From Vitrella brassicaformis CCMP3155 (Eukaryota; Protista; Chromerida), in the NCBI GenBank assembly GCA_001179505.1, contig CDMY01000214.1:101961-165960 (forward strand): DNA of 64,000 nucleotides, written 5' to 3'. Each line of letters begins with the position of its first letter. Positions within the stretch are counted from its first letter, which is position 1. Below the pieces are notes generated by a model. The model searched no databases, was not told the DNA's origin, and worked only from the letters and a program-made list of their open reading frames with translations. Below are positions 1 to 64,000 of this stretch, in pieces. Position numbers and translations under genes: made by a program.

Positions 1-101
1 GGATTTTCTGGCCGGGCTGGGAATGCTGTTCGCCGGCATAGGCCACCTTGCGTCAACGCTGTCACCGCAACGGCCCCATTCACCTGTGAATGAATAGGTA
101 G

Positions 102-139
102 CCGTTCATCAACAAACAGCCCGTTCATCAACAAACAGC
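102..139. repeat. Perfect 19-bp tandem duplication (ccgttcatcaacaaacagc x2)
   Basis: Identical units at 102-120 and 121-139, read directly. Confidence 0.95.
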
Positions 140-950
140 GGGGAAGAAGCGATGACGAGCCTGCCGCCTCGCAGACGAAGGAATGGAGCCGCTCTGCCAT
201 TTCCAGCTCTCGCTGATGCCGGCATCCCTCCGTCGGGGGCCCTCTCTGATTCACCACGTTTGCGAGTACAGATGTGTGGATGACGGGATGACATGTGGAG
301 CGGGTTTGTTCATCCATTCTTGGCCTTGCATTCGTCCTGCCTGGCGGGATGAATGTCATCCAATCAATGGGGTTTGTGCCGATTGTAGCTTGAGTAGATG
401 TGAATAGAGTAGGGGCTGTGTTGTACATACATACAGACCCACGTATCGCTTGAGGGTGTGGTGTATGGCTGTGAGTGGACCGACATGTGGATCGATCCAC
501 ATTTATCCATTCAGCCAACACAGACGTACATTTTCATATTCCCTCATTGTCTATCTGTCTCTCTGTCACTCGTTGCGGCCACCTGACCCATGCACTTCAC
601 TTCCACTCAGACACACATACGCGCACACACACGAGGAGAGATGAGAAGGGGAGAGAGAGAGAGAGAGGGGGGGGACCTCATCCGCTGTCGAAGTCGACAT
701 GCAGTGAAGATAAGAAGTTGGTTCTATGAGATAACTGGCGCACTTGAGCATACCTGTGGCTGTGCCACAACAAAGGAAACGGCACGCATCCAAAAGCCCC
801 TAGATCCGGTGACACCGAAGCCGTCATCAGCACTGTAGAGTACTCGACCTCTGAATGAATGAATGCCACATTGAAAAGTGCTGTTGCACTGCGTTGAAGA
901 GAGACACACACGCTTATATGTCTATAGTTGAGTCGAGAATTTAGTGTTGG

Positions 951-1354
951 CTAACCCGCTTTTGCCGCCATTGCTTTTGCCGCCATTTTCTTGCCGTATC
1001 GATTGCACTTCGTGCATCCTCCACGCACTCAAGGAACTTGGCACGATTACAGCAGGCCCTCCAGAGGGCCAGTAGGTCAGAGAACTCGCTGCTGTACCTG
1101 GTCGGTCACACCACTAGCTCCAACAAGCTGCACCACACACAGTAGAAGCGATCCAACATCATCGCAGCCCCATGGACCGACTTACTTGTCCTTGATAGCT
1201 TTCTAGCCGATCATGTCCTGCCACGTCACCCGTCTGGGCTCGTTCGCTGTCGGCTCGCTTTTGTAGTCGATAATGAGCTCGTTGATGTTGGCTATCAGCT
1301 TCTCGTCCTCATTGCCTTTGCCCGAGCGACGGAAAGGCAGAGAAGGACCGGCTC
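951..1354 (-). pseudogene. Decayed AAA+ ATPase fragment (spastin/fidgetin/katanin-like, N-terminal part of the AAA module)
   Basis: Spliced reading gives NEDEKLIANINELIIDY..RVTWQDMIG*KAIKD|NLLELVV*PTRYSSEFSDLLA..(EGLL)..YGKKMAAKAMAAKAG*. This parallels the family pattern (V.W.DI.G...K..L.E.VV.P...F.GL...G.LL...GKT.LAKA.A). In-frame stops occur at 1203-1205 (TAG) and 1106-1108 (TGA, where Trp is expected), plus a frameshift; splice sites are at 1185 (GTAAG) and 1128. Confidence 0.6.
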
Positions 1355-1533
1355 CTGAGGGGTGCAAGCAGACATGGACAGAGGCGTAGTCACCCTTGAA
1401 TGGCAGAATGGGAGTGTTGGATACCTTGCTTCTTGTCATTGTTGCCCTCCTGCGTCTCCGTGTTCTCGGTCTCCCTGCACGTACACACAATGGATGTTCG
1501 ATTGTTCGATTGCATTTGTCGTTACTTTTGTAT

Positions 1534-1770
1534 TCATGTCGGTAATTGCAGCGTCTCGATCTGAGAGAGTGTGCGCGGCATCACCATGGTCACCATAGCA
1601 ATTCGTCGGGCCTTGGCGAGCTCATGGATGTGCTTCATGTGCCTGGTGATGTTAGAGTACGTCCGTACAGACTGCACGGACACAGTGCGAAGCCATCCGC
1701 ATCCGTGTGTTATGTGTTCTCTATTCGATTTCCACTGCCTACGGGAAATCGGTAATCTCACTTTGATCAC
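1534..1770 (-). pseudogene. Isolated exon resembling the last helix of a GST-like C-terminal domain (paralogous to ~18240-18340)
   Basis: VSVQSVRTYSNITRHMKHIHELAKARRIAMVTMVMP matches VSVQSVRTYPHVIRHVQHIHKVAKARGMTMDTMAMP at ~18240-18340. Both resemble the 'YPN.TRWF.HIQ' helix of GST-like domains. Confidence 0.5.
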
Positions 1771-1832
1771 GGTGGCAATGGTATGGGTAAAGAGAATCTA
1801 GGCTGCGTGAGCCAAAGCCCCGCTTTGACTTG

Positions 1833-3634
1833 TTATAAAAGCTGAACATCTGGATTGCAGAATCGCTTCCACAAATAGAGGGCCTGTTGCAAGTCCCGCC
1901 TGTCATTGTCTGTCTCTGCGTCCTCACTCCGACACTCCAGCAGCTCCACAACTTGATGGAAGCGCGTTGAAGGCGTCATATACTCGAAAGAAGCCGCCAG
2001 CCCATCGTGAGACAGAACATGAGAGCATCTCAGCTTCCGAAAGGCCATCTTGGCAGCCTCTCCTCGCTGGCGAGCCCCATTGATCCTCACAGCCGCAGCC
2101 GCCTCTGTCTCACCTTCAAAAGCCATTGACTGGTCACGCGTCACGATCGCTTGGATGAAGACATCTTTGATAATGAGCAATTCTCCTTGGTTGTGCCTTG
2201 TGAGATTGCGGGCAAACCACCCGTCTCCATTGGGATGTCCCATCTTCTTCACGTCTTCCGCCATCGATGGCAAGCCAGAGGTCAGCAGAAACAGCGCCAA
2301 AATCGCCGCCTGCTCCACATCACTGGTGAGAAGGGCGCGTATTTGTTCGCGAGAGACCTTCAGCCTGGGGATGCAGAAGGGAGGCCCGGTGTCTCTTGTG
2401 GTGGTCTCGAAGAAGAGGTCTACTGCCTGAGACGAGAGTCTGCCTAGCGTGTGGATGAAAAGGGGAGAGGCAAAAGGAGGGGGGCTGAACTGCCACACTT
2501 GCCTTAACGAAGCCGCTGTTATTCCACATATAGCTATGCTAATGCTTGCAATATCCATAGCCATCTGGAAGTCGATGATGTACAGCTGAAATGTGCCCTT
2601 CTCACCAGCCGCTGCTCCCGCTCGCCACGCAACGCAGACGTTGAAAGGTGATAAGTCCAGATGCATTATGCCCCACTCATTGAGCTTGGCCGCCGAGGAA
2701 GTGAGATGAGAGGCGAGACGACGCCATGCCCCGCGTGGAATGCAGCTGAAAGGCCGATTATCAGCAGCACCATCACCACCACCACCACCAGCAGCGACAG
2801 CAGCTGGCTGGCCGCTTGTGTCGTGGTTGGCCTGGGCAGCACACGCCTCAATGCGCGTCGCTTCGGCTTCAGATGATAGAAAGCCTGAGGCACGACAGCG
2901 AACGCCAATAAGGTCAGCTAGATTGGCACACACAAAATCGCCACCCACATCGCCGAAAGTGCCTGAACCAAAGACAGATAGAGACTCAGACAGGCAGATG
3001 GAGGGCTCAGGCCAGTCTTCTTACGTATCTCAGCAGAGAGAATGAACGGCCCCTCGAAGCCCAGCCACACGTCGTTGAACCGAAGCTGAAACCCGCACGG
3101 CAGCTCATCCGATAGCAACAGCGGCGGAACAATGAACTCTGACGGCTCAAGACCAGCCGCCACCTGCTTGCGATGCAGATACTCATGTACCTGAGCCTCC
3201 CACCTCAGCGTCCACCGATGTTGGCGATAGTCATTTTCATCGAGCGGCTCCGTGTTTTGACCAAGAGGCATGGTGGGTGGTGTCGCCATCTTGAGCACGG
3301 CCCGCTCGCGTATTGTCTGCGGCTCTCCACCGTCCGTGGCTGTCGTCGTGGAGTGCAACCATCCTCTCAGTTTGGTGAAGAGCCGACTGATGCCCAGCGG
3401 CCGGGCGTCGGGTCTGAAGATGCTGTTGCGGCCTGGCTCGAGCACAACGTTGCCGTCGTTGTCCAGCCGAAAGGGCGCCGGCGCCTCCGGCTCGTTGGTT
3501 GATCTGCGGCGCCCCGAGTCAAGAATGTGGTCAAGCAGCACAGGCACTGACGGAGGACTGGGGGTGTCGGCGGGCTCTGGGGACGGAAGAGCAGCTTCAC
3601 TTTTTCGCCTGGGAGGCGGCGGGCTCATCATCAT
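1833..3634 (-). CDS. Atypical protein-kinase-like protein, 579 aa, 2 exons (3634-3025, 2962-1833)
   Basis: A 62-nt GTAAG..CAG intron (3024-2963) joins ORFs 2918..3634 and 1833..2948 in frame (..AEI-R-TFGDVGGDFVC..). Motifs: AVLKMAT (beta3 Lys), EAQVHEYL (alphaC Glu), HLDLSPFN (catalytic loop), IIDFQMA (DFG-like). Confidence 0.8.
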
Positions 3635-4819
3635 TATCTCTTGTTCTCGCCCCAGTCGCCCCCTGGGTGCGAGCCATGGGGTGCGAGCTTAAGCGAAGCG
3701 CCCCCCTCCTTTCTTTCCTCGATGCCGTCGACAGATATCTGACTCATCTCAGGTACTGTCCTGAGCCTGATCTCGCCAACAGTCGACGAGATCGAGTGAG
3801 ATCAGCATGTGCCGTACGCGAGTCAAGTGATTGAGCAGCTTCACCGGTCCAGCGCGTCAAGTTCATTCGGTCAGTGGTCATTCTACACACACCCGGAACA
3901 GAAGGAAGGGGATGGATGATTGACGTCTTCGTTCGTGTGTTTGCATACACACAGCGCTCTTCTGGTGGGTTCGTGTTGGAGCACGGCATGTGGCATGTCG
4001 TGTATTTGTCGGAGGCTGCGCGTGCGTGCGTCGCAGATAGATGGATAGATAGCCTGTATCACGTATCATCCGTACGTGTTGGTCCGCTTTTGTGCCGGGG
4101 TGTTTTTCTGTGTGCGAATGGTGACGCATGGTGGTCTCTCTGACACCAACGGCGGGAAGAAAACATAGCAGCGATGTCCATGCATGCAGAGCAGATGCGG
4201 ACAGCGAGTGGTGTCTGTCTGTCAGCTGCCAGCTGCCTCTCGCCGTCTGTCTGTCAGCCGATGAGAGACTGATGGCCGAGGGAGGGAGGAAGGGAGATCT
4301 GTCTTCTGTTTGTGCGTGAGAGTAGCTTTGTGGATGTGCGTGTGGGGGGGCTGTTTTCGTCGAGTGGGTCAGCATCAGTCGTCCACCATGATCCATGGAA
4401 GATGTGACCGACACGTGGAATGACTGATTCGATTAGTACAATGAATGTCGTTGTGCAATTTCACCACCTGACACCAATTCCGTCGGCCATCGTTAACCTG
4501 TACGCACGCACTTTCCTGGTCTCGGTTGCGTCTCTGTTGCGCCCATGCATTTATGTTACGTGCGTCTTCAAAGCTCTCCATGCTATGGCCAGGCCAAAAT
4601 CGATGTGTGTGAGGAAAAAGAACCCAGGGACGAGGTTCCCTGCCCCCCCCACTCCCCCCTCCGTCAGTGTCGCTGGCTTCCCTGCCTGGCAGAGACGTAG
4701 CCGGCCCACCCACCACCCACCATGAATCTCTCTTTCTCCCTCTGTGTGGGTGGGGATGGATGGTGTGTGCGTGCGGTATAGTCACACTTATCGCATGCAT
4801 GCATTCATGTACACATGTA

Positions 4820-5385
4820 TAGTGCACACAGGCAGACATACACAACTAAAAACAGCCAGCCAGCAGCCAATCGAGCTATCAAGTTATCGCACGTACAACC
4901 GATGTCATACCAATCAGCCTTTTCAATCAATCCGCTATCAATCAGTCCGGCCCGCCCCTTGTGCACACACACAGACAGCGGCTACGCCAAAGAGCAAAGG
5001 TGGGCAGGTAGGAGCTCTCTGCCGGGTGAGCAAAAGGACTCAAGTCATCCATCGATCCATTGATTCATCATCGCCACTTATCCACACACCCATCCCTCAA
5101 TTTCCCACCCTCCATCCCTTGCCCCCACCGTTCGGCTCGCTCACTGGCGCGGAGATTGTAGGTAGTGTGAATGTGCACACAGGCAGACATACACAGGCAG
5201 CAGCCAATCGAGCTATCGTACGTACAACCGATGTCATACGACCCTCGCCATGTCATGCAATCCAATACAACCACGCTCCATATGCACTTGCTCACACAGC
5301 CATCAATCAGTCCGGTCCGCCCCCTCTCTCGCTCTGTGTGCAAACGTACAGACAGCTGCCACGCCAAAAATCAAAGGCGGGTGGG
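4820..5385. repeat. Diverged direct repeat pair (~4820-5000 and ~5170-5385)
   Basis: Shared blocks gtgcacacaggcagacatacaca, cagcagccaatcgagctatc, cgtacaaccgatgtcatac, tcaatcagtccgg and acgccaaa..caaagg occur in the same order in both copies. Confidence 0.85.
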
Positions 5386-7018
5386 CAAGTGCTCTCTGTG
5401 TGTGTGTACGTGTGGCCCCTTCCTATGCACACGACAGACAGACAATGTATAGCACATTATGTATGTATGTATGTGTGTATGTCTGTATGCATGTACACTA
5501 GCAGCATCCACAACGCAAATATGTCGGCCGTCCAGCGGTTGCTCATCGACCGAGGCAGGCAGGCGGTCAGACAGACAGACAGACAGTCAGAGAAGACCTA
5601 TCCGACTGCGCCCATTGCCTGCCGTCCACCCATTACCTTACAGTCAACCATTGGAGGAGATGTGTGACTGCTAGGGGTAACAAGACGAGAAACTGCATGG
5701 ATGGGATGGGCCAAAAAAATCCGTGGTGGACTGCTGTGGGTGTGGTGTGTGTGATCGACTGACGTACGTACGTACAGACATGAGTGAGTGTACATATGCA
5801 CACATGCACATATATACATATAATACACACACACACATGGATGCATATACATGTGTAGAATGCGGTCTCACCTTAGTGTATATGTGCTTCAAAGCTCTGG
5901 CTGCGCCGCGGCCGTCACCGTCGACAGACGCGGCGCCGGTGTGTGTGTATCGCACCATCGAGTCGACCATGACGACTGCAAGCGTCAGACACAACGCAGA
6001 CAGCGGGAAAAAACCGCCCACCCACTGGCACTTACTGGCACGGATTCCACCCACCCATCCTTCACATCAGTGTTGCAGTACCATCCATCCATCCATGAAT
6101 CGGTCGCAGCCAGCCATCCAGCCACGCACGCAGGCCATCCATCCAGCCAGCCAGCCATCAGCACGTTACCGACGTCCATAGGCAGGGCAGCTAAATGCTG
6201 CTCTCTGACTGCTCGCTTAGGGTATGTGTGTGTATGTGTGTGTGTGTGTGTGGTGCACTCGTTGGTTTGTTGGCCAACGAGGAGCAGTCAGTCGTCTCTA
6301 ATACGTCCCGCCTCGCTGCTATCAGGAAATCCATCCATCGTTGGTACTGAGCGGCCAGTCAGTCAGTCGCCTCACGAGTACGCCGCTCTGGCTGGCTGCT
6401 CTGGCTGCTACGCGTGTACGATCCAGCGAGGTCGGACTGTCGGCACAGTGCTGGGCTGGTGTGTGTCTGTCTGTCTGTCTGTCTGCCTCTCTTTCTGTTC
6501 CCTTCCCGCACCCGTACTTACTTATTCACACACGCATGTACACGTCTGGACACCCACGCCCATCAACTCACAACACAAAAAGGCCGGCCACCCACGAGCA
6601 ACCAACGAGGAGGGCGGGCAGCATCCCACGCCATATTGCATCCCACTTAACGTGCACAAACAAAGCGACGTGCACCCATCCACTCACTCTCACTCACTCA
6701 CACGCCATCCATCCGGCCATCCATTCATCCATTCCCTCTCCCATCTGTCTGTCTGTGTGTCTGTGTGTCTGTGCACCCATCATTGAGCCAGCCAGCCACC
6801 TACGTACTTGGATGCATGCCCATCCCTCTCCCCCTCTCCTTTTCCCCACCCCCGCCATTTATCACACATACATTCACACAGGCAGTGATCGACAACAGAA
6901 AAACAGCCAGCGGTCAAGCAAGGGGCCATCCATCCATTTATCCATCCATCCATCCATTCAACACCACCGGCTCATCCCCCATGCACCCCTCCCGCCTTGA
7001 CCTACCGATTCCTCTCAC

Positions 7019-10000
7019 TCACTTGCGCGGCGGGGGGAACGGGACAAACGCCTGGCGGGTGACGGAGCCGACGCCCACGGGTGCACGGGGCATGATGGTC
7101 ATGCCGGCCGGGCTGCCGGGGGGCCAGGGCATCGAGGGTGCCTGCATGGGTGGGCTGCCGGGTGGCCAGGGTGCCGGGGCGACTGGATGCATGTTGAAAC
7201 GGTGGGCAGCAGGGAACCGCGCCGGTGCGGGTGGAACGTAGCTGAAGCCGCCGAAGAAACCCCCTACTGATGGACACATATATCATGACATCACACATGC
7301 CTGGGTGTAATGTGTCTTACTGCTTACCATTGGTCTGCGCCATAGGGTGTTGGATGACCGGAGGGCTGGGTGCCGCCACCTGCCAGCCGCCCGTCTTGGT
7401 GGCGACCTGCGGCTTGGGCAGCGTAACCAAACGCGGCGCGTTGGTGGCGACCTGCGGCTGGGGCGGCGTAGCCAAAGGCGGCGCGTGGCTGGGCGGGGCG
7501 TTGGCCGGGGCCACCGGCAGTACCTGAGTGAGCCACATAGAGGGATGGCAGAGGGGTGTGTGTGTGGGGGGGTGTTGCGACCGACCTTCTTGTCGTCTCC
7601 TGCCGTCTCGGCCGACTCAGGAACCTGCTTAAGACACACAAGAGAGTGGAAAGGAACCACAGAGAGCCAGAGAGGTGGATTGTGCGTGCCGTGTGCGGGG
7701 TGGTGTGGGCTTCGAAGGCATCACCTGCGCAGTCTTGTCCTTCTTGTCCTGCTGCTGCTGCTGCTGCTGGTGCTGGTGCTGGCGGTGAAGGAGTACGACG
7801 GTCTGCATGCAAAAATAATACATACATGACGCACACCACCAGTGTGTAATCACACAAGCTTGTGTGCGTGCGTATGCAGGGAGGGAGGGGGGCAGGGAGG
7901 TGCGTGCCTGGGTGAGGGTGTCGACTTTGGTGGCGAGTTGCTCGATTGTGGCGCTCATCGCCTTGTTCGACTCCACAAGCTCCTGCAGGAGTCAGTGGAC
8001 AAGAGAGAGGGAACCGAACACATTGCCGCTGTGTGTGCGTGTACGTATGTGTGAATGTGTGTTTTGGTGGGTGCTCCGTAGGTGCGTCATGCTGACCCAC
8101 CTTCTTGTCGTCAACCCCCTCCGCCACGGTATCAGCAACCTGAATACCACGGCGGAGTTGTGCGCCGTGTCCTGGTGTGTGTGTGTGTGTGTGTGGCATG
8201 CTGACTGCATCGAGTTTTTTGCTGATCGTCTCGAGCCCGCCGCACAGCGTGAGGTTGTCCTCGCGCAGCTCCTGAATGAAGGCACAGCGTCTTCGAATGA
8301 GTGTATGTGTGCTGTGGTTGAGCTTACCTTCACCTCGTTCAGGGTCTTGAAGACCAGACTGTGCAGGAACTGAGTGTGTCATGACACCAATACACGTAAG
8401 ACCCAGACAGATGGACTGGACGTGTATGTCACTACCTCGAGCTGCGTGTAGAAGTCCGAGGCCGCCGGCAGGTCTTCGTCGAGCTCGGTCGTGCTCTGCA
8501 TCTGTTTCAATGGCCACCGAACAGACACAGAAAATGGGCACATGCACATACCCACCATTAAGCTATGTAAGTACCTCGAAGATCCTCTGCTGTGAGGGCT
8601 GCATTGGCAGAGATACATCCATGCATCCAGCTGCCAGTGGGTGTATGTGCATGTGACTTACGAAGACCATCAGGTGCATTGACTGCAGCAGGGACGTCGA
8701 CTGCGACTGATTCGACAAGCGAACAGACACAACGAGATTCCATATCCGTTTTGCCATCGATCGCAATTTCCGCCGTGTATACGCACCTGAAACACTGGCT
8801 GCGAGATGAGAGGCCAGGTGGATAAACAGACACCATGACAGTGGGTGCGTGGACGTCGCAGCCGAGACATACACACACACACACACACACACACAACAAA
8901 GCAATGCAATGCAATGCAGGAGGGAGGGAGGGACTGAGTACGTACTGAGTGGTCCGCAGGTTCAGCAGCGGCAGCAGCAGCTGAGTCGACGCCATGGCTA
9001 ATCTGGTTTGACGCATGGACGGGCGGCAGGAACCGGCGGAGACAGGGTGTCTGTGGGCAGATGCCTGGCTGGCTGTCTGTCGATGTGTCTGTGCTCACCT
9101 TGGCCTTGTTGTCGTCATTCGCCGGCTCAGGCGTACACTGAAGGAGTGGTTATCAGTTAATGGACACACAGACACAGAGATGCATACATGCATTAATGTG
9201 TCAGGCACGCCAGGCCACCTACCTTGTCGCTGTCGCCGCTTGCTGCTGCCGCCGCAGCTGCAGCTGGGCATGTCTCGTCGGCGTCGGCAACCTGACAGGC
9301 AGCAACCACAACGGACGACAGACAGACACCATGGAAGAGCAACAGACAAGTGCTGCACATCTGCCTGCCTGTCTGTCTGTATGTCCGCCCAGTATGCACA
9401 TAGATAGATACTTGAGGTCACACACGCCGCCACCCAACCTACCTACCTACCTACCTCCTTGCTGTCGTCTTCTTGGCCGGCAGTGGCAGCAGCAGCAGCA
9501 GCCGCGGGCGATGAGGGCGTGTCCGGGTGGGCCTTGTGCTGCTCGTTCTTCTTCTTCTTCTTCTTCTTCTTCTTGTGGCGCCCCTGAACCACCAAACGAG
9601 AGAGAGAGGGAGGGAGGGAGGGAGGGTTGTGTGGAACGAAATGAATCAATGCTCAAGAGATATTCTTCCACTGACTGACTGACTGACTCACTGACTGACT
9701 GACTCACTGACTGACTGACCTTCTTGCCGCTGCCGCCATCGCCCTCACCGTCCCCCTGAGCAGACGACTGACGCAAACACACAGAAGATCGATACATATG
9801 GCACCCATCCATCCATCAGATCAGCGTGCAGCCGTCCGTGTGCTCACTCACCGGCTCCTGCTGTGCTGCTGGCGAAGAAGCGCCTCGTGGGCCTCGACCT
9901 GAGTGTGGCCATCATGGTGTATGTATATCCGTGTGTGTATCTGTGTGTGTATCTGTGTGTGTACCTAATCGGTGCCTTTGTGTGGGAGGGGCTGAGAGAA

Positions 10001-12014
10001 ACGTACAAGCGGTTCATACGGCTCGTGTCCGTGTTAGCCCTTCTTCTCACTTGTGTGTTCTTTGTGACGTAGGCACCGACTGCAAGCACGGCGTCCTGGG
10101 TGCCCGACACGAAGAACTTGACAATGTCCCCATGCACCTGCTTGCCCCAGACGTGGACTCTGCAAACGATGACAAGGAAACGACATGTGGATGTCTCCTC
10201 TCCTTCCTGGTCTTGTGTCCATCTGTCTGCCAAATCACTCACTGAAAGGGGCCGAAGTCCAGCTTGTCGAACTCAGCGAAGCTTACCTCCATCTTCATCA
10301 TCGCCCTGCCGTAGTTATCCCAGTCTCTGGGGATCTGCATAAGCCAGCACGGACATCCGTTCTGTGCGCTCCTCCCCGCCCCCCTCACACACTTGTACAC
10401 TGGCCGTCCGCTGGTGTGTGGGTGTCGGCTGGAGGACCTGCATTACACCCACACACACACACACACACTCCCACACATGCAGCTGCCGCAGTGTGCGTGT
10501 CAGTGTGGATGGGTGTCCTGACCTCCACTGCTTGAAGGTTCTCGAGGCGCATCTGGCCCGACTTGCTCTCGGCCTTCTTGAGCCTGCGTCAGGAACAAAC
10601 ACACACACACAGAGGGGCGTGTGTGAGCGGCACATGTGTGTGTGCGTGTGTGGTGTGTGTGTGTGGCGGACTCACCGCTGAATGATGTTGTCTACTCGAT
10701 CAGCGTTGAAAGTGTGGGTCTCCACGAGCCAGGACTTGAGCTCCTCGTAGTGCGGGCCCGCCCACTTGAACTCCAACTCGCCACCCTCAGCAACCTGCAT
10801 AACACACACACACACACAGGTGACCGTGTGTGTGGCTGAGCTGCAGGCCAGGCGTATGTACTTGGGGATCCTTGAACATGTTTCTGGCCTCCTCGAAGGG
10901 GAAGTTGTCCGGCAGCACGAACTTGTCGCCCTTCTCCTTGATCATGTGCTGGATGATGTTCTCGATGGAGTGGTGCTGCTGCACCAGCTTGTGGGCCGTG
11001 ACGGGCCCGATGCCCTTGATGGAGTCGCAGTAGTCGCAGCCGCACAGGATGCAGAAGTCGATGAACTCGTCCATGGTCAGCTTCAGGTCCTCCAACACCG
11101 TCTCGAGCGTCAACACGTGCACCTTGTTGCCGGGGTCCTCCTGCTCCGAGAAATTCAGGTGCCGAATCACCGTCGGCGACCTGCACTCGACCAACACAGC
11201 ACACGCACACACACACATAATCCCCCCTCCCTCCTCCCTCCCTCCCTCCTCCCTCTGTGTGTGTGTGGCCATCTCAAACACCCATCCAGCCCACCCGAAT
11301 GTGAGTGCGCTAGCGTCGTCAGTGGCGGTGGCGTAGACCTTGCCCTTGGCCGCGAGTTTGGCGCACTGTGCCTCGGCCTCGCACGGCGCCTCTACGACGG
11401 GTATGCCCAGGAGCTTGAGCAGGTGTTTGACTTCGTCGTTGTGCTGCTTGGTGATCTTGACGGTGCGGCCGATGAACTTCTTGACCTCCTTGTCGCCCGC
11501 CTCCTTGGCGGCCTCGAGGTCCTCCTCGGCCTTGGTCCGCTTGTCCGAACGCATCAGCAGCTCGCCGCTCTTCAGGCGGGGGGGCGCGCCGTCAAACACG
11601 TACACGGGCGTGATGCCAGCCTCTGACACACACACAGACACACACACACGCACACACACAGAGAGAGAGAGAGAGGGATGCACAGCGCACACCCCAACAC
11701 ACTCAGATGATTGAGATGCCGTGGCGTGTGCCAGTGTGGGTGTTTTGCGGGTCTTTACCGAGGAGCTTGACGACTCTGTCGAGCATGCCCGTGATGTACG
11801 AGGTAGTCTCTCCGCTCTCGTTGGTGAGGTTGGCGGACGAGAAGTTGGGGTCGTTGCCGCTGCTGCCGTCGCGGACGGCTATCATGAGCTGGTACAGCGA
11901 CATGGATGCGTCGATGGCTAGCTTCTGACCCATCAGAAAGTCGTACTTCTCGTGGTCCTTCAGGCTGCGGGGCGCCTGGTCGCTGATGAACTTGATCAGC
12001 CCCTTGATCCCCAT
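7019..12014 (-). CDS. FEN1: FEN1/XPG-family 5' flap nuclease-like protein (catalytic Asp replaced by Ser, PIP box degenerate), apparently fused to a long non-FEN1 C-terminal region (~20 further small exons)
   Basis: FEN1 exons are 12014-11759, 11622-11295, 11180-10862, 10794-10676 and 10583-~10523. They contain [49 protein letters not shown] and [16 protein letters not shown]. The chain continues through mostly phase-0 exons: IPRDWDNYG.., [11 protein letters not shown].., [16 protein letters not shown], ..[16 protein letters not shown].., and a Pro-rich exon at 7019-7270. One junction near 9850-9900 is ambiguous. The FEN1 identity is high confidence; the fusion is moderate. Confidence 0.8.
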
Positions 12015-12198
12015 CGCTCGCGAGGGATGGCTGGCTGGCTGGCTGGATGGATGGAGGCGCAAGGCAATATGCGATCTGCTGCGGCGGCCACAGCGGACTC
12101 CAACCGAGCACCCTGTCTGGGGGCAAGGGTGTCGTCTGCCTCTTGGGAGGGAGGAAGAGTCTAAGATGGAGAAGTGAACCAAACAAAACGATTAACCG

Positions 12199-13520
12199 AT
12201 GCTTGAGAACCGATGCTTGAGAGGACGCGCCAGAGCTCGTCCAGCCTCAGCAGCAGCGGTTTCACGGAGCACCCTAGGCGGCGTACACCTCCCTTTGGAT
12301 CCCCCTTTCCGCGTAGTGGCTGGCCAGTACGAGCGAAGTGGACCGCAAAATGCGCTTCCCCCACTACTGTCGGCTTCTCGTGAGTTTGGGGGTGGTCAGG
12401 CACGTGTCAACGACGCCTGCTACACTTGTTCTACGTCACTGACTCATCCATCGTGTTGTGCTCGCAGGTGAGCCGACGAGTGAAGTTGAGTTATGTGCTG
12501 CACCTATTGCACTGGGCTCGGTGGCACCGCAACGGCATGTACCGTCGTTCCGTGCCAGCGTGCCCAGTCAACGATCTCGAGAAGCTGCATTTTGCAGTGC
12601 AGAAAAGACGGGATAATCTGTGGGTTCTGGAACGTCACGTCGTAGTACGAAACGGTCAGTGAGTGCAGGCGGCTCAGCAGCTGCTCAGTGAGCCAAGACA
12701 TGCAAGAATTGATGGCGAGATGCACCATGGATTTTCTCGCCCCACATCCATTCCCATGGAAGAGGACACAGCTTTCCGAGAGAGCATCGTCAACCACTGG
12801 AGCCAGCTCCTGTCCGTCGAGCTGATGAAGCACAACGCGTTCCAAGTGGCGAGTCGCGCGCAGCGCGCGGCGGCCGCTAGAGGGCCACGGACGTTGTCCA
12901 TTGTTTCTCCATGTATTGTTTCCCTTCGCTTGCTTGATACGAACTCATGCATCTGCTAAATCCACCTGGCGAGATGCATCCGTGCCGCTGGCCAAGCCTT
13001 TCTGTTGCCATGGGGGGCTGAAGGTTGGAGTGGATCAGAGTGTGTGTGGATGGATGTCACCATGGGCTGAGCCATTTATGTATATGGAACAATCGAGACT
13101 TCAGAATTGCTCTGCTTGCTCTGGACGATTGAAGAGACTTGCAATGGCGGACAGCCTCGAATTGGTCAAGCCATTGCAATGCACGAGTTGAATAAAATGT
13201 ACGCAGCCTCTGCTTTGTCGGGTCAGTGACTCTCTTCCTTTGTCTCTCCCTGTGTGTATGTGTGTGTTTATGTGTCTGTGTGCGTGTGGGAAGAGAGGAT
13301 GTGGGGCGATGTATCTCTGAGGTTCAATTGGTGTTCGCCCAGAATGGCTGAGAATGCGTTCAACAGGCCGTGGTGAGACATAACGATGACATCTCGGCAA
13401 GCAGGCTGCAGAGGGTGGTTCACTAGGCCGTCAGCAAGCTCGACTACAAGACAGTGCAGGACCTGCTGCTCGACCTGACAGATCAAACAGACGAAGGCAT
13501 CGATAACGACGAATACGATA
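12199..13520 (+). pseudogene. Probable pseudogene of an unrecognised protein, divergent from FEN1
   Basis: Protein-like, microsatellite-free exon blocks are broken by in-frame stops. ORFs 12426..12662 and 12663..12959 are contiguous across one TGA. A later exon reads VQLVFAQNG*ECVQQAVVRHNDD..VVH*AVSKLDYKTVQDLLLDLTD. Confidence 0.45.
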
Positions 13521-16132
13521 TGCTACACAGCCGTAGTGAGTGTGTTTATTTTCCGGATGCGTATGCGTGTGTGTCGAGGAGACACTACTGAGAGAGACAC
13601 GGCGTCATGCAGAGCTGCCTCTATATCAGCTGTGTGCGTGTCTCTGTGTGTGCAGCGGAACCGACAGCCAGGCCTGTGTGTTCATTCGGGCTGCCTTTGG
13701 TGTCTTGTTTGATCGTCCGCCCGGCGTCCATTCACTTAGTTGGCCCGTTTGTCTTGCCTTGACGGAATGCAATTTCCCTCTTTCTTTAAGAGACACGCGC
13801 AGACACACGCAATCGTCGACATCCAGATCAACGGAATATAAAATGTAGGCATCGATACATCAGCCACGGTGCACATAGCAGAAACGCTCTCCGCCATCCT
13901 TCCCGAGGAGCATAATAGTGTCGATGCTGTCGTGTGCCGACAGCACGTGGTTGAGGCGAGCGACCGCTACGTTCTGGTACACACACATACACAAACACAC
14001 ACACACGTGCACAGGCGGGAAGCGTAAATGAGTTGATGTATGTACCTGTGTAATCACACAGGCACCCGGGGCCGGCGATGACCTCGCAAAGGGCCTTCGC
14101 GTGGCATCTGGCGGCGGTCTCGAAGGGCCAGTTGGTGCTTGCACGAGGGGCAGAGCTGCACGGCGTGATGATGCAGCGATGCTCACCTTCTGTCGTTGAG
14201 ATCGCCAGGTCGTGGACCAGCGGCGTGCACGCCTTGGCCTTCTCGTCATTCGGGGTTGGTGTTCATGATGGTCTTGTACTTCGATAGGCGTGGTACCATG
14301 ACAGCCCTTCTATTCGTTCTGAATACCCGTCGGTGTGGCCATCTTGCTGAACGACATCACAAGGCGTCGGCATCCATCACATGCGGGGTCCGCCTCCTCT
14401 CAATGGCGTGCATTCGCTTACAGGAGATCCATGATGGGAAAGGATGAGGAGGGAGAAAGGCGTACATACTGAATGAGATGATGTATGTACCTGTCTAGTT
14501 TGCTGCATGTATCTGTCGCATCACAGACACATCCCAATGTTCCTGAGCCTCTCGCAGAGGTGATTGACGAAGTCGGTGCCGGAGAGCTGCTCGACTGACG
14601 CCCCACGCATGCCACACAACACAGAGCAGGACGACCGTGTATGTGTCTGTCTGCTCTGTGTTGTGTGGCACGCCGATGCTGATCCTCACTGTTGATGGTC
14701 CTGGCTGTCCCTGCTGTTGAGGAGGTCCATCGCGGCCTTGAACAGACGCACCAACTCGTCAAAGGGGACCACCCACACACCATGCACAAGCAAAATGCAG
14801 ACAAGGCCGTCGGGCGTCGCGTCGGTTCTTTCCATAAGCTCAACTCACCGACGCGCTCGGCTCCGGCCTCCTTGCTGGACGACGACGAAGGCATCGAGCT
14901 CATGCTGCCTGAACGACAGACAGACAGACAGACAGACACAGACAGACAGACAGACAGGCGGACGGACAGCCAGATGACATCAGTGCGCGACCCGTATCTG
15001 TCTGTCTGTCGGCGGTTGAAGCGCAACAGGGGCGTGTCTCTGTGTCTCCACTGTCCGCAGAATATGAAATGTAGCCAGCGATGAGTGTTGTCATGGCCTG
15101 ACATGTCTTGCCGAGGTTTTGTGGGGTGACACTGTCGTCAGCTTCGTCTTCGTCGACCTGGCCCTGTACACAGGCAGCAAACACAGAGGAGTGGAGTGTA
15201 ACGTTGGCTCCCTGCTCCGCAATTGCTGTACTGAATCGCGGCCGAGCACCCCGCGTTCAACCTGTACACGCACACACGCCACACAAGTGATGGATGCGTT
15301 GTGAAAACAAACACAGACGGAAGGCAAAGACAAACACGGCGTGAAGCATTAACGTCTAGTCTCACTTTCGGAGCCCATCGATTCTCAGACCCGATTCTGA
15401 ACCCGATTCTGAAGTCGAAAAATGCGACGTGTGTTATCATCTTTCGTCTTCGTGTGGGCCCTCTTTCTGGTTCTACTTCTCGGCGCAGATGGTGTCTCAC
15501 GCATCTGATACACAGAGAGCGGCGCGGTACCTGATCATTGCTTACCTCGGCCGCTTCCTGACGCCTCCAAGTTGGCCATCCAAGCCTTCTCTTGAACTCG
15601 TTGCTCTCAAACCATCTCCCACGCTGCATCCAAGTACACGGCTGATGGATAGGTAGATGATGCACGACTTTGAATGGTGTCTACGATTTAGCTGTCGAAA
15701 AGATGTGCGTGTCTCTCTGTCTTCACTTGCATCAGGATATAAAATGTAGCCAGCGATGGAGAGAAAGTGCCGATTGTCTCGCTTGTATGGCCTGACCCCT
15801 CCCCTAGCGCCATCGACATGGCTTCGACACAGCACACACACACACACACGATGAACAAAGTCTCCCTCTTCTCCTGCCCCTCTCTGCGTGGCTCTGCGCG
15901 TACTCATGGGGGAATGGTGGGCGTCGAGCAGCGCCACGGGTATCGCCAGGAGCCTCAGCACAGACACACCGCCCTCCGGTGGCGGTGCACGGGTGTGTGT
16001 TGGGTTGGTACCGTTGTTGGTTCCTCCCCATCTCGCTGGTAGCCACTGCCTGCAGATGCCCGTGGCCGTCTTGCTCAGATGCTATGGTCCTCTTCAACTT
16101 GTGTGTGGTCAGCCACACACACACACACACAT

Positions 16133-16167
<35 letters not shown>

Positions 16168-16648
16168 CACATATACGAGGAAACTCGGGTGTGTACCGAT
16201 GTAGTCGGCCAGGCTGCCCAGGAGCAGGACGACCAGCCTGTTGAACTCGTGATCATGGGATGACGCGGCGATTTGGTGGTGTTGAGAGTGCGCTTGACGG
16301 GTGCTGCACACATTACATGAGTCAGGCAGGCAGCACAATCACCACAACACATACATCGTCAGGCGTGTATGTCTGTATGTATGTGTTGTGTGCACGCCAT
16401 GCTCACCGTCGACACACTCCGGTAGCTGCCTGACGACCGGGCTGAGCTCGATGGCCTTGGCGTGAGGTCCGAGAGTGGCGTCAGTGATGATGTCCGCCGC
16501 CTTCTTGAACAGGACCGCCCGCACCTGCATCGGCGAAGTCTTTAACTCCTCACTCTCGTCAGAATATAAAATGTAACCAGCGATGAGCATCGGATCCTGA
16601 CGAGCCGGCCTTGATACATAGCGAAAGTTCATGGCCTTGATACATAGT

Positions 16649-17029
16649 TGTGCGTGTACCGTGAGGGCGAGAGCTTGCTGCGCGCTCACAGAACTGAGCC
16701 GCTGCATGAAGGAGAGGAAAGAAAGTGAGACAGAAGGAAATGTCTCAGACAAGGTCTCAGAGCGATATTACCTCGCTGCTTTCCGACAGAAGGCTGGCCA
16801 ATTCACCGAAATCCGCACGGACAGAAGCCTCAAACCGCCGAACGTGGGACATCTCCTCTCGAACCTCCTGCATACACACATAGACACACACACATAGACA
16901 CACACACACATACACACATCCATCTGCAGGCACTGAGGGCACTTGTGTGGGTTAATACTGTTACGATCAGTCACACGATCAATGAGCTTCGCCTTGATCC
17001 ATTCACCACTGCGCCGCCTTGCCAGATAT
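16649..17029. repeat. 381-bp segmental duplication, copy 1 (copy 2 at 19836-20216)
   Basis: Near-identical sequence, including the intron microsatellite acacacatagacacacacacatagac. Confidence 0.95.
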
Positions 17030-17268
17030 GTGTGCCTCTTCACCGACATATGCCAGGTGTGTCGTAGTTGATGCGAAAGTTCACTGGCGTCTGGCTCTCG
17101 GCCAAACGCATCTCCTGCACACAAATACACACACACACCCATCTGCAGGCACTGAGGGCACCTGTGAGGGTTGGTACCGTCCTTGTGGTGTCGACTTGCC
17201 CACGCAGGGCACCGAACAGCTGGAGAGGGTCGGCCGTCTCATCACGCATCTCCTGCACACACACATAC

Positions 17269-17299
<31 letters not shown>

Positions 17300-18230
17300 T
17301 CTGCAGGCACTGAGGGCACTTGTGTGGGTTGGTACCGTTGTGATGGAGTCGAGCTGGCCACGGACTGGGCCGACCAGCTGGCGAATCTCTGCCATGTACT
17401 TATACTCGACCTGACCTATCGCTGACCGACAAAGGGCAGCATACAGTCTGTATTTATTGTCTCGTCTGTCAATTGGTCTGTCTGTCTGGCTGCTCGATGC
17501 TTACAGACGGGGAGGTCGACCATCGGTGGCGCGGCGATGAGCATCGACTCCTGACGAATCTCCTGAACACACACACACACNNNNNNNNNNNNNNNNNNNN
17601 NNNNNNNNNNNNNNNNNNNNNNNNNNNNNNNNNNNNNNNNNNNNNNNNNNNNNNNNNNNNNNNNNNNNNNNNNNNNNNNNNNNNNNNNNNNNNNNNNNNN
17701 NNNNNNNNNNNNNNNNNNNNNNNNNNNNNNNNNNNNNNNNNNNNNNNNNNNNNNNNNNNNNNNNNNNNNNNNNNNNNNNNNNNNNNNNNNNNNNNNNNNN
17801 NNNNNNNNNNNNNNNNNNNNNNNNNNNNNNNNNNNNNNNNNNNNNNNNNNNNNNNNNNNNNNNNNNNNNNNNNNNNNNNNGACGAATCTCCTGAACACAC
17901 ACACACACACATCTGCCGGCACTGAGGGCACTTGGGTGGGTTGGTACGAATGGGCAAACGGAGGCAGTGCTGTGGCTGGCCTTGTGCCTCTCTCCCTCCC
18001 TCCCTTCCTCCCTCCCCCTCCCTCTCTCTGTCTCTGTGTGTGTGTGTGTGTGTGTGTTGTGTACCGCTGTCACAGTGTCCAGCCACCCTAGACGCCCAAC
18101 CCTGTCTGTCTGTCTATCTGATCATCCCCCCAACTAGCCCCCTCCCTGCCCCCAAGCGTCCTCCACCGTTACGCCGACCAGCTGGCGAAGGTCGGCCGGC
18201 TCCTCACGCATCTCCTGCACACAAATACGG
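16860..18230 (-). repeat. Tandemly repeated exon+intron module with a conserved intron core (plus strand catctgcaggcactgagggcac)
   Basis: The core starts at 16921, 17140, 17298, 17910 (variant) and 20108. Each unit is a short exon starting GAG ATG/GTT CGT (EMR../EVR../EIR..) plus an intron that mostly starts GTAC(C/G)AACCC and ends (TG)n-CAG. Confidence 0.85.
17581..17880. other. Assembly gap (300 N)
   Basis: Run of N; the same 28-mer gacgaatctcctgaacacacacacacac flanks both sides. Confidence 0.99.
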
Positions 18231-18239
18231 CATCGCCAT

Positions 18240-19250
18240 CGTGTCCATGGTCATCCCTCGGGCCTTGGCGACCTTGTGGATGTGCTGGACGTGCCGGATG
18301 ACGTGGGGGTACGTCCGTACCGACTGCACAGACACAGATGACTGCACCGACAGACACCACACACGGAGGAAAAGCTATATGTGGATCATGTGGATGTGTG
18401 TGGGAGTGCACGCTTGCTTTCGATGTCTCACCATCCACCGCCAAAGAGAAGCGTAGATCGCCAGGTCAACGACGGTCATCGACGGGGGGCACACATCGAC
18501 CATGTACGTCTTGTTCCTCAGGTGCCGCTCGATCAACTGCAATGGATGGATGGATGGAGGACACATGTATACACACACACACACACAAACAGAGAGAGAG
18601 AGAGAGAGATTGATGGCATGTACTCTGAATGGATGGCTTCTCTCTCGTGTACATACGATCGATGTATGGACGCACCTTGACGTCTGTCGTCTCGCTGATG
18701 TCGAAGTCCCTGCTGGCGATGAACAGCAGCCAGCGCTTGACGTCAACCTGAATGCATCCATCCATCCAAACCCACCCACTCAGTCCATCACTTCTTTCTG
18801 TGCTGTTGTGTGTTGTGTTTGGTCTATCTACGTTGCGGCGGCCGTAGCCTAATAGCGGGTCCCTCCCGGAACGCAGCTCCGCCAGCTGCGTCAGCACGTC
18901 TGCTGGTCGCCCGTCGATCACCATGTGGCCTCGGAGCAGGTCTGGGAGCTGCACGCACACACGCACAGACACATACATACATACATACATACATGCACCC
19001 TCACTTGACCCTCTTACGCATACACACGACAGTCCATATGATACGTACCTGCAGGCCGCGCCCTCTCAGGTACGACTCGAGCTCTTAATGACTACTCGGC
19101 CGGTCTCCACCAGCCCGGGCAGCCAGGCAGGCCGGGCAAGTGTCGTCTACGAGCAGCCATGGCGATTCGATGAAGCAACTCGGATGCGGTGCCGATGAGC
19201 ACCGCCTCCATCACCATGCATAAGCGTCGACATCGACAACAGCCCCAGAC
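18240..19250 (-). pseudogene. GST-like domain of the Arc1p/p43/tRIP/EF1B type, spliced but with a damaged 5' exon and no cognate downstream domain
   Basis: Phase-0 exons read LPDLLRGHMVIDGRPADVLTQLAELRSGRDPLLGYGRRN|VDVKRWLLFIASRDFDISETTDVK|LIERHLRNKTYMVDVCPPSMTVVDLAIYASLWRWM|..SVRTYPHVIRHVQHIH. This fits GST-like hallmarks (LLG....V..WL.F; L..HL...TY.V; T..DLAIY). The upstream exon has an in-frame stop. Confidence 0.65.
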
Positions 19251-19835
19251 TCAGCACCTCGGTCACTTCACACACCTCTGACACAACCAAACAACCAACC
19301 AATACCAGCCAATGAATGAATGAATGAATCAGCCAACAAACAATACGGAGAAGTCTCCCTGCTCTCCCGTCCCTCTCTCTCTCTGTGTGTGTGTGTGTGT
19401 GTCTGTCTGTCGGTGAGGCTGCGTCCTGATGGGCGAGTGGTGGGTGTCAAGGACCGCGTGTCATTAACTCCTCACTCTCGTCGGAATATAAAATGTAGCC
19501 AGCGATGAGCACCGACAAGCTCTCGAATCTCGGACATCTCCTCACGAGTCCCCTGCACACACACACACACACACACACATCCTCCCTCTGGTCGGTTGAA
19601 CTTTTGACTCGGTTCATGCATCGGGCTCCTTCTACAGACGTCTACGTCTCGTGACGCTGCTGACTTGCTGACTGTCTTGGCTGCATTTCTCTTGTGGCTT
19701 TACCTTGCGTCAGTTTCGCCGTCCGTTGGACACAAGGGCGCCTTTGCGCCAGGTATTGGACGGTAAGGTTCCCTTGGGGAGAGGCCTCCTGGCCTCGCCA
19801 CAAGGGAACGCCATCTCGCTCTCGCCACGAGCATA

Positions 19836-20216
19836 TGTGCGTGTACCGTGAGGGCGAGAGCTTGCTGCGCGCTCGCAGTACTGAGCCGCTGCATGAAGGA
19901 GAGGAAAGAAAGTGAGACAGAAGGACGTGTCTTGGACAAGGTCTCAGAGCGATCTTACCTCACTGCTTTCAGAGAGAAGGCTGGCCAATTCACCGAAATC
20001 CGCACGGACAGAAGCCTCAAACCGCCGAACGTGGGACATCTCCTCTCGAACCTCCTGCATACACACATAGACACACACACATAGACACACACACACATAC
20101 ACACATCCATCTGCAGGCACTGAGGGCACTTGTGTGGGTTAATACTGTTACGATCAGTCACACGATCAATGAGCTTCTCCTTGATCCATTCACCACTGCG
20201 CCGCCTTGCCAGATAT
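19836..20216. repeat. 381-bp segmental duplication, copy 2
   Basis: See 16649-17029. Confidence 0.95.
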
Positions 20217-20399
20217 TCAATGGCTTTTTCCACCGACCACCTATACCTGCAAGTCACGCATACACATATGTGTGTGGGCAGTGCAGACACCATAGACAAT
20301 GTGTGCGTTGTACTTTTCATGAGGATCGCGCATGTGAATGACCACTGCATAGCGAGGTGGGGGATGGTGGGCCTTCAGCGTGTCGATCACGGCCTTGAA

Positions 20400-22455
20400 C
20401 ACCGTGCAATGACAAAGACAGGGCTGTCCCTTCATTTCCACTGACGTCGGGATATGAAATGTAGCAAGCGATATAACACTCCTGGTGGGCAACACCTGAC
20501 GCCACGCCAAAGAGCAAGGGAACGAACGCATGTGTGTGTGTCCACGTGTGTGTGTGTGTGACCCGACTGCACCACGTCTCACCGCCTGGCGTTGCAGCGG
20601 CGATGTCGTGGATGAGTTGGTGGAGCTTGGCGGTCTTGGCCTCGGCCCCCAAGTCAGCGTCCTTGATGGCGTCTGCCGCACGCCGGTATAGGAGCTGCAT
20701 ACCCTCATGCCTTGATTGCCGTACTGGGATCGTGATGGTACCGTCCGCCGAAAGTGAAGCACTGGCGGGGCAGACAGAGAGAGAGACTCACACACAACCG
20801 GTGAGATGGTGGCTGGGTCTTGTGTTGTCTCGATCGTCGATCAGTGACTTGACTTACTTGCCCTCTTGGCTGATGTCGAAGCCCGGCCACTCGTGGGCGC
20901 CGAACGTCAATATCTTGCTGACGCGCATCTTGGGCTGACAAACATACACAGACAGACCACGCAGACACAGACAGAAAGAAAGAATGGAACACACAAGCCG
21001 CCCGTCCGTCTGTCGCCGCCTTGCCTCCATGCGTGTGTGTGTATGTGTATCCCTCCCGCCACACCGCCGCCCACTTACGTCGTTGAAGGCGTCGTTATTG
21101 TTGATGTTGCTGGTGATGGTGTCGGCTGGAGGCGTCTCGCCCTCCTCCTGGTCGACAACGCTCGCCTGACGGGCATGTAGACGCATGCAGAAATGACATA
21201 TGCACATATATGCATGAGTCTAGTGCTCTTATGCGCAGTTCACCGTCTTGTGATTCTTCTTGCGATTCTTCTTGTTGTGCTTCTTCTTCTTGTTGCTCTA
21301 CAGAGAAAGACAAGACACACACATGGACAAGGAGACAAGGAACCCATCCACACAGAGAAGGCCAAGACTCACTCACCTTCTGTTGCTTGGCCACACCACC
21401 GTCACCGTCGGCCCCGCCCTCATCACCGTCACCGTCCTGAATGACAAACATACACCAGCAGGTGCATAGATGGAGACACAGTCGAAATGCACACATTTCT
21501 CCATGACCTACTTGGTCGGTGCCATTGCAATGTAAGCGGGGCTGAGAGAAACGTACAAGCGGTTCATATGGCTCGTGTCCGTGTTAATCCTTCTCCTTAC
21601 TTGTGTGTTCTTGGTGACGTACTCGCCGACTGCAAGCACGGCGTCCTGGGTGCCCGACACGAAGAACTTGACGACGTCCCCACGCACCTGCTTGCCCCAG
21701 ACGCGCACTCTGCAAACGATGAGAAGGAAACGACATGTGGATGTCTCCTCTCCTTCCTGGTCTTGTGTCCATCTGTCTGCCAAATCACTGACTGGAAGGG
21801 GGCGAAGTCCAGCTTGTTGAACTCAGCGAAGGTTACCTCCATCTTCAGCATGACCTTGCCGTAGTTATCCCAGTCTCTGGGGATCTGCATAAGCCAGCAC
21901 GGACATCCGTTCTGTGCGCTCCTCCTTTCCCTCCCCCGCCCCCCTCACACACTTGTACACTGGCCGTCCGCTGGTGTGTGGGTGTCGGCTGGTGGACCTG
22001 CATTACCCCCCCCCCCCCCCCCCCNNNNNNNNNNNNNNNNNNNNNNNNNNNNNNNNNNNNNNNNNNNNNNNNNNNNNNNNNNNNNNNNNNNNNNNNNNNN
22101 NNNNNNNNNNNNNNNNNNNNNNNNNNNNNNNNNNNNNNNNNNNNNNNNNNNNNNNNNNNNNNNNNNNNNNNNNNNNNNNNNNNNNNNNNNNNNNNNNNNN
22201 NNNNNNNNNNNNNNNNNNNNNNNNNNNNNNNNNNNNNNNNNNNNNNNNNNNNNNNNNNNNNNNNNNNNNNNNNNNNNNNNNNNNNNNNNNNNNNNNNNNN
22301 NNNNNNNNNNNNNNNNNNNNNNNNCCCCCCCCCCCCCCCCCACACACACACACTCCCACACATGCAGCTGACGCAGTGTGCGTGTCAGTGTGGATGGGTG
22401 TCCTGACCTCCACTGCTTGAAGGTTCTCGAGGCGCATCTGGCCCGAGAAATACAA
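20400..22455 (-). CDS. Paralog of the FEN1-chimera tail without the nuclease domain ([20 protein letters not shown] domain, Lys-rich exon, IACYISYPD module); gene or pseudogene
   Basis: 21507-22446 is highly similar to 9963-10566, with homology ending abruptly at cgggccagatg. Exons read [30 protein letters not shown]|[36 protein letters not shown]|DGDGDEGGADGD..|SNKKKKHNKKNRKKNHKT|..PKMRVSKILTFGAHEWPGFDISQEG|..QLLYRRAADAIKDADLGAEAK. Confidence 0.6.
22025..22324. other. Assembly gap (300 N) between poly-C tracts
   Basis: Run of N; the paralogous intron at ~10445-10470 has only ~20 bp at this position. Confidence 0.99.
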
Positions 22456-22909
22456 GGCACGAATGGTGGATCCAGACCCTTGGCCTGGCCATCCTCATCG
22501 CCAACCTGAATGACAGCCATCACATATATATGTACACACCATGGCTCGCTGCAGCGAGCCACGGGTGCAGCGAGCCACGGTGTCTTTCACCCACATTGTT
22601 TTTCTTCTTCCACGCCACCGCTGACACCGCTGACAGACAGGGAAACGACGGATGCCCACCATCGGCCAGCCGTGGATTCATGCACGAATGAGTAACTTAC
22701 CTTTCTGCCGTTGAACTCGTCGTCTCTCGTCGTCCTGCTGCGGCACCTCACCCACGCCTTAAGAGGAGATCAGGACGCGTCATTCAGCTTCCCATCCACT
22801 TCCTGTGATACCTGCGCGTAGTCCGCTCCGCTCGCTCAAGCGCCGTACCCGCGCCCGAGGCCTTACGCCTTCCTGCAAGCGTCAAACAATGCGTCCTTTA
22901 GTGGTCCGT

Positions 22910-23539
22910 TTACCTCAATGGATGGTCTTCGGATGACGAGCAGGCGGACGGGAGGGAGGCAGATGAGGAGGAGAATATGCGCCTAGCGACTGGGTCTGCA
23001 GGAAGGAGGAGGGAAGCCACGCAGAAGCGGGAATGATGAAATCCGACAGCGGAAAGAAAGAAAGACTGACCGTCTCTTCGCACACGAATTCTCGCCAGAA
23101 AGATTCCAAAAGTCTCGTCCACGAGAGAGCGTCGCCGAGACACCAAGCACTCTTGGCGAGCTGCCTGACGACAGCAGATATGCAGAGACATGTCGCAGAA
23201 TGTTCGTTTGGCGTTTTTTCTTACCAGCCATGACTCTGCGCGAAGTCGCCGCCATGGCGGCTCCTTGGCGGCCGACGCCAGTGAGCTCATGATGCCTGGA
23301 GGACAGGCGCACAGCCAGCTGACATCAGGACGCGTCCCGCGTCCGTCACGCACTCGCTCACCACAGCAGCGGGTCGTGGGTAGGTGGCGGAAGGCGTCCG
23401 AAAAATGCAGGAGGAGGCGCAGGCGCCAGGAGGGATGCTCTACGATGGCGGGAGGGAAGGAGGGACGAAATATGATGAGAGAGGGAGGAGGGAGGAACGA
23501 ATGCGCCAAGAATGCGGCGGAATGCCTGATTTTCTCCAT
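22910..23539 (-). CDS. Possible intronless hypothetical protein (209 aa), unrecognised
   Basis: The ORF lies in a microsatellite-free stretch. I recognised no motif, so it may be non-coding. Confidence 0.2.
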   Translation of the reverse strand: MEKIRHSAAFLAHSFLPPPSLIIFRPSFPPAIVEHPSWRLRLLLHFSDAFRHLPTTRCCGERVRDGRGTRPDVSWLCACPPGIMSSLASAAKEPPWRRLRAESWLVRKNAKRTFCDMSLHICCRQAARQECLVSRRRSLVDETFGIFLARIRVRRDGQSFFLSAVGFHHSRFCVASLLLPADPVARRIFSSSSASLPSACSSSEDHPLR

Positions 23540-23753
23540 CTGATGCCTGCAGGCGAAAAGAAAAAATTAAACGTCTCGTCTCGCGCGATTTCTCGCCAAG
23601 GAGGTCCAGGGTCCAATTCCTTCTCGATAGGATGAATAAACACCGGCAGCCTCTATCCTACCCTGCACTCGGTCAAGTTAGCCCCCTCGCCCCCCAGTCT
23701 CGGAGAAGCTCGCTTTCTCTCCCCTTTTTCGCGCACAAGGGTCACATCGCTAC

Positions 23754-25697
23754 TCATACAGTATCGACAGCTCTGCACAATTCTCTATCCATGACATCCA
23801 GGAACCTCTCCGCCTCGCCCCTCTCAATCAGGGGCGCGCTCGTCTGGAGGCACACGCACAGCCGGCCGCCCACCGTCACGCACGAGAGCTGAAACAAACA
23901 GCCGTTCTGGCTGTTGGTCACGCCGTAATACACGCCATCCAGACTAATGGGGCCGTACTGCGTCCTCCCCGGCCACACTCCCGCGTTGGACAGACCACAC
24001 GTGTAGGCACGACCTAAAGGCATACGAACACACACACGCATTGAGTCCCAGATTGATCATCGAATGTCGACTGCCACCCGCTAACTCACCATGGGTCTGC
24101 TCCGATGCAGCGGCCTTTTCGACAACGTCCTCAATCTCCGCCACCCGCATGCCCACGTCGAACAGCAGCGGCCCCTCACGCCCACTCACATCAATCACCG
24201 ACCGGAACTCCTCCCGGCAGCCTTTGGCAAACCGCCAGAAGGCCTCATGTGACCCAGCCAGTGCCGGCGGGACTCGCAGGTTGAATTCCACAGAGCCGCC
24301 GAGAGATGAGAGTGTGCAGGGGCGGGGCAGCGGCGAATTCACGGCGAACCGACGCAGGTCGGTTGACAAAAGGAACCGTACCAAAGGGTTGCTCATTCCT
24401 GAGACGTCTTGACACGCCATAAGGGCGGCTGCGATGAGTGCTGCCGTCACCGTGGTGCCCTCCCGCCGGCTCCTGTGCTTCAACTTCTCCATCAGTGGTC
24501 GGCCGAGCGTCCTCAAACAGAGCTGAGTGTGCCGCTGCGACGGCGTCAATCCCTCGCCCCTCCGTCGGTCGAGCACCAGCATCACGGGACACACGATGGT
24601 GGCCGTAGCCCTCACGAGGTGCTTGACGGTCTGCCAGGAGAACACCCGCCTCACATAGTCGACAAACGGCTCCTCGATGGACGTGTTGCCGAAGAGCAAT
24701 GCCTCCACACTCGGGGGGAAGGAGACGGAGAGAGGGGCCGGATTGTCCGCGTGGTGTTTCGATGAGTGTGGCTGAATGTCGTCAAGGAGGTCCTCCAGGA
24801 CGATGTGAGCCGAGATCTGGTCGGAGATGGCGTGGTTGAACAGCCACACGAGAGCTGACCGGCCGGCAGAGGGGCTGTGGACAACATGCAGCAGCCACAA
24901 TGGGGCGTCACGGGGAAACGTCACACCTGCACCCATACAGAAAGACACGGCCATGTTCCCTCGCATTCGTTTCCCTCCCCGGTCTCTCTTACCGTCGATC
25001 GTTCCCTCGACAAGCGTCCGCCACTCATTCCTCAGCTCGGCACTATTTCTCGCCTCGACATCCACCCACACCACCGCCCTGTCCACCAGCTCATCAGCAG
25101 AGGCATCCAGCGGATAAAACCACGGCCACTCGACACTCTGCGGCCTCGGGCAGCACTCATCCCCCACAGGCAGGTCCCCTATCTGCACGCGTAGCAACGG
25201 ATGCCGCAACACGACTCCCTCCAACGCACGACGGACGTCATCACGTGTGAGCGACGATGTCCCCGTGAGTTCGGCGACCGAGAAATGGGCGATTGAGAGG
25301 GGGGCATCTCTCTCGTTGCGCTGGGTCTTGGTGAGGAGTCGCTCCCAGCTGCCGAGAGGGCGGGTGTAGGTGGGGATGGGTGCGGCTGTGACGGGTGCGG
25401 GTGGCTGCTCCACTGCAGGCAGCTGCCTGTCCGCTGCTGCCGAGGGAAGGGGTGTGATCTGCATCGTTAACAGATAACGCATTCATCCATGGGCTGTGCG
25501 GTGAGTCAGAGAGAGAGAGAGCTGTATGTGCGTGCGTGTGGGCACTGCCGTCCGTCACTCACCTGTCTGCGTTCGGGTGTTGATGCGACGCGGTGACGAT
25601 TGGGCTGCCATGGCTTCAGGAATGAGCCTCGAGTGTCCAGATCTGCACCGGTCGCACCGAGTGTGAGTGCCAGCTGCCACCATAGCTGACATTTCAT
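23754..25697 (-). CDS. Condensation-fold CoA-dependent acyltransferase (alcohol acetyltransferase/PapA5-like) with an N-terminal signal/transit-like presequence; 3 exons (25697-25563, 25458-24090, 24013-23754)
   Basis: Motifs: RPLGSWE, ALEGVVLRHPLLRVQI, WLFNHAISDQIS (HxxxDG-like) and GLSNAG. Both introns are GT-AG and phase-consistent. Exon 1 reads MKCQLWWQLALTLGATGADLDTRGSFLKPW. Confidence 0.85.
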
Positions 25698-25772
25698 GAG
25701 TTTGTTCCTTCGCCTTCCTGTTGAGCGCGCAAATCGCGACGATCGCCTCTTACTCCTCTCTTTCGCTACCAA

Positions 25773-27591
25773 TGGCGCCCCTGACTGAGCAGAGCCAAGA
25801 GTGCGTGGCTGCCGTCCTGACGACCATCACCAGCCGCCTCAGCACCGCCGACAACCGGCCCACAACCAATGCTGACCTGGAAAACGCTCAAGAGCAACTG
25901 GTGGGGGAGAGGGGGAGGCTGAGGGCCCTTGGCAATGGACGGATGCTTCTTCTGTGTGTGTGTCTGTGTTTGTCAGACGGCCATCTGTCTGGATGCGCTT
26001 GAGCTGTCGGTGTATGATGTGGACGAAACACGGGGGCCGACAGAGGAGAGGCGGACGCTCGACAATGCCGCGGAGATCATCAACACACGTACTGTGTCAG
26101 CCCGGCTTCACACACAGACACATGCTCCACTTCCCTCTTCCCTCTCTCTCTCCCCCCGTGCAATACAGACATTGTGGTGTCGTTCTTCGGCTCTCACATG
26201 GACATCACACACATCGCCGCCACATGGCTCCACATGGACGTACGTCACACACGAAACAGAGCATGATACACATTAGACTGCATGGCCCCCTTTCTGCAGT
26301 TCCCATCGATGGTGCGTGCCATGGGTCTGCCCGATGAGTCATTACACGACACCAATGCCATCGCCAGGCGGATGGACGAGGGTCGCTCCCTCGTCGGCTA
26401 TGTGGATGCGGCCAGCCACGCTGAGATGTTCCCTGCGGCCGACAGGGGGAAGCTGAGCCTGCTGTTCGGGCGGATGGAGTGGGCCACATCGTCGCTGCTG
26501 AGGAGAATCCTTGTGCAGGTGGACGGTGAGAGAGGGGGGAGGAAGGGAGAGAGAGAAGAGACATCTTATGCGATGTGTATTGCAGTGCCTGATGTGCTCA
26601 AGGCGAGATTTGAAGCCATGTGAGCGAGACACCTGACACACACAGCAAGTCAGCTGCATTGTGTCTCCCTCCCTCATCATGCAGGCTCTCATCCTTCGAC
26701 GCATCCCCGTTCGACCCCCGCAAGGCCATCGTCAAGTCGCAGATCGCCAAACTCGACGCCATCGTCGCATTCAGACGTCACGCAAACCTCATGACCACGG
26801 AGGAGACACAGCCGCAGCCGCAGCCCCAGCAATCTCCCGAACGGTCGCCGTCATCCCCGCAGGGCCAAGGTGGCCTTGCCCGTCTCCCCTCATTCACAGC
26901 ACAGGGGCGCGCGCAGTTCAAACAAGACAAAGAAGAAGGGATTGCACCACTCGGCAGCGGCGTCTTCGCACGCGGCGCCGACGATTCGCCCACAAAAGAA
27001 ACACATCTGTCCGACCAGCTGACGATGGACATCGCCTTTCTGCGGGAGAAGAGCAAGGCCCTGATGCGCCAGCAAGACAGACCAGGGGAGAGGGGGGCAA
27101 ACGAGCAGCCACGGGGGTCGATGGAGTCGATAACGACACCTCAGTTCGCATCGAGAAACGACAAGACAGCTGCAGCGGCCTTCACTGCCGCAGCTGACGG
27201 CCAGGCAGGGCACACAGTGGGGCGACTTTATAATGACGGACGTGGGAGACAGCGGGAGATGGGCGACGAAGAGGGGCAGCGACAACAGGGACAGACTGAG
27301 GGTAACTGGCAAGGGGGCCGCGAGCCCCAACAGCAGCAGCAGCAGCAGCAGCGGGCGGAGGGGAGGGAAGAGACACGTCCAATTGGCCGTGTGGGTGTGG
27401 CTGTGGGTGTGGATGGGCGGACTGCTGCTGTTGAGAGAGCGGATCGGTGGATGGTGGCTGCTCGTAGGTCGCAGACCGACACCCACGATCGGGCATCGTT
27501 CGCCGCCACGCGTAAGCAGAGAAGAAAAGAGAGCTCACACAGGGTACACACACTTGCCCTGTCGGCCCTGTCTCTGCTGCAGACAATTTGA
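25773..27591 (+). CDS. Hypothetical multi-exon protein
   Basis: The ATG is in accaATGG context. Exons read MAPLTEQSQECVAAVL..|TAICLDALEL..|..FLQFPSMVRAMGLPDE..RRILVQ|..LSSFDASPFDPRKAIVKSQIAKLDAIVAFRRH.., followed by a low-complexity tail. Family not recognised. Confidence 0.6.
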
Positions 27592-27997
27592 GGCTCGTCT
27601 ACCAAGGTGAGAGAGAGAGCTTTTCAGATGCTCGCATCCAAGATGTGGAATCTAGGTGTCTGTATTGCGCCTGTGTGCAGCGTTGTGTGAGGACGTGAAG
27701 CATTTCAGGTCTCTGAATGTGCATCTGTGTGAGGAGAACCACGTGCTGCAGCAGCTGCTTAACAGCCTCAGGGTCAGGTCGTGACGTGTGCTAGGTGTGG
27801 CGAGGTGTGGATGTCTGTGCGGGTAAGGCGTTGAGGCGTTGTGGCATAGAGGAGAGAGAGAGACACGTAATGGACTAAGGACTTGATCCGAATGATCAAA
27901 ATTGTCAATGTATCATGTGTGTATGCGATCAACGTCGATCGACGCACACACACACACTCGTCTGTCGGTCTCTCTCTCTGTCGGTCTGTTTGTCTGA

Positions 27998-29090
27998 TCA
28001 GACGACCTGCAGCACTTCAAGCTCATCAGCCATGAAGCTGCTGCTGCCGCCAAAAGTGGCGTAGGTGCCCTCCCGCACTCCCATGTACCCCTCAGGCACC
28101 AGTGACATGGGCAGCCACTGCGTGCAGCGGCGGATGGTCGCCGGCACGATGAAGTCCAAGCCTAAGGCGCGCTGCGAACCCAGGCAGAGGTAGCCCGGGT
28201 ACCCGCCCCACACCATACACCCCCACGGGCCCATTGAGATGGTGGTGGGGCTGACCGTCGCCACCGTCTGTCGGTCTCGGGGCAGGCGGATCTTGGTCGG
28301 TCGGCTGAAGTGGCCCGCCAGGGAGAACATCCACATACCACACGAGCTGAAACAAGGCGCTTGCATGAAGGAATAAGAAGGCATCAATCGAAAGCATTCG
28401 GCGAAGTGGATGAACAACCACACACACATACCTTCATGCGGTCGTTCATGAAGACGCCGAAGATGTGCTGGTCCTTCTTGGCAACGAAGACCAAGCGGGT
28501 CGAATTGCCCACTCTGCCGAGCAGGCTGGCGTAGCTCGACCCATCCCGATTGGCACTGAACGGAATGACACACACATACATAGGACCGACTCATGGCACA
28601 CAATGGAAGTGTGCAGCCGCATGTCTGCCCCACCGGTAGAGTGATTGCAGTCGTTTGTTGCGGCCGCCGAGGAGGCCCAGGAGGCCTCTACGCTCCTCAA
28701 CGCTCAGCACCGAACCCTCGTAATCAGATACCTGAGACACACACATACACGCAGACACGCACAGACAATGAATGCGGGCAGATGGTATGTCACTCGTGGT
28801 CGAGTTGGCGACCTGTCGGATTGGGGCATTCCTGCCCTCCGTCTGTGTCTGCTCGGGTGTGGTGTTGGCCTGGCGGGCCTTCTCGTGCTCCAGCAGCTTG
28901 ACGGCGTAGTAGTTCTTGTGAATGCAGCTGCCTCGACTGATGGCCCTGCAGGCCGCGACAGGAACACGTGTTGATGAATGATGCAGCGCCAGACGCAGGT
29001 GGTGTTTTGTGCTGCTGACTTGCATGAGGGCACTCCACGCTGCCATTGGGTAGCTTCGATTGGTACCGTGCTTCTGGACAAATCTTACCT
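27998..29090 (-). CDS. TLDc-domain-containing protein
   Basis: RLQSLYR..SANRDGSSYASLLGRVGNSTRLVFVAKKDQHIFGVFMND..WMFSLAGHF..YLCLG..FGGSSSFMADELEVLQVV* follows the TLDc pattern (LY....DG, FG.F, F...ElEV). The 5' end is uncertain. Confidence 0.7.
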
Positions 29091-29275
29091 TGCTCTCAAT
29101 GCTCGCTGACTTAAGGTGCATGCAACACGCTGATGGTCTGCCGTAGTCTGAATGTCATACTGTACACACCACATACGTCACCACATCACAGCGGACCACT
29201 CACTCACTACACACAACAGCTTGCTGTCCAGATGTCCACTGCCGCCTCCATCCATCCATCCATCGGTCGAGGTGT

Positions 29276-31724
29276 CTAGATGGCGTTGGCTTTCCGCTTC
29301 TTGTGTCCCTTCTTGATCGACACGCCACTCGCCAAGCGGGGCTGACCAGCACCACCACCAGCGCCTCCACCAGCAGCAGCAGCAGCAGCAGCAGGGCCGG
29401 GCACAGGAGGAGGAAGGTCGGGAGGGAACAGGGGAGGCGCCTGCAGACACACAGAAGGACAGACAGACAGACAGACAGACAGACATGTGTGTGTATCAGG
29501 AGAGGGAGAGAGAGAGAGAGAGAGAGGGGGGATCGTTTGTGTGTCGCACCGGTATGACTTTCTTGAAGACGAATATCTTGTAGAAGCTGAATGCCTCCTG
29601 CTGGTCGGGCGGCATCACCAAATGACGGTTGTGCTGCAGCCAATGACTGCACCACACACACCCAACACATACCACACACACCCATCCCTCCCTCTCTCTC
29701 CCTTTTTGTGTCTGTCATTGTCTACATGAGTCTGGGCATGTGTTGTTCCCGTGTGGCGTAAGTGATGAACTGCGGGAACTCCATGTGTGTGAGGGGCACC
29801 AGGTGCAGCTCCCGCGCCACCCGGCAGAACTCGAACCACGGCACGTTGTACTCACGCTCGTCTATCAGCCCCTTCAACTGAAACAAATACTGCAGACCCC
29901 TGCACACACCACACAGAGAGAGAGGGGAATGAGTGCTGTGGGTGTGTGGGTGTAGGTGTGGGAGCGTGTGTGCTGTGCTGACCAGGTGGTGTTGAGCCGT
30001 CGCTGGTAGACCTCCTGCGGCTGGTCCAGCACCACGGGCCCCTCCTGGCCCCCATCCACCCGGCCCCCGTCGCCCCGGATGGCTCTGAAGGCGTCCTGGT
30101 CGAAGCTCACGCGATACACCGAGTTGCCGAACTCATACGAGATGCGGCCGCTGGTGCTGCCCTTCTGCACACAGTCAGCGAAAGAGAGAGAGAGAGAGAG
30201 CTGGGGATCTGTACTTGTGGGTGTGAGTGTGTGTATGGGTGTGGGAGGTGCGGACGGTTGGCGCTTCGAATCTGCGTGTGATTCTCTTGAGGTTTCTGGC
30301 GATCATGTCGCACGAGGATGTGGAGCCGATGAACACTCCGCCGGGCTTCAGGTGACGCGACACCTGCACACACACAGAGATCCATGGATTCATACGTATA
30401 CGATTGTGTGTTGGGGTGAGTGTTTGTGAGGGTGCGTGCGTGCCTTTCTTAGGAAGTCAGTGGCGGCCTGTTGGTTGTACATGAGGTAGTGGATGGCCAG
30501 CTGGATGCTCACCACGTCGAACTGCTCACCTGCAGGGGAGGGACACACACACAGATGGCCATGGCGTATGTGTGTGTGTATGTGTGTGTCGCCTCTTTGT
30601 TCACTACCCTTGAGAGGCTCGTAGCACTTCTCATCCAGCAGACTCCCTGCAAACAAACACCACACATATGGCCCCCGTGTGTTTAGGTAAGTGTCTTCCC
30701 TCTCCCTGTCTAGTGTGTGTGCGGATGCATCCAGACACTCGTACCAACGTAGAACTTGGCCTCATATCTGAAGCGGTTCCCGGCGCCCTCCTTATACCGA
30801 CGCCGGGCCTCATCTGATCCACACACACACACACACATATACACACACATAGATGGACGGTTGCTGTGTGTGGGGTACCGATTTCCTTGGACGAGATGTC
30901 GATGCCGATGTACTTGCGGATGTTCAGGTCCACGTACTTGAGCAGATCCTGACCTGTGTGTGTGACCAAGGAATGGCACGACACACACCCCGCACCGATG
31001 GATGGCACACGTGACACACAGCTATCTCCCTCCGCCCTCCCACGCACCCACCGTGTCCGCAGGCGAGATCGAGGACTGTCGCGTTGTTGTATTGCGACAC
31101 GTGCATGTCGATCATCGTCCGCTTCACCTCGTTGTTGTACCTAACACAGACAGACAACAGACCACTCTCATCAACACGCACCATGGCCAGCACCGCACCG
31201 CAGCCACCCTCCTACCGTCTGAGTGCCTCCAGCTCAGCCCCCCGGGCGCCTTGATCTATCTTCTTCTGGTCGTAGTGACGACGGGCTGCGGCGGCCACGT
31301 CGCCGAAGTAATTCGGGTACAGATACGTCCCTGACACCACACCACACAGGAAGCGTGTGTGTGTCTGAGTGGGTCTGTCTGTCTGTCTGTCTGTCAGGGT
31401 GTGAGAGGATGCTCACTGTCTTCTGCGAGGGCCTCGTCAATGTGCTCCGCGAAGGCCCGCATGTTTCGGAGGAGATCTGACAACCAACGCCACAGCCAGC
31501 ACACGGATGCATCAGTGTAGCCTGTGTGGCGTATGGGTACCTCTGACTATGTGTGCGAGTCCGTTTGGTTTGCCCTCGATGAGCCGCATGTACTGCTTCT
31601 TGAGCTGCCCGAAGTCGGCCACCAGCCGCACCTGGTGACGCACACCGCCCTCCTTCGCCGCTGCAGATGATGATGACGACAAGGCGCCCCCGTCCATCTC
31701 ATCGTCTTCGCCCTCATCTTGTTG

Positions 31725-31790
<66 letters not shown>

Positions 31791-32826
31791 TACCATTGGT
31801 GTGCTCTCTTTCTCTGTCTCTCTGTTGTACTTGTATTCTGATCATCATGAGCTGCCAGGGCGGTGCGGCCCCTCCCGTCTTGCCCTTAAACCGCCACTGG
31901 TGGACCTCTCGCCCATACACACCCAACGTGGGGGGGTCCGTCCGCATCTCAGCCGGCCGCTGCCACCCACGCCGCGTGACGGCCGCCACCTGGTAGTGCA
32001 GGTCGCTGTTGGGGCGGTAGAAAGTCAGCTCCCCCAGCCGCTGGGTCCGCGTCATGCCCTTCTGCACTCACGGAGTGACATCCACAGATGACCGTGGCGT
32101 CTTGTGGGTGCATCCCTCTATATATATCTCTCTCTTGTGTGTGTGTGTGTGTGTGTGTGTGTTTGTGTGTGTGCGTGTGTGGCTGACCACTTGTTGTGCC
32201 GCATCGAGGACGACCACAACGTCGCCTTCGAGCCGCTTCTCGGTGAAGGTGAAGTGGGAGTAGGTGGCCTCCCATGTCCGCAGGGATGATGCTGATGGCT
32301 CCGACGCGTCTGTCATTTCTTGGTCCCCCGCGCCATTGCCCTTGCCGGTAACCTCTTTCACCTTGTCCAGCAGCTGGCGGAACTGACGCTCGCTCAGCTG
32401 CTCCTGGAACTCATAATCAGCCGCCTGCACACCAACAACCGCATCGCACACACGCAGAGACAAATGGATGGATGGGCGGTGTGCGAGGTGCAGCCTCGTG
32501 CATCCATCGCTCTGACCCACCCCTTGCTCAAGCAGTGCCTCAGACTCCACTGGCAGGCAGATCGGTGCCGACGTGTATCTGCCGACGACTGCCCCGTAGG
32601 TGGCGTAGAACTGCACATTGTCGTTGTCGCAGCACTCCACAGCGAATGACAGCACCTTCTCCTCCAGGCCCTTCCACAGTGACGACGGTGGCTGTGGGCG
32701 GGCAGGATCGGCGGCAACAGAAGCCGAGCTGGGCCTGCTGCCGTCCCTGCCTTTGCTGCTCGACGGTGCGGCCTTCTGCTTGCCTGCTGCCTTTGGTGAG
32801 GCTGACGCTGGCGATGTGGACATCAT
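29276..32826 (-). CDS. RNMT: mRNA cap guanine-N7 methyltransferase with an N-terminal degenerate Cet1-like (triphosphate tunnel) domain and a C-terminal NLS
   Basis: Methyltransferase motifs: ARRHYD..LRRYNNEVKR, VLDLACGHGQDLLKY, IGIDIS, FDVVSIQLAIHY, LKPGGVFIGST, EYNVPW, FYKIFVFKK. Upstream exons 32826-32521, 32424-32191, 32061-31831, 31724-31541, 31476-31417 and 31330-~31215 splice in frame into it. The protein ends KKGHKKRKANAI* (TAG at 29276-29278). Confidence 0.9.
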
Positions 32827-33242
32827 TGATTCATTGATTCATTCTTGCCGCAAAACACGATGATGGGATCTCTCTCTTGTGTCAAGCACGGATGGCCTCA
32901 CGTGCTCGGGGTTTGCGGCGTGTTTGCGAGCTTAGCTTTCGTGCGAGCTGTGGCTTCCTTGTTTTCCTCTGTCGTGGGGAGGCGATGACGTGAAGGCCCT
33001 GGGTGCTAGCGACGCGTTGAGACTCCACTGGGACATGTGACTAAGGTCACGCCACACTTGGCGACCTGTCCGCCCTCTGCCCTGCCATCCCTTTCCCACC
33101 CTCCCCGCCCGCGTGCCGCCCCTCTCTCTCGCTGATCTGCTCTGACCATCCTGTTGCTGGTCTTTCTTCCTTTCTTCGCCTTGTCCGAGTGTTTTGGGTA
33201 ACCACTCTGTCTGAGCTGAGTGAGTGACGATATAGCTGCACG

Positions 33243-35010
33243 ATGCACATCGAGTACGGCCCTATCGGTGATGCCTCGCCGCTGCCTCTCGGCGTGGGCG
33301 TGGGTGTGGGTGTGGGCGTGCCCTTTGTCGGCGGCGGCCACTCGAAGAGCGCCACGCCGACCTGGACGGACATCAAGGCCGACACTGTGGACTTCGCCGT
33401 GATGCCCACTCCCACGGCCATCAAGCACCGCACTTCGGAGCTGTCCGTTAGGTCAGTGGGCGGGGGGAAGACACAGACGACACTCAAAAGAAAGGGCGGG
33501 AAATGTGTGTTGTGTCTTTTGGTGTGTGTCTTTGTGCAGTTTGGTGACGCCTCCGGTGTCGCGGCTGATCAGCACGCCTGTGGTGCCGACGCTGCACACG
33601 CAGCACCTGCGGGAGCTGTCGCGCCGGCTCGAGGACGGATACCTGCCCGACAGCCAGCCAGCCGCCATGCAAAATGTTCAGGTGAGTGAGGTGAATGGAC
33701 AGGGCAACACTCCTCCCTCCCTGATTGATGCAGCTGGGCGCTAATCTCTGTCTGTCTGTCTGTCTGTGTGTGTGTAGGTTGTGCGTGGCGTGCATAAGGC
33801 GACTGGCCGGTGTGTGATGATCAAGCGTGAGGTGTCTGACCCCGCCGCCACCCCCCGGGCCGGCCGCCGGATGTCCGCCAGCCCCCTCCTCACCCCCACT
33901 GGCCCCTCACTCTCCCTCTCGGCCACTCAGGGCGCCAGCCTGCCGGCAGAAGTTAAGGCCCTCCGCAACGAGCTGCGAGTGCTCCGGTACCTGCACACGC
34001 AGCACCCCAGCCCGCCGCACGTAGTCCGCCTGCTTGATGGAGCCACCGATAGAGGTCAGTGAGCCGCACACATGCACCCCATCCGTCCGTCAGAGAGGGT
34101 GAAGAGTGTGAGTGTGGTTCATATGCAGATCTGCGTCGTGAGGGATCGCAGACCTGGTTGGTGTTGGAGCACATGAGTGGGGGCGACGTGCTGTCGCTGG
34201 TCGAGACCAGCGGGGCCGTCCCCGAGTCGACCGCCCGGGTGATCGTGGAGGGCCTCCTCCGGTCGCTCGCCTTCATCCACCGACACAACGTCATCCACAG
34301 GGACGTCAAGGCCGAGAATCTCGTCCTCGCACACCCCTCACGGCCCGACACCGTCAAGCTCATCGACTTCGGCTGTGCGGTCATCATGACACCGCCAAAG
34401 GCATCCCCCTCACCGTCGCCGAGAGCGTCGCCGCGAGGCAGCCCTTCGCCGTCGCCAACGATGCGCGGGATGGAGAGGGGGCGGAGCGATAAGCGGCATC
34501 GCACTGTGTGTCCGGCGGCCATCGAGCCCAGCCCCGGCGGCTTCATCTCCGGCACTCCTGGGTGCGTATGTTCAGAAGGGGGATTGCGTGTGTGATTGGT
34601 TGTTTGTGGTCATGTGTGTGTGTGATGGAATGCGATGCAGGTGGATCGCTCCCGAGGTGCTGCACGGGCACTCGTACAACTCGCGTGTGGACTGTTTCGG
34701 CGCTGGGGTGCTGTGTTTTGTGTTGGTGGGGGGGTACCACCCCTTTTTGGCCAGCGACATCCGCACCACCCTCCGCAACAACAGATCGGGCAACATAGAG
34801 TTCGGACACCCACGGTATGCTTTCAAGACACACACACACACAGACGGAGAGGTGTGTGTGTGTGTGTGATTATTAATTAGGTGGGGCAGCGTGTCGTTGG
34901 AGTTGAAGGATCTGATTCAGAAGCTGACAAACCCGTCCCCCCTGGAGCGCATCTCGGCCGCGGAGGCCCTCAGACACCCGTGGTTCACGTGTGCCCTCCG
35001 CGATGGCTGA
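33243..35010 (+). CDS. CAMK-group Ser/Thr protein kinase
   Basis: Motifs: VMIK, NELRVL, LVLEHMSGG, IHRDVKAEN, IDFG, GTPG|WIAPE, DCFGAG, GGYHPF, ERISAAEALRHPW. The stop is TGA at 35008-35010. Confidence 0.9.
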
Positions 35011-37319
35011 CTGATCGATGCCTGGCTGACCCATACACACCTACACACACATACAGGGAGGGCCCCTGGAGGGGGAGAGTGGGGAGATGTTTTTTCACCG
35101 TCCTGATAGACGGACGGATGGATCTATGGGTCGCTGGATGGGTGGAAGCTGGCCGTGGGTGTACGCACACATGGCAGAAGTGATGTGGTGTATCATAGAA
35201 CGATGGGGGCCATTCCCTCTCTCCGTCCCCTGCTGTAGCTCACCTGCTGTCTACCTATCTGAAAATATGCCTCTGTGGGTGTGTGTGCGAGAGAGCAGTG
35301 GAAAGAAAGTCTTTCACTCATGGCTGGATGGATGCGGCGTGGTTTAGACAACCCCCCGGCTCGGCTCACTCTGTGTCTGTCTGTCTCACTGTCTGGAGTC
35401 TGTCTGTCTGTATGTGTGTGTGTACCTATTTGTGTATGCCTGTCTGTCTATGTCTATGTCTATGTCTGTGTGTGTGTGTGTGTGTGAGGGATGATCGCAC
35501 TGGCTGGTTGATGGCTACGCCTGTGCAGCAGAGAGAGAGAGAGAGCGCCGAGGAGCGTGCCTGCATGTCTGTGCGTCCGTGTGTCCATCCATCGGTGGAC
35601 GGGTGGGCGGGGTGTGAGCATTTCTTTCTATCAATCACCACCAAATCCATGTTGGTCTCCGTGTGTGTGGCGTGGCGTCTTGTGCGTGTGGTGCCTCGTT
35701 CGTTCGTTCCTATTGTACAGCCAGTGACCGGCACTCAGACACTCAATGAGAGCCACTCACTGGGCGGATCCCAACAGAGAGACAGAGAGCGTTTCTTGCA
35801 TGGGGCGCTCAGGCAGGCAGGCAGCCATTGCTTCATCTTTTTCACCCGCAGCCCGTTCCGCCCACCCCGTTCATGCACGCAACGCACTGCACTCGTGTGT
35901 GTGTTGTGGTGGTTGTGTGTGTTGTGTTGTGTGCATGATCGATGTCTATTTTTCTGCCGGCAGCCCGCTGAGGCAGCTGAGCTCGCACCGGCCGTCCGTC
36001 AGTCATCGAATGATGAATGGAATGGGCCCCCATGACATTGACATGTACACAGACAGACAGATGCACCATCGGTGGTCATTTGAAGGAAGGGATGATTGTG
36101 GACGAGTGTCTTGTGTTGATCGATCTATGTGTATGCGGCTGGGTCGTTCGGCGGCTGTGGCGTCACTGATTGGCAGCACCGGACGCGACGCTGTTCATGT
36201 CACTGCTCCAATGGTGACAGGGACTTCGTTGCGGCCAGGTGCAGTCAATCGGTGCGCCACACCATACACAACAGACAGACGATATCCGTCCAGGCAGGCC
36301 ACATGACACATCCATTGATGCGTTTCGTTGTGTGCACTTCATGTGTGTCGCGACTGCACCCGTCCGGTCTCGGCGGCCGATTAGACCTGAGCAGCTTGCC
36401 CGCCCGCTCAGTGGTCTAATCTGTCGCGGCGCCTGGATGGACGAGCGCAGCGACATACGAAGGACACTCGCACACACACATGCAGTTAATGCCCGTCTGT
36501 CAGTCTATCTATCGCGCTCTGGTCACACACACACACACACACACAATCCCCTGTGCGTCTTTTGCCGTGCTGTGCTGATTTTTCTCCTCCATGTGTGTGT
36601 GTGTCTGTATGTGTCTGTCTCCGTGGCCGGTCTGTTTTTCAGTGCTCCTGTCTGTCTGTGTGCATCAGCACGCCACGCCCCTCGTCAGAGAGTCAGAGAC
36701 GAGGAATTTTCCTTTCGCCACCCACACACACACACACCGAGGGGACACCTGACTCCAGCATGAGCGTCTCGTCCCCTCCTGTCTGACTTGTGTGACTGTC
36801 TGTGTGGCTGCCTGCCTGTGTGTACTGTGGTACGTGTTGTGTGTGGCTGAGAAACAGAGAGAAGGGAGAAAGAGAGAGAGACTTCCGATGGTGCTGTCTG
36901 TGTGCGTCAGTGTGTTGTGCGGTCTGTGCAACTTTTTTCCAGTGCCTTTGGTGGATGGAGAGCGATGAGAGATCGCCACACACACGCAGAGAGAGAGAGA
37001 AAGAGAGAGACGAGGGCCATTTGACTGACTGACTGACTGACGAGCATTTTGTGTGGGGACATCGAGATCGATCGTATCATCGAAGCAACAACACAAAACA
37101 CCTCTCGCAAAGACAATGACGACTCGGTTAGCTCACCACTAGGGTTCATCGCCACTAGGGTTCGATAAACCCTACACCCCAGCTCGGGAAGACCACAGGG
37201 GTTACAGGGGGTTAGGGTTTCCGGAGTGCATCCACCGCGCCAAGGACCAACCAACCAACCAAGGAAGAGCAAACGGGGAGTTCGCGATGGAAATAGTATG
37301 CGAGATGTCGGGCAACTAG

Positions 37320-38713
37320 ATGTCGGGGATGCGGTTGAAGATTGTCATGGACGAGGCCTCTGTGCCGCTGGACGCCAGCCAGGAGCACAGATATCGGGAG
37401 CCCTTCATTCTGGTCCCCAGTGAGCTGACCAACGTCGGGTAAGAAACAAAGAGGGAGGAGCGGTGCACACGCAGCCGGCCATGTCCTTCTGTCTGTCTCT
37501 CTGTATGGCTGACTCTCCAGGGAGTTGGAATCGCACCTGCAGAACAAGTACGATTTCCTCGCTGCCCCGAATGTCCTGTATCTGTCGGTGAAGGGAGCCG
37601 TGGTGGACTCGAAACAGCCACTGGCTATCTTCCGCGACGAAGATGTGGTCAAGTGAGCATGTGATGATACTGCATGTGAAGAAGGCACTCTCCCTTCGCT
37701 GCCTGCCCTTTGTGTGTGGTCAGGGTTCACATCAAGAAGGAGGGCGGACCGGTCAGGCCAGGCGGTCAGGGATCGCGTGATCTCTCTGCGATGGCGGGGA
37801 TGCGGCTTCGCATTCTCATGAACGAGGCCTCTGCGTGGGTCAGGGATCGCGTGATCTCTCTGCGATGGCGGGGATGCGGCTTCGCATTCTCATGAACGAG
37901 GCCTCTGTGCCGCTGGACGCCACCCAGGAGTACCAATATCGGAAGATTTTCATTCTGGTCCCTAGCGAGCTGACCAACGTGGGGTAAGAAACAAAGAGGG
38001 AGCCATGTGTCTATTCATCCATGTGTCTGTCGGTCTCTCCGTCTGTTTCTCTCTCTGTCCGTTCGCCTGCCTGTGTCGGTCTCTTTAGGGAGTTGAAATC
38101 GTACCTGCAGGACAAGTACGACTTCCTCGCTGCCCCGAATGTCCTGTGTCTGTCGGTGAAGGGAGCCGTGGTGCCCTCGGAAGAGCCATTGACTTTCATC
38201 CGCGACGAAACTGTGGTCAGGTGAGCGTCTGACGATACTGCACGTGAAGAAGGCACTCTCCCTTCGCTGCCTGCCCTTTGTGTGTGGTCAGGGTTCACAT
38301 CAGACCTCAAGTCGCTGAGGAGAAAGGCGAGGCGCAGACGGAGGTCGAGTCCGACGATGAGCAATCCGACGCCACTGAGTCCGACGAGGACGACGACTTC
38401 ACCAAGACGCTCGACAAGGTGCTTGACTGGTTCAAGAAGAACAGCGACGCCATCGCCAGGCTCAGACGGCCTGGTTCTTGTCAGATAATGAGGTACAGTG
38501 AGTAATACCAAGGACAAACAGCTGGCCACTGTGTCTTGTCGGTCTCAGTACTTCTGGGGCGTGGCTTCGAGGATTGTTTCGCTCGTCGCATTAATCTCGT
38601 CCGTCACCATCATCTTCCTGCTCACCGACCCGCTCAAGTCGGAGTGGCAGACCATCGCCGTCGTCGGCGCATTGGTGTTCAACTTCTTCGTCACGTTCGT
38701 CGTGCGATACTAG
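37320..38713 (+). CDS. Two tandem ~85-aa domains resembling the coilin N-terminal (ubiquitin-like) domain, then an acidic stretch and a probable two-TM exon
   Basis: Copy 1 reads MSGMRLKIVMDEAS..FILVPSELTNVG|ELESHLQNKYDF..LYLSVKGAVVDSKQPLAIFRDEDVVK|V. Copy 2 reads MAGMRLRILMNEAS..IFILVPSELTNVG|ELKSYLQDKYDF..LCLSVKGAVVPSEEPLTFIRDETVVR|V, with identical intron positions. The coilin similarity (MRLRL..; L.v.g..l...e....irD.d.v.V) is by eye. Confidence 0.55.
37764..37907. repeat. 70-bp perfect direct repeat with 74-bp period inside coding sequence
   Basis: ggtcagggatcgcgtgatctctctgcgatggcggggatgcggcttcgcattctcatgaacgaggcctctg occurs at 37764 and 37838. Confidence 0.95.
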
Positions 38714-40109
38714 CTGTGGGACTTCACTAGTCGCCGTTCATGACGCTGCTTACGGCGAGTCTGGGGGACTGAGACGACGACGGAGATCTCTCCGCGTCAC
38801 CCAGGTGCTCGCCAAGAAAGAGGGCGAGGCGGAGGACGGCAGAGAAGAAAGCGATAGCGCCACCGCCAGCGAGAGTCAGCCTCTCCTGCACTGACCGCCT
38901 CTATCCTTCCCTCAGCACCCCCGCAAACATCATCAGCGGCAAGGCCTTCAGCTGCAGACGACTCACCGTCAGCGATAGCGGCTCAGAAGAGAACAAGACA
39001 TCGTCCGGTACCCCAAGAACCAAGACGGGCGATACGGTGACACCGACATTTAGTTGCGGCCGTATGTGTGAATGGTTGATCGAGTCAATTGGCAGTGGCT
39101 GGGGGTGGGCGGGAAGGCCCACCCTAGGCGGGCCGTCTGCAGCTTGACAAGCAGGCCAACATCGGACGCACCCCCCTCGAAGCCCAGCCCCGCCTTGGTG
39201 GTGGGGAGAGAGAGAGGGGGGAGTTGGGTGCGTCATAGTGCATAGTGCATGACGCTGATACCTGGCCTGCTGGCCTATAGTAGTATATGGTTGTGGGGCG
39301 GTGACCAATGGACCGACTGTTTTTTCTTTTTTGCTCTCTGTGGTACGAACAGTGGAAAGTGCGTGCGTCTCGTCCCTTCCTCTGTCTGTCTGTCTGCATG
39401 TGTCGTGCCGTGACGTCTTGTGCGTGGCTGTGTGTCTTTGATGGATGGATGGAGAGCGTTGAGGGATCAGGAGACACACACACATACAGACAGGAGAGAG
39501 ATGATTGAGTGCAATTTGAAAGACTGGCTGACTTCGCCGAGAACGAACCCACAGAGCCACCACGCAGCCCCGTGAGGCAGCACACAAGACAAAAACAGCC
39601 CTCTCTCTCTCCCTCGCTCTTTCTCTCGCTGTTCGTCCTTTTCGCAATGGGCGGCGGTGTGCTCTGATGCAATGTCGGTGTCGGCCATCGCCCTCTCGTC
39701 GACTCACACGCAGCCGACGAGAGAGTCATGGACGACACCAATGACACATCACGGCACAGCCACTACGACGACACACCAAAAGCACCAGATATCACTCACT
39801 CACTCGCTGTCAGCAGTTCTCTTCCTAGCTGTTCCGCCACGCGCATAGGCCTGTCTGTCCGCATGTACCCATGGCATCGCTGGTGTGTTTTCGTCCCGCG
39901 GCTGGTGACGTGTGACGGCCTCTCGCAATGACAGAGAGACCATCAGACGTCACCTGTCACGGCTCGAGAACAGCCCAGCTATGTCATGATCGGCACACTC
40001 ATGCACCCGTTTCGCTGTCACTTAGTCTATCGACAACCACCACCGTAAAGGAGGTGCCACACGTATCCACAAGAGGACACCACACGACAAACGCGGCCAG
40101 CCAAGAGAC

Positions 40110-40791
40110 TCATTCAGAATTTGATGCTGCGGTCTCCGTGTCTTCTGTTGGCCGCCAGAAGGGGTTGTCACGCACGCGGAAGGCAAGGGAGCACGACGGA
40201 CAGCAAAACACGTCATAACCCTACACACAATACACACACAAGTCCCACACAGGTCCAGACAGACACACAGGTCGCTCGGGTGTGTGTGGCATGGCACCCA
40301 CCTGCAGCAGTTCGTCCAGGCCGATATCGACAACGTCCCCACACCGACAAAGCCACGCATAACACGCCCTCCCATCGCTCTTACCCGACGGCACCGATTG
40401 CCGCACGTCAAGCAGGTCAGCAAAAGCCACCTCAGTCGCATTCGCGTGCTCACCAGCTGCAAACAAAAAACAATCAAGCCAGACAGATCCCGTCAACATC
40501 TGGCTCTCTTTGCCTACCAGCCTGTGTCAGATCCCACTGTGCCCGGCTCTTGTTGTCCCTCAGCTTCTCGAAGGCCTGCTGCAGCCGCTGGAACCGGCCG
40601 TGGCCACCGAGTGGCCGCTTGTCGGGGTGGCACTGACGCGCCTGTGAGAGGTAGGCCTGCCGGATGGCGGCGAACGTGGCAGTGCGGGACACGCCGAGCA
40701 CATCGTAGGGACTTATGTGTGGGGGGGATGACGACGATGAGGATGGCGAAGATGCGTTCTCTCGTGCTGCAGCGGTGGCGCCGTCAGTCAT
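40110..40791 (-). CDS. DPH4: Diphthamide biosynthesis protein 4 (J-domain + CSL zinc finger), 3 exons
   Basis: J domain PYDVLGV..AYLSQARQCHPDK..FQRLQQAFEKL, then YAWLCRCGD..|GYDVFCCPSCSL (CSL Zn finger); TGA at 40110-40112. Confidence 0.9.
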
Positions 40792-41000
40792 GGCTCATGG
40801 GAGTCTCGGGGCGACTCCCCTTCTCACTTGCGATCACTGGAGGTCAAGCTCGCAAATGACAAGAGGTCGACGAAGATGGTGCTGTTCTGTAATGTGACTC
40901 AGCAGGGCGGCCATCAACAGCAGAGGCGCATCCTGATCAGAAAAAAGGAGGAGATGAGGATCACGAAGTGACCTGCCTCACTCGTCGAGTCGACAACAAG

Positions 41001-44000
41001 ATGCAGCCGTCGACCTACCTGCATCTCTCGTCGGCCCTCCTGCTGGCCCTGACCAACATCTACGAGGCGCTCTCGGCATACATCCCCTCGTATGCGGCCT
41101 ATCACGACGACTGCAGAAGCACCTTCATCACGCCAGCTTTGCTGCCGAGGAAGGCCAGGCGGACGAGAAGAGTCGGGGTGGACGAGTGGCTGCCGACGGG
41201 CAATGCAAGGGCGTCGCCGAGGGTGTCTTCGTCTGCCGTGTCACTGTGTGCTAAGAAGAAGCGCAAGGACATGTCTGAGGTGGCTGCCGCGGCAATGGCC
41301 AAGCTGAAAGAGCTCGACGACAACAAGGAGGCCACCGAGGTCAGTCAGTGAGATGATGCAATCGAGGGAGGCATGGACGGCTGATTGGTCATCTTGTTGT
41401 TGTGTTGTGTGTTGTGTGTGTCAGGCTGCCCCTAGCACGGTCCAGGTGGAGGAAGCAGATGTGTTTGCGCTCCTCGATGCAGAAGAGGACGACAAGAAGG
41501 TTGGTGGCACACACACAGCAGCCAGCCTGCCCGCGACCTGTGTATGCCAACCACTGTGTGTGTGTGTGTGTGTGTGTGTGCACAGAGCCGCCGCAAGGCC
41601 CGCAAGGCGGCCCGTGCTGCACGGGCGGGTGCATTCATCCCGCCCGAAGAGATCATGGGCAGCTCTCCACCACCTGAGCAGCCGTCCGCTGCTTCGCCCT
41701 CCCCGTCCCCCTCTCCCTCCTCCCTCTCTCCCTCCGATTCCCCCGCCCCATCAGAAGCAGCATCGTCAGCGGCATTGTCAGCGGATGGTGGTGCATCCCC
41801 CCCTACCCCTGCCACAGAGGCACCCACCCCCGCCCCTCTTTCATCACAACAAGCAGATGATCCCCCAGTGTCATCGTCACACGGCAGGAGGAATAAAGGC
41901 CGGCAGAGGAATAAGAGAAAGGAGCTCCAAGTGGACCTCGAGCCCACATCGGCTGTTGCTACATCCGCTGTGGCTGTGGCTGTGGCTGACGAGCCGCCAC
42001 CTGCTGTGGCGCCATCAGTGTCATCAGCACCCTCTTCCCCCATCACTCTAGAGGCTATTCAGGCGCTGGAAAGACAGCGGGAAGAAGAGCAGCAGCAGCA
42101 GCAGCAGCAGGAGGCCGCCGCTGTGGTGGATCAGCAATATCAGGAGAGTGAGGCTGCGGTTGGGAGTGGCGTGGGGGTAGTGGCTCCACCTCAGGAGCGT
42201 CCAAGTTGGCTGGAGGAGCTGGACCCCGCCAAGCTGCTCGCCAAGGAACAAGAGGAGACGGACAAGGAAGCGGCGGAGAAGCACCAACAAGACGAAGAAA
42301 AGAGGGAAACCGCCTCCCAGCCATCTCCCTCTCCCTCTCCCCCCCAGCCTCAGTATCGGCGGCCGCTCATCAGTCTCGATGACGACGACGACGCCGATGC
42401 TGAGGGCAGCAGCAGCAGCTCGCTCCTGTCCCCCTTCTCTGACGCCGGCAGACGCCCCCGGTCGTTCAACAGGCCCCACCCAGTCACACCTATCGCATCA
42501 GGGTAGCTATAACACACACACACAGACACACACACAAGAAAGGTGCGTTTGTTGATCCATCCATCTATGTGTGTCGCGTGTGTGTGGTTGGGATAATGGC
42601 GAGCAGGCAGGCCCAACCGCCACCACCACGCTGGGCGCAGGCGCCGCGGAACAGGCGGGTCATCCGACTGGACGATGAGGAGGAAGACGACTCACCCCAC
42701 CCCCCATCGCCAGCACCCATCCCCCCCGCATCCTCCTCCTCCTATGAGTCGATCGAGCAGCAGCAGCCGTACGCCTTCCGTCGGCCGAGGAGGGTGATCC
42801 GTTTGGACGACGATGAGGACGAGGGGGACGAGGCGTACGCGAAGAGCATGGGGCCGGCGTACCACCAAAGGGGGTATGGGGGGGGCGCCTACAGGAGCCC
42901 GTATGGCTATGGCGCCTATGGTTATGGCCAGTATGGTGGCTATGGGCAGTATGGAGGTTATGGACAGTATGGGTACCCACCAACACCTGAACAGCAGCGG
43001 CAGCAGCAGGAGGGGGCTGACGACGCCGCAGGAGAGGAAGACGAAAATGGCAATGGAACAAAGTGAGCTGGCGCGGCAAAACAAACACACACACACACAC
43101 ACACACATGTCCATCTCTGCGTTGATGCAGAAGGAAAAAGCGGCTCTTCTCCGGACGGAAAAAAGATGGCAAGAAAAAGGCCGATGAGCAAGCCGACCAG
43201 ATGCAGCAGCAGCAGCAGCCCTCGCCCTACGGCTACTACGGCTACGGGTATGGCTACAGCGGCTACTCGCCCTCGCCATACGGCTACACGGCATACGCAG
43301 GGTACACGGGCTACATGACGCCCACACAACCCCAGCAGACTCAGACACAGCAGCAGTATCCTGCATACGGATACCCCTACGCCGACCAGCAGGTTTACGC
43401 GCACACCAACACACACATTAATGGATGGAGGCAACCATTTCTCAATCTCTGTGTGTGTGTGTGTGAAGGTTGGCGAGGAGGGCGATCGTGAGCGGTATGA
43501 GGGCGCTGCTGGCAAGATCGACGTGGGCCTTGACGAGGATGAGGATGACGAGGGAGAGATGGAGGGAGAGGCCAGAGAGAAGAAGGGCAAGGTACGCGGT
43601 GAAACGCACACAAGGAGAGGGGCCTACCAGTGCATCCACCTGTTTGTGCGTTGCCTGGTGTGTCTGTCGTCAGTTTCGCCGCACAGTGGGCGCAGCCCGT
43701 GTGCAGCCCCTCTCAGACTCGGTCGGTACACACATGCATTCTCCCCAAGCACACAGACAGAGAGAGACCTGTGTGCCTGTGCCTTCCTTGTTTGTTGCAG
43801 AAGCAGCCCGACCAGGTCTCGATCCGCCTCAACAAGATCCGCATCTCGTTCAGGAACCAGGAGGTCCTCAAGGACGCCTCGTGGGAGGTCCGCACGGGCG
43901 ACCGCGTCGGCCTGGTCGGCCCCAACGGCGGCGGCAAGACCACTCAGCTCAAGATCATCGCTGGCGAGCTGGAAGCAATGGGTGGACAGGTCGGTGATCT

Positions 44001-46983
44001 CCCCCCTCCCTCCCTCCCCTGCACACAGGAGAGAGACAGAGCGAGAGAGATACATGGGGTGACACGTGTGTGTTGTGGTGTGTGTGGTGGTGGTCAGGTG
44101 GTCAAGTCGCCCTCCGACCTTCGGGTGGCGTTTCTGCGTCAGGAGTTCATAGAGGATTTGGTGGACAGCCGGACGCTCAAGGAGGAGCTCATGGCGGTGT
44201 TCGACAAGGAGCTGCAAGTACTCAACGACATCCGACAGGTAGGGTACCCGTCCCCTTCCCCCCAACACACACGCAGAGAGAGGGAGAGAGAGACAGAGAG
44301 GACAACACACACAGAGATGCCAACACACTGTCTGCGCTTTTCCCCGTCCGTCCACCTACCCATCCATCAGATGGAGCACCGCGTCTCGGAGCTGGGCCAG
44401 TCGGGCGACATCTCGGCGATGAACCCCCTTTTGCAGCAGCTGTCCAAGCTGCAGGAGCAGGCCGAGGCCCTCGAGGCGTACGAGGTGGACACCAAGGTGG
44501 CAAAGGTGGTCAGCATGATGGGCTTCGCCGACGACGATGTGGACCAGCTGGTCAAGAGCTTCTCGGGCGGGTGGAAGATGCGGATTGGACTGGGGAAGCT
44601 GCTGCTCAAGGTGAGAAAGAGGGAGAGGGAGAGAGGGGGGGGTGGGGAGGGAGGGAGGGAGGGAGACGAAGCGCCTGTTTCCCTCCAATGCGCGCTTTCC
44701 TTCTGCCCTGTCTATCTCCCATAGGACCCCAACGTCTTGCTGCTGGACGAGCCGACCAACCATCTTGACCTCGAGTCCGTCGAGTGGATCGAGAAGTTCC
44801 TCCGCAACAGCCGCATCCCCATGGTCATCGTATCGCACGACAGAGAGTTCCTCAACAGGGTCTGCACCAAGATCGTCGACACCGAGGCGGGATACACCAT
44901 CTCATATGACGGCAACTACAGGTGCGCTGCTGCGTCTTGGTGTGTGTTGCCATCCGTGCATCCATCCATCCATCCGTCCGCGTTTGTCTCTGTGGTGTGG
45001 TGTGATGTGTGCAGTTTGTTCCAGAAGTTGCGGACGCAGCGGCTTGACGCGTGGGATAAGGCGTACGAGCGGCAGCAGAAGCAGATTCAGGACGACAGGG
45101 CGCTCATCGCCCAGTACAGAGGCAACCCTGCCATGGCAAACGTGGTAAGTATCCACACCCCTCCCTCCCTCCCTTTCCCTCTCTCCCTCTCCATCTGTTC
45201 ATACCTCCCTGTGTGTATGTGTATGTGTTTGTGCAGGCCAAGCAGAAGGAGCGTGCCTTGGAGAAGCTGCTCGAGAGTGACGACCTCATTCCCCGGCCGC
45301 CAAAGACGGTCTCGCCATTCCGATTCAGGTTTCCCCCCGCGCCCAAGACTGTCGAGGAAGTGGTCCATCTGGAGGATGTGACGCACGGCTACTCGCCCGA
45401 CAGCATGGGCAACCTGCAGATGAAGCTTCTTGACGAGGTGGACCTCTCGGTCAGACACGACGAACGAATCGCCATACTCGGACCTAACGGGGTGAGTACA
45501 TCAGCCACACACACATGGAGAGGAACAATATATGTGTTTGGATGGGTGTCATCCTTCATTCCTTCGTTAGGTGGGCAAGTCGACCCTGCTGCGTCTCATA
45601 TTGGGTTTGGAGAAGCCCGTCAGGGGCACGGCGGAGATCAAGGGGGCCAGCACAATCGTCAACTACTTCGAACAAAACCAGGTTCGTCCCTCTGTGTGCA
45701 CACACGTACGCCTGGGATGTTTCTCAATGGGGGTGTGTGTCGGTGCTTTGTGTATCAGGCTGATGCGTTGGATCTCAACAGGACGGCCCTGCAGACCATC
45801 ATGGAGGTCAATGACGCCGACGAATACGCCACACGGCAGGAAAAACGATTCTCGCCACAGGTACCTCCCTACCGCAGCACAACCAACACACAAGACACCC
45901 ATGGACGGATGGATGGACGCCTGTGTGTCAGGATATCCGGGATCTCTTGGCGCGTTTCATGTTCCGAGGAGAGGATGTGCACAAGCCTGTGGCTGTGCTC
46001 AGCGGCGGCGAGAAGGCGCGGCTGGCTCTGTGCAAGATGCTGCTGCGTCCGTGCAACCTGCTGATCCTGGACGAGCCGACCAACCACCTGGACATTCCCG
46101 CCAAGGAGATGCTCGAGGAGGCCATCCAGAACTACCCCGGGGCGCTTGTGGTCGTGTCGCATGACAGATACTTCGTCTCACAGGTGCGTGTGTCGATGTA
46201 TGTGTGCATGTGTGTGTGGGAGGGGGAAGTACCCAGCCCATGTGCTGTGTGTGTGGGGGGGGCAGGTGTCCAACACGATATTGACCATCGAGAACGGGCA
46301 GCTGGTCAAGTATGCGATGGACTACAAGAGCTACATGGACCAGCACGGGTCGCTCAAGGAGAAGGTTGAGGCACGATATGTGGACAAGGGCATCACCAAC
46401 GCGCCGGACGTCGTGTAAGCACCCCAACATGGACCCACCCACCCACCCNNNNNNNNNNNNNNNNNNNNNNNNNNNNNNNNNNNNNNNNNNNNNNNNNNNN
46501 NNNNNNNNNNNNNNNNNNNNNNNNNNNNNNNNNNNNNNNNNNNNNNNNNNNNNNNNNNNNNNNNNNNNNNNNNNNNNNNNNNNNNNNNNNNNNNNNNNNN
46601 NNNNNNNNNNNNNNNNNNNNNNNNNNNNNNNNNNNNNNNNNNNNNNNNNNNNNNNNNNNNNNNNNNNNNNNNNNNNNNNNNNNNNNNNNNNNNNNNNNNN
46701 NNNNNNNNNNNNNNNNNNNNNNNNNNNNNNNNNNNNNNNNNNNNNNNNCCCACCCCCCCCCCCCCCCACACACACAGAGAGAGAGAGCGACACACGCAGA
46801 CATCCGTCCCAATGCACCAATCCCTCTCCCTATCTGTGTGTGCGATTGTGTAGGTTGGAGCGTGGCGGCATTCAGAAGAAGGAGGAGGCTGAGCGCACCA
46901 TAAAGCGCAAGAGGACATTCGGCGGACAGGGGCCATCAGGCAGGTCAAAGGAGAAAAACGCAAAGAGGTGGAACAAACGGTAG
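41001..46983 (+). CDS. ABCF: ABC-F family ATPase (EttA/ABCF-type) with a bipartite plastid-like presequence and a very long low-complexity N-terminal insert
   Basis: First cassette [40 protein letters not shown]. Second cassette ILGPNG|[30 protein letters not shown]. No TM domains. Exons from [17 protein letters not shown] (41001) to the first cassette (43801) splice in frame. Confidence 0.92.
46449..46748. other. Assembly gap (300 N) inside the last ABC-F intron
   Basis: Run of N flanked by CCCA/C-rich tracts. Confidence 0.99.
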
Positions 46984-47997
46984 ATTAGATCGATGACATT
47001 CTGCCATATATCGGCTGCTGCCGACGCTGACGGGTCGAGGGGGGGCAGATAGGCAGGCAGGCAGGCTGACAGCCAGCCAGCCAGCCACACGCACACCGCA
47101 CACCACAGACAGGGGGGGGCGGCTGGCGGTTTTTTGGCAGAGCATTGCTGGCCGCAAGAACGAGGGTGTGCAGTTTACAGAGATGGGCGTGTGTATGGCC
47201 GTCGTGTGGCCGTCGCGATCGATGTGTATGTTTCCTCGTCTCTGTTCCAGCGAGAGAGACGGTTTTGCCTTTCCGGATGTATGGGCGGGTGGTGTGCCAA
47301 TGAAGTGGCGGTGATCGGAAGGGTGGATGGGTCTTTCTGCAGAAAGGACAGACAGGAATTTTTCACCAACCCCCCCCCTGGTCAGGTGAATACGGATAGT
47401 TGTCTTCTTTCTTCCTCTCTCTCTCTCTCTCTGTCTCTCTCCCCCATCTCCTCGTTTCGTGTGTGTGTGTGTGTGAGTGGAAGTGAAGTGCATGGGTCGG
47501 ACAGACAATGAGGGAGTCTGACACTGAATGAATGTACCACTGCGTATAAGAAAAGTGACTAACGTCTGTCCGTTTTTTGTGTTTTCGCACACAGGTTCAA
47601 AGCGGAAAAGGCTTGAAGCAATGGGAACAACCAATGTCTGTGTCGTGACAGCATTTCGTATTCCGCTCGAGGTCAGCGGAGTACATTCACATTCATGACG
47701 TCTTGCACTCACCACGAGTGAGTACACATGGACAAGCTGACATCTGTGCAATCGATCGTGAGAGACAAGTCGCGACAATCCTCATCCTCACACGCGTGAG
47801 CATACATACGTACATAGTCCGTCCTTCGTTCCTATTGTACATGAAAATGCACCTATCTATTTGCGTGTACACGCAGAAAAAAGGCCTTCCCTTCTCATGA
47901 CTGCAAAAACACCGCCAACCGCTGCCCAAACCGCTCAGCAGCCTACACACACCAAACCACACCACAGGCCAGTCGCGTGCACACATGCGTACTTCCA

Positions 47998-48208
47998 TCA
48001 TAGACAGACATGGGTGGTATTGCTCACCGAGAAGAGCGACTTGGTGGTTGTTATATCACTGTTCCCCTGCTGCTGTAGACTAAGTGCCGCCTGCTGCTCG
48101 CGCAGCTCACTGATGGCTTCATCAGTGGCCGCCTGACGCTCGTGGATGTCAGCCATCTCTCTCTTTCGAGCGATGTCCTGCGCAAGAGCCAACTGCTCAT
48201 TCTACACA

Positions 48209-48242
<34 letters not shown>

Positions 48243-48600
48243 ATCTTGCAATGCACATGTGTGTGTCTGTGGTTCTGAGTGTGCGTACGTGCATGCGAAG
48301 CCACTCGACGATTCTCTCCTCCCTCTCGCGTGCCGCCTTTGCGCTTCGCATCTTTATCCGCCGATAAACCTGCAAACCAGTCAGTTACAGAACAAGAGTG
48401 AGGAGGGCCGCCTCCTGATGTGCTCCCTGGGTGACTCACGTGATAGAAGAGGAGCACTGCGGCAGCGAGCAGAGAGGCGAGAAGCACAGCCACGCCCCGC
48501 CAGAGGGCCATTTGCTCGTGAAGCGTGTGTACCTTAGTCGTGATTTTGTCCGCGAGATGCTCAAACCGCACAACAGCTGCATCCATCTTGGTACGTACCC
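47998..48600 (-). CDS. Small hypothetical coiled-coil protein with one predicted TM helix
   Basis: Exon-like blocks read MDAAVVRFEHLADKITTKVHTLHEQMALWRGVAVLLASLLAAAVLLFYH|..|..LAQDIARKREMADIHERQAATDEAISELREQQAALSLQQQ. Confidence 0.45.
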
Positions 48601-48791
48601 TCAACAGATACGTACACCTTCCTTTGCCTCTTCGCCTCTCGGTGCTGCAATTGCGAGCTTGAAGGTCGGCTAAGCTCGCAGACGTCAGCGCAGGATGAAG
48701 GACAGAGCAGGGCAGCATATCTGTCAGTGACGAGATCAGCAATTGAATTAAGACAAGGGCTCGTTCGGCGGAGGAAGCAAGTCAGTCAGTC

Positions 48792-50028
48792 ATGACGCTC
48801 CGAAGCAGCATCTTCCGGGGGTGAGTGAAAGAGAGGACACGCTCACGGACAAACAGACACGAAGACAGACAGATCTGATGATTCCGACGGCTGACAGAGA
48901 GAGAGACCACGCCCCGTCATCCCATCTGTCTGTCTCTCTGTCTGCCTGTGTTGATGGAATGAATGGCGTGCAGCATGCAGGTGATGGAGCTGGAGAGCGG
49001 CAGTGCCGTCGAGGCAACCACCATATGGGCAGACAAGAAAGTCCTCCTGCTGCTCGTCAGGTCATGACACCAGATGAAAGAGGAGCTCACAGACACATGG
49101 CTTGATGCAAAGATGAACACGTGTGTGTGATGTGACTCATGCAGGCGGTTCGGGTGTGTGTTTTGCCAGCACCAGACATCGTTGGTGCTGAGGGAGGAGG
49201 AGGTGCTCAAACGACACAACTACCACATCGTCGCTGTGGGCAAGTGAGTGGATGGATTCGCGTGCAGACGGACACACCAACACCGATGTGTGTGTGTGTG
49301 TGTGTGTGCAGTGGTACCCCTGACCAGGCCAGGAAGTTCAAGGATGCGCTGACATTCACCCACCCCATCTACATTGACAGCGACTCACAAATGTATGTGT
49401 GTGTGTGTGTGTATGTATGCGCAATGACACACTCACAGGACAGATGTGTGTGGCGTATGTCTGTTGTGTGCAGGTTCAAGGCTCTGTCGATGCCGCGTTG
49501 GTCGTTCTGGTACATCCTTCGGACGTTCTTCATGTCATCCACCAACTTCTCTATCGGTACGTCGCTGCACAAAAAGACGGGCACACGCCCTCAGAAATCA
49601 TCGACGTTGGTGGTGTGCATGTGTGCGTGCAGGAAGGGGTCTGATGAAGGACTACCCGAATGCCAATCTGGAGGGCGATGGGTATCAAAGCGGCGGAATC
49701 ATCGAACTCGAACCTGGTATGAGGGCTCATGGACCACCAGCACACACGCATGCGCGTATCGGTATGAGAATGTGTGTATGGGTGCTGTGCTGCAGGTGAG
49801 TCAGCCATCAATGTCGTCCACCGAGAGGCCGAGAAGATACAGGAGGGACAGTTCTGCGAACCCACCACCGTACGCGCACGCACTCGTAATGGGATCTGTC
49901 TGTGTGCGTGTCGATGTCTGTGTGTGTGGCTGCAGTTGTTGGAAAAGCTTGGCATCGATGTGGGTGAGAGCGTGTCGGCAAAGCAAGAGGGGGAGCTCCC
50001 CACAGCCCCCGACAAATGCACCACATAG
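48792..50028 (+). CDS. Peroxiredoxin-like 2 / AhpC-TSA_2 (FAM213-type) thioredoxin-fold protein
   Basis: Spliced reading IWADKKVLLLLVR|RFGCVFCQ..IVAVG|NGTPDQA..PIYID..EGDGYQSGGII..HRE contains the family R.FGCxxC motif and the GD..Q.GG motif. Confidence 0.85.
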
Positions 50029-50440
50029 CCTAGTTGTGTGTGTGTCAGTGAGCCGCGTGTGTGGGGGTGTGTGTGGGTGCACTGCACCGTCTTTACATGT
50101 GAGTGTCTGTATGGTATGTGTTGTTTATTGCGTGTTTTGACTGACTAGTGGGTCCGGTGGCTGTGCTGTCTGTATTCCAAAGGAAAGAAGGAAAGGAAGA
50201 CGAGCCATTTCGCATGCAGCCAACCAGCTTCTTTTTGCGGATACACATAGTCAGACAGACCCGTGAAGATAGTACGACGATTCTCCCTAGTTGCGATGAC
50301 AAACGGCTGACCCGATGCTCCTTGACCTGACTGACGTCGACTCAACATGAACCAGCACGGTTCTTGCGCGATGCCACCCTGCTTGCGGTGTGCTTGACTT
50401 AATGCCGCTCTCACGCCTGAAGGGTTCGGTACCCTAGACC

Positions 50441-50460
50441 CGAAACCCTAAACCCTCGCC
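50441..50460. promoter_or_regulatory. Telomere-like (telo-box) motif aaaccctaaaccct upstream of PDC
   Basis: gaaaccctaaaccctcg is seen directly; any function is unproven. Confidence 0.3.
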
Positions 50461-50890
50461 TCAAGCTCTGTCCTAGCTCGCATTTTCGCGAAGGAGTCTC
50501 GTGAGAAAAAGAGGTCAGCATCCTCCCCCAGCAAGCAGACACAAGACAGAGCTGAAGATCTGACCATCTGTGAAAAAGTGCGTCCCATGTGCGTGTGGTC
50601 GGTAGGCTGTGTTTCCGTTGCCTCTCTCTCCAGTCTCTGCTGAAGGACAGAGATCTGCCCCGGTAGGCAGGTGGAGACAGACAGCCACACGGCCACACAG
50701 AGAGAGGCAGCCCGGCTCACAATGCGCATGATAAATTGCTCCTTTGAGTGTGTGCCTCCAGGTGTCTTACTGACTGACAGGCAATCACAACAGCCCATCC
50801 CATCGACACACACGCACACTCCCGCACAAGGTGCCTTGTTTCTCTTTTGCTTGACAGATCGTTGCCAGCTGCCACACCGTTCGTTCCATC

Positions 50891-54072
<3,182 letters not shown>

Positions 54073-54569
54073 CGAGATGGATAGACATATGGAAACAGAC
54101 CGACACAGACAGACAGACATGCGTACAGAGAGACACACATATGGGTCGCCGTGACTGTGCGTGCGTCTTTTTGCCGCCCCTCAAGGCATCTATCTTTTCG
54201 CAGTGAGTGCTGATGTGTGTGTGAGATGTGTGATGTGTGTGTAGATGTACGTATGTGAGCGAATGAGGGTGGGTATGGTGTGTACGCCATGCACACGTTT
54301 ATCTGGCGTGTGCGCAAGGCCTCTTTTTGCAGCTGTGTACGTGAGGGTGTGGGTGACTGTGGGTGTGTGTTTTTTTTGGTACCTACCTACTTGAGGGTGA
54401 CGTGTAGGCAGTTTCTCAATTCAGAAATCGAAACAAACAGACATGCGCGTGTGCGTCGCGAAATTGAGACGAGAGAATATTTGCCGTACAGTACGGAAGA
54501 GAAAGTTTGCGTGAGAGAAAGTTTGTGTGTGTGAGAGTGGTTTGTTATGCACTCTTCTGCATGATGCAT

Positions 54570-54640
54570 GATTTGATCGAGTGGATTGGGGTTTAGGGTG
54601 GATTGGGGTTTTGATCGAGTGGATTGGGGTTTTTAGTGCC
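54570..54640. repeat. Short tandem repeat (tgatcgagtggattggggttt) x2 with an internal tttaggg
   Basis: Read directly in the intergenic region. Confidence 0.7.
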
Positions 54641-55648
54641 AATTGGTCAGTCTGGAGATATCGGTTGAGTCGTAGGAATGATGATGGTGATGTGAGTGTA
54701 GGTAGAGTGAGAGTTGAGAAGTTGTAGATGATTTTGTAGCAGGCAGCCAGGCAGACGTACAAACACAATCAGAGGTGGTGTCGGTCGTTCGTCAAAACAC
54801 GCATCACATCAATCATTCGTCACCTTGACAGACATTTGTTTGCCGCAGGCGTACTGCGACAATCATCACTGGCGCAATTGGGTCATGTGAGGCCACAAAA
54901 GCGATGGGATACAGAAAAGCCCTAAGCTCGCCTTCATGACCCATATATCACATATATGTAGCATCACAGCGCGCGATGCTCAGCTTCTATCTGTGTAGAG
55001 GTCTCTGCTCACATGCATTCAGACGCACCAGGCACCGAAGCCAGGCAGCCCGAAGAAGTCAGGTGGAGGAATGAATGGCTATGTAATATTACGCATGTGT
55101 CTCGACCATCGTACGTATATGTACATACACATGCGGAAAAACGACAGCCACTGATGGTGCATTCACCGACACAGAGACGCCCATATGCATATGAAGGATC
55201 ATACGATTGGTCCAATGTATGTATGTATGTATGTACACATCGATACAGTACGCACCAACAGCAGACACGTGGTCCCTCCATAACTAGGCAGCAAAGCAGC
55301 GATGGATACATAAAAGCCCTCTCTTCTTCATGGCACACACACATTACAACAAAATTCGCAGACGCACTGGTCACCCCCTCCCCATGATAGCGTCGGTCGG
55401 TGGCACACGCACTCAGACAGCGAGGCAGCTAGTCGACATAGAGAAGGAAACGTACACAATGCAATGCATCGAGGGGTCAAAAGGCCATAAAGGCTGCCTC
55501 TGAGGGACACGGACACACAGCAACAAAACTCTTGAACTGGCCCCCTCCCCCTGCCGTCTCTCTGCCATGATATCCTGCCGGCCGTCAGCACACGCATTCG
55601 ACCGCACCACAGCCCCACCACCAGCACCCACAGTGGGTCGATCTGTCG

Positions 55649-58600
55649 TCACGAGAATATGGCAGGGTTCCAGCCGGTGAAGGCCTGCCGACACAGGGGG
55701 CACTGGCGAGGCTGCATGGTCTGTGCGCATTGCAGGCAGATGCAGAAGTGGTTGCACGGCCGCAGCACCACTGACCTCTCCCTCTCCTGGCAGATTTGGC
55801 AGTCGGTACGCTCCTCCATCTGGCGCTGCATCTCCTGCTGCATCTCTTGCCGCAGCTCGGTCTCCCGCCTCTGCTGGGCGGCCTGCTGAGCCCGCCGCTC
55901 GAGTGACTGCAGCTGGGGCAGCTCTGATGTAGTGAGTGCCGTCTGGCGGTCCGCCAGCTGCATGGCAAAGCCACTGAACTCATCAGCAGTGGTCAGTTGG
56001 CCAAATCTCTCGGTCAACCTGAATGACACACATCACCACATGAAAGGGCATACACTGGTGTCGCCCGCCTCTGTCTGAGTGGGTGCTGACCTGTCGATTT
56101 GGCTGCTCCGCAGCTGATCTATGTCGGCCTGCAGCCCACGATTGGCCTCGCCAACACTGACAGACACAAAGAGAGATGAACATCATGGCGTCTTGTCAAA
56201 GTGTGCGTCGGCCGCCTGTCGTGTGTGCACCTGGCATTCTCCTCTCTGAGCGATGTGACCTCCTGTCTGAGCGACTCCTCCCTCTCGGCAGCAGCCCTGA
56301 TAGGTAACGAGTGAGTCCGATTCATTGTATTGTGATGGGTGAGAGTGCTGTTTGGCTGACTGACCTCTTGTGTCTGTCAAGGTGATGTTGCAGCTGCCCC
56401 ATCTCGGCCGCCTGCTGCTGCCGGAGAGACCTCTCGCGATCGATGTCACTGAACACACGGACACACACAGACGGTGAGGCGCTGCGTAGGCCCTGTGTAT
56501 GTGGATACCTGGTGAGCCGCTGGTGCTGTTGACTGAGCTGCTGGCGGTGGGCCTCATTGGCTTGACGCATATCGGCCTGGAGCCGCTCGTTGGCCGCCAG
56601 AGTGGCGGCAACGGTCTGCTCGCCCGCCATCTGAGCCTCACGGAACCTGCACAAACATAAGAGCACAAGGATGGACAGCTGCCAACCGTACTCGATGCGG
56701 TGATATGGTGATGCATGCTGTACCGTTCGATCTCCTGACGGGCGGCGAGGGTCTCCTGCTGGGCAGCATGAAGCTGCTGCTGAAACGCCGCCTCCATCTC
56801 CATCGACTCACGCCTGTAGTCAGGCACCACAACCACGGTGGTGAGTCCCTCCCCCCTTCGCTCTTTTTCTCTCACCTCGTCGCCTCGATCTGCCAGTCTC
56901 TGCGCATCAACTCAGCCTCGAGCACCGCAACCCTGACAAGACCAGACACACCATCACTGTGTGACCACACCCCATCAACCGCCTCACCTGGCCCGCATCG
57001 CCTCGGTCTCCTCTCCACCACTCACACACCCATCGTCACGGTTCCCCGCCCTTCCATCGGTCTCTCCAGCACCCTCGCCAGCCAGGCCATCCCCACCGCC
57101 ACCATCCTCACTCACAGCACCAACAGACAGCAGGTCGTCAGAGTCACACCCGATGTCGGGCAGCGGGGGCATGCAAGGAGCCACCGACAGATGCTGCAGT
57201 GACTCCTGGGCAGCACTCGTGGCCGCAGCACCACCAGCTGCGACAGCTGGGCCATAGAGGGGGCTGCTCGACGGCTCACTGTCCAAGTACTCGAGACCAC
57301 CATCTACCTCTCCCTCTCCATCACGCACAGATGGGCTGCCGTCTGCCGCAATGGATGGCACTGCTGCGGCCAATGGGGGAGGGCCAGACGCTGCAACAGG
57401 GGCGGCCGGGGGTCTTTTGGTCTTGGGTCGTTTTTTCTTCTTGGCCTTCTTGCCGCCCTCGCCATGCTGCTGCTGCCCACCTTCGCCCTGCCGCTGCTGG
57501 TCCTCACTCTCGTCGGACACCTGCTCGCCGATGGACCGCAGAAGGTCCTTCTCGTTCCTGCGCGCCGCCGCCTCCTCAGCGGCCATCTTAGCACTGACGG
57601 CCTCGTCGGGCTCCTTGTCGGCTTGGCGCTTCATGCGCCGCTCCTTCTTGGCCTTGAGCTTCTTTCTGCTCTCGAGCTTCTCACGCAGCTCCTCGCGCAC
57701 GACGTCACAGCGGCTCTTGGGCTGGTCCTCGACCGCAGGACGCTCGCCGGTAACCATCCTCTGAAGTTCGTCTGATCCAAAGGCGGAGCTGAATATATGG
57801 GAGTTTTGTGTGCGTCTGGTGCTGCACTTCGTACCGATCTCTCTGAGCACTTCTGCCCTTGCCGCGGTGTTCTTGTTGATTTGCTCGGCGAGGGTGGCGA
57901 TCCTGTTGTCAAGGCTGTTCGTGTCGATGCCCTTCCTGCCGGCCTTGGACAGAGCGGCCTTGTCCGTCTGCACCTGGGCCTCGAGGTCGTCGAGCTTGGT
58001 CTGCAGCGTCGCCAGCAGGTTCTCGATCACCTGGAGCCGCTTCTGCTTCTCAAACAAAGCCTGAATGATAAGCGCACAGTAGTCGGCAACAGACGATCCG
58101 CAGCGTATGATCTCGTGTACCGCTAGATGCACAGTCCCCTTCTCCTGGCCCAGCCTGACGGCCTCTAACCACAACACAACGAAGGAGATGACACATGTGC
58201 GTGATGGTGCCATTTCCCCCTTCTCAGCTCACTTACCAGTGAGGGCGGTGCGCGCTGCGTCGACATCCTCTTGAGTGATGTTGTTGATGGCAGGAACGTC
58301 CTTGAGAGCCTCGAGCTCCCTCACGCAGTCGCGGTACATAGCCAGGTCAGCCACCGTCACAGAGAAGGGGTTTCGGAAGCCAAATGCCGAATCGGCGCCG
58401 CGATTCTTGTGTGATAGGCTTTCGAAATACAGCAGCAGCAATGAAGGCCCCTTGCTGGCGACTGTCTGCGCCCATACGAGAGGGCTGATTGGGTCGTAGG
58501 ACAGCACAAGGGCACGGCACAGGCTCCGGCGGATAGGTGTCAGCGGCCAACCGACGGAATCCAGGGCTGACAGACGCGCCGGAACTGTCGACCGACGGAA

Positions 58601-61600
58601 CGCAGAAAAAGGGGACCACACACACAGAGGTGGTGAGGGGAAAGGTGCTTCGGCTGCTTACATGTGTCGATCACCGAACGCCGGAACTTGTATTGCTTGT
58701 TCATATCCTCGATCACCTGAAGATGCTTGTCAGGAAACGACATGCGAGATGTGCTGGCATCGGCAAGAGGAACGTCTAAACGGGAGTCACAGGCAGAACA
58801 ACACAACATAACTGCACGGATATCCCCCCTGCCTCTTGCATATACTTACCTCTGAGGTCCAGCAGGAATGGTGGGCTGCTCCTGAGCTCCTTTTCCTCGG
58901 CCTGCAGCCCCTCCTCCCTCCTCTCCCGTGCCGCCCTCCGTCGGTCCCCCTCAGCTGCGTCAGCCGCCGGGGGCAGGCGGGCGTCATCCGCCGCCCACTG
59001 ACGGTCCTTGACACTACGTGCGGCTCGGAGCTCACTCTCACGCTCATCGTGGGCCCTGGTGACGGCGCCATGCACCAATGACGCAAAGTCGCCACTCGAC
59101 AGGAACTGCTGGCTGATGAGCTTGCTCAGCGGCTCAGATGCTGCCGAATGAGCACATGGAGCAGATTCATGTACGCGACGCTTGCTTGGTGGCTTCACGT
59201 ACATGAGAGACAGAGGCGCTCGAGTGTGAGGTCCTTCAATGCGAATCGGAGGAAGGGCTCAATGGCGTTTGCGGTGGCAAGCAGATAGAGTTGCCTGAAG
59301 GGATGCAGTCAGCGACATACACACTCGCAGACACACGGGGGTATGTAGCCTACTTGAGAGTGCGTCGATTGGGGTTGGTCTTCAGGCCAGCCGTCGCGGC
59401 GGACATGACTGTATCCTTAACGACGGGCAGTGACAGCCCGGCAACCGAGCAGAAAGACAGAGAGAGCCACTTGCACGCGATGGTGCCGAAGAGTCGCTCC
59501 ATCGAACCCTGCGGACAAGTGAGATGCCAACAGGGGAGGGTATCAGCAAGGCTGTCTAAGTGTGGTTAGTGCTTTCCAGACCTGCAGTTCGTCGTATCAA
59601 TCAGTTTCGCCCTCAGACTTGGTCAAGACCATATTGGACAGATTCAGAGACTCGAGAGACCTACCATAGAGGCCCTGCAGGCGATACGACACACACAGGC
59701 CCTAATCAATAAGATGGAATCTGTTTTTTTTTTTTTCCTCGACGCACCTCGAGCAAGTTCAGAGAAGAAGTGAACGACATACGACATAGAGAGATTGTCA
59801 TCCTTCTGCACACACCCAACGGCCTCAGTAAATGCTTTGTTGTCTCATTCCCTGTCCTGCGCCCATACCTGAGTGTCGTGAAGGGCCTTTCTTTCTTGTC
59901 GTCCCCCGTGTCGGCCGTCTGCCCCGCCTCGGTCGTCGCGTGTCTCTCCTCCTTTGAGCCAGCCGGCACGGCAGCGGATGATGTGCTGTGGGTGCGGGTG
60001 ACGTCACGCGATGATGGCGGCGGCGAAGAGGCACTCTCGCTGCTGCTGTCGCCCTTGCCGTCTTCTTCTGGCTGGGCCTTGAGCAGAGCACTCAACCGGT
60101 CGATGAAGGCACGGCTCAGGTCTTCGTCTTCCAGGTGGAGAGTGGCAAGTGAGGGCACGCGGCCGATGGCGTCGGCAAGTTGGGCGCACTCGTCATCAGG
60201 CAACTGAGTCAAATCCAAACCTGCGGCACACACACCTTGACAGTCAGCGGCAAGTCCGCGTTCTCTTTCGACCACCTTACACATCAGTTGGAGCGTCATG
60301 AGTCTGTCGGCCCTCTGAAGGAAGTCGATGAGGTCGCTGATGTCATCGGCGGTCGGTGAGCACTCGCAGCGGATCGACAGCTCCAACATCGTGTCGGGTG
60401 AATACCTGACAGCAAGAGTGAAGCCGTGAACATGAGTGAATTGCTGCCCGTCATCTCTTTACATCAACCTACCTGGCCAATGCCGCCACCAGCCGATTCT
60501 GCTTGCTCACTGAGATCGATGCAAATGGCGCCAGCAGCTCGCGATTGGCATACGATGAGATGCGGTCAGTCGAACAGACGGGACACAGCCTAAACCCAGG
60601 CAGCACGAAGTGGCCATGGAGTGCAGATGGGTCTGTCTGTGTGTGAATGACTGTTTACGCGTCTAGCAGACTTCGACATGAGAGCGCCAGCATAGCGATG
60701 TGTGCGGCAGTGAAATGCAACGGCCCAACAAGCTGGTAGATGGTGTGGAGGACTCTCTTGTCCGACAAACACCGCACCAGCCGATTCTGATGGACACACA
60801 GCACAGACGTAAGGGGTCGGTCACACGTGGTCGCTCTCTCTACCCACCTGCTTGTTCTCCTGTCGTGCAGCCTCTCTGTGGGGGTCGTGCTGCGATGAGA
60901 CCCACCGATCGATCGCCTCCTACATAGATCACACACACACACACACACACAGTGGCAAGCGGTGATCGATCGGTCCACATGGGAGTACAGTATAGCAGAC
61001 CTTGCGGCGGCGGTACTTGGCGAAGAAATCAAAAACCTGCAGCCGTGAGTGCAGGTGCACAGACCTGTGGGCTGCGTGTTGTTGGTACTTCATTTACCAT
61101 CTGTATGAGGCTGTTTTGTGAGGCCGCCGTGGGGGGCCCGGAAAGGGCAGAGATGTCCACCTGCACACGAAGGGCGTCACACACAAGCAGACGAACACAG
61201 GTGACCGCGGATTTGGTGATCGTTTGACCTTACGGACCTGCAGAATCCGTTCGACGATCGGATTGTCTTTGCTCTTGCCGCTCGTCACCTGCCGATCCCA
61301 ATAACTGCACAAATGAAGACAATTCGCTCGAGGCGCTCAAGACAAGACGGACAGACGCACCTGGCGAGGCTGTCCAGAACGCCCATCACGATGCTGACGG
61401 TGCTGCCATCGGGGGCGGCGGATGCGAGACGTGCGGTGTCTCGTGCCACGAACTCCGACAGCTGGGACCACATGAGCTCAGCCAGGCCCTCACACGAAGC
61501 ATACTGAAGACAAATGTAGACAGGAGTACTGAGTTTCCAGACAAACATGTCGCACACATTGATGTGTTGGCTGACTGACCGTCTCTCTATCGATACACAG

Positions 61601-63551
61601 ATTAATCAGATAGATGAATTTCGATACGACAGACAGGTAGAGAGATCGTTCATGGCCTGCATCCTTGATCAGTCTGTCGCTCTGCAGGATGCTCATAGCC
61701 GCCGAAAGGAAGCCCGCCTGCGCAACACGCTCGCAGTAGCCACATTCTGAGGGAACACAGACGCACACAAGACATCAATAAGCGGCGTGGACCATGCACC
61801 ATTACTCACCAGCCATTGGTATTGGCACACTCAGATAGAGATTCAGTTTGGCCATCTTGCCCATGGCAGCGGGGCTCGCTGACACACTACGGCATATGGG
61901 CACCAGCACACCTGGATCCACACACACCCACACACGCTCATACAGCGGCGTGACGAATCGACGAGCCCTCTTAGCATCCACGTGTCCCCCCACCTAGCTC
62001 AGAGGGGAAGCGGCGGGCGTCTCTGAAGATGATGCCTATCAGCTTGTATGTCCTCCACACAATCACCTGATCACTGCTGGTGACCAGTGTCTCGACGAGC
62101 GCATCGACGTGGCAGAAGATGTGCTGCTGAAACGCGCTCAGAACCTCAGCCGTCTCTGAGCGATGCACCAAAGGCACACAGATACGTGGAAAGATGACAG
62201 CCACATTTGCCGGTTCACCACATGATCACCTGGAATGCTCTTGCTGAGCAACACAGCGGCCACCCAGACATGGTCTGGTAGTGTCCGCCTCCCCAACACT
62301 GCGTCCACCAAGACACCAAACAGCGGCAGCCACTCCACACCAAAGGGATACCCAGCCTTACAAAGCCGTTTGAGGAAAGAGGCTGCCGCAGACTGATGTG
62401 ATTGGTTGCTGCCGTCATTGAAAATGGCAACAATACAGCCGGCGAGGCCTCCCTGACCCTGCTGTCGATGCGCCTCGTCCGTCTTGGCCAGCAAGCCCAC
62501 CAGTCGCTTGACTGATGGATCGTCGTCGGGCAGGCGGGGCATTGATGCGAGTTTCTCCACATGGCTTACGAAGAGTCCGATGTCACCAGCCAGCAGAGCA
62601 TCAGCAGCGAGGGATATAACCGCAGCAGCATCAGAGGCCGACTTCTGGCCCTGCCGCACGTTGGCCGTGTCTTGTTGGTCGGGTGTGATCGGGGAGGGGG
62701 TGGAGAAAGGGGATGGGCGAGAGGGACTCGCTGGCTGCCGATCTGCTGATGCCGCTGCTGCGGCCACTAGCGATGGGTCGATCATGGAGCTGGTGGGGTG
62801 GACGACGGCCTGCTGCTGCTGGGCGCATACGGACATGTCGAAAGCAGTGGAGGGCTGACGGCTGCCGTCCTGACAATCACAGCCACACATCACACACATA
62901 TGCACACATGTGGGCATGCACCTCCCTCGTGTCTGCCTGTCTGTCTGTCTGTCTGTGCATGTGTGTGTGTGTCCGTACCGATGTGGCGTCCACAGTGATG
63001 TCACCCTCTCCGGACCCACCGCCGTGCCCCGCCCCTCCCACCAGCGTCGAGCCCCCTTCCATCTGCTGTACGGGGACGCCGCCCACAACTGATGTGTCGG
63101 CTGCTGGTGAGGGGATGGGAATGAGCATGGACTGATCTCGCTGGACGGATGGCTGCGGTTGCTGCTGATTCTGCTGTGTGTCGATGGCCTCACTAGGGAT
63201 CGGCGGACGCTGGATGCCGACGGGGGGTGGGGAGCCCGAGGGCAGTTTCTCCAGCAGTTGTTGAGAGTCAGCTTTGTTGCTGTCAGTCGCAGGTTTGCGC
63301 TCTCTGTGGGGAGATGCTGGTAGCGGGGCAGACGACGCAATCTCTGTGCGGTCACCAGGGCCGCTCCCATACGACTCATCGCCAGGCCTCACACTCCCAC
63401 CAGATCCCTCCTCTGCCGGGTTGCCACTCATATACACGTGCTGCTGCTGTGGTTGCTCCTGCTGGCTGGGATCTCCTCTGTTGTCGGGGCTGTTGCTGTC
63501 TGCCGTCGGGCTGTCGGCGAAGAGCTCCTCGGAGTTGGTTTCCGTGGACAT
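55649..63551 (-). CDS. Large multi-exon protein: disordered N-terminus, helical ARM/HEAT-like region, LRR-like region, long coiled coil and C-terminal C3HC4 RING (putative E3 ligase); may be two genes
   Basis: RING CQICQERERSVVLRPCNHFCICLQCAQ..CPLCR (55649-55810). LRR-like segments LDLTQL..LATLHL, SLESLNLSN and LERLCLS (59200-60250). Exon phases link ~59510 through ORFs 58776, 58540, 58229 and 56984 into the coiled-coil exons. A TGA at 59597-59599 lies either in an exon or in an intron, depending on which donor is used. Confidence 0.65.
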
Positions 63552-64000
63552 GAGCGCTCAGGCGGCTATCTATCTGCATCAGTCAAAGCCAAAACAGACA
63601 CCACATGGACACAAAAGGTGCACGATGAACCGGCGCTTCCCAGACGCTGTCACTCACTGTGAATCAATTGTCGTGAAGCAAAGCAGAAGATCTGTCCACG
63701 GGCACCGACCGGGGATGTAACGCCATCTCGGCTCGCACAATGCGAGGTTTGCCTCCCTCTGATTCGATGGCGGCTCGAGCTTTGTCGGAAGAGGCCTCCT
63801 AGGTGGTGATGTGACTCAAACAGCCAGGATCCGCCTGTTTGATTGATTCCTTCTGTGTTGTTTGTGTGCAGAGTGTTTGGTGCAGAGGGATGACGCGCAT
63901 GACATTGTGATGGTCAACAGAGGCAATAACTACTTCTGCACTGACGGTGCGGGCGGGATGGATGAATCAGATGAAAGGAATGAGGAATTGACGCTTGACG

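What the first reader, a model, noticed from the sequence alone, without database searches (positions are those of the whole stretch)
7019..12014. FEN1 pseudo-nuclease chimera: catalytic Asp lost, PIP box broken, long foreign tail
Seen: the motif that is ATED[MA]DxLTFG in FEN1s reads [11 protein letters not shown]. The D181-equivalent codon is AGC (Ser, 11309-11311), two substitutions from GAC, so a single base-call error is unlikely. The PCNA-binding box QxxLxxFF reads QMRLENLQ. The reading frame stays open through many phase-0 exons encoding a compact unknown domain ([22 protein letters not shown]), a K9 tract, a coiled coil and a Pro-rich tail. Known: human FEN1 D181A binds flaps but does not cut, and the PIP aromatics are needed for PCNA binding. 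Inference: a neofunctionalised paralog that binds flaps or branched DNA without cutting and is uncoupled from PCNA.
Basis: partly seen in the sequence, partly recalled or inferred. Interest (0 to 1): 0.7.

Follow-up and report, generated by a model that had tools for sequence, protein, structure and literature searches.

The report
Chimeric, probably dead FEN1 paralog
In the alga Vitrella brassicaformis, a partial copy of the DNA-repair nuclease gene FEN1 has lost one catalytic aspartate and its PCNA-docking motif, is fused to a lineage-specific gene and is transcribed as that fusion, but whether the product does anything is not shown.

Summary
The gene lies on the minus strand at window 12014-7019. 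It starts with a FEN1-like nuclease module in which the residue aligned to human Asp181 is Ser (AGC, 11311-11309). Its PIP box reads QMRLENLQ.

The genome is Vitrella brassicaformis CCMP3155. An intact FEN1 (443 aa, Asp and QMRLENFF present) lies on another contig. The window gene is a DNA-level partial duplicate of it, introns included. Homology runs from 95 nt upstream of the ATG and stops exactly after the Asn codon of the PIP box. The broken PIP box is therefore a duplication breakpoint.

Downstream, the copy is joined through a short linker to a small orphan alpha/beta domain and a long low-complexity tail. The domain has two copies in this genome and no relatives among 1.84 billion protein representatives. 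A 1993-nt public transcript contig and Logan RNA contigs match the fused exon chain exactly.

That transcript carries a 27-nt exon with an in-frame TAG, giving 451 aa. The public annotation (CEL94301.1, 878 aa, auto-named "Flap endonuclease 1") stays in frame only through an alternative donor.

The FEN1 module evolves about 13 times faster than its parent, and neutrality is not rejected. Its changes still tend to avoid conserved sites. I read it as a young, expressed chimeric gene whose function is unproven.

The scan noted this same stretch before (s1-205651).

The parts
10538..12109 (-). Segment duplicated from the canonical FEN1 locus (G000:C708:224157-225779). It covers 95 nt of 5' leader, exons E1-E4, the first 46 nt of E5 and four introns.
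   Evidence: blastn gives 87% identity over 1652 columns. Exons are 94.8% and introns 86.4% identical. These are the only two copies in the genome.
11759..12014 (-). Exon E1 with the ATG at 12014-12012. It encodes the XPG_N start, and Asp34 and Tyr40 (human numbering) are kept.
   Evidence: Pfam XPG_N, E=1.7e-11. Alignment to human FEN1. RNA contigs with 0 mismatches: X1 record 5 and X7 record 23.
11295..11622 (-). Exon E2. Asp86, Lys93, Arg100, Glu158, Glu160 and Asp179 (human numbering) are kept.
   Evidence: Alignment to human FEN1 residues 78-185.
11309..11311 (-). Ser codon AGC at the position of human FEN1 Asp181. The parent has GAC.
10862..11180 (-). Exon E3, covering the end of XPG_I and the helix-hairpin-helix region. 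Asp233 is kept.
   Evidence: Exact match to transcript L024 from 10984 downward.
10676..10794 (-). Exon E4.
   Evidence: Exact match in L024 and in X7 record 21.
10523..10583 (-). Exon E5. It holds the PIP remnant QMRLENLQ at 10555-10532 and the duplication breakpoint between 10538 and 10537.
10393..10437 (-). 45-nt exon E6 ([15 protein letters not shown]). It acts as a linker and is predicted to be disordered.
   Evidence: L024. pLDDT is 40-54.
10243..10334 (-). Exon E7, the first half of the orphan domain. The locus-2 paralog protein starts at the Met inside the corresponding exon.
10051..10159 (-). Exon E8, the second half of the orphan domain. The public annotation uses an alternative GT donor after 10077.
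9965..9991 (-). 27-nt exon with an in-frame TAG at 9967-9965 when it follows the full E8. This gives a 451-aa product.
   Evidence: L024 and P0121
9852..9898 (-). 47-nt exon, the only tail exon upstream of the 196-nt Pro-rich exon (7523-7328) whose length is not a multiple of 3.
7019..9767 (-). Seventeen tail exons: an acidic/Gly stretch, the K9 tract, Ala runs, a coiled-coil-like part, a Gln run and a Pro-rich end. The stop TGA is at 7021-7019. There is one GC-AG intron (7907-7803) and a 12-nt micro-exon (8798-8787).
   Evidence: Exact match to L024. Splice joints in X1, X2 and X7. The 412-codon frame stayed open in 0 of 5000 shuffles, and GC3 is 0.79. Intron table.
21516..22446 (-). Locus 2, a partial copy of the chimera from 24 nt inside the FEN1-derived part to 82 nt past E8. 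It is interrupted by an assembly gap and is annotated as a 149-aa protein (P0122, CEL94305.1).

Best explanation
This is a young, lineage-specific chimeric gene of Vitrella brassicaformis.

Origin. A DNA-level partial duplication copied FEN1 from its 5' leader to the middle of its PIP box, introns included. The copy was placed upstream of an orphan gene. Transcription now starts in the FEN1-derived part. Splicing joins FEN1 residues 1-356 through a roughly 30-residue linker to the orphan gene's small alpha/beta domain. The linker is probably former 5'-UTR. In some splice forms the join continues into a roughly 420-residue low-complexity tail.

State of the FEN1 module. It keeps six of the seven active-site carboxylates and the gateway Lys93 and Arg100. 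It has Ser in place of the metal-binding Asp181. It has also lost three other invariant residues (human Phe42, His63, Lys80). It has no PIP aromatic residues and no FEN1 C-terminal tail.

Inferred consequences. The module probably still folds and can bind flap or branched DNA. By analogy with human D181A, it should cut orders of magnitude more slowly. PCNA cannot recruit it through a PIP box.

Selection. Constraint is strongly relaxed but perhaps not gone. The product is either a newly made non-cutting DNA-binding module on a new scaffold or a fusion on its way to decay.

What is shown: the origin, the anatomy, transcription and the fused splicing. What is inferred: folding, DNA binding, loss of cleavage and any cellular role.
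For: - Parent gene and breakpoints.
- Organism and parent protein P0001.
- Sister relationship 100/100, with branch lengths 0.10 against 0.0078.
- Residue mapping to human FEN1.
- Asp is invariant in 114 of 114 scorable homologues.
- Of 31 amino-acid differences, 23 are derived in the chimera and 7 in the parent (p=0.005).
- Changes avoid conserved sites, 6 of 159 against 25 of 196 (p=0.004).
- Both exon indels are in frame.
- Fused transcript: L024 matches 21 consecutive exons from E3 with no mismatch, and BLAST covers the remaining exons at 100% identity as far as 7328. X7 record 21 and X1 record 4 agree.
- Public model P0125 equals the window exon chain.
- The tail frame looks coding.
- The orphan domain folds with pLDDT 81-89.
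- Human D181A is 10^4 times slower but still binds at low nanomolar: PMC4825025.
Against: - Pairwise dN/dS is 0.43. With the asymmetry, the chimera lineage comes to about 0.7-0.8, and neutrality is not rejected (p=0.24).
- An open frame would survive neutral drift in 25-41% of simulations. The intact ORF is therefore weak evidence.
- The only full-length transcript contig ends the FEN1 frame at a TAG, with more than 15 exon junctions downstream. That is what an unproductive mRNA would look like.
- The annotated in-frame form cuts the last helix of the orphan domain.
- No RNA contig was shown over the Ser codon.
- There are no protein-level data.
Confidence: 0.6

Rival explanations
1. It is a transcribed but functionless by-product. 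The partial FEN1 copy is a decaying gene fragment that happens to drive read-through transcripts into the neighbouring orphan gene. Most of these transcripts carry a premature stop and are degraded.
For: - The chimera branch is about 13 times longer than the parent's.
- Lineage dN/dS is near 0.7-0.8 and is not distinguishable from 1.
- Four invariant residues are lost.
- L024 has an in-frame TAG followed by many exon junctions.
- Keeping the ORF open by chance is not unlikely.
Against: - Substitutions avoid conserved positions.
- Exon indels are multiples of three, and all splice sites are intact.
- The tail frame of 412 codons is open and has coding periodicity.
- Two independent assemblies show clean splicing.
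Confidence: 0.3
2. It is still an active, PCNA-independent 5' nuclease. Ser at position 181 and the six remaining carboxylates could support catalysis with one metal ion. From my own knowledge, some bacterial FEN-family enzymes that lack part of the second metal site do this.
For: Six of seven carboxylates, Lys93, Arg100 and Tyr40 are kept.
Against: - Human D181A loses 10^4-fold in rate.
- Asp is invariant in 114 of 114 eukaryotic FEN1 homologues scored.
- Further invariant residues are lost.
Confidence: 0.08
3. It is an assembly artefact or an allelic variant of FEN1, not a separate chimeric locus.
For: Locus 2 nearby contains an assembly gap and mosaic identity.
Against: - Intron divergence from the parent is 13.6%, with many indels.
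- The junction is bridged with no mismatch by a JGI transcript contig and by Logan contigs from other runs.
- Three runs from two studies hold about 0.9 of the sampled words of the stretch.
Confidence: 0.02

Closest known systems
Canonical FEN1 of the same organism (CEM31007.1 / A0A0G4GLJ3, P0001, contig C708)
   Same: About 90.5% amino-acid identity over 357 residues (359 alignment columns). The exon-intron structure is the same. Both have XPG_N, XPG_I and the helix-hairpin-helix region.
   Different: The parent has Asp at position 181, the PIP box QMRLENFF and the Lys-rich C-terminal tail. The chimera has Ser and is cut after QMRLEN. Downstream it carries foreign exons.
Human FEN1 D181A, an engineered mutant (PDB 5zoe; kinetics in PMC4825025)
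   Same: Loss of the same metal-binding carboxylate in an otherwise intact active site.
   Different: That mutant was made in the laboratory. It has Ala rather than Ser, and it keeps the PIP box in the full-length protein. The chimera also has changes at Phe42, His63 and Lys80.
Young chimeric genes made by partial duplication (from my own knowledge, Drosophila Sdic and jingwei are textbook cases)
   Same: An intact parent gene remains elsewhere, the breakpoint lies inside the coding region, the fusion to neighbouring exons is transcribed, and evolution after the fusion is fast.
   Different: Here the donor is an essential replication nuclease and the recipient is an orphan gene. This resemblance comes from memory and was not tested.
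Non-catalytic XPG/FEN-fold proteins such as yeast and trypanosome MKT1 (from my own knowledge)
   Same: An XPG_N/XPG_I fold reused without a complete nuclease site.
   Different: MKT1 is old, conserved and acts in mRNA regulation. No sequence relationship beyond the shared fold was tested here.

Membership tests
FEN1 (XPG/Rad2 5'-nuclease superfamily) | XPG_N and XPG_I domains | tested here: met
   P0125 scores PF00752 at 78 bits and PF00867 at 100 bits, both above the cut-offs.
FEN1 (XPG/Rad2 5'-nuclease superfamily) | Seven active-site carboxylates (human D34, D86, E158, E160, D179, D181, D233) | tested here: not met
   Six are present and position 181 is Ser. Asp is found in 114 of 114 scorable homologues.
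FEN1 (XPG/Rad2 5'-nuclease superfamily) | C-terminal PIP box QxxLxxFF followed by a basic tail | tested here: not met
   The sequence reads QMRLENLQ. Homology to the parent ends after the Asn codon. A PIP-like motif is present in 113 of 120 homologues.
FEN1 (XPG/Rad2 5'-nuclease superfamily) | Descent from FEN1 (clade membership) | tested here: met
   It is sister to Vitrella FEN1 with 100/100 support, inside the alveolate FEN1 group that includes Chromera.
FEN1 (XPG/Rad2 5'-nuclease superfamily) | Structure-specific flap cleavage | not testable with these tools
   This needs an enzyme assay.
Pseudo-enzyme (a retained dead paralog) | Catalytic residue lost while the fold is kept under purifying selection | tested here: inconclusive
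   The loss is shown. Lineage dN/dS is about 0.7-0.8 and neutrality is not rejected. Changes do avoid conserved sites, p=0.004.
Chimeric gene from partial segmental duplication | Intact parent elsewhere, introns copied, breakpoint inside the gene | tested here: met
Chimeric gene from partial segmental duplication | Fused, spliced transcript | tested here: met
   L024 matches exons E3 to the tail exactly. X7 record 21 agrees.
Chimeric gene from partial segmental duplication | One continuous reading frame across the fusion into the whole tail | tested here: inconclusive
   The frame runs continuously into the orphan domain in every form. It reaches the tail only with the alternative donor at 10077 (annotation) or by skipping two exons. 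The observed contig stops at 451 aa.

The most novel reading that the evidence does not exclude
The FEN1 module has been kept by selection as a non-cutting reader of flaps or branched DNA. It is freed from PCNA and tethered to an orphan alpha/beta domain and a Lys-rich, coiled-coil and Pro-rich scaffold. That would make it a naturally evolved equivalent of the D181A trapping mutant, with a new role in chromerid DNA metabolism. The 27-nt TAG exon would then act as a splice switch between a short form and a long form.
Probability: 0.2. Interest if true: 0.65.

Novelty: new variant of a known kind. Interest (0 to 1): 0.42.

Why it matters
If the product is functional, it would be a natural FEN1-derived protein that binds DNA structures without cutting them. 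That would be useful for understanding how essential nucleases are turned into readers. It would also be a clean, datable case of gene birth by exon shuffling in a free-living relative of apicomplexan parasites. If it is not functional, it is a caution for annotation. The public record names this 878-aa protein "Flap endonuclease 1", although it lacks a catalytic Asp and the PIP box, and the real FEN1 lies elsewhere.

Tried and rejected
- Pfam on every tail exon and on P0125 and P0122 found nothing beyond the FEN1 domains.
- An exhaustive HMMER search with exon E8 against 1.84 billion representatives found only the two Vitrella proteins and two weak hits to repetitive bacterial proteins (E=1e-5 and 8e-4). 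I take those as spurious.
- A word search with the 434-aa tail frame found no hit among proteins of 239-760 aa.
- The ESM Atlas feature search gave no usable hit.
- Fold searches of the orphan-domain model gave no Foldseek match at E<=0.001. The best VIA Z was 7.1 (permuted BMC shell, KH and EF-G domain-like beta-alpha-beta-beta-alpha sandwiches). The tool's own note puts that at background level, so I assign no fold family.
- I looked for homology between the regions upstream of the chimera and of locus 2, and between their downstream parts. There was none, so a simple tandem duplication of a whole gene is rejected.
- I looked for a transposon at the breakpoint. A dispersed repeat lies 630 nt upstream, but it has no Pfam or Rfam match and no link to the breakpoint.
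- Two exact-pattern scans of JGI metagenome contigs for chimera-specific E2 and E3 words found nothing. The collection may withhold near-identical records, so this says little.
- Assembly artefact and allele were rejected (see the rival explanations).
- No exon model joined by me was sent to any search tool. Searches were run exon by exon by reference, or with the database proteins P0121 and P0125. Exons were joined only inside local scripts, to count substitutions and to check frames.
Full report
**What is there**

The gene lies on the minus strand. Reading the sequence gives an ATG at 12014 and five nuclease exons:
- E1 12014-11759
- E2 11622-11295
- E3 11180-10862
- E4 10794-10676
- E5 10583-10523

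All five have GT-AG introns. Pfam finds XPG_N and XPG_I in the exon translations. The motif reads [11 protein letters not shown], with AGC at 11311-11309. In a phmmer alignment to human FEN1 chains this Ser falls on residue 181. The best hit happens to be the D181A crystal form 5zoe.

Alignments of E1 and E3 to human FEN1 show that D34, Y40, D86, K93, R100, E158, E160, D179 and D233 are kept. Among 120 FEN1 homologues, all 114 that could be scored have Asp at this position, and 113 have a PIP-like motif. The PIP remnant QMRLENLQ lies at 10555-10532.

**Where it comes from**

The assembly has 72.7 Mb in 1064 contigs. The best protein hit is "Flap endonuclease 1" of Vitrella brassicaformis CCMP3155 (P0001, 443 aa), encoded on contig C708. 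That gene has GAC (Asp) at the 181-equivalent position, QMRLENFF, and a Lys-rich tail.

Window 12109-10538 aligns to C708:224157-225779 at 87% identity, introns included. Exons are 94.8% identical and introns 86.4%. There are two exon indels, both of 3 nt. Homology starts 95 nt upstream of the ATG and ends right after GAGAAC, the Glu-Asn codons of the PIP box. The PIP box is therefore cut by a duplication breakpoint. It was not mutated or frameshifted. No third copy exists in the genome.

In a maximum-likelihood tree the two Vitrella proteins are sisters (100/100), next to Chromera FEN1.

**How the FEN1 module has evolved**

- Nei-Gojobori gives dS 0.099, dN 0.043 and a ratio of 0.43 for the pair.
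- Of 31 amino-acid differences, 23 are derived in the chimera and 7 in the parent, judged against 21 outgroups (binomial p=0.005).
- The tree branch lengths are 0.10 for the chimera and 0.0078 for the parent.
- Chimera-specific changes hit four positions that are invariant or nearly so: F43L, H73Y, K90T and D189S in its own numbering, which are human F42, H63, K80 and D181.
- If synonymous changes are split evenly, the chimera lineage has dN/dS of about 0.7. Neutrality is not rejected (p=0.24). An open frame would survive neutral drift in 25-41% of simulations.
- On the other side, changes are 3-4 times rarer at conserved positions than at variable ones (6/159 against 25/196, p=0.004).

Constraint is therefore strongly relaxed but probably not absent.

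**The tail and its origin**

After the breakpoint the sequence is unrelated to FEN1. Three small exons follow:
- E6 10437-10393
- E7 10334-10243
- E8 10159-10051

Window 10561-9969 has a second copy at window 22446-22333 and 22010-21516. This copy, which I call locus 2, contains an assembly gap. It begins 24 nt inside the FEN1-derived sequence, so it was most likely copied from the chimera. It is annotated as a 149-aa protein (P0122, CEL94305.1) that starts at a Met inside the exon corresponding to E7.

AlphaFold agrees. The first 20 residues of the model are disordered. Model residues 21-82 form a beta-alpha-beta-beta-alpha unit with pLDDT 81-89.

The domain has only these two copies in the genome. 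It has only these two representatives among 1.84 billion proteins. It has no Pfam match and no fold match above background. The rest of the tail has no relatives either. Its 412-codon frame stayed open in none of 5000 shuffles and shows coding-like GC3.

**Transcription**

No run is on record as RNA, but three of the four runs laid gave spliced contigs:
- X7 record 21 (706 nt, no mismatch) joins E3, E4, E5, E6, E7 and E8 and runs 160 nt further.
- X1 record 4 joins E8, E7 and upstream exons.
- E1 is covered without mismatch by X1 record 5 and X7 record 23.
- Many tail introns appear as CT..AC joints.
- Contigs of the parent's mRNA were also laid. They are recognised by their many mismatches and a 3-nt insertion.

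A public 1993-nt transcript contig (L024, JGI 3300017297) matches the window exon chain exactly from E3 into the tail, including a 12-nt micro-exon and a GC-AG intron. The fusion is real at the RNA level.

No contig was shown across the Ser codon. The only hint is a second contig carrying the window's letters at 11536-11537 in run X7.

**Splice forms**

Three forms have to be considered.
- **Observed form, 451 aa.** L024 contains two extra exons after E8. One is a 27-nt exon (9991-9965) ending in an in-frame TAG. The other is a 47-nt exon (9898-9852). In this form the FEN1 frame ends after PLPHKGTD, and the tail lies in another frame whose first ATG is far downstream.
- **Annotated form, 878 aa.** The public model CEL94301.1 / A0A0G4EFM4 (P0125, auto-named "Flap endonuclease 1") reaches the tail by using a GT donor after 10077 inside E8. 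It omits the micro-exon. My exon chain reproduces it exactly. This form removes half of the last helix of the orphan domain. The alternative donor is absent from locus 2. X1 record 4 ends exactly at 10077, which is weak evidence for a branch point there.
- **Hypothetical form, 866 aa.** Splicing E8 straight to 9767 is what the locus-2 model does, and it gives a clean 866-aa frame. I saw no transcript for it.

**Reading**

Origin, anatomy and fused transcription are shown. Function is inferred. By analogy with human D181A, which is 10^4 times slower in single turnover but still binds and bends DNA at low nanomolar concentration (PMC4825025), the module should bind but hardly cut. Without the PIP aromatic residues it cannot use the usual PCNA dock. 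Whether it is retained for that purpose or is drifting cannot be decided here.

No paper in the searched library mentions Vitrella brassicaformis together with flap endonuclease.

**Limits**

- Read laying and the look-up of sequencing runs were limited to one call each, so isoform shares and read-level support for AGC could not be measured.
- No exon model joined by me was sent to a search tool. Joined sequences were used only in local scripts or through the database proteins P0121 and P0125.
- The earlier scan note s1-205651 describes the same stretch. Its phrase "PIP box frameshifted" is corrected here to a duplication breakpoint.

Noticed in passing
window 21516-22446 (minus), gap 22024-22324: A second partial copy of the chimera junction plus the orphan domain, annotated as a 149-aa protein (CEL94305.1). 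It carries 24 nt of FEN1-derived sequence. Identity to the chimera is about 99% in the first 220 nt and about 92% after that. Both ends are non-homologous, and a 301-N gap flanked by poly-G sits inside.
   Followed up: partly
window 12736-12950: A dispersed repeat of about 156-215 nt with more than 40 copies across the genome (82-99% identity), 630 nt upstream of the duplication breakpoint. It has no Pfam or Rfam match.
   Followed up: partly
window 7803-7907 and 8787-8798: A GC-AG intron and a 12-nt micro-exon (PVFQ). Both are confirmed by transcript L024. The micro-exon is missing from the public gene model.
   Followed up: yes
G000 contigs C336:405533-405847, C382:49470-49607, C227:406391-406624, C366:442676-442771: Four further XPG_I-type loci in the genome, presumably the other XPG/EXO1/GEN1-type nucleases. 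The C336 gene has a long Pro-rich insertion between its N and I regions.
   Followed up: no
window 10075-10077 versus 21625-21627: The alternative donor that the annotation uses inside E8 (G|GTGCC) is specific to the chimera. Locus 2 reads GGCGAG at that place.
   Followed up: partly
window 23750-24600 (minus): An unrelated gene ends about 1.3 kb upstream of locus 2. Its last coding exons are visible but were not analysed.
   Followed up: no
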